Of a DNA stretch of 44,265 nucleotides, positions 1 through 44,265 are shown in pieces. The stretch is from positions 1 through 44,265 of IMG/VR virus record IMGVR_UViG_3300020044_006329, one strand, 5' to 3'. The translations under genes were made by a program, and so were the position numbers. Each line of letters opens with the position of its first letter. Position 1 is the stretch's first letter. The notes below the pieces were generated by a model that had not been told where the DNA came from, made no database searches, and saw only the letters and a list, made by a program, of their open reading frames with translations. Source of the DNA: a virus. Its lineage: Duplodnaviria > Caudoviricetes.

Positions 1-46
1 AGATACATGAACCTTGGAATTCACTGCCGAACGAAAGAGGGAGAGC

Positions 47-277
47 ATGCCAGAAAAATACTCGACAGTCTTTATAGGGTATCGCGCATTGACGTTTTGC
101 GGCGCTGAAGTTGAAAGAATTAGGTCGTTGATATTTGAACACGGGGAAAATCTTGGGATGGTTATAGATAACTACTTGGGGTACTACGCCATGTTCGCTG
201 CCTCCGGCTCTATGGGAGGAGTCTACCCAACAAAACAAGAAGCGGAGTACGCTGAACGTGTGCTTAAGCTTATTTAA
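47..277 (+). CDS. hypothetical protein (76 aa)
   Basis: In-frame ATG at 47 preceded by GAGGGAG SD-like sequence; abuts thyX; no family recognised. Confidence 0.6.
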   Translation: MPEKYSTVFIGYRALTFCGAEVERIRSLIFEHGENLGMVIDNYLGYYAMFAASGSMGGVYPTKQEAEYAERVLKLI

Positions 278-279
278 GA

Positions 280-1116
280 ATGAGGACAAAGCAATTGAAG
301 AGAATCTCTGCAAAGGTAATAGCAGACTCTGTATCGCCTAAGGGTATCAGGCTTGTCACAATAGAGTGCCAGTTCCCTAGGTTTATCCTGGCGCAAGTGA
401 ATACACACCGTGTGTTCTCTAGGAACTCAGCCTCCTCTCGCGCCATTCCAATTCACAAGCGCCTGCAAGAGGTAGAGGAGGACCCGTATATCCCCATTCA
501 CCTTGGCGCTAACCAACCTGGGATGCAGTCTGGTCCCCAGGTTCCTGTGCAGCAAAGATGGGCGGCAGAGAATGCATGGAAAGCCGCTGCCGCCAATGCA
601 GTGTACTCTGCCAGGGTGATGGCAAGCGCCGGGGTTCATAAAGAGGTTGTGAACAGACTCCTGGAACCTTTTCTGTGGCACAAGGCAATCATCTCCGCGA
701 CAGAGTGGGAAGGCTTCTTCTCTCAGCGCCTGAATCACGATGCACAGCCTGAGATCAGAGAACTGGCGCGGGTCATGCGGGATGCGATTGACGCAAGTGT
801 GCCGTTGCATCTAGCCGAAGGAGACTACCATCTCCCCTATATTCAGCCCGAGGAACTGACTTCAGCGCCGAAGTTTACCTGCGTTGCGATGTCTATTGCC
901 CGGTGTGCCCGTGTCTCTTACTTGAATCACGACGGCACATACAGTGTACATAAGGACATGGACCTCTTCAAGAAGCTGAAGAATGCAATGCCTCCACACC
1001 TTTCTCCCTTTGAACATGTGGCTCGTCCCCTGACGAGCAAGGATGTGCAAAAGGGGAACTTCCATGGCTGGGTTCAGTTCCGGCATATTGTCGAGGAAGT
1101 TGTGGATATTCTGTAG
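280..1116 (+). CDS. thyX: flavin-dependent thymidylate synthase (ThyX/Thy1, phage type)
   Basis: ThyX signature variant THRVFSRNSASSR; HDAQPEIRELA; ARCARVSY; H-SPFEH. Confidence 0.93.
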   Translation: MRTKQLKRISAKVIADSVSPKGIRLVTIECQFPRFILAQVNTHRVFSRNSASSRAIPIHKRLQEVEEDPYIPIHLGANQPGMQSGPQVPVQQRWAAENAWKAAAANAVYSARVMASAGVHKEVVNRLLEPFLWHKAIISATEWEGFFSQRLNHDAQPEIRELARVMRDAIDASVPLHLAEGDYHLPYIQPEELTSAPKFTCVAMSIARCARVSYLNHDGTYSVHKDMDLFKKLKNAMPPHLSPFEHVARPLTSKDVQKGNFHGWVQFRHIVEEVVDIL

Positions 1117-1122
1117 CGCCAA

Positions 1123-1198
1123 GCTCCCGTAGCTCAGTGGATAGAGCGGTCGCCTCCTAAGCGACAGGCCGCAGGTTCAATCCCTGCCGGGAGCGCCA
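1123..1198 (+). tRNA. tRNA-Arg (anticodon CCT)
   Basis: Acceptor stem GCTCCCG/CGGGAGC, D arm AGCTCAGTGGATAGAGC, anticodon arm GTCGC-CTCCTAA-GCGAC, T loop GGTTCAATCC, encoded CCA; 76 nt. Confidence 0.96.
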
Positions 1199-1252
1199 AT
1201 ATTATGTAGAATGAGGTAATCCCTCAAATGCCCTGGCAACAGGGTTGTCGCG

Positions 1253-1299
1253 CAAGAAAGCCCACCCAGGATCGCATCCCAAGGTGGGCTTCTTGTTTT
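1253..1299. terminator. intrinsic terminator, likely bidirectional
   Basis: CAAGAAAGCCCACC pairs with GGTGGGCTTCTTG (inner GGAT/ATCC helix), then TTTT; lies between convergent units. Confidence 0.75.
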
Positions 1300-1307
1300 A
1301 GAACGGC

Positions 1308-1514
1308 CTAGGCGGCAGCTTCGTCCGTATTAGACTTCACAGCCGGGGTGCCGTTAACTTCACCCTGCAACCACGACCACGGGATGCGGTACACCTTGCC
1401 GAAGCGCCGGGACGGGATACGCCCATCACGAAGCATCTTGTTTACCATCGCCTTCGAGAGATTCAGGAAGGTAGCGGCTTCAGAGATCTTGGCGAGACCA
1501 ATATTGTTTTCCAT
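1308..1514 (-). CDS. excisionase-family HTH DNA-binding protein (HTH_17-like)
   Basis: ISEAATFLNLSKAMVNKMLRDGRIPSRRFGKVYRIP winged-HTH pattern; AAGGA SD. Confidence 0.88.
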   Translation of the reverse strand: MENNIGLAKISEAATFLNLSKAMVNKMLRDGRIPSRRFGKVYRIPWSWLQGEVNGTPAVKSNTDEAAA

Positions 1515-1527
1515 GCTTGAGTCCTTG

Positions 1528-1791
1528 TCAGTTTTCCTTAGAGAAGATTTCGCTCAGGCCGATCTGCTCACGCTTGGGGGTATTCGTGTTGTGCTTGGCG
1601 CTTTCGATGAAGGCAGCGATGTCAGAAGGCGCATACCGGATAGACTTCCCGATTCGGATAAATACCGGGCCTTCTTCACCCTTCCTGCTCCTAAACTGCC
1701 TGATCTTCACTACCGATACGTTTAGTATCTTGGCGACATCAGTCTCTTTCAGAAGAGTCTCGACTGCGCCTTTGTTCAACGAACTGCCCAC
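1528..1791 (-). CDS. AlpA/excisionase-like HTH protein
   Basis: LLKETDVAKILNVS...GPVFIRIGKSIRY; GTG start after AAGGAG. Confidence 0.88.
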   Translation of the reverse strand: MGSSLNKGAVETLLKETDVAKILNVSVVKIRQFRSRKGEEGPVFIRIGKSIRYAPSDIAAFIESAKHNTNTPKREQIGLSEIFSKEN

Positions 1792-2017
1792 GATTGCTCC
1801 TTGAGTGGCCTATGCCTGTTTCAGTATATAGTCTACCAGACTCAACATACTCAAGTACATCGGATTCTCTGTACCTTACAGCGCCACCAAGACGAATGAA
1901 GCGAGGTCCTCTTCCCTGTAGTCTCCATTTCCTCACGCTGGATATAGAGGCTCCAGTAAGGGTAGCTACCTCTACGTCAAACAGAAGGGGCTTGAGTTTG
2001 TCCTGGGTCTCTTGCAC
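1739..2017 (-). CDS. AlpA/excisionase-like HTH protein
   Basis: EVATLTGASISSVRKWRLQGRGPRFIRLGGAVRYRESDV; GTG 6 nt after a TAGAAT box (leaderless). Confidence 0.88.
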   Translation of the reverse strand: MQETQDKLKPLLFDVEVATLTGASISSVRKWRLQGRGPRFIRLGGAVRYRESDVLEYVESGRLYTETGIGHSRSNRGQFVEQRRSRDSSERD

Positions 2018-2046
2018 AGGTATATTCTAGCGCCAGGAGAATTGGC

Positions 2047-2220
2047 CTAACCCCTGCTCAACTCTCTCCACCAAGCAAGGTCCTTCTTCTTGTGCTCCTG
2101 GGTTGAATCACTCTCTCCCTTGAGGATGGCTCTCCGTTCGGCCAGGAGGGCGTCGAGAGGGTGCCACTTGCGGAACATGTCTGATACAGACCAGGGGTTG
2201 CTTGCTGTTTGCGTAGGCAT
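2047..2220 (-). CDS. small hypothetical protein (57 aa, MPTQTASNPWSVSDMFRKWHPLDALL...)
   Basis: Translated by hand (below ORF-track cutoff); upstream TACAAT box and AAGGA; same strand as the HTH cluster. Confidence 0.55.
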   Translation of the reverse strand: MPTQTASNPWSVSDMFRKWHPLDALLAERRAILKGESDSTQEHKKKDLAWWRELSRG

Positions 2221-2296
2221 AGAGTCTTTGTGCGAGGTCCTTTGATTACATTGTAGCGCCAGACTAACTATAGAATCGATTAGACAATAGGGGGTT

Positions 2297-2677
2297 CTAT
2301 TGGTTTCTCTTCCCTAATCAACAGTATCCAGACTCAAGAGAAACAAGCCTTACTGTATCCATCCCATCCATCAATCAGTCTTAGAGACAGGGATTGAGGG
2401 AGGTTAGGTGATTAGGTGACAAACCAATCTCTTTCAAAACTTTCCCTTCAGTTTCCAAGCTGAACTGCGACCATTCCAAAGTCCGCAGTGCGTCATCTCT
2501 TTGACCTGAAGCACTCCATTTATTCTCCAGGTGAATGCCGAAACATGGTACGAATCGGAACTCGGCGCTGGGCGTTACCCCAACCTTAAGGGAAAGAACT
2601 GTTGGACCGGGAGCTATCTCGATGGCTAATCTGGGTCCTGCAGCCACCACAACGTCTGCCAGATGGGCTTGCGCCTC
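2297..2677 (-). ncRNA. putative large structured non-coding RNA (~380 nt)
   Basis: Downstream of TTGCGC-17-TAGAAT promoter; many nested helices incl. long-range 2440-2448/2588-2596 and 2299-2320/2409-2428; GNRA-type loops; no credible ORF. Confidence 0.55.
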
Positions 2678-2683
2678 ACATCT

Positions 2684-2712
2684 ATTCTATGGCTGACATT
2701 CGTCTGGCGCAA
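2684..2712 (-). promoter_or_regulatory. sigma70-type promoter
   Basis: -35 TTGCGC (2712-2707), 17-nt spacer, -10 TAGAAT (2689-2684). Confidence 0.7.
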
Positions 2713-2725
2713 GAGAAAAGTGCCG

Positions 2726-2843
2726 TGTTATACTCGCCGTGTAGACCGTCCACTCCATCGATGTCCACAACCATCGGGACCTCCTACAACCCTGCGGTGC
2801 AAGCCCCCTCTTTCTTTCAATGGCTAGAGGGGGTTTCGCTTTT
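2726..2843 (+). ncRNA. putative ~100-nt small RNA with extended -10 promoter and terminator
   Basis: TGnTATACT at 2726-2734; hairpin AAGCCCCCTCT/AGAGGGGGTTT (2801-2836) followed by CGCTTTT. Confidence 0.45.
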
Positions 2844-3322
2844 CATGCCCTATTTTCCTTAATGAGCCTCTGTGCTTTGGCGAAGATGATGTTGCGAACA
2901 TAAGCCACGGCGCGGCCAGTATGGTTGATCGCCATGTCGTTTGTTATGCGAATAGTCGTAATCCCGTTCCTCAATAGGGCCGAATCTCGATGATTGTCCC
3001 GCTCGATCTGTTCTGGCGCATTGTGGTAGTCTCCGTCGATCTCAACGCACACGCCAATCGTTGGGAAGTAGAAGTCGAGGATGTATCCAAGAACAACCTC
3101 TTGGCGCAAGAAGGGCCAACTCCTAAGCCTACTTCTTCCCAGGCGATAGGCAAACGCTGCTTCTGCCATAGTGGGTTTCAGGAGTTGCCTTCTGGCTGTT
3201 TCGAACTTCTCTGGCTTAACGCGCTGCCTGAGGTTTTCGATATTGATCAGATTACCAGGGAGATTCTTGGCTCCTGGATTGCGGGGGTTCCCACGGGGGG
3301 TCAGTATTAAATCAATCTCCAT
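2843..3322 (-). CDS. DUF559 / Vsr-like endonuclease domain protein
   Basis: PTMAEAAF...FLRQEVVLGYILDF...VEIDGDYH...RDNHRDSALLRNGITTIRITND. Confidence 0.9.
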   Translation of the reverse strand: MEIDLILTPRGNPRNPGAKNLPGNLINIENLRQRVKPEKFETARRQLLKPTMAEAAFAYRLGRSRLRSWPFLRQEVVLGYILDFYFPTIGVCVEIDGDYHNAPEQIERDNHRDSALLRNGITTIRITNDMAINHTGRAVAYVRNIIFAKAQRLIKENRA

Positions 3323-3378
3323 ACAGAATTATAATTCGAATTCCCCGAGGTTTCTCATCCGCCTCCGAGTTGCCCCTA

Positions 3379-3407
3379 TTGCACAGCATGAACCACAGTA
3401 GTACACT
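3379..3407 (+). promoter_or_regulatory. sigma70-type promoter (leaderless transcript)
   Basis: TTGCAC (3379-3384), 17 nt, TACACT (3402-3407), ATG 6 nt later. Confidence 0.7.
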
Positions 3408-3413
3408 GTGTTC

Positions 3414-3806
3414 ATGCTATATCAGGAATGGATAGACTCCCTTAACCTGTCGGAGTTCATTGCAAACGCAGAGGAACAAGATCCTGGCGCTTACCTGTAT
3501 AGTGATGCGGCGGAGATTATTGGGGTATACCCAGACCTGAACCGCAAGGTCATCATGCGTAAAGAGGCGACCAAGTGGGAGCTTTTCCTTAAGGAAGGGC
3601 GTGTCGCTATGCGACAGACGTGCGCCTCCCCTTGGGGAGATCATCTTGTGCGGTGCGCGGAATACATGTACGGAATGCCGCCTGGAGGGTGGCAGATCAC
3701 CAAAAGGAGCAAGAGTGGAAAGAGACAAGCTGATCCAGCAAGAAGCAGAGAGAAGGTTGAGGCAGAGAGCGAAGAAAGGAGAGAAGATACCAGCCCAGCA
3801 GATTGA
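3414..3806 (+). CDS. hypothetical protein
   Basis: ORF with ATG at 3414 just after a promoter; no family recognised. Confidence 0.65.
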   Translation: MLYQEWIDSLNLSEFIANAEEQDPGAYLYSDAAEIIGVYPDLNRKVIMRKEATKWELFLKEGRVAMRQTCASPWGDHLVRCAEYMYGMPPGGWQITKRSKSGKRQADPARSREKVEAESEERREDTSPAD

Positions 3807-3975
3807 TGTGGCGCTGAAAGAAGAGCGTGATAGAGAGGAGGTAAAGGTGAAAGAGGGAGAGGCTTGGGTGGAATCAATCTCTGGCGCTATAAAGATGTTC
3901 AATGGAGGAAAGCCGTTCCTGTGCAACTATGTGGGGTTTAAGGATGGGAGAAGGACTTTTGAGATCGAGTATTGA
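3715..3975 (+). CDS. hypothetical protein (86 aa, MERDKLIQQEAERRLRQ...)
   Basis: GTG at 3715 with AAGGAG 5 nt upstream, in frame with track ORF 3601..3975. Confidence 0.65.
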   Translation: MERDKLIQQEAERRLRQRAKKGEKIPAQQIDVALKEERDREEVKVKEGEAWVESISGAIKMFNGGKPFLCNYVGFKDGRRTFEIEY

Positions 3976-3987
3976 TATTCTCGGTTT

Positions 3988-4254
3988 ATGAATTTGCCTG
4001 ATCGACCAGTTAACCTTATAACCGAACAGGACTTATCTCGATACACAAAAATCTCCGTGCCGTGCTTGAAGCACTGGAGGAGTATCGGGTACGGGCCGTC
4101 CTATTTGAAGTACAAGGGAAGAATTGTCAGGTATGATTTGCTGGAAGTCTTGAGGTGGGTGGACTCTTGTGTTGTGGAGCCTGGGGAGGAGCCAGGGGAC
4201 GGGATGAGATTGGTTGGAGGGGTTTACGAGATTGTTGTCTATGGAGGCAGGTGA
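3988..4254 (+). CDS. AlpA/excisionase-like HTH protein
   Basis: LITEQDLSRYTKISVPCLKHWRSIGYGPSYLKYKGRIVRYDLLEV. Confidence 0.85.
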   Translation: MNLPDRPVNLITEQDLSRYTKISVPCLKHWRSIGYGPSYLKYKGRIVRYDLLEVLRWVDSCVVEPGEEPGDGMRLVGGVYEIVVYGGR

Positions 4255-4257
4255 GTG

Positions 4258-4354
4258 TGGTAGTATTGAGGTGTTCGGGTAGAACCGACACTCCGAAAGT
4301 CTCCTATTGGTTTGGTGTACAGGGCTTGCCAGTAAACTAGGCATGCCCTTTTTT
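4258..4354 (+). ncRNA. putative ~85-nt small RNA ending in an intrinsic terminator
   Basis: TGnTAGTAT (4258-4266); hairpin GTGTTCGG/CCGACAC; terminator AGGGC-TGCC/GGCA-GCCCT + T6 (4321-4354). Confidence 0.45.
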
Positions 4355-4362
4355 TATCGGCA

Positions 4363-4656
4363 CTACTGGTTGCCGACAGCTTTTTCGACGTTGTACAGTC
4401 TGGCCTTGATGCCGTCTAGTTCGGCGATGTGCCTGTCGTTCGTCACATAGCTTTGCCCGACTCTCGTCATAATGTCGTCTGGCAGCTTGGCTATTTGGAT
4501 CTGGATCTTCGCCATCTCCTGGGTGAAGATTGTCTCTAGGCTTCGGATATTGCTCTCGGATGCAGCGCCATCTTTGTTGTATCGGTTCGTCAGTTGAATA
4601 ATTAGAACAATCGCGGTAATACCGATTGAGATCCAAGAAGTATCCATCAAAGACAT
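4363..4656 (-). CDS. membrane-anchored coiled-coil protein (holin-like)
   Basis: ATG at 4656 after AAGGGAG; N-terminal hydrophobic helix WISIGITAIVLIIQL then coiled coil; TAAAAT box upstream. Confidence 0.6.
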   Translation of the reverse strand: MSLMDTSWISIGITAIVLIIQLTNRYNKDGAASESNIRSLETIFTQEMAKIQIQIAKLPDDIMTRVGQSYVTNDRHIAELDGIKARLYNVEKAVGNQ

Positions 4657-4708
4657 TTCTCCCTTTTTGATTTTACCTTCGTGGCGCTGGGTGGGAGATG
4701 ATGGTGGT

Positions 4709-6250
4709 GTGAATATAAGGAATGTCCTCGCGGGGAAGTACACTCCGCAGCAGATCGACACCATTATCCAGAATGCGAAGAAGCTCCCGTACCACGAGCA
4801 GGTGGAGCTAACGAGCCTGCTTGAAGCGTACGAGAAGCAGTTGAAGGTCCAGGCGTGCCAGACCAAGTTCATAGACTTCGTCAAGGAGATGTGGCCTGCG
4901 TTTATTCCAGGTCGGCACCACGCCATTATGGCGGATGCATTTGAGAGGGTTGCTGAAGGCAAGTGTAAGCGCCTCATCATCAATATGGCACCGCGTCATA
5001 CCAAAAGCGAGTTCAGTTCATATCTTCTACCTGCGTGGTTCTTGGGTAGGTATCCTAGCAAGAAGATCATTCAAACGGCGCACACAGCGGAATTAGCAGT
5101 AGGGTTTGGTAGAAAGGTCAGAAACCTAGTCGGTAGCAGCCATTACCAAACAGTGTTCCCTGGAGTAGCCTTGTCATCAGATTCCAAAGCAGCGGGAAGG
5201 TGGAATACTAATAAGCAGGGTGATTACTTTGCTATCGGCGTAGGCGGCGCTGTGACTGGTAAGGGCGCAGATCTTTTAATCATCGACGATCCACACAGTG
5301 AGCAGGAAGCCGCTATAGCAGCGACAAACCCAGATATCTACGACAGTGTATACGAGTGGTATACGTCTGGCCCTAGGCAGCGTCTTCAGCCTGGAGGGTC
5401 TATTGTAATCGTGATGACGCGCTGGAGTAAGCGTGATCTTTGCGGACAAATTCTTAAGGCGTCAATGCAGCGGGATGGAGTAGACGAGTGGGAGGTAATC
5501 GAGTTTCCTGCCATTATGCCATCCGGCCAGCCGTTGTGGCCTGAGTTTTGGTCCATGGATGAACTCAATAAGATTCGCGCCGAACTGCCTGTCTCTAAGT
5601 GGTCAGCCCAATATCAACAGAACCCGACATCAGAAGAAGGTGCGCTTGTAAAGAGGGACTGGTGGAAGATCTGGGACAAGGAGGAGCCTCCAAACTGCGA
5701 CTACATTATTCAAAGCTGGGACACGGCGCTAACCAAGGGAACCCGCTCGGACTACTCTGCCTGCACGACATGGGGCGTATTCTACGACAGCGACTCTGAC
5801 GGGAAGAAGAGGACGAACATCATCCTACTGAATGCATTCCAGGATAAGCTGGAGTTTCCAGAGTTGAAACAGAAGGCGCTGGAAGAGTACAAGTATTGGA
5901 AGCCTGACTCGTGCATCATCGAAGCAAAGGCTGCTGGCGCTCCACTTGTGTTTGAAATGCGCCGTATGGGCATACCAATACAGGATTACACTCCATCACG
6001 AGGAAACGATAAGATTGCTCGTGTTAATGCTGTAAGCGACATATTTGCCTCTGGGTTTGTCTATGCTCCTCCATTGAGATGGGCGGAGGAGGTTATAGAG
6101 CAGTTTGCCTCTTTTCCTAACTCTGATCACGATGATCTTGTTGACAGTTCTACCCAGGCTCTGTTGAGATTTAGACAGGGCGGTTTTATCTCAACGCAGT
6201 CTGATGAAGATGAAGCGCCAATTTCAAGAAAGAAAGCAGATTACTACTGA
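4709..6250 (+). CDS. terL: terminase large subunit
   Basis: Walker A-like INMAPRHTKSE, Walker B LLIIDDP, nuclease QSWDTA and HDDLVDS; start (GTG 4709) uncertain. Confidence 0.96.
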   Translation: MNIRNVLAGKYTPQQIDTIIQNAKKLPYHEQVELTSLLEAYEKQLKVQACQTKFIDFVKEMWPAFIPGRHHAIMADAFERVAEGKCKRLIINMAPRHTKSEFSSYLLPAWFLGRYPSKKIIQTAHTAELAVGFGRKVRNLVGSSHYQTVFPGVALSSDSKAAGRWNTNKQGDYFAIGVGGAVTGKGADLLIIDDPHSEQEAAIAATNPDIYDSVYEWYTSGPRQRLQPGGSIVIVMTRWSKRDLCGQILKASMQRDGVDEWEVIEFPAIMPSGQPLWPEFWSMDELNKIRAELPVSKWSAQYQQNPTSEEGALVKRDWWKIWDKEEPPNCDYIIQSWDTALTKGTRSDYSACTTWGVFYDSDSDGKKRTNIILLNAFQDKLEFPELKQKALEEYKYWKPDSCIIEAKAAGAPLVFEMRRMGIPIQDYTPSRGNDKIARVNAVSDIFASGFVYAPPLRWAEEVIEQFASFPNSDHDDLVDSSTQALLRFRQGGFISTQSDEDEAPISRKKADYY

Positions 6251-6252
6251 CC

Positions 6253-6540
6253 ATGTTCAACCCTAATCAACTGACTACCATGGCGCAAGTCGATGAGACT
6301 GTCGCTCAACTGAATGCCGCCAATATCGGCGGTGGCGTTGCTGCTGTTTACATCCCCCAGTGGACTGGCCCCTTCCCTGAGCCGAGTGACGGTGGAGCCC
6401 GTCAGTATTGCCTGACGTACAACAATGGGTCCACTGGTCATAATGTTGGACTGATCCGAGTTACCATCGAGAATAACCCGAACACATGGCAGCAGATGCT
6501 TCAGGCTGATGCTGTCGTCACCGCCCCGAAGGAAGATTAA
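6253..6540 (+). CDS. hypothetical protein (95 aa) between terminase and portal
   Basis: Tightly packed ORF; shares motifs with an internal segment of the 28989..32468 protein. Confidence 0.75.
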   Translation: MFNPNQLTTMAQVDETVAQLNAANIGGGVAAVYIPQWTGPFPEPSDGGARQYCLTYNNGSTGHNVGLIRVTIENNPNTWQQMLQADAVVTAPKED

Positions 6541-6545
6541 CTGCA

Positions 6546-9119
6546 ATGATCGACAAGCCTCTTGATGAATTTAGCTTTGGGGATCAACCCGAAGATGGTT
6601 CCGATATTGAGATCGGGATTGTGAATCCTGAGGCCGTGTCGATTGAGACCGAAGACGGTGGTATGGTCATTGAGTTTGGCCCACCGGAAGAGGGGGATGG
6701 TTCTCTTGAAGACCTCCCCCACCCTGTCAACCTCGCTGAACACATCGATGATTCGGAGTTGGCTTCGATTGGGCGAAAGATTCAGGATGTCTATCAAGAG
6801 GACCTGAACTCCCGGCAAGACTGGGAGCGTGCATATAAGGATGGGTTGGATTACCTCGGTGTGAAGACTGAGGACCGGAATAAGCCTTGGGCTGGCGCGT
6901 GTGGTTTATACCACAACATGATCATGGAGGCGGCTGTTCGCTTTCAATCCAACGCCATTATGGAGATCTTCCCGGCATCTGGCCCGGTCAAGACCCAGAT
7001 TGTCGGTGACGTTACCGATGAAAAAGAAGATCAGGCGCTCAGGGTTCAGACCGACATGAACTACCTGCTCACGCAGGAGATGAAGGATTATCGCCCAGAG
7101 ACAGAGAGGATGCTCTTTGGCCTGTCGCTATGTGGATCGGCGTTTAAGAAGATCTGCTTCGACCCACTGACGGACATGCCGGATATCAAATATGTTCCGG
7201 CGCAAGAGTTTATTATGCCTTATGGCGCTACGTCTCTCAAGACTGCCAGCAGGTATATCCATGTACTCACAAAGAACATCAATGAAGTAAAGAAGCTACA
7301 GTACAGTGGGTTCTATCGAGATGTTGATCTTCAGCCGGATTACGAATCCAACTCACAACTTCAAGACAAAATTGACAAGGTTAGCTATGAATATAAGCAG
7401 GGGGACGAGGAATCCGTTACCCTTCTTGAAGCTCATATTGATCTTGATATTCCTGGGCTTGAACATGTTGATGCTGACGGCAGGGCTACTGGTATTGCAT
7501 TACCTTATGTCGTCACTGTAGACAAAGTGTCTGGCAAGGTTCTGTCTGTCTATCGGAACTGGGACGAGGATGATCCCAGGAAGAACAAGCTGATCTGGTT
7601 CTCGGCCTACAACTATGTCCCAGGGATGGGCGCTTACGGTTACGGATTGATCCATTTGATCGGCGCTAACGCGAAGGCGTCCACCGCTATCCTGCGCCAG
7701 TTGATTGATTCCGGCACTCTTGCGAATCTCCCTGGCGGGTTAAAGGCCAAGGGCATGCGTGTCGCCGGGGATGATTCTCCGATTCAGCCGGGTGAGTGGA
7801 GGGATGTTGATGTTGCCAACGGGGATATTGCTCGTTCGCTTTACCCTCTTCCTTATAAAGAGCCGTCGCAGACATTGTTCCAACTCCTCGGGAACGTAGT
7901 AGAGGATGGCCGAAGGCTTGCCTCTATCGCGGATGCTGAGATCGGGGATGTCAATTCTCAGGCTCCAGTAGGCACCACTCTCGCGATTATGGAGAGGGCG
8001 ATGAAGGTGATGAGTGCTATTCAAGCCCGTCTCCACGCCTCCCTTCAGGATGAGTTTGCGATCCTTGTTCGCGTGATCCGCGACAGTGGGTCTGATAGAT
8101 ACAAGATTGATTTCGGGCAAACGAAAGGGGACAAGCGGTCTGACTTCGATGACCGCATCGATATTATCCCTGTCTCTGACCCGAATGCGGCCACCATGTC
8201 ACAGCGCGTCATGCAGTATCAAGCTGCAATTCAACTCGCTGCACAGGCACCGCAATTCTACGACCTGCCTGAGTTGCATCGAAAGATGCTGGAAGTCCTG
8301 GGTGTGAAGGATGTGAAGAAGATTATCCCTGAAAAGATCGATGCCCCACTCCTCGATCCGATCTCGGAGAACCTGAACATCACCAACATGAAACCCGCCA
8401 AAGCGTACCAAGTGCAGGACCACGAGTCCCACATCAAGGCGCATATGGCGTATGTACAGAACCCTTCCGTCCAACAGCAATTGGGACAGAATCCTCAGGC
8501 AAACGCTATCTTCGCTGCTTTCATGGCGCACATCTCAGAGCATGTTGGCTTTGCGTACCGCGCTCAAATCGAGCAGAAGTTGGGTATTCCCCTCCCTGCC
8601 CCTGGGGAGCCGATGCCTGGAGACATTGAGTCCAATCTGTCTAAGGCGATTGCTGACGCCTCGCAGATGTTATTGCAGCAGGCTCAGGCTCAACAGCAGC
8701 AACAGCAGTTCCAGCAGCAGGCTCAGGACCCTGTTATGCAGCTTCAGCAGGCTGAGTTGCAGATCAAGCAGGCTGGGTTGCAGCAAAAGGCACAGGAATC
8801 GCAGCAGAAAGCCCAGCTTGAGATCGCTAAGAACCAGACAAAGGCTCAATTGGAGAGCGCCAGGATTCAATCTCAGGCTCAAGTTGCCCAACAGGCGGCT
8901 GTTCAACGCGCACAGCAGACTCAAAGCGAATTGGCGCTAGAGAATCAGAAGCTGCAAATCGATATTCAACGTCTCCAGAAGGAGCGCCAGGAGTCCGAAG
9001 CCAGGATTCAGGCTGATATGCAGCGCATCCAGACCGAAAACGACATGGCGAAGGCGAAGATTGCAGAGATCTTAGCCAGGATGGACTCCATGGGAGGCGA
9101 TATTGGACCTAAGGTCTAG
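6546..9119 (+). CDS. portal protein with Gln-rich C-terminal coiled coil
   Basis: Follows terL; SRQDWE, GSAFKK, YGYGLIHLIG, GTLANLPGG, APVGTTLA, IIPVSDPN motifs of this portal type. Confidence 0.92.
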   Translation: MIDKPLDEFSFGDQPEDGSDIEIGIVNPEAVSIETEDGGMVIEFGPPEEGDGSLEDLPHPVNLAEHIDDSELASIGRKIQDVYQEDLNSRQDWERAYKDGLDYLGVKTEDRNKPWAGACGLYHNMIMEAAVRFQSNAIMEIFPASGPVKTQIVGDVTDEKEDQALRVQTDMNYLLTQEMKDYRPETERMLFGLSLCGSAFKKICFDPLTDMPDIKYVPAQEFIMPYGATSLKTASRYIHVLTKNINEVKKLQYSGFYRDVDLQPDYESNSQLQDKIDKVSYEYKQGDEESVTLLEAHIDLDIPGLEHVDADGRATGIALPYVVTVDKVSGKVLSVYRNWDEDDPRKNKLIWFSAYNYVPGMGAYGYGLIHLIGANAKASTAILRQLIDSGTLANLPGGLKAKGMRVAGDDSPIQPGEWRDVDVANGDIARSLYPLPYKEPSQTLFQLLGNVVEDGRRLASIADAEIGDVNSQAPVGTTLAIMERAMKVMSAIQARLHASLQDEFAILVRVIRDSGSDRYKIDFGQTKGDKRSDFDDRIDIIPVSDPNAATMSQRVMQYQAAIQLAAQAPQFYDLPELHRKMLEVLGVKDVKKIIPEKIDAPLLDPISENLNITNMKPAKAYQVQDHESHIKAHMAYVQNPSVQQQLGQNPQANAIFAAFMAHISEHVGFAYRAQIEQKLGIPLPAPGEPMPGDIESNLSKAIADASQMLLQQAQAQQQQQQFQQQAQDPVMQLQQAELQIKQAGLQQKAQESQQKAQLEIAKNQTKAQLESARIQSQAQVAQQAAVQRAQQTQSELALENQKLQIDIQRLQKERQESEARIQADMQRIQTENDMAKAKIAEILARMDSMGGDIGPKV

Positions 9120-9297
9120 GTTCTTTAAGCGAATTGACGAGCTTTCAGAGACAAACGCCACCCATCTTGTCTCTGGTTCGTGCGGTGACTACGCCGAATA
9201 CAAAATGATGGTTGGAAAACTCGCAGGACTCCAGCAAGCTAGGCAGGAATTCCAGGAAATCTGGGACAAACTTGTCCAGCGAACCGAAGAGGACTGA
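9103..9297 (+). CDS. small hypothetical protein of the head module
   Basis: Overlaps portal end; DYAEYKMMVGKLAGL motif. Confidence 0.7.
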   Translation: MDLRSRFFKRIDELSETNATHLVSGSCGDYAEYKMMVGKLAGLQQARQEFQEIWDKLVQRTEED

Positions 9298-9329
9298 CGC
9301 AAACGCTGTTTTAGCGCAAAAAGGACAAC

Positions 9330-9665
9330 ATGAACACACTCCCAACTCCGGTTGGCTACAAGATCCTCGTCAAGATGCATAAAGTTGTAGAGGATAAGAC
9401 GAAAGGGGGGCTGTATCTCCCCGATCAGACCAAGCAGGATGAGAATACTGCATCGTTAATCGCACAGGTGGTCGCCGTTGGGTGCGATTGTTATAAGGAT
9501 TCAACTAGATTCCCTAATGGACCCTGGTGTTCCGTGGGTGACTACGTTGTTTTGCGTAGTTATTCTGGCACTCGGATTAAAGTAGACGGCGAAGAGTATC
9601 GTCTCATCAACGATGACACTCCTGAGGCGGTTGTTCCGTCACCTGAGAGCGTAGAGAGGGTCTAA
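9330..9665 (+). CDS. groES: GroES/Cpn10-like co-chaperonin
   Basis: PVGYKILVK...KTKGGLYLPD...VVAVG...VGDYV...YSGTRIKVDGEEYRLINDD. Confidence 0.9.
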   Translation: MNTLPTPVGYKILVKMHKVVEDKTKGGLYLPDQTKQDENTASLIAQVVAVGCDCYKDSTRFPNGPWCSVGDYVVLRSYSGTRIKVDGEEYRLINDDTPEAVVPSPESVERV

Positions 9666-10666
9666 TGGCTGAAGAATACATGGAATCAGACCTCATTGTC
9701 CCTGGCACTCAGGATCAATCTACCGAGGATTCGGCTCAGGTAGAGGAGAATCTCGATATTGAGGTTATTGACGACACTCCTCCTGAAGATCGGCGTCCTC
9801 CTCGCGACGAATCCAAGGAAGCCGCCCCACAAAGCGAAGAAGACGAGCTTAAGAATTACTCTGAGGGCGTACAGAAGCGAATCAAGCGGCTGAAGTATGA
9901 GTTTCACGAAGAGCGCCGTCAAAAAGAAAGGGCTTTCCGTGAACAGCAGGAGGCTCTTGGCTATGCAGCGGCTCTTCAGCAGCAACTCGACCACTTCCGC
10001 CAGCAGAACGAAGCCAGTCAGCGTGCGTTAATCCACACTACGGTCAAGCAGAAGGCGTCCGACCTGGATTCCGCCAAGCGGGAACTTCGGGAAGCATATG
10101 AAGCTGGCGATACGGATAAGATGGCTTCGGCGCAAGAGAAGATCGCCGTACTTGCCAACGAAAAGCGTGCGCTTGAATCGTACACCCCGCCCTCTTCCTC
10201 TGGTGTAAGCTATTTACAACCACAGGAAACACAGCAAGCGTATGTGCCTCCCCAGCCTGCACCCCAACCTCAGGCACCACAGGTATCCGCCAAGGCTGTT
10301 ATGTGGAAAGAGCGTAATCCATGGTTCGGCCAGGACATGGCACTCACTGGATACGCGATTGACATCCATAGCAAGCTGGTCTCCGCTGGAGTTGACCCAG
10401 AATCTGATCAATACTACGAGGCTATCGACGGCGCTGTGGGTCAATTCAAGAACAACATTCCTGGGTCGCAAGGTGATAAGCCTGCCACCCCAGCACAAGC
10501 AAAGCCTAAGAACGGAGTCGTCATTAGTTCGTCTCGCACGCCTAATGGGCAGACCCGCACCAAAGTCCAGCTTACCGAGTCGGCTATCGCCGTCGCCAAG
10601 CGCTTGGGAATCACCCCCCAGCAGTACGCAAAAGAACTACTGAAGCAGCAGAAGGAGATGGAATAA
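9665..10666 (+). CDS. probable capsid scaffolding protein
   Basis: Acidic N-terminus, coiled coil, WKERNPWF, C-terminal AKRLGITPQQYAK; position between portal and capsid. Confidence 0.7.
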   Translation: MAEEYMESDLIVPGTQDQSTEDSAQVEENLDIEVIDDTPPEDRRPPRDESKEAAPQSEEDELKNYSEGVQKRIKRLKYEFHEERRQKERAFREQQEALGYAAALQQQLDHFRQQNEASQRALIHTTVKQKASDLDSAKRELREAYEAGDTDKMASAQEKIAVLANEKRALESYTPPSSSGVSYLQPQETQQAYVPPQPAPQPQAPQVSAKAVMWKERNPWFGQDMALTGYAIDIHSKLVSAGVDPESDQYYEAIDGAVGQFKNNIPGSQGDKPATPAQAKPKNGVVISSSRTPNGQTRTKVQLTESAIAVAKRLGITPQQYAKELLKQQKEME

Positions 10667-10667
10667 C

Positions 10668-11108
10668 ATGAAGCCAAATCGTGAGATGGAAACCCGCGAA
10701 TCCCAATCGCGCACTGAAAACTGGAAGCCGCCCTCGCTTTTGCCAGACCCTATCCCCAGCGCTGACTGGGTGTACCGTTGGGTCCGTAAATCTATTCGTG
10801 GTGAGTCTGACCCATCGAACGTGTCCATGCGCCTCCGAGAAGGCTGGTCCGTTGCCAGAGCAGAAGATCATCCTGAGATCATGGCAGAGATCATTATGAA
10901 TGAATCGAAGAGTGGCACTATCGAGATCGGTGGCTTAATTCTCTGTAAAACTGCCCGGTCCATGGCGGAGCAAAGAAATCGTTATTTCGATGATTTGACC
11001 CGCAGACAGGCTGATGCGGTAAACAATAATCTCATGAAGGAAAACGACTCTCGTATGCCACTGTTCAAGGACAGTAGCACGAAGGTCACCTTCGGAACAG
11101 GAAATTAG
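10668..11108 (+). CDS. head-module hypothetical protein
   Basis: WKPPSLLP, YRWVR, LREGW, IEIGGLILCK motifs; operon packing. Confidence 0.75.
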   Translation: MKPNREMETRESQSRTENWKPPSLLPDPIPSADWVYRWVRKSIRGESDPSNVSMRLREGWSVARAEDHPEIMAEIIMNESKSGTIEIGGLILCKTARSMAEQRNRYFDDLTRRQADAVNNNLMKENDSRMPLFKDSSTKVTFGTGN

Positions 11109-11117
11109 AGGATAGAA

Positions 11118-11714
11118 ATGGCTTCCACTGCTACTCCCTACGGCCTGATCCCCTATGAGTTGGCTGGCGCTGCTCTCCGTGGCGCTGCTCGGAAGTTCCC
11201 CATCGGGGCGGACAATACGAACGCCATCTACTTTGGATCTCCCGTTAGTTTGAACTCCGGCGTCATCACTGTGTGTGGCGCTACCCCCACGACTACCCGC
11301 AACGCGAATACTCCGGTTGGCATTTTTGTCGGCTGCGAGTACGTCGATGCCACTGGTCGTCCGACTTGGGCGCAGTACCTCCCGGCTTCTGCGACTACGG
11401 CTGGTTTGACCAAGATCTATGTGTACGTTGTTGACGACTCCCGCGTTGTCTTCAGGGTGCAAGCGGACGGTTCCGTAGCCACCACCAGCCTGGGCAAGAA
11501 CGCTCCTCTTGGTAGCGTTACCTCTGGCTCGACCACTAGCGGCAACTCTTCCTGCAATTTGACCTCTGCGTCGATTGCTACGACCAATACCCTGGCAGTG
11601 AAGATCATCGGGTTCGTCGATTCGGTTTACTCGACGGCTGGCGATGCCTACACTGATTGCCTCGTTGTCTGGAATCAGGGCGTTCACGCCTACCAGAACG
11701 CGACTGGCGCGTAA
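11118..11714 (+). CDS. probable capsid decoration / minor capsid protein
   Basis: Thr/Ala/Gly-rich, directly upstream of MCP; PYGLIP, VGIFVGCEY motifs. Confidence 0.65.
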   Translation: MASTATPYGLIPYELAGAALRGAARKFPIGADNTNAIYFGSPVSLNSGVITVCGATPTTTRNANTPVGIFVGCEYVDATGRPTWAQYLPASATTAGLTKIYVYVVDDSRVVFRVQADGSVATTSLGKNAPLGSVTSGSTTSGNSSCNLTSASIATTNTLAVKIIGFVDSVYSTAGDAYTDCLVVWNQGVHAYQNATGA

Positions 11715-11742
11715 GAGCTGAACAAGGAAAGGAGAATCAATC

Positions 11743-12654
11743 ATGGCGATCACTCGTTCACAGATGTTGAAAGAGCTTGTCCCTGGCCTGAACGCCTTGT
11801 TCGGTTTGGAATACGCTCGGTACGGCGAAGAGCATAAGGAGATCTTTGAGATCTCTAGCTCGGAACGCGCCTTTGAAGAAGAAGTGAAGTTGTCTGGCTT
11901 TGGCACTGCCCCGGTTAAATCCGAAGGTGGAGTTATTGCTTACGACAACGCGCAGGAAGCGTATACCTCCCGGTACACGCACGAGACGATTGCTCTCGGC
12001 TTTGCGATTACCGAAGAAGCGATGGAAGACAACCTGTATGTCTCTGTCGCCCAGCGGTACACCAAGGCTCTGGCGCGTGCGTTTGCCAACACTAAGCAAG
12101 TGAAGGGCGCGAACGTGTTGAACAATGCGTTCAATGCTTCCTACACTGGCGGCGACGGCAAGCGGCTTTGCGCCCCGGATCACCCGCTTGTCACTGGCGG
12201 GTCGAACTCCAACCGTCCGACGACTGGCGCTGACCTCAACGAAACCTCGCTTGAGGCTGCGATCATTCAGATCGCCGGGTGGACGGATGAGCGTGGCCTG
12301 CTGATCGCTGCGAAGCCTCGCAAGCTGATCGTCCCGCCTGCTCTGATGTTCGTTGCGGAGCGCCTGTTGAAGTCGGTTCTGCGTACCAGCACGGCTGACA
12401 ACGACATCAACGCCATCTACAACCTGTCGTCGGTGCCGGAAGGCTACACGGTCAACCACTGGTTGACGGACACGAATGCGTGGTTCATGAAGACGGATGT
12501 GCCGAACGGCCTGAAGATGTTCGAGCGCGTCAATCTGAAGACCTCGGCAGAAGGTGACTTCGAGACGGGGAACATGCGGTACAAGGGACGCGAGCGCTAC
12601 AGCCTAGGTTGGTCAGACCCCCTCGGGCTGTACGGATCTCCTGGGGCGTCTTAG
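11743..12654 (+). CDS. major capsid protein (Mu gpT-like)
   Basis: MAITRSQMLKELVPGLNALFGLEY, SSERAFEEE, RYTHETIALGF, KLIVPPAL, GDFETGNMRYK-RERYS-GWSDP; strong SD AAGGAG. Confidence 0.92.
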   Translation: MAITRSQMLKELVPGLNALFGLEYARYGEEHKEIFEISSSERAFEEEVKLSGFGTAPVKSEGGVIAYDNAQEAYTSRYTHETIALGFAITEEAMEDNLYVSVAQRYTKALARAFANTKQVKGANVLNNAFNASYTGGDGKRLCAPDHPLVTGGSNSNRPTTGADLNETSLEAAIIQIAGWTDERGLLIAAKPRKLIVPPALMFVAERLLKSVLRTSTADNDINAIYNLSSVPEGYTVNHWLTDTNAWFMKTDVPNGLKMFERVNLKTSAEGDFETGNMRYKGRERYSLGWSDPLGLYGSPGAS

Positions 12655-12668
12655 GGTATAATGGGGGC

Positions 12669-13589
12669 ATGACCCCCATTACCCGCGAACAAGCAATACA
12701 ACAAGGGCTTCAGCACTACTTCACAGGCAAGCCCTGCCCAAGAGGACACATCGCACTGCGCTTTGTGTCCTCTTTTGGCTGTAAGGAGTGCGCTGTTTAT
12801 TTTGCCAGGGAATACAGATCTTCTGCCCCTACTGACAAGAAGGCTTTAATTCTAGAAAAGAAGAATGAAGCCAGGAGGTCCGTAGCGGTAGAAAAGAAAA
12901 AGATCAAGGATTTCATTGAGAGCGAGAGGAGAAGGTCTGTTCGTGAATTGATGCTATCTATGGGATTGGACCTTCCGTTCTCGAGGTCCGAGGCTAACAA
13001 CTCTGGATCTATGTATTATTTCAATGGAGTCGAGTGTAAAAGAGGGCATTTCGATAAAAGGTTTTCTGATTCAGGGAACTGCTATACCTGCCAAAAAGAG
13101 AACAGCAAAAAGAACAGGCAGAAACCAGAGCAGAGGCCAAAGGTTCTTGCTAGGAAGAAAAGAGACTACTACAAGAACAAGGATAAGAGGCAGGCCGCAT
13201 CTAAGAAGTATGCCCTTCTAAATAAAGAGCGGCTCAAACAGAAGGCCAAGGAATACCAAAAGAAGAACCCTCACATCTATCGCGCCATCGGCTCCTTCCG
13301 TCGCGCCCGTCTCCGCAATGCCACTCCTCCCTGGATCACCCTTCAAATGCGAGAAGATATTAAATCACTTCACGCGCAAGCAGAACTCCTTGAACTTCAA
13401 GCTGGTATACAATTCGATGTAGATCATATTGTCCAACTTGACGGCAAGACAGTCTGTGGACTCCATGTTCCGTGGAACCTCAGGCTCCTGAAGCACTCGG
13501 ACAATATATCCAGACCCAAGCACTTCGTCGATGAACATATCGGCAGGTGTGAGGAACCAATTCAATACAACCTCACTCAGACTGCATAG
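12669..13589 (+). CDS. free-standing HNH (homing) endonuclease with two CxxGH...CxxC zinc modules
   Basis: YFTGKPCPRGH...CKEC and YFNGVECKRGH...CYTC; ATPPW; VDHIVQL...VCGLHVPWNL; ATG 6 nt after TATAAT. Confidence 0.9.
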   Translation: MTPITREQAIQQGLQHYFTGKPCPRGHIALRFVSSFGCKECAVYFAREYRSSAPTDKKALILEKKNEARRSVAVEKKKIKDFIESERRRSVRELMLSMGLDLPFSRSEANNSGSMYYFNGVECKRGHFDKRFSDSGNCYTCQKENSKKNRQKPEQRPKVLARKKRDYYKNKDKRQAASKKYALLNKERLKQKAKEYQKKNPHIYRAIGSFRRARLRNATPPWITLQMREDIKSLHAQAELLELQAGIQFDVDHIVQLDGKTVCGLHVPWNLRLLKHSDNISRPKHFVDEHIGRCEEPIQYNLTQTA

Positions 13590-13632
13590 CAGACGTTCTG
13601 GGAGACGGAGTGAGGGTTCCCCCAGAAGGAGA
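13569..13632 (+). ncRNA. structured cis element upstream of post-capsid gene (candidate Mu-gpT-DE-like motif)
   Basis: CCTCACTC/GAGTGAGG stem, CTGC-ATA-GCAG hairpin, TTCTGGG/CCCAGAA pseudoknot abutting the SD; downstream of a gpT-like capsid gene. Confidence 0.6.
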
Positions 13633-13638
13633 ATCTCA

Positions 13639-14067
13639 ATGGCTAACACCACTTTTTCCGGCCCGGTACGTTCCGGCACCACCCGTGAAGGCGCTACCAC
13701 CAACCTCGGCCTTTGCGTTCTTTCGCAGACGGCCCTTATGACGCAGAACAGCACGAGCGTAGTTGATGCCACGTTCTACCTGCCTGCCAACGCTCAGATC
13801 CTGAGCTTCAACTTTGATGTCCTGACGGCGTTCAACTCTGCCACCTCTGCTACCCTTTCGGCTGGCACGGCTTCTGGCGGAACTCAGTATGCCAGCAGCG
13901 TTGACGTGAAGACCGCTACGGGACGCATTGCGCCCACGCTGACGGCCACCCAGTTGACGAACATGTCTGACGTGACGACGAACACTACGCTCGTTGTCTC
14001 GATCACTCCTGTTGGCGCTACCTCTGCGGGTTCGGTTCGCGCTACCGTCATCTACGTTCAGAAGTAA
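13639..14067 (+). CDS. virion structural protein (142 aa, MANTTFSGPVRS...)
   Basis: ATG at 13639 after AAGGAG; beta-rich Thr/Ser composition. Confidence 0.75.
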   Translation: MANTTFSGPVRSGTTREGATTNLGLCVLSQTALMTQNSTSVVDATFYLPANAQILSFNFDVLTAFNSATSATLSAGTASGGTQYASSVDVKTATGRIAPTLTATQLTNMSDVTTNTTLVVSITPVGATSAGSVRATVIYVQK

Positions 14068-14081
14068 AGAAGGAGGGCGCT

Positions 14082-14411
14082 ATGGGTAAGCCTGTTCGCA
14101 TTTCTGTGACTGGGGTTGCTACTAGCGCCCCGGTACCTTTGAGTACGTTGACGGATTCCCCGTTTAACGTGACGCTTGGCGTGTATGGAGGTGCTGGATG
14201 CACCTACACCGTACAGTTCACGCTGGACGATATCTTTGCGTCTGGATATGTTGCTGGCTCCGGCACTTGGATTGATCACCCTGATGCCACCTCCCAGACC
14301 GGGAACACGGTAGTCATGCTTGTCTCTCCTGTCACGGCAGTCAGGTTGAATCAGACTATCGGCGCGGCGGCAAGCACGTTCTTTGTCTGCCAGTCTGGGA
14401 ACATGGAGTAA
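14082..14411 (+). CDS. putative structural protein
   Basis: AAGGAGG SD; YTVQFTLDD, PVTAVRLN motifs. Confidence 0.7.
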   Translation: MGKPVRISVTGVATSAPVPLSTLTDSPFNVTLGVYGGAGCTYTVQFTLDDIFASGYVAGSGTWIDHPDATSQTGNTVVMLVSPVTAVRLNQTIGAAASTFFVCQSGNME

Positions 14412-14414
14412 AGC

Positions 14415-15899
14415 ATGGGAAACATTACTATCCAAGGTGATCTGACCGGGGGTGTTCCTGGCGGAGAAGTAGGAGGTGGGAACAACCTCACCACCACCGG
14501 CGCGATCCCCTACGTCACGTCGTCGGGCGTGCTGGGGCAGGATGCGAAAGTAAATTGGCTTACGGCTACATCGACTTTTTCTGTTGGCGGGAATGCTACG
14601 AGCGGGGATATTACCTCGTTTTTGGCGAAATCCGCGCAAACGAATTTGCTGGCCTCTGGTGGGGCGCATGGGTTTCGGGATGAAAGCACCTACAATCCCG
14701 GTAGCGGGAGTGGCGGTTACGCTTCCTACGATGCAATTCCCGTATATACAAGTTCCGGCTCACAGAATCATATCAATACTTTCCAATCTCGTCCGAATTA
14801 TGCAGGATCAGGAACTATAGATCAGATTGCTGGACATACATTTCAGCCAACTATGTCTGGCGTTGGAGCAGCGACAATAACTGCCGGATTGGTAGTAGCT
14901 GATGCGCTTGGGACAGGACCAATCACTACCCAATATGGGTTACTCGTGCAACCACTCACGCGAGGCGCTGGCAATTATGGTGTCTACGTGCAGGGGGCAA
15001 ACCCCTCGTATTTTGGCGGCAACGTGCAGAGTGGAGGGACTGTCCAAGGCACGGGCATGCGAATTTCTACTGGGTTTACGACCTATGGCGGGATTATCTC
15101 GAATGATGCGTCCGGCAACTTTTTGGCTAACCCTAATCTAACTATCGTTAACGGCGTGCTGACGATGGCAAATGGCGCCACTTCTAAGGTATTGGCGTCT
15201 GCTACCGCGCTAGAATTGGAATCGACATCCGGGGCAGTGATCTTTAAGCCATCAGCAACCGAACGCGCCCGCTTCGCCGCCACCACCGGCAACCTCCTCA
15301 TCGGCGGCACAACCGACGGCAACTACCGCCTCGACGTGCAATCCAAGGGCACCACCGGGGCCTTCAGGGTCTGGGACCAAACCGCCACCACCGGCACCAC
15401 GTTGGCGGTGATTCAGGCGGGGCAGGGGCAGAGCGGGAATTTGCTGAGCGTGCGGAATTATGCGGGGACGGAGCTGGCCGGTATCAGCTTAAATGGATAC
15501 CTGAACGTTCCGGGGCAATATTGGGGGAGTGGAACAGGAAAGGCTGACCTCAATTACTATTCGCCCGGAATGACCATGGCGTCTGACTGGGCGTACAAGT
15601 TTTCGTCCAACACCTCAGCAAGCGGATCTCCCGACCTCGGCCTAGCCCGCAACGCCGCAGGCGTCCTCGAAATCAACAACGGCACGGCGGGGACGCTGCG
15701 GGATCTTTACCTTCGCCGACTGAGATATGAAGGCGTTGCCGTCACCAACCTCCCCGCTGCCGCTGCCGGTAACGCTGGCACCATTCAATACGTCACAGAT
15801 GCACTCGGGCCTGCGGTTGGCGTTGCGGTCGTCGGTGGCGGCGCAGTACCAGTTATGGTGTGGTCTAACGGGACCGCATGGAAAATCTTCGCAAGCTAA
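14415..15899 (+). CDS. fibre/spike-like protein (mosaic)
   Basis: Gly/Thr/Ser-rich; TERARF...GNLLIG-T...YRLDV fibre repeat motif. Confidence 0.7.
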   Translation: MGNITIQGDLTGGVPGGEVGGGNNLTTTGAIPYVTSSGVLGQDAKVNWLTATSTFSVGGNATSGDITSFLAKSAQTNLLASGGAHGFRDESTYNPGSGSGGYASYDAIPVYTSSGSQNHINTFQSRPNYAGSGTIDQIAGHTFQPTMSGVGAATITAGLVVADALGTGPITTQYGLLVQPLTRGAGNYGVYVQGANPSYFGGNVQSGGTVQGTGMRISTGFTTYGGIISNDASGNFLANPNLTIVNGVLTMANGATSKVLASATALELESTSGAVIFKPSATERARFAATTGNLLIGGTTDGNYRLDVQSKGTTGAFRVWDQTATTGTTLAVIQAGQGQSGNLLSVRNYAGTELAGISLNGYLNVPGQYWGSGTGKADLNYYSPGMTMASDWAYKFSSNTSASGSPDLGLARNAAGVLEINNGTAGTLRDLYLRRLRYEGVAVTNLPAAAAGNAGTIQYVTDALGPAVGVAVVGGGAVPVMVWSNGTAWKIFAS

Positions 15900-15909
15900 G
15901 GAAACTAAT

Positions 15910-16302
15910 ATGGCAAACCCTCTCGCGACGAAAGTCACCCCTTCCCTCACCTTCTATATGGACGACGGCACGACCGTTGTCCGCGAACTGAAGACGGTTC
16001 CCCAGGACGGCGTGGACAGCCTTTACAACTGGCTGACTACCCAGACCAAACCGAACCCGCTTGATCCTACTGGTCCGCCGTGGAACAAGTATCAGAACAG
16101 CCCGACCGACACCCCGACCGACATCGCGGTGAACTTCGCGAACGATCTGATCTTGCTCCAGGTTAAGCAGATTGTGTCCTACGCTCCCCCTGCCTCTGTT
16201 GTTGCGGCGCAGGAGAATGTTGTCAAGGCGCAGGCTGAGTACCAGGTCGCTCTCGACAAGGCTTCCGGTCTAATTGAAGCGCCTGCTGCTCCCGGCAAGT
16301 AG
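15910..16302 (+). CDS. hypothetical protein (130 aa)
   Basis: ATG at 15910 after TAAGGA, in frame with track ORF 15727..16302. Confidence 0.7.
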   Translation: MANPLATKVTPSLTFYMDDGTTVVRELKTVPQDGVDSLYNWLTTQTKPNPLDPTGPPWNKYQNSPTDTPTDIAVNFANDLILLQVKQIVSYAPPASVVAAQENVVKAQAEYQVALDKASGLIEAPAAPGK

Positions 16303-16325
16303 CTCACCTGATGTAATATGGGTGT

Positions 16326-16577
16326 ATGGAAAACACCAAACCTACGGATATTACCGTAGAGCAAAAGCTGAAGATTCGTGATTTGCAGTACAAGCTGGCC
16401 GCTATTGCCAATCAGAAGCACGCCCTGAAGACGGAGTTCGACGCTCTTGTCGAGAAAGAGAAGTCTCTAGTAGACGATCTCCAGAAAGAGAACAACTCTC
16501 TTCAGGGCTGGTCTGAGGGATGCGGCTGGTCTCTTGATAACGATACCCTGGAATGGGTGCAGGTTAAACCCAACTAG
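16326..16577 (+). CDS. small coiled-coil protein (possible fibre assembly factor)
   Basis: Heptad pattern; ATG 6 nt after TAATAT. Confidence 0.65.
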   Translation: MENTKPTDITVEQKLKIRDLQYKLAAIANQKHALKTEFDALVEKEKSLVDDLQKENNSLQGWSEGCGWSLDNDTLEWVQVKPN

Positions 16578-16589
16578 GAGAGGTGTAAT

Positions 16590-18830
16590 GTGAAGCCACT
16601 GGAAACAATCGGAGCCATACCTGTCGTATGTTCTCCTCATGTGTACACGGAGTACAGTGGCTTCCGATACGACTTCACTACATCAACTCTTATAGTGCCG
16701 TCGATATCAGCCGGGTCTGTGTCCTTCTCTGCGATACAGCTTAACGGCTCTACGTCTGGATCAACTACTCTCCAGGCGCAGGCAATTGCTTCCGGCACTA
16801 TTACAGTACCTTCCGCTACGGATACTCTCGTCGGCAAGGCCACGACAGACACCCTCACGAACAAGACGTTCGACACCGCCGGGACTGGAAATGTTCTCAA
16901 GATCAACGGCACTCAGGTCAGCGCTGTAACAGGCTCTGGATCTGTTGTCCTGGCAACCTCTCCAACGCTTACCACCCCTATCCTTGGAATACCTGCCTCT
17001 GGCACGTTGACGAATTGCACAGGTCTGCCGATCTCTACTGGGGTCTCTGGGCTTGGGACGGGAGTTGCAACCGCATTAGCGGTAAACGTAGGCTCCGCTG
17101 GCGCTTTAGTTGTGAACGGCGGTGCGCTAGGAACCCCGTCTTCAGGCACCCTAACTTCTTGCACAGGTCTTCCGATCTCTACTGGTGTGTCTGGGCTTGG
17201 CGCTAATGTAGCTACATTCCTGGCTACTCCCACCAGCGCCAATCTTGCAAGCGCCGTGACGGATGAGACTGGGTCTGGCTCATTGGTATTTGCGAATACC
17301 CCAACCCTGGTAACCCCAAATGTCGGAGCAGCTACTGGAACCTCTCTTGCCGCTACAGGAGGGTCCGTTACCGTTCGATCTGCCGCAACACAGGATGCCG
17401 TAATCCTTACAGGAAGGGCTGGTGGCACTGGGTCTTTTGGTGTCACGCTTACCCCCACCACATTAACAGCAAGCCGAACCGTAACCCTGGCTGACGGGAA
17501 TACAACCCTCCAGGCCGGGACGATGGCGATTACTGGCGGCACTCTTGCTCAATTTGCTGCCACTACGTCAGCCCAGTTGGCTGGGGTTATATCGGACGAA
17601 ACTGGTTCTGGCTCCTTGGTGTTTGCTAACACCCCCACGCTAGTGACCCCGAATATCGGCGCTGCTACCGGGACTTCTCTTGCTGCTACAGGTGGGTCTG
17701 TTACTGTACGCGCCGCCGCTACGCAGGACGCCGTTATTCTTACGGGAAGGGCAGGCGGGACAGGATCTTTTGGAGTCACTCTCACTCCAACCACTCTAAC
17801 TGCCTCCAGAACTGTGACTCTGGCGGATGGGAATACGACCTTGCAAGCCGGAACCATGGCTACCACTGGTGGAACGCTTGCTCAATTTGCGGCTACCACG
17901 TCCGCACAATTAGCTGGCGTCATATCAGACGAAACTGGCAGTGGTGCGCTTGTTTTTGCGACTTCCCCCACGCTAGTGACTCCTGTCCTCGGCACCCCCA
18001 CCAGCGGGACTCTCACTAGCTGCACAGGCCTGCCAATCTCCACGGGAGTGAGTGGGCTTGCATCTGGCGTTGCCACCTTCCTAGCCACCCCTTCCTCTGC
18101 GAACCTGAGAACAGCGGTGACCGACGAAACGGGCAGCGGCGGGGGCCTTGTCTTCGCGACATCCCCGACGACCTCTGGGCTCACAAACACCGGCGCGGCG
18201 ACCTTGGACTTTGGCCTCGCCAAAGGGGGCATCGCGACGTACAATTCGGCTTCCGGCGGTCTATATATGGCGTACGCCTCCGGCGGTATTCTCCGATCAG
18301 TAGCGGACAATGCCGGAGCGGCCTCCATTATGCAGTTCCAGATTGGCAATGGGATAGAGGCGATGCGCCTGGATACCAACCTGTACCTGCTGATCGGATA
18401 CACGGCCTCAAACGGCGCGTATAAACTACAGGTCAACTCTCAGATCTTTGCTACCAATGCGACAATCGCCACTTCAGATCGTCGCTACAAGAAAGATATC
18501 ATGCCGATTAAGTCTGGCTTGAATGTGATTAGCAAGCTTAATCCAGTATCGTTTATCTGGAAGGAACATGATGTCCACCAGTTTGACAGTGGAACTCAGG
18601 TTGGCTTTATTGCTCAGGATGTTCAAGATGCTCTGGGTGGCGAGAGGTATTCGGACTGTGTTGTTAAGCGCAATCAGGTTCAACTGAAAGACGGCAGCAT
18701 GGAGGAGTTCTATGGCCTATCGGACTCCAAGCTCATACCGCTTATCGTGAAGTCAATTCAAGAACTAAACGCAAAACTTGAAGAACTCACCGACGGCAAA
18801 GGTAACATGATTTCTAGAGAGGTTCTGTAG
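16590..18830 (+). CDS. tail fibre with internal repeats and C-terminal peptidase S74 intramolecular chaperone
   Basis: DETGSG-LVFA-P repeats; TSDRRYKKDI...LNPVSF-W...GFIAQDVQ...LIPLIVKSIQEL. Confidence 0.9.
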   Translation: MKPLETIGAIPVVCSPHVYTEYSGFRYDFTTSTLIVPSISAGSVSFSAIQLNGSTSGSTTLQAQAIASGTITVPSATDTLVGKATTDTLTNKTFDTAGTGNVLKINGTQVSAVTGSGSVVLATSPTLTTPILGIPASGTLTNCTGLPISTGVSGLGTGVATALAVNVGSAGALVVNGGALGTPSSGTLTSCTGLPISTGVSGLGANVATFLATPTSANLASAVTDETGSGSLVFANTPTLVTPNVGAATGTSLAATGGSVTVRSAATQDAVILTGRAGGTGSFGVTLTPTTLTASRTVTLADGNTTLQAGTMAITGGTLAQFAATTSAQLAGVISDETGSGSLVFANTPTLVTPNIGAATGTSLAATGGSVTVRAAATQDAVILTGRAGGTGSFGVTLTPTTLTASRTVTLADGNTTLQAGTMATTGGTLAQFAATTSAQLAGVISDETGSGALVFATSPTLVTPVLGTPTSGTLTSCTGLPISTGVSGLASGVATFLATPSSANLRTAVTDETGSGGGLVFATSPTTSGLTNTGAATLDFGLAKGGIATYNSASGGLYMAYASGGILRSVADNAGAASIMQFQIGNGIEAMRLDTNLYLLIGYTASNGAYKLQVNSQIFATNATIATSDRRYKKDIMPIKSGLNVISKLNPVSFIWKEHDVHQFDSGTQVGFIAQDVQDALGGERYSDCVVKRNQVQLKDGSMEEFYGLSDSKLIPLIVKSIQELNAKLEELTDGKGNMISREVL
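17262..17927 (+). repeat. tandem 333-bp (111-aa) duplication in tail fibre
   Basis: Copies 17262-17594 and 17595-17927 differ at 3 residues (V/I, S/A, I/T) but at many synonymous sites. Confidence 0.95.
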
Positions 18831-18876
18831 GAGCAGGCAGGAATCACTGTAGCCTTCTTTTGATTGGAGATTTTGA

Positions 18877-19215
18877 ATGCAGAAGTTTAAGCGTACATCT
18901 AGCGGCGGCATTGAGTACCGTGGGCATACATTCCCTGGATTCAACCAGCCGATCAAATCCTCTAAGCCAGAGAAGAAGAAGATGGTTCTTGCTAAGGAGG
19001 GTGATCAGGTAAAGCTAGTTCACTTCGGTGACGCTTCGATGGGTCACAACTACAGTGCATCTGCCAGGAAGAGTTACATGGCGCGTAGCGCTGGCATCAA
19101 AGGCAAGGACTCGAAGCTCTCTGCGAACTACTGGTCTCGCAAGGTATTGTGGGCTGGGCCTTCGGGCAGCAAGAAAGCGCCTCCTGTTTCTCAGAAAGTG
19201 AAGAGATATGACTAG
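18877..19215 (+). CDS. small basic protein
   Basis: Lys-rich; KLVHFG...SARKSYMAR...SANYWSRKVLW. Confidence 0.8.
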   Translation: MQKFKRTSSGGIEYRGHTFPGFNQPIKSSKPEKKKMVLAKEGDQVKLVHFGDASMGHNYSASARKSYMARSAGIKGKDSKLSANYWSRKVLWAGPSGSKKAPPVSQKVKRYD

Positions 19216-19477
19216 CGACTTGACGTGTAAGAAACTGACGGCAGCAGGACTGGTGTTTAATGGTCCAGGTAGGGTTGTGACGATATTCGCCCATACCGCA
19301 CTGGCTGGCACATTTCAGTTAAGAGATGGTGGTGCTTCTGGAGATATCTTGGTAGACATATCGCTTCCAAACAACTCAACGACATCCATCCCTCTTGGTG
19401 GTAGCGGAGTTCGTTTTGATACGAACATCTATCTAACGGCTACAAATATCGACGCAATCACCGTCTGCTGGGGGTAG
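19208..19477 (+). CDS. hypothetical protein (89 aa)
   Basis: Coupled ORF; GVRFDTNIY motif. Confidence 0.75.
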   Translation: MTSDLTCKKLTAAGLVFNGPGRVVTIFAHTALAGTFQLRDGGASGDILVDISLPNNSTTSIPLGGSGVRFDTNIYLTATNIDAITVCWG

Positions 19478-19478
19478 C

Positions 19479-19643
19479 ATGAAAGGCCAGATGAAGATGT
19501 CGGCCCAGCAACAGGGTAAGGTCGGTAAGGTGATGCACGAGTTTAAGGCTGGAAAGCTGAAGTCCTCGTCGGGCCAGAAAGTAACGAACCCCAAGCAAGG
19601 CATCGCTATCGCTTTGTCTGAGGCGCGGAAGGTAAAGAAATGA
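19479..19643 (+). CDS. small basic protein (DUF6496-like, 54 aa)
   Basis: Hand-translated: KVGKVMHEFKAGKLKSSSGQKVTNPKQGIAIALSEARK. Confidence 0.8.
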   Translation: MKGQMKMSAQQQGKVGKVMHEFKAGKLKSSSGQKVTNPKQGIAIALSEARKVKK

Positions 19644-19801
19644 TCGGTCGATTCTCTACAGGCAAGCAGGTTAGCACTCCTTCGATGTCGAAGAAGACGG
19701 GTAAGCCTGTCAAGGCGCAAACTCCCGGTATGTACCCGAAGGCTGTTGTGGCGCGGAAGGTATCGAAGATGCAGGTTCCAAAAATGAAGAAAGGATTCTA
19801 G
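19640..19801 (+). CDS. small basic protein (53 aa, MIGRFSTGKQVS...)
   Basis: ATGA overlap with previous gene; exactly fills the gap to 19802. Confidence 0.65.
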   Translation: MIGRFSTGKQVSTPSMSKKTGKPVKAQTPGMYPKAVVARKVSKMQVPKMKKGF

Positions 19802-20197
19802 GTGTCCTACACCAAGCCTCAACTTCGACAGAGAATCAAGTCTCAGGTTATGTCCTCCAGCAAGGGAGGTAGGCCTGGGCAGTGGTCTGCGCGTAAAGCA
19901 CAACTTGTTGCTCAAAAGTATGAGGCTGCGGGTGGGGGATACTCTGGGTCCAAGTCTGGCTCTCAAAAGAGTCTATCGAAATGGACGAAGGAAGAGTGGA
20001 CTACCAAAAGCGGGAAGCCATCCACTCAAGGACCTAAGGCGACAGGTGAGCGGTACCTGCCGAAGAAGGCGGTTCAATCAATGCCTTCCGGTATCTATGC
20101 CGCTTCCACTGCGGCCAAGCGTAAAGACAGCGCCGAAGGAAAGCAGTTCTCCTCTCAACCTGAGAGCGCCAAGAAAATATCCAGGAGATTCCGGTAA
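19802..20197 (+). CDS. basic protein (DUF5872-like)
   Basis: YTKPQLR...KGGRPGQWSARKAQ...GGGY...SLSKWTKEEW...ERYLPKKA. Confidence 0.8.
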   Translation: MSYTKPQLRQRIKSQVMSSSKGGRPGQWSARKAQLVAQKYEAAGGGYSGSKSGSQKSLSKWTKEEWTTKSGKPSTQGPKATGERYLPKKAVQSMPSGIYAASTAAKRKDSAEGKQFSSQPESAKKISRRFR

Positions 20198-20889
20198 TGT
20201 CTACTTCAGGCACTGCATCGTGGAACATCAATATCCTAGACATTATTGAAGAAGCCTACGAGCGGGTTGGGATTGAGGTCAAGGTTGGCTACGAAGTTAA
20301 GACTGCACGCAGGAGCTTGAATCTTCTGTCGATGGAGTGGGCTAACCGTGGGTTGAATCTATGGTGCGTGGAGCAGGGGACTCTCGCGCTTGTCGCTGGC
20401 ACTGCTACCTACAGTCTGCCGGATGACACGATTGACATCCTTGAGGGCGTGATTAGGACATACGCTGGGCAGACGAATCAGCAGACGGATATCGCTATCA
20501 CGCCAATCTCTTTTATCACCTACAACACCCTGCCTAATAAGCTTATTCGCGGCACACCTATCCAGTATTACGTTGCCCGTGATACTACCACACCAGAGAT
20601 CACGTTCTGGCAAGTGCCTGACGACACCGTCTCCAGGCAGTTTGTGTATTATCGATTGCGCCGACAACAGGATGTAGGGACGAACGCAAACAACAACATG
20701 GACGTTCCTTTCCGTTTTGTTCCGGCGCTGATTGCTGGCTTGGCTTATCAGCTTGCATGCAAGAGGCCAGAGGCGTTCGCCAGGATTCCTGATCTGAAGG
20801 CGTTGTACGAAGAGGAGTTCCAACGGGCTGCGGATGAAGATCGTCAGCGTGCCTCCGTTATGCTTGTCCCTGGGGGGTATGGCTGGTAA
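20197..20889 (+). CDS. probable head-tail adaptor protein
   Basis: IIEEAYER-G, TARRSLNLL, WANRGLNLW, DVPFRF-PAL-AGLAY. Confidence 0.7.
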   Translation: MSTSGTASWNINILDIIEEAYERVGIEVKVGYEVKTARRSLNLLSMEWANRGLNLWCVEQGTLALVAGTATYSLPDDTIDILEGVIRTYAGQTNQQTDIAITPISFITYNTLPNKLIRGTPIQYYVARDTTTPEITFWQVPDDTVSRQFVYYRLRRQQDVGTNANNNMDVPFRFVPALIAGLAYQLACKRPEAFARIPDLKALYEEEFQRAADEDRQRASVMLVPGGYGW

Positions 20890-21197
20890 TGTACGCTTCC
20901 GGCAAACACGCGATTGCGATGTGCGACATCTGCGCTCGGCAGGTGAAGTACACAACTCTCAAGAAGTACATCTACAACCAGCGTTGGAACGGTCTTCTTG
21001 TATGCGAAGAGTGCTACGACATAGACAACCCTCAACTCCAGATCGGCAAGTACGTCAGGGGTGAGTCTATTGCTTTGCAAAACCCAAGAACCGCTTCATC
21101 GCAAAACCCACCTACCCGTGAGTATTTTGGCTGGAACCCTGTTCTACCAAACAAGATCTACGTTTCTCTGGGTCGGGTTACAATTACGGTCAGCTAA
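20889..21197 (+). CDS. small zinc-ribbon protein
   Basis: CDIC...WNGLLVCEEC-D..PQL. Confidence 0.75.
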   Translation: MYASGKHAIAMCDICARQVKYTTLKKYIYNQRWNGLLVCEECYDIDNPQLQIGKYVRGESIALQNPRTASSQNPPTREYFGWNPVLPNKIYVSLGRVTITVS

Positions 21198-21206
21198 GGA
21201 GAGAAG

Positions 21207-22184
21207 ATGCAGAAGTTTAAAAAGGCTATCAGAAAAGCAAGCGGCGGTCGCGATTACGGGGCAGCGGCTAGGGATCAATCGGATTATATTCTTCTCAAGG
21301 GGGCTTATGCTGGAGGCCCTGAAACAGAAGAGGGAATTATGCGCGGCGGGTTGTCCAGGACTCTTGCCTCCCTGCTCCCTAGAGTTCCATCTGCCGCTGA
21401 TCTTTCTTCGGTAATCCAGCCTTCTTCTCGCTCAGTTCCTTCTTCTCAGGAGTCGGTTGCTGGCCCGATTGGTCGTTCTATTCGGCAAGCTCCGAATCCT
21501 TCCAAGAGAGCGCCGATCCCCAATTTTTTGGATCGGGATATGGAGGCTCTCGCCCAGATGACTGCCGCCAATCCTGAATTGATGAATACAAAGGCGCTTG
21601 GGCTTCCTAGCCTCCCCACTTCATCTAAAGGAGGCGAGGGTGAGGAACAAGAACTTGAATCCCTAAAGAAAACTGGTGGCGATTCGTCCGCTGCCGCAGC
21701 TATCCCCAAGACCAAGGCTGGCATGAAGAAGTTCATGCAGGACTACGGCAAGTTTATTGCTCTCGGCGCTATGGCTGGTGCCGGGGGTAAGGGTGGACAG
21801 ATCGCTGCGCCGATTATCGCGGCACTGCCTGGGTTGATTAAGATGATGAAAGGGAAAGGGAAAACCACTGCTGCCCCTGCCCCTAAGGCTCCAACCCAAG
21901 ACCCTGGCGGCTACAAGAAAGGCGGAGCGATCCGCAAGTTTAAGGGAGGTTCCATGGACAAATCCAAGGGCAACACGAAAGACAGCATGCTTACCCCCAA
22001 GTACAAAAAGGGTGGCTCGATTGGGGAAATTCCCCAGCACAAGAAGATGGCGATGGGGAAACCCACTCCGCAAAGCACTGGGCAGAAGTTCGCCAAGGGC
22101 GGCACGATGAAGTGCGCTACTGGTGGCGGCGTCAAGGGCTGTGGTATCGCCAAAAAGATCCGCCCGACTGGGCCGATGAACTAA
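21207..22184 (+). CDS. low-complexity basic protein with repeated xxGG motifs (probable internal virion protein)
   Basis: AAGGAG SD; YKKGG twice, FKGG, FAKGG, CATGG. Confidence 0.75.
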   Translation: MQKFKKAIRKASGGRDYGAAARDQSDYILLKGAYAGGPETEEGIMRGGLSRTLASLLPRVPSAADLSSVIQPSSRSVPSSQESVAGPIGRSIRQAPNPSKRAPIPNFLDRDMEALAQMTAANPELMNTKALGLPSLPTSSKGGEGEEQELESLKKTGGDSSAAAAIPKTKAGMKKFMQDYGKFIALGAMAGAGGKGGQIAAPIIAALPGLIKMMKGKGKTTAAPAPKAPTQDPGGYKKGGAIRKFKGGSMDKSKGNTKDSMLTPKYKKGGSIGEIPQHKKMAMGKPTPQSTGQKFAKGGTMKCATGGGVKGCGIAKKIRPTGPMN

Positions 22185-22193
22185 GGAATAGTC

Positions 22194-22439
22194 ATGAAAA
22201 AGAACGCTGATCGAAAGTTTCGTGGCGCTACTAAAGGCGCTGTGCCGATGGCCCTTATGAAGCGCATGGCTGGGAGTTCTCCCTCGGCTGATGCTGAGAG
22301 CGCCTCTCCTATGCCTCCCGCCGCTATGCCGGGGATGAAGAAGGGTGGCGTTACTGGCGCTAAGAAGTACGCTTCTGGCGGCAGCATGCGTGGATACGGG
22401 ATCTCCAAGAAGATCAAGCCCTCTGGGCCGATGTGCTAA
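22194..22439 (+). CDS. small basic protein, C-terminus paralogous to previous gene
   Basis: MKKGG, YASGG; GYGISKKIKPSGPM vs GCGIAKKIRPTGPM. Confidence 0.75.
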   Translation: MKKNADRKFRGATKGAVPMALMKRMAGSSPSADAESASPMPPAAMPGMKKGGVTGAKKYASGGSMRGYGISKKIKPSGPMC

Positions 22440-22451
22440 ACCTGAGGCGCG

Positions 22452-23108
22452 ATGACATACGCTGAACTCAAAGAGCAGATAAAGGATTACGTTCAATCGG
22501 AGGAACCGACATTCCTCGCGAACCTGGATGGCATTATCCAGCTTGCGGAACAGCGTATAAACAGGGACGCAAAGTCACCTGACTCTCGCGCCACCGCGAC
22601 TGGCACCTTTAGTTCTCAGACCATCACCACCCCAACTGACTTTGTGATCCCACTCAGTTTGTTTGTGAGTATTGATGGAATAGAGACTGGCCTTCTTCTC
22701 AAAGACCCCTCTTATCTCACCGAGGCGTATGGTGTGACCTCTGCATCCACTGGGTCCAGCGGCTCACCTGCCTATTACGCGATCCAATCGTCAAGCGATA
22801 CGTCCACGACGATCCTTGTAGCGCCGTCTCCTAGTTCATCGCTTGGGTACACGCTATACTACTACAAGTCTGCTGACACTATTGTTGGCGCTGACACGCA
22901 CACCACATGGGTCAGTAATTACTTCCCGCAGACCTTGCTCTATGGCTGTCTCGTTGAGGCATACACCTTCATGAAGGGCGACCAAGTGATACAGCAGCAG
23001 TACGAAAAACTGTACCAGCTTGGGTTGATGGAACTGAAGACCGTCTGCGAGAATGACCAGCGCATGGACAACTACCGTTATGCTGACAACAAAAGGAACA
23101 TTGGTTAG
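22452..23108 (+). CDS. probable head-tail adaptor/completion protein
   Basis: MTYAELK..I.DY, IQLAEQRI, P-YYA, LLYGCLVEAYTFMKG. Confidence 0.72.
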   Translation: MTYAELKEQIKDYVQSEEPTFLANLDGIIQLAEQRINRDAKSPDSRATATGTFSSQTITTPTDFVIPLSLFVSIDGIETGLLLKDPSYLTEAYGVTSASTGSSGSPAYYAIQSSSDTSTTILVAPSPSSSLGYTLYYYKSADTIVGADTHTTWVSNYFPQTLLYGCLVEAYTFMKGDQVIQQQYEKLYQLGLMELKTVCENDQRMDNYRYADNKRNIG

Positions 23109-23110
23109 CC

Positions 23111-23542
23111 ATGGCATTCACTGGTAGCTATGTAACAAACTCTTTCAAGCAACAGCTTCTTCTGGCTGTCCATGACTTCACCACGGATGTCATTAAGATC
23201 GCCTTGTACTCAAGCTCGGCTACGATTGACAGTTCGACTACCGTTTACAGCACCACGAACGAGATCACCGGGACCGGGTACGTGGCTGGCGGCAAGACCC
23301 TTACCTGCACAGTAACGCTGTCTGGCAACTACGCAATCCTTGATTTTGCTGATGTGAACTGGACCAGTGCCACATTTACTTGTCGTGGCGCTCTCGTCTA
23401 CAACTCTTCAAAATCAAACAAGTCCATCTTTGTGCTGGACTTTGGCACTGACAAGACGGTATCCAGCGGTACCTTCTCTATCCAGTTCCCTGTTGCTGAT
23501 GTGAACAACGCAATCGCTGTGATTAGCTCGGTAACCAACTGA
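23111..23542 (+). CDS. putative tail structural protein
   Basis: SFKQQLL, KIALY, GTGYVAGG, RGALVYN, VLDFG-DK. Confidence 0.72.
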   Translation: MAFTGSYVTNSFKQQLLLAVHDFTTDVIKIALYSSSATIDSSTTVYSTTNEITGTGYVAGGKTLTCTVTLSGNYAILDFADVNWTSATFTCRGALVYNSSKSNKSIFVLDFGTDKTVSSGTFSIQFPVADVNNAIAVISSVTN

Positions 23543-24705
23543 TGCCTCCTACATACACTTCAAACAACAAGATCAAGAAGATCGCCCAAGGCGACGAGAC
23601 GGGTACCTGGGGGACAACCACCAATACTAATTTCGATCTCTACGACACCGCAATTGATGGTGTTATCTCGATCTCGCTGTCTGGCACGTCCAGTTCTCTG
23701 ACAATCTCCGATGGGTCCGCTGCCACTCCTGACGGCAGGAACAAGATCCTCCTCTTTACCGGATCTCCTTCTGGCGCTCACACCGTCACCGTCTCCCCGA
23801 ACTCTGTCGAGAAGCACTACTTCGTTCAGAACAACACGTCTCAGAACGTCATCATGTCGCAAGGAAGTGGCGCAACTGTCACTGTGGCCCCAGGGTATTC
23901 AACGATCCTGTATTGCGACGGCGCTGGAAGTGGTGCCGCTGTCTACGAAGTCATCACGAAATTCAAGGCTACTGAGTTTAAGGGATCGACGTACACTGCT
24001 ACTGGCGCTATTGCGGTTAAGCCTGGGTCTGATTCTACCTCCGCTATCGCTCTTCAGAATTCCAGCGGTACCCAAGTTGCAGCCATTGACAGTACGAACG
24101 CTAGGTTTGGCGTTGGGAGCATTGCCCCGACAGCAACATTCTCTGTCTCTGGCGCTAGTTCTATAACCGCTCCGGCTTCCACTGGCATTCATTTGATTGG
24201 CGATTCAGTCACCGTCCAGCCCAGGATCTCTATCGATGGCGTTGGCAATGCTGGCTGGTTTCTTGGCAGGCTTTGCCTTGGAACTGCATCGTCCCCATCC
24301 GCCTGCGGCCCCGGCTCCTTCCTTGCTGCCTTTACTGGTAGAGGATATTTATCCACAGCCTACTCGACTAATGATTTAGGTCGCTTGGTAGTTCAGGCCG
24401 AAGAGAATTTTACCAACTCCAGTGCCGCCACAGGGATCTCGTTTTGGACCACCCCAATTGGGGCTGTCGCCTCTCAGAATGTCGCAAGGATAGACAACGC
24501 CGGGAGGTTTATCGTTGGAGGGTCAACGTCAGCCTCTGGTTCCAGCGCCGGAATTGAGCTTCAGAGTACGACAACCGCCTTGCTTCTGTCTCGCATGACA
24601 ACCACTCAGCGCGATGCAATGACTCCTATTAACGGCATGATCATCTACAACACAACGACCAATACTATTCAGGGCTATCAGAATAGTGCATGGAGCAACC
24701 TGTAA
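23542..24705 (+). CDS. tail fibre/spike-like protein
   Basis: N-terminal GDETGTWGTTTNTNF anchor-like motif; C-terminal RMTTTQRDAM...GMIIYNTT. Confidence 0.75.
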   Translation: MPPTYTSNNKIKKIAQGDETGTWGTTTNTNFDLYDTAIDGVISISLSGTSSSLTISDGSAATPDGRNKILLFTGSPSGAHTVTVSPNSVEKHYFVQNNTSQNVIMSQGSGATVTVAPGYSTILYCDGAGSGAAVYEVITKFKATEFKGSTYTATGAIAVKPGSDSTSAIALQNSSGTQVAAIDSTNARFGVGSIAPTATFSVSGASSITAPASTGIHLIGDSVTVQPRISIDGVGNAGWFLGRLCLGTASSPSACGPGSFLAAFTGRGYLSTAYSTNDLGRLVVQAEENFTNSSAATGISFWTTPIGAVASQNVARIDNAGRFIVGGSTSASGSSAGIELQSTTTALLLSRMTTTQRDAMTPINGMIIYNTTTNTIQGYQNSAWSNL

Positions 24706-25043
24706 TGGCTACCTCGTTCTCTTGGAACATAAAGAACATGGAGGTCCGAAAGTCTGAAGGCAATCTTTCGGATGTCGTGATCGTTGTCTACTGGGATAGG
24801 GATGGCGCTAGGACCGTCTCTGGCAAAACGTATTCTGCTTCCAGTGCAGGCGTGACGATAGTCGGTCCACCGGACCCGTACTCGTTTACTCCGTTCGATC
24901 AATTGACAGAGCAGCAGGTGATTGGTTGGGTTGAGTCGTCGCTTGGTCAAGAGCAGTTGGCTGTCATTGATGCAAGGATCGACAAAGAGATTGCTGGGCA
25001 GATAGCCCCGCAGCAGGAGGTATTGCCACCCCCGTGGCAGTAG
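24705..25043 (+). CDS. fibre-associated small protein
   Basis: TAATG coupling; FTPFDQLTEQQVIGWV...PPW. Confidence 0.72.
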   Translation: MATSFSWNIKNMEVRKSEGNLSDVVIVVYWDRDGARTVSGKTYSASSAGVTIVGPPDPYSFTPFDQLTEQQVIGWVESSLGQEQLAVIDARIDKEIAGQIAPQQEVLPPPWQ

Positions 25044-25047
25044 GAAT

Positions 25048-25410
25048 ATGCACGCAGACTTTATTTCCAAACTCCTCCATGGAGTAACGGCGGCGCACAT
25101 GCTGCACTTGATGGCGAAAGGCCCTGGCTCCTACGCCAAGCACAAGGCGCTGGGTTCTCTTTATGACGGGCTGTCTGATGCCGCCGACTCTCTTGCTGAA
25201 GAGTGCTTTGGTATTCACGGCGTGCCGTCCTCTTTCCCTAGCGAGAAGTTTGTTTGCCCCAAGGATGCGACCAAGCTCGTGTCTGAGTTGTACGAGTACG
25301 TCACCAGGAATCGCAGCCAGATGGGCGACGAGAGCCACATCCAGAACTCTATCGACGGCATCCTCACGTTGCTGGCGACTACCAAATACAAACTCGAAAA
25401 CCTTGCATAA
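25048..25410 (+). CDS. ferritin/Dps-like four-helix-bundle protein (DUF5856-like)
   Basis: HMLHL...SYAKHKALGSLYDGL...DSLAEE...IQNSIDGI...TKYKL. Confidence 0.8.
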   Translation: MHADFISKLLHGVTAAHMLHLMAKGPGSYAKHKALGSLYDGLSDAADSLAEECFGIHGVPSSFPSEKFVCPKDATKLVSELYEYVTRNRSQMGDESHIQNSIDGILTLLATTKYKLENLA

Positions 25411-25418
25411 GGAGCGCC

Positions 25419-25739
25419 ATGTCTTTTCTGAGCAAACTCAAGTCTGTATTCTCTCCGTCGAACCTGACTGTTGTTAAGGGCATCGTCGGCACCGTGTACC
25501 CTATTGTTGAACTGATTGCCACCATGACCCCAACGAAGGCTGACGATGAGATTATCTCCTGCGCCAATCTGATTGGGGTTAAGGATTTCATCCTCTCTGG
25601 ACCGGGTGAATCCGGTAAGATGCTGAAAGAGTTGGCAATCAAGGCCGCTCAAAAGAAGATGAAGAACGTGCCAGTCGAGGTCATTGCAAGGGCGGTTGAA
25701 TCCGCCTACCAGCAGATGAAGGCCAAAGACTCGCTTTAA
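25419..25739 (+). CDS. hypothetical protein (weak holin-like C-terminus)
   Basis: AAGGAG SD; TPTKADD and IARAVESAY motifs. Confidence 0.65.
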   Translation: MSFLSKLKSVFSPSNLTVVKGIVGTVYPIVELIATMTPTKADDEIISCANLIGVKDFILSGPGESGKMLKELAIKAAQKKMKNVPVEVIARAVESAYQQMKAKDSL

Positions 25740-25748
25740 GGAGTTTGT

Positions 25749-27617
25749 GTGCCGCTGATTAAGATTCAGCCCAGGCAGGGGATTGTCAGGGATCTTACCG
25801 ACTACTCAAACGAGGGTGGGTGGTACGACTCCGATAAGGTCAGGTTCCGCCTTGGGTTCCCTGAGCAGATAGGTGGCTGGATCAAGTACGTCACTACTGC
25901 GTTTCTTGGCACCTGCCGCAGTCTTCACCAGTGGTTCACTCTGGATCTCAATACATACCTTGGCATGGGTACCCATCTCAAGTTCTATGCAGAGACGGGG
26001 AATACCTTTTACGACATCACCCCTATTAGGAAGACTGTTTCACTTGGCTCTAATCCATTCACCACGGTAGACACTGGCAGTAAATACCTGCTTGTTACGG
26101 ACGCAGGCAATGGAGTTGTGTTGAACGATTTCGTCACCTTCTCTGGCGCTACTACGTTTGACACCAACTTCACAGCGGCACTGCTGAACGCAGAGTTCCA
26201 GGTGACAGAGGTTGTTAGCTCTAGCCAGTACAAGATCCTGGTTAGCGGCGCTGCGGCTGGAGCATCCGCAGGGGCTATATCTGGAGGTGGTGCCGGAATT
26301 TCTGCCGCGTACCAGATTAACGTGGGTCTGGATACACAAGTCTACGGTGGCGGATGGGGCGCTGGGCCGTGGAGCAGGGGTAGCTGGGGTTCTGGGTATA
26401 CCGTTGGCGTATCTTCTGAGCAGATCAGGCTTTGGTCCCAGGACAATTACGGTGAAGACTTGATTATGAGCGTCAGGGGTGGAGGCGTGTACTTCTGGAG
26501 TACCGCAGGGGCCAACCCTGAGAACTCTCGCGCCGTAGCTCTGTCCTCTATCTCTGGCGCTAATCAATGTCCAACGATAGCTAATAGCATTCTTGTTAGC
26601 GACATAGATAGGCATGTCATCGCCATTGGTCCTAACCCTGTATTTGAGTCAACGCAAGATCCACTGTTGATTCGATGGTCATCTCAGGAAGACTACCTGG
26701 ACTGGGAGCCTCGCACAGACAATACCGCTGGCGATTTTAGGATATCCAGCGGCTCTGAGATTATCGGGTGCCACGAGACACAGCAACAGATTGTTGTGTG
26801 GACTGATATAAGTACGCATGTGATGGCATACACTGGGCCTCCCTACACGTTCTCTGTCAATCAGGTTAGCGATTCCGCCTCAATCATATCTCCTAATGCT
26901 TCTGTTGATGCAAGGAGCGTTGTGTTCTGGATGGATGTAAATAACTTCTACCAGTACAGTGGTTCTATCCAGGTTCTCCCGTGTCCGGTTCGTGACTACA
27001 TCTTCAAGAACATTAACCTGAGCCAGCGGTACAAGGTGTTTGCCGGGGTGAACTCTCTGTACAACGAGATCTTCTGGTTCTACCCGTCAGCCTCATCTGA
27101 GGACGTTGACCGTTACGTCATCTACAACTACGACGAGCAGGTGTGGTCTGTCGGTACGATGAACAGGACTGCGTGGCTTGATTCTGGGTACAACACATAC
27201 CCACTTGCAACCAAGCGTGAAACTGATCCCAACGGCAATCAGAACACAACTGGATACTTGTTTCAGCATGAGACTGGATACGATGACGATGGCGCTGGCA
27301 TGTCGTCCTATGTGGAGACCAGTGATTTCGATATCGATGACGGTGAGCAATTCTCCTTTGTGAGCCGCGTCATTCCTGACGTGATGTTCCGTGGAAGCTC
27401 CCAGACACCTTCAATCGACATGTTTTTCAAGTATCGGAACTACCCGATGGAGTCCTTTACCAGCGGCCCCACTGTCACCGTCACCAACGGCGACACGCAA
27501 AAGGGAATCAGGATTCGCGGTAGGCAGATTGTGTTTCGAGTTTCTTCTAGCGGCACTCAGGTTGGGTGGAGGCTAGGTTCCAATAGGCTTCAAATCCAAC
27601 CGGACGGTATGAAGTGA
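25749..27617 (+). CDS. tail nozzle / DNA-stabilisation protein (P22 gp10-like position)
   Basis: Trp/Gly-rich beta-propeller-like sequence; DPLLIRWSSQED, NEIFWFYPS, RYVIYNY-EQVW, RIRGRQ, QPDG. Confidence 0.75.
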   Translation: MPLIKIQPRQGIVRDLTDYSNEGGWYDSDKVRFRLGFPEQIGGWIKYVTTAFLGTCRSLHQWFTLDLNTYLGMGTHLKFYAETGNTFYDITPIRKTVSLGSNPFTTVDTGSKYLLVTDAGNGVVLNDFVTFSGATTFDTNFTAALLNAEFQVTEVVSSSQYKILVSGAAAGASAGAISGGGAGISAAYQINVGLDTQVYGGGWGAGPWSRGSWGSGYTVGVSSEQIRLWSQDNYGEDLIMSVRGGGVYFWSTAGANPENSRAVALSSISGANQCPTIANSILVSDIDRHVIAIGPNPVFESTQDPLLIRWSSQEDYLDWEPRTDNTAGDFRISSGSEIIGCHETQQQIVVWTDISTHVMAYTGPPYTFSVNQVSDSASIISPNASVDARSVVFWMDVNNFYQYSGSIQVLPCPVRDYIFKNINLSQRYKVFAGVNSLYNEIFWFYPSASSEDVDRYVIYNYDEQVWSVGTMNRTAWLDSGYNTYPLATKRETDPNGNQNTTGYLFQHETGYDDDGAGMSSYVETSDFDIDDGEQFSFVSRVIPDVMFRGSSQTPSIDMFFKYRNYPMESFTSGPTVTVTNGDTQKGIRIRGRQIVFRVSSSGTQVGWRLGSNRLQIQPDGMK

Positions 27618-27913
27618 ACCGTAATACACCAAGACAACTCATACCTACCGCGCCTTCTGAGTATAAGAAGGACTACCTGGATCAAGTTGTTCGCTCCGTC
27701 AACCTGTTTATCGGGGACGCGCTTAACCCTGGAGATCTGGTTGGTAGTTCGCTTTTGATTGTCAACCCTGACGAATCTGGGTACGGGTTGAGGGTGAACT
27801 CTGTGTATGTCGATGCAAACGGGTTCTTGAAAATGGTTAGAGCAGGAGAGGCATACGCGCCAACCAATCAGTTCCGTGTCACACTGGGAACGGTTACGGT
27901 ATCAATCACATGA
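27614..27913 (+). CDS. hypothetical tail-module protein
   Basis: GTGA overlap; P-AP-EY motif. Confidence 0.72.
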   Translation: MNRNTPRQLIPTAPSEYKKDYLDQVVRSVNLFIGDALNPGDLVGSSLLIVNPDESGYGLRVNSVYVDANGFLKMVRAGEAYAPTNQFRVTLGTVTVSIT

Positions 27914-28980
27914 AGCATAAAGGTATCGGCGCTCTCGCAGAGCAGGTAGCGTCAAAGGGGCGCGGAGGGGACTCCACCCTCATGCACATTGACCCGAGTG
28001 AGTTGGCGGGTATCGCTGCTTTGCTCGGTCATGAAGTGACTATCAACCCAGAGACCGGGTTGCCTGAAGCGTTTTCGTGGAAGAAGTTGCTGGGTGCTAT
28101 TGGGTTGGGCGTGGCTGCTGCTATGACAGGTGGGGCTGCCGCTGGCTTACTTCCAGCGTGGCTTGGAGGCGGTACTGCCCTTGGCGGCGCTCTTCAAGCA
28201 ATAGGCGCTGTTGGTAAAGGGATTATCCCGGCTGTTCTAGCAACAACCGCAGCGTCTCAAGCGGTTGGGTCTCTCGCCCCCGACACCAATAAACAAAACC
28301 AGCAAGCTCTCAGTGACGCGCAGAAGTGGAAAGAAGAGAACGCCAAGCCTGAGTATGCTAGACAGCGCTTTATGTCCAATGCGTACGCTGGCGTAACGAA
28401 ACCTCAAGAACAGCAACCTCAACAGCAACCAACTCCACCTGCTCTTACCGGAATCGCCAGCACTCTCCGCATGAGCCCCTTGTTCCAACCTGACACCTTA
28501 AATATGGCCGAAGGCGGGGAGCTAGAGCCAGAAGAGCAGAAGGCGCAGAAAATCATCCGCGATGCGATGGATGCGATTCGTGGCGAAGGCGACGATCCCG
28601 AATCCGCTCTTAACACCTACCTTGCCTACTACGGGAAAGAGGCTCTTCAGGATCTGTATAAACGCATGTCCGGTGAAGACGAGCAAGAACGCGAAGATCA
28701 GGACAGTGATGAATACAGCCCACCTGAGGGAATGATAAAGGGTCCAGGCAACGGCATGGATGACATGGCTACTGCTCGTATGGCTCATGGTGGTCAAAAA
28801 GTTCTCCTGTCGAACGACGAGTTTATCATACCTGCTGATGTCGTATCTGGGCTTGGGGATGGAAGCAGTGAGGCTGGTGCCAGAAAACTGTACGCGATGA
28901 TGGATCGTATTCGTAAAGACAGGACAGGCACAACCAAGCAGCCTGGGAAAGTTAATGACAGCAGGGTTCTCCCTGCGTAG
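27910..28980 (+). CDS. probable internal virion/ejection protein
   Basis: GRGGDSTLMH, INPETGLPEAF, hydrophobic Gly/Ala stretch, GPGNGMDD...LSNDEFIIPADVVSGLGDGSSEAGA. Confidence 0.72.
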   Translation: MKHKGIGALAEQVASKGRGGDSTLMHIDPSELAGIAALLGHEVTINPETGLPEAFSWKKLLGAIGLGVAAAMTGGAAAGLLPAWLGGGTALGGALQAIGAVGKGIIPAVLATTAASQAVGSLAPDTNKQNQQALSDAQKWKEENAKPEYARQRFMSNAYAGVTKPQEQQPQQQPTPPALTGIASTLRMSPLFQPDTLNMAEGGELEPEEQKAQKIIRDAMDAIRGEGDDPESALNTYLAYYGKEALQDLYKRMSGEDEQEREDQDSDEYSPPEGMIKGPGNGMDDMATARMAHGGQKVLLSNDEFIIPADVVSGLGDGSSEAGARKLYAMMDRIRKDRTGTTKQPGKVNDSRVLPA

Positions 28981-28988
28981 GAGTAGAG

Positions 28989-31900
28989 ATGGCAGATCCG
29001 ATTCAGACTAACGTACAGGTACAAGACATCCCTGAGTACCTTCGGGATTACCGCTCTGCGCTGCTCAATGCTGCCTTCCAGAGTATCTTCAGCAAGCCTT
29101 ACCTGGAAGCCAATTTGCCGAGAGCCACTTGGTATTCCGCCGGATCTCCGGCTGCATCTACTGGCGCTGGCTCTACTCAGGCTGGTGGTACCACGAGGAC
29201 CGACACCCAAACGCCAGAAGAAGGCACCGCCAAGTCTGAATCGAACAAGATTGCGAATGCCCTTGCGATGGTGTCAGGTCAGATGCCCAAGCTCCTTGGT
29301 ATGGTATGGGACCCGAAGACTCGCACCTATGTGCCTGAGGCATACAAGGGCATTGCCACTAGAGCCATGGCTACGGGCGGCTCTACCAGTGATAGTGGTG
29401 TCAAACTCGAAGACATCATCGAGGCATACGAGAACCTCCGCAAGAGCATGCCTGTCGGCCTGTTGCCTGATATCTACGAAAAAGAAACCCTCACAGGAGG
29501 GGTCACCTACCCTGGTAGGACCAACCCGTTTGGTGTCAGCAGAGATCCGGCTGCTACGTCTTCGTATACAACTGGCACTGGGTTTAGCACCACGCTAGGG
29601 AGATACAATCCTGCGCCCAATATCTCTACCGGAACCCCGATTACGGTTGGCACGCGAATTCCTGGGACTGAGCCTGTGTACGGAGCGATCCCTGGGTATG
29701 GCACTGGGATTACGGGTCTGCCGACCCCCACTAACACTGGCGGATCTGGCTCCACATCTGGAACACCTGGGCGCACTGGTAGCCCTGTTGGCACTGGTAG
29801 CCCTGTTGGCACTGGTAGCCCTGTTGGCACTGGTAGCCCTGTTGGCACTGGGCATGCGGGTTCTACCGGGTCAACGGGCGCTCCTCCTATCGGAACGCCT
29901 GAGTCTTCCGTTGTTATTCCTTCTTACTCCTCTGGCTCGGCTGGCACCACCCCTGAGAACAAGGGCGCTGGCGGGTACAATCCTGATCAGTACGCTACAG
30001 ATCAGCAGGCCACTGGACTTGCGTCTCTCTTGGGTGGGAATATTGCCAGTACCAGCCCTGTTGGCCCAATTGCTCCTCCCTCGCAGAACCTGATTGACTT
30101 CGGTGGTGGCGCTCAGTTGAACGCTGGCCTTGTTGGCAGGGCGCTTGGCAATATCACTGTTGATGGCGTGTCTCGCGCTAGGAATCCTAGCGAGATGACG
30201 CAGTCTCTTCGCGGCCTTCGCGACGAGATCTCTGCTCTTGGAGGGGATACGTCTCAGATCGACAGGCTTATACAGCAAAACAATCAGGCGTATTCGTCTG
30301 GCGCTACGGTCTCTCCGGTTGGGCAACCTGCTCAAACACCTGCTTCAGTCAATCTGCCAGCACCCCGTGGCCGGGACAACTACAGCGAAAACGACTACAT
30401 CATCCAGGACAGTTCTCTCAATACTGGCGCAACAGGCTCCCAGCCCAGCAGTCAGGTGAGTGCGCCGCCTGAATACCAGTATTCGTCTGGAAGGTCTGCT
30501 GGCAGTCAGTCCAGCAGGGGTTCTGCTCCAGGTGAAAACAAGCCTAGCCTAACCGAATATGAAGGCGAACCCGTGTCTGGGAAGTCGGCCCAGGCCAGCG
30601 ATAACGAAGAAAGCCAGCCCTCTTTTGGGTACGACAGGTTCGCGCAACCTGACCTTGGTGGATTCTACGCTGCGCTCAGGAATGCGAAACCTGAACCCAG
30701 GAGCAGCAGGGATGACGAGGGATACGGCATGGCTGGTGGTGGCCTCGCCCGGTTTGAGATTGGCGATGACGGGAAGGTAAGGAACTACAGCAGGGGTGGC
30801 GCTGTCAGGAAGGCAGATGGCGGTGGGTTTGGTGGGCCTAATCTACTTGGCTTCGGCGCTACTCACACTCCAAGCGTTGGTGGCTTCGGTGGGACTGGTG
30901 GACTTGCTGGATTCTGGAATGCGGCAAACCCTAGCAATCAAGTAGGCACGCCTATATTCAACCCGCCTCCTGTTTATGGGAGTCAGCGGATACTTGGGTT
31001 CGGGGAAGACTTCGGCCAGTACACGCCGGGGACCGGCTTCACATCCAGCAGGATGACGAACCAAGCATTGTATGGCGCTGGCAGGTTGCCTAGCGTTTTC
31101 ACTGAGGTTTACGACAAAGATACTGGTGATTGGTCTACTCAACTCAGTCGCGCCGGAGATTTCGGTAAAGGCGTTGCTGGGTTGAATTACGCAACCGATA
31201 TCGCTGGTGATGTCGCTTCTTACGGGAGGGACTTGGCACAACAGATGTCAGGCCAGCAGGAACAGCCCGACAGCTACTTGATGAAGAGCATGGATAACAT
31301 CAAGAACATGGGGTTCAAGAATCCCATCACGGTGTCTCCTATCACAGCGCCAACTATCGATCAGCCTACCGGAGTGACTGCGCCACAACTACAGTCTTTC
31401 CAGCTGCAGGCACCGCAAGGAGTTGTATCTGAGAGGACTGGGGTTAGTGCATTCGGAGGACCCCAGGCTGAAGAATACATGTCTCCATATCAGGAGGCTG
31501 TGACGAGCGCACAGAAGCGTGACGCGATCCGACAAGCAGACATGCTTAAGGCTGGGCGCGGTGCCGCTGCTGTAAGGGCTGGTGCTTTTGGTGGGTCCAG
31601 GCAGGCTATCCAGGAAGGCATGGCCGAAGAATCTCTCCAGCGCCAGTTGGGAGACATTGAGGCTACAGGTAGGCAGAAGTCTTACGAGTCTGCTCAGGCT
31701 CAGTTCGAGCGAGATCGGGCTGCTTCTCTCGCCTCTCAGCAATCCAATGTACAGGCCGCTCTTCAGGCGGCACTTGCGAATCAGCAAGCGGGTCTCTCGG
31801 CGGGTAAGGAAAATCTCGGCGCTCAGTTGGGTGTCCAGAATCTTGCGGCGCAGCAGGCTCTTCAGGCTCAGTTGGCGAATCAGCAAGCTGGCCTTACGGC

Positions 31901-32468
31901 TGGTCAGGCGAATCTCCAGTCCGCTCTCGCTACTCAGCAACTCGGCACGCAGGCTGGGCTTGAGGCGGCTAAGGCTTCTCAGTCCGGTGACCTTGCTACT
32001 TGGCAGATGCAGTTGGATGCTATCAAACAGGCTTCGGCAGAGAAGGAAGCTGCTCGTCAGCGCGGCTTCTCCAACAGGCTTGCGGCGTTACAGCAGGCGC
32101 AGGCTGGCGCTGCGGGTCTGGCTGGACTGGGCGGCTCTTTGATGAGCGTCCCTGGCATGGCGCAGCAGCTTGAGCTTCAGCGTCTGGCTGCTATGCAGCA
32201 GGCTGGTGGCGCTGTTGACGCCCGTACGCAGCAGGCTCTGGACATGGCGTATCAGGACTACATTAACCAGCAGAACTTCCCGTATCAGCAGATGAACTTC
32301 TTGCAGGGGATTATGTCTGGTGTTCCTGTCGGCATGCAGGTCGAGGGTGTTCAGTTCCAGCGGCCTTCCTCTGGTGGGCTGGCTGGACTGGCTACCGCTG
32401 GGGCCGGGTTGTTTAGCAACTACCTCCAAGGGTTGAATAAGCCAGCTACTCCTCAGATCTCGACTTAG
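28989..32468 (+). CDS. large probable ejection protein (1159 aa)
   Basis: YMSPYQ, AGAFGGSRQAI, Q/A-rich ANQQAGL repeats, PYQQMNF; low-complexity N-half. Confidence 0.75.
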   Translation: MADPIQTNVQVQDIPEYLRDYRSALLNAAFQSIFSKPYLEANLPRATWYSAGSPAASTGAGSTQAGGTTRTDTQTPEEGTAKSESNKIANALAMVSGQMPKLLGMVWDPKTRTYVPEAYKGIATRAMATGGSTSDSGVKLEDIIEAYENLRKSMPVGLLPDIYEKETLTGGVTYPGRTNPFGVSRDPAATSSYTTGTGFSTTLGRYNPAPNISTGTPITVGTRIPGTEPVYGAIPGYGTGITGLPTPTNTGGSGSTSGTPGRTGSPVGTGSPVGTGSPVGTGSPVGTGHAGSTGSTGAPPIGTPESSVVIPSYSSGSAGTTPENKGAGGYNPDQYATDQQATGLASLLGGNIASTSPVGPIAPPSQNLIDFGGGAQLNAGLVGRALGNITVDGVSRARNPSEMTQSLRGLRDEISALGGDTSQIDRLIQQNNQAYSSGATVSPVGQPAQTPASVNLPAPRGRDNYSENDYIIQDSSLNTGATGSQPSSQVSAPPEYQYSSGRSAGSQSSRGSAPGENKPSLTEYEGEPVSGKSAQASDNEESQPSFGYDRFAQPDLGGFYAALRNAKPEPRSSRDDEGYGMAGGGLARFEIGDDGKVRNYSRGGAVRKADGGGFGGPNLLGFGATHTPSVGGFGGTGGLAGFWNAANPSNQVGTPIFNPPPVYGSQRILGFGEDFGQYTPGTGFTSSRMTNQALYGAGRLPSVFTEVYDKDTGDWSTQLSRAGDFGKGVAGLNYATDIAGDVASYGRDLAQQMSGQQEQPDSYLMKSMDNIKNMGFKNPITVSPITAPTIDQPTGVTAPQLQSFQLQAPQGVVSERTGVSAFGGPQAEEYMSPYQEAVTSAQKRDAIRQADMLKAGRGAAAVRAGAFGGSRQAIQEGMAEESLQRQLGDIEATGRQKSYESAQAQFERDRAASLASQQSNVQAALQAALANQQAGLSAGKENLGAQLGVQNLAAQQALQAQLANQQAGLTAGQANLQSALATQQLGTQAGLEAAKASQSGDLATWQMQLDAIKQASAEKEAARQRGFSNRLAALQQAQAGAAGLAGLGGSLMSVPGMAQQLELQRLAAMQQAGGAVDARTQQALDMAYQDYINQQNFPYQQMNFLQGIMSGVPVGMQVEGVQFQRPSSGGLAGLATAGAGLFSNYLQGLNKPATPQIST
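29773..29851 (+). repeat. perfect 18-bp tandem repeat (GCACTGGTAGCCCTGTTG, 4 copies plus 7 bp)
   Basis: Read directly; encodes TGSPVG repeats. Confidence 0.97.
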
Positions 32469-32482
32469 GCAATAGGTGAAGC

Positions 32483-33940
32483 ATGAATCTCGTTAAAGCA
32501 GCAGACGACCTTAAGAACCTCTCTGATCAGCAGCTTATGATGGCTGGTCAGAACCCTGTTGTTGTGCCGCCGTATCTTGTACTCGCGGAGATGAAGCGCC
32601 GGGAACAGTTGAGGGCTGAGTATGCCAAGTCTCAACAGCAACAGCAACAACCTACTGTGGCGCAGCAGGTAGCGCAAGGTATGGCGCAGGGACAACCGCA
32701 GCAGCCGCAGCAACCTCAACCTCAGGCGCAGGGCATTATGCAGGCCATGCCTCAGGGTGGCGCTCCAGTTCAGGCTATGGCTGGGGGTGGTCAGGTGGGT
32801 CGGTATGCGGACGGGAAAGCGCCTGTTTCTTATGGTCAAGCGATTGAGCCATTTCTCCAGCAGATGCTTGGGATGAGAACCCCAACCCCTCCTGAGGTAA
32901 AGTCTACTCTTCCAATGACGCCGGAGGACATGGCGAAGATCTACAAGATGCCAACTATCGAAGAGAAGATGGCGGCTGCTCAAGGATTGGTTGGCCCTCG
33001 CGATTACTCGCAATACGAGGATTATCTTCAACAGCAAACTCAAGAAGCCAGGGCGAGGAAGCCTAGGCTTGGAGATGCTTTGATTGCTGCTGGCGCTGCG
33101 ATGGCTGCGAATCGAGACCCTCGGGTTGGTATTGCCAATATCCTGGCCCAAGGTATCGGATCTGGAAGTGAAGCGTATCGAGCGCAGCAAGAGAGGCAGA
33201 AGAAGGATCTCCAGACTGCGATGATGGCGCAGATGGCTCTCAATAAAATGAAGCAGGAAGATCGCTCCAAGTTGGTTGACCTTGCCTCCTCTCTTGCAAG
33301 CACTGAGGCTGGACGAAACATCTCTGTTATGCAGACAGTTGAAGCCAATCGCAGGGCAGAGGAAAACCGAAAACGAGCGGAGCGCGTGGCCGCTGAAAGG
33401 GCGAACGCAGAGATCATTAAGTCTGTTATTGGCGCACGGATCGGCGCGGCTACAAAAGAAATCGATACTAAGAGGGCGATTGATCTCGCCAATATGCGTA
33501 TTTCTTCAGCAATGAACAAGCCTCTCACCCAAAAAGAAAGAGTCAAAGAAGAGGCGGCAAGCTTGTTTGAAGACGCAATCTCTCAAGCCAGGACGTACTC
33601 CTACAACACCACTGAAGAGAGGAAGAAGAAAGGTTTAGCCCCTCTTGATCCGTACGATTTGGCTATAAAAAACGTGCAGAACCAGAACTACTTTAAGGGG
33701 TATGGCAATACTGCTAGGCAGTTAGCTGGAGCCGCCTTGATAGATACTCAGCAGAAAGAAACCAGAATCAACACCGCGCTAAGGTCAATCGCCTTGCGGG
33801 AGAAGCAGGCGGATAAAGGGTCTGGTCTTGCCTCTACCTTTGGTAAAAGCGATGTCGCCGAAGTGACCCCTGAGATGCAGATGCAAATGGCTCTTCAAAG
33901 GAGCTTGGCTGCCGCTGGCGCTGCTCCTGAGCAGGATTAG
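32483..33940 (+). CDS. probable ejection protein (485 aa)
   Basis: VPPYLVLAEMKRR, PTVAQQV, MAGGG; helical Q/A-rich; between internal-protein genes. Confidence 0.7.
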   Translation: MNLVKAADDLKNLSDQQLMMAGQNPVVVPPYLVLAEMKRREQLRAEYAKSQQQQQQPTVAQQVAQGMAQGQPQQPQQPQPQAQGIMQAMPQGGAPVQAMAGGGQVGRYADGKAPVSYGQAIEPFLQQMLGMRTPTPPEVKSTLPMTPEDMAKIYKMPTIEEKMAAAQGLVGPRDYSQYEDYLQQQTQEARARKPRLGDALIAAGAAMAANRDPRVGIANILAQGIGSGSEAYRAQQERQKKDLQTAMMAQMALNKMKQEDRSKLVDLASSLASTEAGRNISVMQTVEANRRAEENRKRAERVAAERANAEIIKSVIGARIGAATKEIDTKRAIDLANMRISSAMNKPLTQKERVKEEAASLFEDAISQARTYSYNTTEERKKKGLAPLDPYDLAIKNVQNQNYFKGYGNTARQLAGAALIDTQQKETRINTALRSIALREKQADKGSGLASTFGKSDVAEVTPEMQMQMALQRSLAAAGAAPEQD

Positions 33941-33964
33941 TGATACGCTTCATTGAGGTGACCA

Positions 33965-36900
33965 ATGCCTGAGGGACAACCTGGATACAGAGTTATTGGA
34001 GGAATCAGGTACCGATTCCCTAGCGAAGAGAAGGCGAGAGAGTGGGAGCTATTATACGAGAGTGAACTCCAGAAGATAGGAGAAGCGCAACCGAAGCTCA
34101 CCCTCTCTCAAGCTAGCACCGCGCTCAAGTCGGTTGTGCCAGGGATTGTTCGTGGCCTTGGCCTTGTCTCTACTGGCATTGGCTCTACATTTGATTCCGA
34201 GACGGCGCGTGAGTTTGGCAAATTCCTGGAAGAGGGAGCTAAACCGACCTCGGAGTTCTTTGGCGTAAAGCCGTATGAGCGGTATACGACTGGCGCTATG
34301 CTGGGCGAAACTCTCGGCGCTATGGCTCCAGCAACGGCAGGGACACTGGCCGCAGCCGCAGCTATACCTGAAACCGGAGGCGCTTCAGCCGCTATTATCC
34401 CTGGATTAGTTGGCGGCTTGATCGGCGCTGCCCAAGGTGCTGGCGAGATTGGTTCCGATATTCGCCAAGCTAGGGAGCGAGGAGCGCAGATCACCCCTGA
34501 GCAAGAGCGGAAACTTGCCCTTATTCAAGGGGGAATTACCGGACTCCTTGAGGGGGTTCCGCTTGGCCGACTGGCTAGTGGAGCTAAGGCGCTTGCCACA
34601 ACTGGCAAGTTTGCGATGAGAGGTCTTGAGCAGGAAGGCGTGAAGGAGGTCACTGAACAGCTTGCCAAACGCGCCATATTGAAGGAGATGTTGAAGTCCG
34701 CTGCTATTGAAGGTGGCACTGAAGCCGCCCAGCAGTTATCTCAAAACATCTTGGCGCGTGGCGATATATCCGCGCTTGGTCCTGGGTATGATCCGACTCG
34801 CGACTTAACGGAGGGTGTTGTTGAGTCGGCTGGGGTTGGGGCGTTTTTCGGTGGCGCTCTGCAAGGAGGTATCGATCTTTACAACCGAAGGAACCTGAAG
34901 AGGTATCTCAGTAGCCAGAGGGAAGTCTCTCCCGAGAGCGCCGATGTTGGTAGGCAGCTTGAGGATGCTCTTATTTCCAGAGAGGTCCAGGGCCAGCGCC
35001 AGGAAGAGATTGCCAGGGGCATTCTCGGCGAAGAAGCCGCTAAACTTGCAGACGTAGAAGCCGCCGCTGCCCAGAAGAAACTTGGAGATTCCCTTGAGTC
35101 GGCGCTTTCTGTTTTCTCTAAAGAGCGCATTACTCCAAGAGAAAAGGTTGGCGCGTACAGGGAACTGGCTGCTCAAGACCTATTCGGTGAGACGTACGGG
35201 GGGCTTGACACTCCTCGGGTTATACAGGCAAACAAGCACGCGCTTGACCTGCTTACGAGGAACGTAAACCCTGAGTCTGTAGCACTTGGAATTCAAATCA
35301 AACAGCGAGAGGCTCCCGGCTCTGTAGAGATGAAGCGCATCGAGCCAATAGAGGGAGAGGCTGGCGTGCTACCCGAGCCAGAGGTAGAGCCGACCACATC
35401 AGGAGAGGATCGCATCCCTGTTTTTCAAGACAGGATATCCAAACGGCTCTTCAATAAGCCTTACTCCAAGCTCACCTCCGAGCAATCCACGACTGTAGAC
35501 AAGCAGGTAGAGCGCGAGACTGGCACCAAGATTATTGAGCCGAGAATTCTCCAGCAACAGCAACAACAGCAGCAAGAAGAAGAAAAGGCCAAGTCGCTTC
35601 AGGACATTGGTGAGGCCAAGGCGTATATAGCTGAAAACCAAGATCTGTACAAGGAGATTTCTTCTGGTCTTGGGTTCACCGCAAGGCGAAAGCCCAAAGC
35701 TGAAGACCTTCCATCTATTGCTGGAATGATGAGGCAGCAAGTAGAGGACGCCAGTCTTAAAGAAAAGATCAGCCAAGCCAATCTGAAGATCCAGGAAAAC
35801 GAACCAGTGGCGGCTGCATTATCTAGGAATCTGTTTGGCAGAGACCTGTCTTCCCTGTACGATACTCAAAGGGTCGCGCTGTCAGAGCAGGTTGACGCAG
35901 AGAATAGTCGGATTGAATTAGAACAGAAAGAAGCGGCCAGAGAAGAAGACCGCCTAAAGACCGTAGCGCAAGAGCAGACCAAGGTAAACCTGGAAAACCC
36001 GTCAGGGGGAGACTCCATTGAAACCAGGGAGCGAAGGGCTGCTGCCAAGATGTACGGCACTCCTCGGGTCGAGGAGCTTACCCCCTTACAGCAGGAGTTT
36101 GTGGCTGGTCAGACGCTTGACCGGATTGGGTCCGTCGTCCTGCCAGAAGAAGTAAAAGAAAAACAGCAACTCCAGAAATATGGGGTGGATGCGGACACAC
36201 TGACATCCGTCATCGAGGAACTAAAGACCTCTCCCGATATCCCCGTTGAAGAAAAGAGCGGCCTCACTCCTGTTAATCCCGGCACGATTCAGTCTATGCC
36301 TTTGGTTAGAGGCATGAGGGGCAAGGCGATTGATAACGCCAGGGCGCTCTTCAATGCAATGGTTGAGCGCGGGAATGTGGTCGAGATTGGTGGCACCTAT
36401 TACCTTGATCCAGAGTCAAGGGGGCCAATGTATAAGCTCCCCCGCAAAGGGGAAGGGAAGGCTATGGCGGCTCCTGAGCAGCAGCCTGTTACCGGCAAAG
36501 CCGCACAGGTCAAATCTGAGCCAGCGCCTCCGATGCTTGGCCCCGGCGTCCCCTTAAGCCTCGACGTAAAGACAGCGCGTCAGGTATCCGAAAGAGCATA
36601 CGAGCAACTCAAGAAGCTCAATGTAAGCGACATCTACTCCACGGTTGTTGTCGATAACTTCCTGGACGAGAAGGGTGACCCCAAGCCCGAGATGGCTCGG
36701 TTCCTGAACGGCGTTATTAAGATCGCATCCAAGCAGAACGATGTCGCCACGTCCGAGAAGAACCTGATCGACACGATAAACCACGAAGTCGTTCACGGGA
36801 TGAAGGAGTCTGGCTTCTTCAGTAACGCAGAGTGGAGCCTCCTTACCGCGAAGTTCACCCCAAAGCAGGAGTTGGACGACGATATAGTAGCCGCGTACCA

Positions 36901-39900
36901 GGAGAGATTCAAGAGCGAATCCCCTGAGTCCATCAACGAGAGACTAAAGGAAGAGGCAGTTGCTCACGCAATCGAGCGTCTGTCTGATCTCCCGGCAAAG
37001 GCACTGGATATTCCGTCAGTCTCCCTGTTGTCTAAAGTGAAGTCGCTTGCCCGTCTCGGCACTGCTGCCAATAATCTTGGGTACACGGCTGAAGATCTGA
37101 TTGCTGCGGTCAAGGCCGGGGATGTAGGAAAGAGGGTGATCAAGGGGAGGCCGACCCTACTCGACGCCGCTAAGTCTGGCAGGACGACTCGTGTCACTGC
37201 CGTGTCTCCTGATTCTGTTATCGCCGCGATTGACATACCAGAGGAGGTGACCCCACAGGAGGCTGCTTCCATCCAGGAGGAAGAGGTAGCGCCAGAGTTA
37301 AAGGGCAGCATAACTGAGGAAGCTCCAGTTGCTGAAAAGACTGCCGGAGTAGAGCCTGACGGCTCGATGTACAAACTTCCGCCTCAAACTCAGACTCAAC
37401 CCAAGCTGTTCAAGGTAAAGAAGCAGGAAAGCATTGTCGAGAACTTCAAGAACAGACAGAGCTTGGGGGACTTTGCGGAGCAGACAGTTGAGAAAGCTCG
37501 TAAGTCCAAGTTCGTTAAGAATGTAGCTGGAGAAGAAAGCCAACTCGGCACCATCCGGCTCGGGCTAAGGCAAAAGGTACTGGACTCCGCTGCCTCCATC
37601 ATCAAGAACGCTGAGAACTTATTTAGGACAACGGGCAATACCCAGTACACCGACACCGCCACTAGCGCCGTCACGGCTTACCGTCAATCTCAGAAGTCGA
37701 ATGAGCTTCTCAGTGAAGCCATGAACCGTGGCTACATCTACTTCGATAGGGCTACTGGGTTCTTCATGATAAAAGACAGTGCCGATCATGCGATGATGCC
37801 GCAGTTAAAGAAGCTGGCAGAAAAAGGAAAGCTGTATATCGCATGGGATGCCGCTATCGCACAGCGTTATGTGGACGTACACAACGCTGGCCTTGATGCG
37901 AAGTCAATGCTTGGCAGTGACTTCACTGTTAAGGATGCCCAGGATGTCGTAAACTCATACAAGAACGATCAGGACATACAGGAGTTCTTGAGAGTATACA
38001 AGAACTTCAACAACTCGATGATCGATCTTAATCGGTACGTCGGGAATTTTGATCAGGCAACCGCTGCGAAACTCAAAGCTTGGTACTACTCACCGTATTA
38101 CCGAGTGCCGCTCGATGAGAATGGGTACCTTGAGGCACCGAAGGTAGCTGCCGCGAGGATCACCAACCTCCAATCCGCCAAGAAGATCTCCGGCAGGCCG
38201 AATCCTATCAACGATGCCATTGAGAACTTTGTAACCAACGCGCAGTACATGGTTGGATACGCGACGAAGAATGAAGCGGCAAGGAGATCGATTCGCGATG
38301 CGGTAGACGCGAGCTTTGCCAAGAGGATCGCGTCACCTGATCAAGCCTCTGACAAGGGAAATGTCGTTCGCATCAATGAGAATGGCGCTAAGGCGTACTA
38401 CGAAGTGAGCGATCCGCTGCTGTATCAAGCCATGAATGCAGCACAGGCGCGGCTGGACTCAATGATTGCTCTTGGTGGCTGGGCTACCAAGCTCCTGCGG
38501 TATGGAGTAACAACATCCCCTACATTCATTTTCAATAACATGTTCTTGGATTCGTTCCGCCTTTGGGGGTTAGGGATCTATAAGGACAACCTTGTTAAGT
38601 CAGTGGTCGTGAACGTAGGCTCTGGGATAAAGTCAGTCCTCTCTCAAGACGAGACGTATCAAAGGCTTCTGAAGGCTGGCTTGATTACCAATAATATGGC
38701 GGCGCGAGATGCCGTGCAGGCAGCTAAAGAAATCCGCAGGGCGCTTGCCGTGGAGCAGGGTGGCGCGATTGCCAACATGCTCCGACAGTTCAAGAATTAC
38801 ACGCTTGGCGGACTAGAGGAGTTCAGCCGTAAATCAGAAGCCGTAAATAGAGTTCAGGTTTATAAGAACGTACTGAAAGACATGAAGACAAATGGCGCTA
38901 CTCCTGAAGCAGCAGAGAGTGCCGCTCTATTTGCCGCCATGGAGTATCCGGTAAACTTCGATGTGAAAGGGTCTGGGCAGATCGTCCAGTACGCAACCGC
39001 CCTTCTCCCGTTCGTCAACGCAAGCGCCCAAGGTACCGATGTCTTCTACCGGAATGTAAAGGAGATATGGAAAACGTCCAGGCCAATCGGCGGGGAGAAG
39101 GTTCAGCCTATCAATATGTTGCAGGCATCCTCGCTCGAAGCGGCCAAGAGAACTATCTTCAACTCGGTTGTTCTGGGAAGTCTGTACACGCTTGCTATGG
39201 CTGCCTCGGATGATGACGACTACAAGAAGATGACCCTTCAGGAGAAGTCGCAGACTATTCTTGTTCCTATCCCCGGCGGGAATAAGATTAAAATCCCAGT
39301 GCCGCCAGAGCTTGGGTCCATCACGCTCATGATACCTTCAGCTTTTGCTGAGTATATCCGTGGGGTGGATAACGGGCCGCAGATTCTCAAGTCGATGTCG
39401 GCGTTCTTTGCGAGTTTGTTCACCTTTGACCCGACCCCGCAGGTCATTCGACCTGTCGTGGAAACGATTCTTAACAAGAACTTCTACACATTCCGCCCGG
39501 TTGAAAACGAGGCTATGCGCCGGATATTGCCAGAGTATCGGTATGAAGAAAGTACCTCCGCACTAAGCAAAAAGCTCGGGCAGTTTGCCTCAAAGGCTTC
39601 CTTGCCTATCTCCCCTTTGCAGTTCGACCACCTGATCCGTGGGTACTTTGGGACTATAGGAATGTTTATGGGGGATGTCTCCAATCAACTATTTAATCCA
39701 CAAAATAGGGATATCGATAGGTTTAAGCTGTCTGACCCGTACCTCTTTCCGGTTGTCGGCAGGAAGTTTGTTGGCCCAGTAGACAGGAAAGCTATCGAAG
39801 ACTATTACGAGATCAGGAACGCCGCCACTCAAGCGGCCAATACCCTCAAGATGGTCGAGGCGTCTAAGGTCTACGAGGATAACCCTGAGAAACTCAGGGA

Positions 39901-40120
39901 GATGGCGTACATGGCGCAGGTCAACCAAGCCATACAGGCAGGACCAGAGAAGCAGATGCAAGAACTCAGGAAGTTGAAGAGCCAAGTTCTTGCTGCCCCA
40001 GGGTCGGTAATTGGTCCATCAAGGAAAACGGAAGTCATCAAGCAAATCAACTTGAAGATAAACGAGATTGCCCGTAGCGTTCAGCCTCTAAAGAGGACTA
40101 TTCCCTTCAGTTTGTTTTAA
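33965..40120 (+). CDS. large polyvalent/ejection protein with zincin-like HExxH domain and C-terminal LPD38-like domain
   Basis: NHEVVH...EEAVAHA; C-terminal KIPVPPELG, P-VIRPVVE...NKNFYT-RP, TSALSK-LG, SPLQFDHLIRGYFG. Confidence 0.8.
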   Translation: MPEGQPGYRVIGGIRYRFPSEEKAREWELLYESELQKIGEAQPKLTLSQASTALKSVVPGIVRGLGLVSTGIGSTFDSETAREFGKFLEEGAKPTSEFFGVKPYERYTTGAMLGETLGAMAPATAGTLAAAAAIPETGGASAAIIPGLVGGLIGAAQGAGEIGSDIRQARERGAQITPEQERKLALIQGGITGLLEGVPLGRLASGAKALATTGKFAMRGLEQEGVKEVTEQLAKRAILKEMLKSAAIEGGTEAAQQLSQNILARGDISALGPGYDPTRDLTEGVVESAGVGAFFGGALQGGIDLYNRRNLKRYLSSQREVSPESADVGRQLEDALISREVQGQRQEEIARGILGEEAAKLADVEAAAAQKKLGDSLESALSVFSKERITPREKVGAYRELAAQDLFGETYGGLDTPRVIQANKHALDLLTRNVNPESVALGIQIKQREAPGSVEMKRIEPIEGEAGVLPEPEVEPTTSGEDRIPVFQDRISKRLFNKPYSKLTSEQSTTVDKQVERETGTKIIEPRILQQQQQQQQEEEKAKSLQDIGEAKAYIAENQDLYKEISSGLGFTARRKPKAEDLPSIAGMMRQQVEDASLKEKISQANLKIQENEPVAAALSRNLFGRDLSSLYDTQRVALSEQVDAENSRIELEQKEAAREEDRLKTVAQEQTKVNLENPSGGDSIETRERRAAAKMYGTPRVEELTPLQQEFVAGQTLDRIGSVVLPEEVKEKQQLQKYGVDADTLTSVIEELKTSPDIPVEEKSGLTPVNPGTIQSMPLVRGMRGKAIDNARALFNAMVERGNVVEIGGTYYLDPESRGPMYKLPRKGEGKAMAAPEQQPVTGKAAQVKSEPAPPMLGPGVPLSLDVKTARQVSERAYEQLKKLNVSDIYSTVVVDNFLDEKGDPKPEMARFLNGVIKIASKQNDVATSEKNLIDTINHEVVHGMKESGFFSNAEWSLLTAKFTPKQELDDDIVAAYQERFKSESPESINERLKEEAVAHAIERLSDLPAKALDIPSVSLLSKVKSLARLGTAANNLGYTAEDLIAAVKAGDVGKRVIKGRPTLLDAAKSGRTTRVTAVSPDSVIAAIDIPEEVTPQEAASIQEEEVAPELKGSITEEAPVAEKTAGVEPDGSMYKLPPQTQTQPKLFKVKKQESIVENFKNRQSLGDFAEQTVEKARKSKFVKNVAGEESQLGTIRLGLRQKVLDSAASIIKNAENLFRTTGNTQYTDTATSAVTAYRQSQKSNELLSEAMNRGYIYFDRATGFFMIKDSADHAMMPQLKKLAEKGKLYIAWDAAIAQRYVDVHNAGLDAKSMLGSDFTVKDAQDVVNSYKNDQDIQEFLRVYKNFNNSMIDLNRYVGNFDQATAAKLKAWYYSPYYRVPLDENGYLEAPKVAAARITNLQSAKKISGRPNPINDAIENFVTNAQYMVGYATKNEAARRSIRDAVDASFAKRIASPDQASDKGNVVRINENGAKAYYEVSDPLLYQAMNAAQARLDSMIALGGWATKLLRYGVTTSPTFIFNNMFLDSFRLWGLGIYKDNLVKSVVVNVGSGIKSVLSQDETYQRLLKAGLITNNMAARDAVQAAKEIRRALAVEQGGAIANMLRQFKNYTLGGLEEFSRKSEAVNRVQVYKNVLKDMKTNGATPEAAESAALFAAMEYPVNFDVKGSGQIVQYATALLPFVNASAQGTDVFYRNVKEIWKTSRPIGGEKVQPINMLQASSLEAAKRTIFNSVVLGSLYTLAMAASDDDDYKKMTLQEKSQTILVPIPGGNKIKIPVPPELGSITLMIPSAFAEYIRGVDNGPQILKSMSAFFASLFTFDPTPQVIRPVVETILNKNFYTFRPVENEAMRRILPEYRYEESTSALSKKLGQFASKASLPISPLQFDHLIRGYFGTIGMFMGDVSNQLFNPQNRDIDRFKLSDPYLFPVVGRKFVGPVDRKAIEDYYEIRNAATQAANTLKMVEASKVYEDNPEKLREMAYMAQVNQAIQAGPEKQMQELRKLKSQVLAAPGSVIGPSRKTEVIKQINLKINEIARSVQPLKRTIPFSLF

Positions 40121-40537
40121 GTCTGTATTCGGCGCTTGAGTCCTGGTAGGCGTAATGTTGACAACAATCTTGCGCCTATCACTCCTCACCTGCTTGATCT
40201 CTATATCCTCTACAGAATTACTGGACATACACTCGATTATGCAGGCACGGTATAGAACCTTCAACACGCAATCCAACAGCGCCGGGTAATCCTTCAGCCT
40301 CCCTCTGTCGTGATACTCAACCTTCAGAGACACGCCTTCAACCGGGAGGAATCTGATCTGGCTAGATATCTGTTGCGCCACTCTATACAGATCCTTGCTG
40401 GCTGTCGGGCTGTGTATAATCTCCCCTCGCTCGTTCTTAAGGTACATCGACAGCGGGAAAGAAGGGTCGTTGATTGTGAGCTTGAGGGGCTTCAGCAGTG
40501 TGCCGACAGCCCCCTCGTCAGCTACAATGTCTCCCAC
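40088..40537 (-). CDS. degenerate RusA-like protein
   Basis: Size and layout resemble RusA (LTI..P..P.S; V-LKVEY; L...IIE; IVVNITP) but canonical DxDN-K residues are absent; start uncertain. Confidence 0.45.
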   Translation of the reverse strand: MGDIVADEGAVGTLLKPLKLTINDPSFPLSMYLKNERGEIIHSPTASKDLYRVAQQISSQIRFLPVEGVSLKVEYHDRGRLKDYPALLDCVLKVLYRACIIECMSSNSVEDIEIKQVRSDRRKIVVNITPTRTQAPNTDLKQTEGNSPL

Positions 40538-40953
40538 CTGCCGTCCCAAGCCACGTCTTTTCCTTCCTTGTACTTCCATCTTGCTTTGCTCTCCCTCTTG
40601 TCGCAATGAATAAACCCACCCTCTACTGACACGCCTACCCCCAGAAACTTGCCGAACTTCTCTACCTTCGCGTAAAGATCCTTCAGGCGCATACCTGGGC
40701 TTTGGATATCGACAGCCACTCCCATCCTGTGCCGTCCGATTTTCCCCCAACCCTTCGCAACCTCAACTGGATGCAGTTCACATCGATACCCACTGTTGAT
40801 TACTACTGGCGCACCAAGGTAGTCCCGAAACTCCTGGACCAACTCAATGAACTCAGGTTGCATCCCGTTCTTTGCACAGTGCTTGCAAGCAACTTCGGAC
40901 ACCTTGAAGTTCTTGGATACCATCCACTCTGGATTGACTACCGCTGTCTGCAT
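40522..40953 (-). CDS. peptidase M15A-family zinc peptidase (probable endolysin)
   Basis: NFKVSEVACKHC, INSGYRC, HRMGVAVDI, GFIHCD-R. Confidence 0.9.
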   Translation of the reverse strand: MQTAVVNPEWMVSKNFKVSEVACKHCAKNGMQPEFIELVQEFRDYLGAPVVINSGYRCELHPVEVAKGWGKIGRHRMGVAVDIQSPGMRLKDLYAKVEKFGKFLGVGVSVEGGFIHCDKRESKARWKYKEGKDVAWDGRWETL

Positions 40954-41012
40954 AATCTACATTATATACAAACCAACCCCTCGGTACAGAGAACACTTGA
41001 AGCATTCAGTGT

Positions 41013-41031
41013 ACCCAGGGGTCGCCTGGGT
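41013..41031. terminator. hairpin, possible terminator
   Basis: ACCCAGG-GGTCG-CCTGGGT followed on + by T-rich sequence. Confidence 0.4.
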
Positions 41032-41126
41032 GTCTCTTTTGCTTTTGGTCCTGTTTTTTTCGTTCTTTAATGCTTCCCTTCCCTTCCTCTCTTTTGTTTT
41101 ATTTGTGGCACTGAGCCACTTCAAGC

Positions 41127-41579
41127 CTACCTTAATCCGGTAGACCCGAACCCGCCGGAGCCACGGGACGACTCCGATAAATCTTTGGACTCCTCGAAGG
41201 AGATCGGCTCATACCTTGAGACGACCATCTGCGCTATTCGCATTCCCTTCTCGATCAAAAAAGGCTGGTCCCCAACTTGCTTGTGACCATTCCAGCACAG
41301 TATCACGCCTATCTCGCCACGGTATGCTGGGTCGATTGTTCCTGGGGAGTTGAGGACAACGATACCATACTTCAGTGCCAGCCCAGACCGGCTTCTGATT
41401 TGAGCCTCGCACCCAGGCGGAAGCTCCACGAATAGCCCGGTCTTCACTACCTCCGGTTCATTTGGCCTGAGGTACACAGTCTCGTCTGCATACAGATCCA
41501 TCCCTGCATCCTCTACTGGACCGTGTGAGTATGCGGGTATCCTCACAGAAGCATTCTTTGTTTTCAGTTTAACTATCAT
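41127..41579 (-). CDS. dut: trimeric dUTPase
   Basis: Five motifs: AGMDL, RSGLA, GTIDPAYRGEI, RIAQMV, RGSGGFGSTG. Confidence 0.97.
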   Translation of the reverse strand: MIVKLKTKNASVRIPAYSHGPVEDAGMDLYADETVYLRPNEPEVVKTGLFVELPPGCEAQIRSRSGLALKYGIVVLNSPGTIDPAYRGEIGVILCWNGHKQVGDQPFLIEKGMRIAQMVVSRYEPISFEESKDLSESSRGSGGFGSTGLR

Positions 41580-41778
41580 CTCTTACCTTTCCTTGATAAC
41601 TAGCTCGACTAGCCCACCTCTTGAATACATGTAACTCCATGTGTTCAATTGAAGTTGTTCTGTTCACCCCATCGGTTTGCACCACCACAACGCCGTGTTT
41701 CTTGCCCAAGACCACGCGCTGAAGAACCTTACTCACCCAGCAGTCACCGCGTCTTGGACTATCAAATACTGATCGCAT
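41569..41778 (-). CDS. hypothetical protein (69 aa)
   Basis: ATG at 41778 after GGAGG. Confidence 0.6.
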   Translation of the reverse strand: MRSVFDSPRRGDCWVSKVLQRVVLGKKHGVVVVQTDGVNRTTSIEHMELHVFKRWASRASYQGKVRDDS

Positions 41779-42037
41779 CGGTGACCTCCGATATCTGCGC
41801 CAGCCGCTCACCTAGCGCCTTGTGGATACGCCGTGCCTCGGCAATTGCCATCCGTGCCGCCGCGTCCACGTTGTCCGCCGCTCCGATAGGCTTGCCGAGT
41901 GCCAGCACGTCAAACAATCCATTGCGCCATACGAATGATAGTTCCAGCACTCCGCCAAAGTTGCAGAGGTAGCACTGGTAATGCTCACGCCACTTAACGC
42001 CTGCGATTTCGACTATCTGAGGGGATGGTAGTTTCAC
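41762..42037 (-). CDS. hypothetical protein (91 aa)
   Basis: GTG at 42037 after GGAGGTG. Confidence 0.65.
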   Translation of the reverse strand: MKLPSPQIVEIAGVKWREHYQCYLCNFGGVLELSFVWRNGLFDVLALGKPIGAADNVDAAARMAIAEARRIHKALGERLAQISEVTDAISI

Positions 42038-42041
42038 TTCT

Positions 42042-42371
42042 TCACCTCCTTGCGGCGTCGATGGCGGCGCGTGGCGTGCTATCCGCAGGGCCGTCAAACC
42101 AGTTGCCCGTGCGACGTGATTGCACGACAAACTTCCCTGCCTCCCACTCGGTCACATGCGCCATATTTTCGTGCAGCCAATCCAGACGCTTGCTGTCCTC
42201 CCGCGCCTCCGCCAGCGCGGCTTCGATAGCGACAACCCGGACTAGAAGTCGGCTAATCGCTTCGGCGTGTGTATCGCTGCCGTTCTGCCGCAGAATGCCG
42301 ATAGCGTCCCGCGCATACTCCTCGTAGTCCATTGCCCCGTTATGCGGGTTATTCCATTCGGTCTGTATCAT
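42042..42371 (-). CDS. phage accessory protein with RLDWL...TPRAAIDAA module
   Basis: ATGA coupling with upstream gene; motif common in phage early accessory proteins. Confidence 0.7.
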   Translation of the reverse strand: MIQTEWNNPHNGAMDYEEYARDAIGILRQNGSDTHAEAISRLLVRVVAIEAALAEAREDSKRLDWLHENMAHVTEWEAGKFVVQSRRTGNWFDGPADSTPRAAIDAARR

Positions 42372-42604
42372 CCCTTCCTCTCCTTCTCCCACTCGGCCCG
42401 AGCGTATTCCTCAAACGACGGCCAACCGTGATGCTTGCCGCTGCAATACAGTCGCCCAAACCGCAGCCAGCCAGCCTCGTCGGTGCCGAACAGCCACTCG
42501 ACCAACTCAAGCGCGTCAGCGCCCATCTCACCCGCCACACACTCATCTCGATAGTCCGCGTTGCCGACCATCCGCAGCACCTCCGCCGCGCGTGCGGGGG
42601 TCAC
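42368..42604 (-). CDS. hypothetical protein (78 aa)
   Basis: Coupled start/stop overlaps on both sides; GGAGG SD. Confidence 0.7.
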   Translation of the reverse strand: MTPARAAEVLRMVGNADYRDECVAGEMGADALELVEWLFGTDEAGWLRFGRLYCSGKHHGWPSFEEYARAEWEKERKG

Positions 42605-42876
42605 GGCTTAACCTCCGGCGCGGATTCGACGGCGGCGATTGGAGTCGAGTATCTTGGGCTGACCGTGCGCACTAGGCTCTGGCAGGTAGAATCCCAAAAC
42701 CAACCGCAATTATCTTTTTGCCCTGTCACCTTCGCCCACGCCGCAGCGCAGCGGGCTAGGTCGGCAAGGTCCTGCTCACTTAGTCCATATGACGCACCCC
42801 GACCCACTCCGTCTATCGCCACGGCACACTTCGCCGCCAACTCCTCCAGCCGTTTAGCGTCGAGTTTAGCGTCCAT
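42601..42876 (-). CDS. hypothetical protein (91 aa, MDAKLDAKRLEELAAK...)
   Basis: AAGGGAG SD; coupled to next gene. Confidence 0.7.
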   Translation of the reverse strand: MDAKLDAKRLEELAAKCAVAIDGVGRGASYGLSEQDLADLARCAAAWAKVTGQKDNCGWFWDSTCQSLVRTVSPRYSTPIAAVESAPEVKP

Positions 42877-42997
42877 TCGCGTCTCCCTTCACCAGCCGGA
42901 AGCGCGGCTTCGCTGGCTTCTTTTTCGTCGGCTTCTGAGCTTTCGCCCATTGTTGCGCGTTGTGCGCTTTGACTTGCTTACGAGTTGGCAAGCGCAT
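42866..42997 (-). CDS. small basic protein (43 aa, MRLPTRKQVKAH...)
   Basis: Hand-translated; AAGGAG SD; fills the gap between neighbours. Confidence 0.5.
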   Translation of the reverse strand: MRLPTRKQVKAHNAQQWAKAQKPTKKKPAKPRFRLVKGDANGR

Positions 42998-43139
42998 TGG
43001 CGGACTCCTTCTCCAGTCGATCAAGCAGGGCTTCCGCTGCGATCACCCATTCCGACTTGAAGAATAACCCCGTCTCAGTTCTACCACAGGTAGCTGCCCA
43101 TTGGTCCGCTCTCCCAGCCTCCAGCCGTTTAGCGTCCAT
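42978..43139 (-). CDS. small hypothetical protein (53 aa, MDAKRLEAGR...)
   Basis: Hand-translated; GAGG SD; start shares 19 bp with the 42601..42876 gene. Confidence 0.55.
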   Translation of the reverse strand: MDAKRLEAGRADQWAATCGRTETGLFFKSEWVIAAEALLDRLEKESANALANS

Positions 43140-44265
43140 CGGTGGCCTCTTTCTTCATCGCGTCCAGCACGGCGGCGAGTGGGGTGGCCTCACTGCTCGA
43201 CATATACATCCGATGTCCGTTTATCGTGCCGACAAAGGACGCAGCCCAGCCTGTGCCAAAGGGCCGCACACTGCACCCCGTCTTACCCACCCACTCCCAC
43301 GCCTCCAGCGCCCCGCGAAGGTCGGCGGCGTGGGCCTCGGCGGCTTCCTGAGATTTCTTCCGTGCTGCCATTTCAGCAGGAACGCCAAGGATCAGGAAGG
43401 TGTCACTAATCCCATCGTTCGCCACGCCACCTGACGCCCTCACTGCGTCACATAGGGAGCGATACAGGCCAGCGGCGCGTCCCTCGGCGGCTTCGGCGCG
43501 GGCTGTGGCGAGACAGGCTACGCATCCCTGAGCCAGCCGATACAGGTGGCCGCAAGTGCATCGCATGAGTTCGTTTGGTCCGACATCAGCACGAGGCCCT
43601 ACTCCCCGCAGCCGCTCGTTATCGGCGCGGAGCTGGTCGCGCTCGGCGGTGATGGCCTTGTTTTTCTCCTCTGCCTTTTTTGCCCGCCTGAACAGGCTGT
43701 CGGCTTCCACGCGAAGTCGCTCCTCTTCCGGTAACAGGTTGTTGCGCCGTTGCCTCGGAATTTCCGCGTTGTCGTCAGGCTCCCAGCTTTCGTTCATGCC
43801 GTCCATTCCTTGTCCCATATAATTCCCCTCCCTCAAAATCGATTCGGCCTCGCGGCGAAGTGTCACGGTATCCCAGTTGAGGCCACCATCGGCCATTTCG
43901 TTCAGTTTCTCCGCCGCACCCTCCCGCCGCTGCTGGGCGTCACGGGCGGCGAGTGGGTTGCTGTTCTTCCCGCGCATCGCATCGGCTGCAATATGCGAGA
44001 TTGTCGAGTGTCCGCTGTCCTCGCCAAGTGGGATGGATCGGTAGTAGATGTCGGACAGTGCCGCGTGCATGAGGTCGCGCTCCCGCTCCAACCCCCGCAC
44101 GTACTCCAGGATGCCGGGGAAGGCGTTGTGGACGGCGGCGATGTAAGCGCCCGTGCTGCTTGCCGGGTGTGCCGTGGTATGCCAGATCATCGCTACCTGC
44201 TGGCCTGCCGCGTGTACCTGCCAACGCCCGCCCTTAGACGAGCCAAAGTTCCACTCTCCAGGCGT
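43129..44265 (-). CDS. mosaic Ead/Ea22-like protein, 5' end outside the window
   Basis: Frame is open to the window edge (TPGEW...); TPGxW...AYIAAVHN pattern, coiled coils, CxC...CxxC. Confidence 0.7.
   Translation of the reverse strand, partial: TPGEWNFGSSKGGRWQVHAAGQQVAMIWHTTAHPASSTGAYIAAVHNAFPGILEYVRGLERERDLMHAALSDIYYRSIPLGEDSGHSTISHIAADAMRGKNSNPLAARDAQQRREGAAEKLNEMADGGLNWDTVTLRREAESILREGNYMGQGMDGMNESWEPDDNAEIPRQRRNNLLPEEERLRVEADSLFRRAKKAEEKNKAITAERDQLRADNERLRGVGPRADVGPNELMRCTCGHLYRLAQGCVACLATARAEAAEGRAAGLYRSLCDAVRASGGVANDGISDTFLILGVPAEMAARKKSQEAAEAHAADLRGALEAWEWVGKTGCSVRPFGTGWAASFVGTINGHRMYMSSSEATPLAAVLDAMKKEATDGR

Follow-up and report, generated by a model that had tools for sequence, protein, structure and literature searches.

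What is encoded by the ORF-poor stretch that separates the regulatory genes of an uncultured phage from its packaging genes? The window, i.e. the whole stretch of DNA analysed here, corresponds to a virus record in IMG/VR that comprises 44,265 bases, with a completeness estimate of 72%. Its left end carries a gene for ThyX (280-1116) and a tRNA-Arg(CCT) gene (1123-1198), the sole RNA gene that ARAGORN called in the window. Three HTH_17 genes follow on the minus strand (1308-1514, 1528-1791 and 1739-2017), and upstream of them on the same strand lies a small ORF of 57 amino acids (2047..2220). On the other side of the stretch in question, the minus strand carries a DUF559 gene whose product has a Vsr-like endonuclease fold (2843..3322; Pfam PF04480, E 1.5e-14), and the plus strand continues with two small ORFs, the large terminase gene (4667-6250), the portal gene and the structural genes. 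A first-pass annotation, made from the letters alone, had proposed that the ORF-poor stretch specifies, on the minus strand, a multi-domain non-coding RNA of about 380 nt with a sigma70 promoter of its own. Our analysis bears out a structured RNA of this size, strand and promoter through covariation, G-U pairs and the conservation of the promoter hexamers, and we consider it highly probable that the element represents a genuine family of structured RNAs. The RNA heads a leftward block, in which the small ORF, a neighbour only, is followed by the three HTH_17 regulators, and this block stands back to back with the rightward terminase block.

Among cultured phages, the closest large terminase (TerL) is that of phage 023Pt_psg01 (56.6% identity), followed by those of the Pelagibacter phages HTVC027P and HTVC023P (52-53%) and of Synechococcus phage MinM2 (45%). 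The sequencing runs that contain a third to half of the sampled words of the stretch are mostly lake-water metagenomes (16 DNA runs from seven studies). A tyrosine integrase gene (PF00589, E 9.5e-25) is present in one of four related records, namely in G007 (22889-23374, minus strand), which holds L082, the nearest relative of the window; the window itself, G008 and the complete genome G006 yielded none.

The element is known from three lineages of uncultured phages, represented by 11 IMG/VR contigs, including the window, and five metagenome contigs: lineage W (the window, L082 and L108), lineage B (L010, L011, L090, L092, L115, L124 and L130) and lineage C (L003, L083, L088, L089, L091 and L121). 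A combination of blastn and a covariance model, applied to 80 loci around relatives of TerL, located the element in L010, L011, L003 and L082, the last of which is 84% identical to the window in DNA sequence over 2254-4700. IMG/VR was scanned three times for exact motifs, which were taken from another part of the element each time, and all three scans agreed on the same ten contigs; one scan also gave L101, an ORF-dense, G+C-rich stretch that the model did not match and that we regard as a chance motif match. Scans of metagenomes and of genome collections contributed a further 28 and eight stretches, respectively, and the model matched five of these 36, all of them metagenomic and from the same three lineages; the 31 stretches without a model match include all eight from prokaryote genomes. 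Another chance motif match was rejected in L104 and L135, which are identical in sequence and carry an open frame that appears helicase-like by eye. The covariance model detected no element in 78 further TerL-relative loci (63-91% identity; 611,609 bases, E up to 10), and model searches yielded no further homologues in phage 023Pt_psg01 or in five whole records, including L012, nor did the cultured-phage collection hold a DNA match to the element. Within what was searched, and with collection scans that needed exact motifs, the spread of the element is narrow. Each of five element-bearing records contains a single copy. In a complete genome with direct terminal repeats, this copy occupies positions 13,732-14,001 of 56,915 and thus lies 13.7 kb from the end, which does not support a role at the genome end.

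A core of about 245 nt (2677-2437, minus strand) is conserved in sequence and base pairing across the three lineages. Its identity between lineages amounts to 60-76%, as calculated from substitution counts, and it alone among the intergenic DNA can still be aligned between lineages that share 86-87% identity in TerL. On the minus strand of the window, the core begins with the 5' hairpin P0, GGC-GCAA-GCC (2666..2675), which is present as first described; one of its three pairs is changed on both sides (GC/CG/UA) and 100% of its cells in the alignment are paired. P0 is followed by a 5' domain (2621..2665) around the invariant GGCAGACGUUrUGGyGGCUGCA, for which two pairings compete: the hairpin alpha/beta, formed by AUCUGG (2659-2664) with CCAGAU (2629-2634) plus CAG/CUG, and a helix of GGUGGCU (2642-2648) with AGCCAUC (2621-2627). 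Domain 2 (2440..2596, minus strand) is a multi-helix junction that is closed by P3 (2588-2596 with 2440-2448), contains the invariant stretches AAAGAGAUGACG and CAGCUUGGAAAC, and comprises the helices P5 (2567-2584), inner P6 (2538-2558), P7 (2504-2532) and P8 (2464-2489). Most of the helices drawn in the first-pass annotation, i.e. 2621-2627/2642-2648, 2440-2448/2588-2596, 2567-2584, 2537-2541/2562-2566, 2504-2508/2528-2532 and 2464-2469/2484-2489, recur both in the single-sequence fold and in the comparative models. Two others survive in part: the strands 2447-2451/2460-2464 are complementary in the lineage of the window but not in the other lineages, and of helix 2601-2604/2650-2653 only GUU/RAC (3 bp) is kept elsewhere, the remainder being lost.

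Folding energy supports the proposal for the whole unit and for domain 3, but not for the core. On the minus strand, the whole 384 nt fold with -128.7 kcal/mol (z -2.24, 1 of 100 shuffles as good; plus strand z -1.77), and domain 3 (z -3.07) is the source of this signal. For the conserved core by itself, z is -0.67, with 43 of 200 shuffles as good, and two relatives gave -1.12 and 0.02. Given that the core folds no better than shuffles, energy alone would not carry the claim of a structured RNA.

Comparison of the homologues near terL, as the first-pass annotation had recommended, revealed strong covariation. In model A (11 sequences, nine distinct), 97.6% of 510 cells are paired and 19 of 57 pairs are changed on both sides; model B (13 sequences, nine distinct) reaches 97.8% of cells and 18 of 60 pairs. 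When the models were slid along the alignments, 32.5-45.6% (A) and 32.0-47.0% (B) of the cells were paired, with 1-3 double-changed pairs in each case. None of 500 shuffles reached the score of either model, a control that overstates the significance because the alignments contain only three lineages (effective sequence number 1.2-1.5). Since the alignments were, in addition, fitted to their own model, the slid controls are a fairer measure, and so is the RNAalifold result for four sequences that MAFFT had aligned without any use of structure, in which 13 of 57 pairs are compensated. The covariation is carried by helices common to both models, namely P0, P3 (2590-2595 with 2441-2446), P5, inner P6, P7 and P8, and pairs changed on both sides account for 3 of 6 in P3, 3 of 5 in P5, 3 of 8 in P7 and 4 of 7-8 in P8.

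Models A and B score alike, and parts of the fold are ambiguous, both in the choice between alpha and its competing helix and in that between the two models. Alpha is fully complementary in each lineage with differing letters (AUCUGG/CCAGAU, UCUCAG/CUGAGA and CCCCAG/CUGGGG). The competing helix GGUGGCU/AGCCAUC displays zero covariation and carries a C-A mismatch in two of the nine distinct sequences. The alignment of model B leaves the alpha strand unshifted for the window and L082, so that four of the six alpha pairs are scored as unpaired; AUCUGG and CCAGAU of these two sequences do pair, one column over. In domain 2, the invariant stretches pair as GAGUU with AUUC in model A, and as CCGAGUU with AGCUUGG and CAUUC with GAGAUG in model B. 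The two pairings exclude each other and lie within 2-4 kcal/mol in all six sequences (6/6). A U-to-C change in lineage C breaks a pair of model A (three unpaired cells, columns 137-165) and improves the corresponding pair of model B from U-G to C-G.

The same pair tables bear on the strand. G-U pairs fill 69 of 510 cells in model A and 72 of 540 in model B (about 13%, as sums over the pair tables), and they fit the minus strand only, because they become C-A mismatches on the plus strand. At the place given by the first-pass annotation, the minus strand also carries a sigma70-type promoter (2684..2712), composed of the -35 hexamer TTGCGC (2707-2712), a 17-nt spacer and the -10 hexamer TAGAAT (2684-2689). 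The -35 hexamer agrees with TTGACA at three of six positions, TTG alone, which is why the promoter is absent from the list of a consensus scan. Nevertheless, the hexamers TTGCGN and TAnnnT are kept at exactly 17 nt spacing in lineages W, B and C, the spacers of which share no sequence. Together, the G-U pairs and the conserved hexamers favour a minus-strand transcript, which is likely to be produced from this conserved promoter, with a predicted start site at about 2677. Four RNA-library runs (X17-X20), all stored as contigs, touch the region. X20 provides one contig of 242 nt on the core (2512-2751, depth 2), which also covers the promoter and, given that it reaches across to 2751, may represent DNA or read-through. 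The contigs of X17 and X18 are probably DNA, and X19 covers only 1927-2077. Neither the start, the end nor the strand of a transcript can be read from any of these contigs. A search for a single-subunit phage RNA polymerase in four records gave no match, in a search whose controls were blank too.

Downstream of the core, domain 3 (2299..2428, minus strand) folds into a long imperfect hairpin, AUUGGUUU...CCUAAUCA with UGAUUAGG...AAACCAAU, as originally described, and its arms (2299-2309/2418-2428) constitute an inverted repeat. In all eight sequences analysed (8/8, from the three lineages), the minimum-energy fold after the core opens with a long closing helix at the homologous place. The letters of this helix differ (GAUAU..GCAUAUA/UAUAUGG..AUAUC and GAAGUA.GCAUA/UAUGG.UACUUC), with paired changes between lineages B and C (GAUAU/AUAUC vs GAAGU/ACUUC). 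The interior of domain 3 allows no alignment between lineages, and the z of the stretch after the core varies from sequence to sequence (-3.07, -0.40, -5.44, -1.87 and +0.54 in five sequences). Directly after the closing helix, all three lineages contain a CCAAnnnAnnCCCnUAUUGnCU block, with a U run behind it in one lineage only; in the window, this conserved 3' block, CCAAUAGAACCCCCUAUUGUCU (2282..2303, minus strand), can form a small hairpin, CAAUAG/CUAUUG. It is a possible 3' boundary of the RNA. Closing helix and 3' block lie at a homologous place in the three lineages, and the unit therefore measures about 400 nt, in line with the first-pass estimate. In the interval up to the next ORF, including 2221-2437, a terminator scan listed no intrinsic terminator. 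The spacer between RNA and ORF is 140-240 nt long and poorly conserved, with a CU-rich tract 40-60 nt past the closing helix in all three lineages. A complementarity between a conserved loop and downstream sequence (UUGGGA/UCCCAA), present in lineages B and C, was not kept in the window when compared by eye and was dropped.

Several further repeats surround the element. Two adjacent inverted-repeat pairs (12 nt, 92% complementary, and 11 nt, 91% complementary), 2256-2280 with 2680-2710, flank the whole RNA unit and thereby mirror the promoter region just 3' of the conserved 3' block. Between the DUF559 stop codon and the RNA promoter lies a G+C-rich inverted repeat of 11 bp (2801-2836, AAGCCCCCTCT/AGAGGGGGTTT), which is followed by a T-rich run on the plus strand and is terminator-like for plus-strand transcripts; the terminator scan did not list it because its loop comprises 14 nt. 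The 13-mer CTGGCGCTAnAAT occurs three times (0.23 expected), at 2024-2036 and 2250-2262 on the minus strand and, with one mismatch, at 3881-3893 on the plus strand. All three copies immediately precede a gene start and have a -10-like hexamer at their end (TACAAT at 2250-2262), and they may be phage-specific promoters. The heptamer CTGGCGC has 36 copies in the whole window against 8.7 expected, a number that 0 of 100 shuffles reached, and 28 of the 36 are on the plus strand; its interpretation as an operator word was dropped because the over-representation extends across the whole window.

Does the element belong to a known class of RNA? Searched with the covariance models of Rfam 15, the whole window yielded tRNA matches only. 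Within region 2000-3000, at E up to 10, all matches stayed below the cut-off (RMST_1 with 19.7 bits vs 40, psbNH with 12.1 vs 45), and the element had no Rfam match in the relatives L010, L003 and L082 either. ARAGORN reported no tmRNA in the window. The initial assessment, which did not recognise the RNA as a tRNA, tmRNA, RNase P, 6S RNA or intron, was thus confirmed in that no Rfam family reaches its gathering score on the element. A full-text literature search retrieved no paper on this RNA, which is no proof of its being unpublished. Judged by its sequence and pairing pattern, the element matches nothing in Rfam 15 and is a real RNA family of a narrow group of freshwater phages.

As to function, we tentatively favour that the RNA acts as a stand-alone, stable non-coding RNA at the head of the leftward early region. 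Host RNA polymerase would start at about 2677 early in infection, and the resulting RNA of about 400 nt would fold into three parts, namely a 5' domain, a junction of five helices whose junction nucleotides are invariant, and a long hairpin that varies. The RNA might be freed from a longer transcript, in which case the long hairpin of domain 3 would be a suitable substrate for a double-strand RNase, or its 3' end might be set by a signal that escaped recognition here, and the molecule would act as RNA by binding a conserved protein or small-molecule partner. We favour this reading because of the size of the element (about 400 nt with 11 or more helices), because domain 3 combines a variable interior with a conserved closing helix, because 140-240 nt of variable spacer precede the next ORF, and because the lineages share no expression platform. 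The fifth reason comes from L012, a relative with a TerL of 86% identity, which lacks this RNA and has an unrelated, ORF-poor stretch of about 800 nt in its place (L012:2610-3360). Both strands of this stretch give strong folds (z -3.2 and -3.7, each from 20 shuffles), and CCAUAAGGGAUACAC occurs in it twice; Rfam yielded no match to it, and none of the loci retrieved contained a relative. The stretch may represent a further structured RNA, and its presence at the same place hints at a locus that exchanges structured RNAs. We also counted the single copy, 13.7 kb from the end of the complete genome, in favour of a stand-alone RNA. Counted against it were the scan that detected no intrinsic terminator before the next ORF, which equally suits a leader, the folding energy of the core, the three of six matching positions in the -35 hexamer, and the frame that is open in two of three lineages.

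The main rival, which we consider somewhat less probable, is that the RNA serves in cis as the 5' leader of the early operon on the left, consisting of the small ORF and the three HTH_17 regulators. Such a leader would respond to a ligand or protein, or act on RNA polymerase in the manner of promoter-proximal antitermination RNAs, to set the transcription or translation that reaches the regulators; it could also be processed to a small immunity-type RNA. The RNA is located 5' of the small ORF and the HTH genes, and is co-oriented with them, in three of three lineages (W, B and C). However, the lineages are syntenic relatives and their shared gene order therefore counts as one observation rather than three. 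A small ORF with the pattern AAWKxWTL..LLAL is common to lineages B (L010:3042-3212, minus strand) and C (L003:897-1025, minus strand), 3' of the RNA in both; six of ten differing codons are synonymous between the two (by-eye count), and the 57-aa ORF of the window resembles them only loosely. The scans found neither terminator nor promoter between RNA and ORF, which agrees with a leader, but in the window this interval holds the 13-mer with the -10-like TACAAT (2250-2262) that recurs before two other genes. Further features in keeping with a leader are the conserved 3' block and the CU-rich tract past the closing helix in the three lineages, as well as the two exclusive pairings of invariant segments, 2-4 kcal/mol apart, which are switch-like. 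Moreover, the closing helix P3 of lineage B has a 3' strand that is able to pair with CCUUCCUUC, followed by a U-rich tail; yet this alternative hairpin, which would compete with P3, is seen in lineage B only, and no shared terminator/antiterminator or other expression platform was found across the three lineages. The 140-240 nt of variable sequence between RNA and ORF, the size of about 400 nt, which is large for a leader, and L012, which keeps an HTH gene without this RNA, likewise argue for the stand-alone RNA over the leader.

A more ambitious reading, which we rate as rather improbable, would make the element a large phage riboregulator of a new class. Here, the RNA of about 400 nt would toggle its invariant junction strands between the two near-isoenergetic folds in response to a host or phage signal and so set the programme of the HTH operon; it might constitute a ligand- or protein-sensing switch, or a ribozyme without known relative.

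The first-pass annotation had also considered that domain 3 could be a DNA cruciform or an origin. As part of an origin, the promoter-driven, structured transcript could activate or prime DNA synthesis, like some plasmid primer RNAs, with domain 3 or the AT-rich repeats of lineage B acting as a region of DNA unwinding or binding. The cumulative GC skew has its minimum at 2001-3000, but this minimum coincides with the switch in gene direction, which alone yields such a minimum. The stretch that follows the core in lineage B is rich in AT, contains repeated TATAGAT/TTAGAT words and folds very strongly (z -5.44), whereas the window shows no AT richness in its domain 3. An exchange of origins and of the DNA around them is common between related phages and would fit the unrelated stretch of L012. 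However, compensating changes and strand-specific G-U pairs point to a folded single strand and not to duplex DNA, and no replication gene adjoins the element in the window. Part in a replication origin is hence improbable to our mind, and the cruciform or origin reading of domain 3 is weakened by strand-specific G-U pairs and a promoter that both fit an RNA.

Could the stretch simply encode a protein, with its structure being incidental? An ORF of 89 amino acids lies within the RNA on the minus strand (2381..2650), and its conservation with a coding signature had been named at the outset as a finding that would speak against an RNA. The frame is open through the core in lineages W and C (0 stops), and the translation of L082 is 83% identical. 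Lineage B, by contrast, interrupts the frame with four stops in four of four sequences, and the lineages differ by indels of 1, 2, 3, 4 and 7 nt, including lengths such as 1, 2 and 7 nt that are no multiple of three. Substitutions are spread evenly over codon positions 1/2/3 (7/5/9, 26/25/26, 29/28/32 and 16/20/20), the ORF of the window has no Pfam family, and the long ORF of lineage C (138 amino acids, L003) reads part of the core in a frame other than that of the window. We thus judge the 89-aa ORF not to be a gene; the protein reading is already largely refuted and has very little probability left.

The proposed partnership with the adjacent DUF559 nuclease did not hold up. The gene adjoins the RNA only in lineage W and is absent from this place in lineages B and C, where the RNA promoter abuts a divergent rightward gene; a relative represented in runs X17 and X18, which diverges from the window at 2816, lacks DUF559 as well. 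On the basis of this gene order, DUF559 is a lineage-specific insertion 5' of the RNA promoter, and we infer a free-standing, homing-type insertion beside a conserved target. Another nuclease match, to the PHROG endonuclease VII (E 7e-25), was obtained for an ORF among the structural genes (12609-13589), and together with DUF559 it suggests several nuclease insertions in the genome of the window. That the RNA serves as guide or cofactor of the DUF559 endonuclease is the least credible of the readings: the two are adjacent in the window and L082, but an obligatory pairing is refuted because lineages B and C carry the RNA without the nuclease, and the gene resembles a homing-type insertion.

To our knowledge, a function has been established for few of the large structured non-coding RNAs of phages, and any new family that is well supported by covariation may harbour new RNA biochemistry, for instance that of a ribozyme, sensor, scaffold or anti-defence decoy. 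The element described here is compact enough for probing and structure work, and it sits between early regulators and packaging genes. With about 400 nt and a very narrow spread, it differs from GOLLD and ROOL, which measure 600-800 nt. Similar to these, it is a large, multi-domain, phage-borne non-coding RNA found by comparative analysis, partly in lake metagenomes; it gave, however, no match to their covariance models even at E up to 10, and the tRNA gene of the window is 1.1 kb away on the other strand. Both GOLLD and ROOL are Rfam families of large ornate RNAs from phages and prophages, and they are the subject of a cryo-EM preprint.

Other comparisons concern the position of the RNA in its transcription unit. 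Like the immunity RNAs P4 CI and P1/P7 c4, it would be the first product of an early or regulatory unit, 5' of regulator genes. P4 CI and c4 are single stem-loops of about 70 nt that are cut from a leader and pair with downstream sites, whereas our element has no Rfam C4 match and no conserved downstream complementarity was established; an integrase, moreover, is present in only one of four related records. The put sequences of phage HK022 also place a structured RNA right behind an early promoter, where it could act in cis on the polymerase. They are built from two short stems, with about 70 nt in total, and each early operon has one of them, i.e. two per genome; in contrast, the element presented here exists in one copy per genome and comprises about 400 nt and 11 or more helices, and thus does not conform to the put type. 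With riboswitch aptamers it has in common that a single helix closes a junction, that the junction nucleotides are invariant, and that it lies 5' of genes, and it differs from them in having no Rfam riboswitch match, no common expression platform and a long, variable distance to the ORF. Even if the element were only a leader, it would still be unusually elaborate for a phage regulatory operon.
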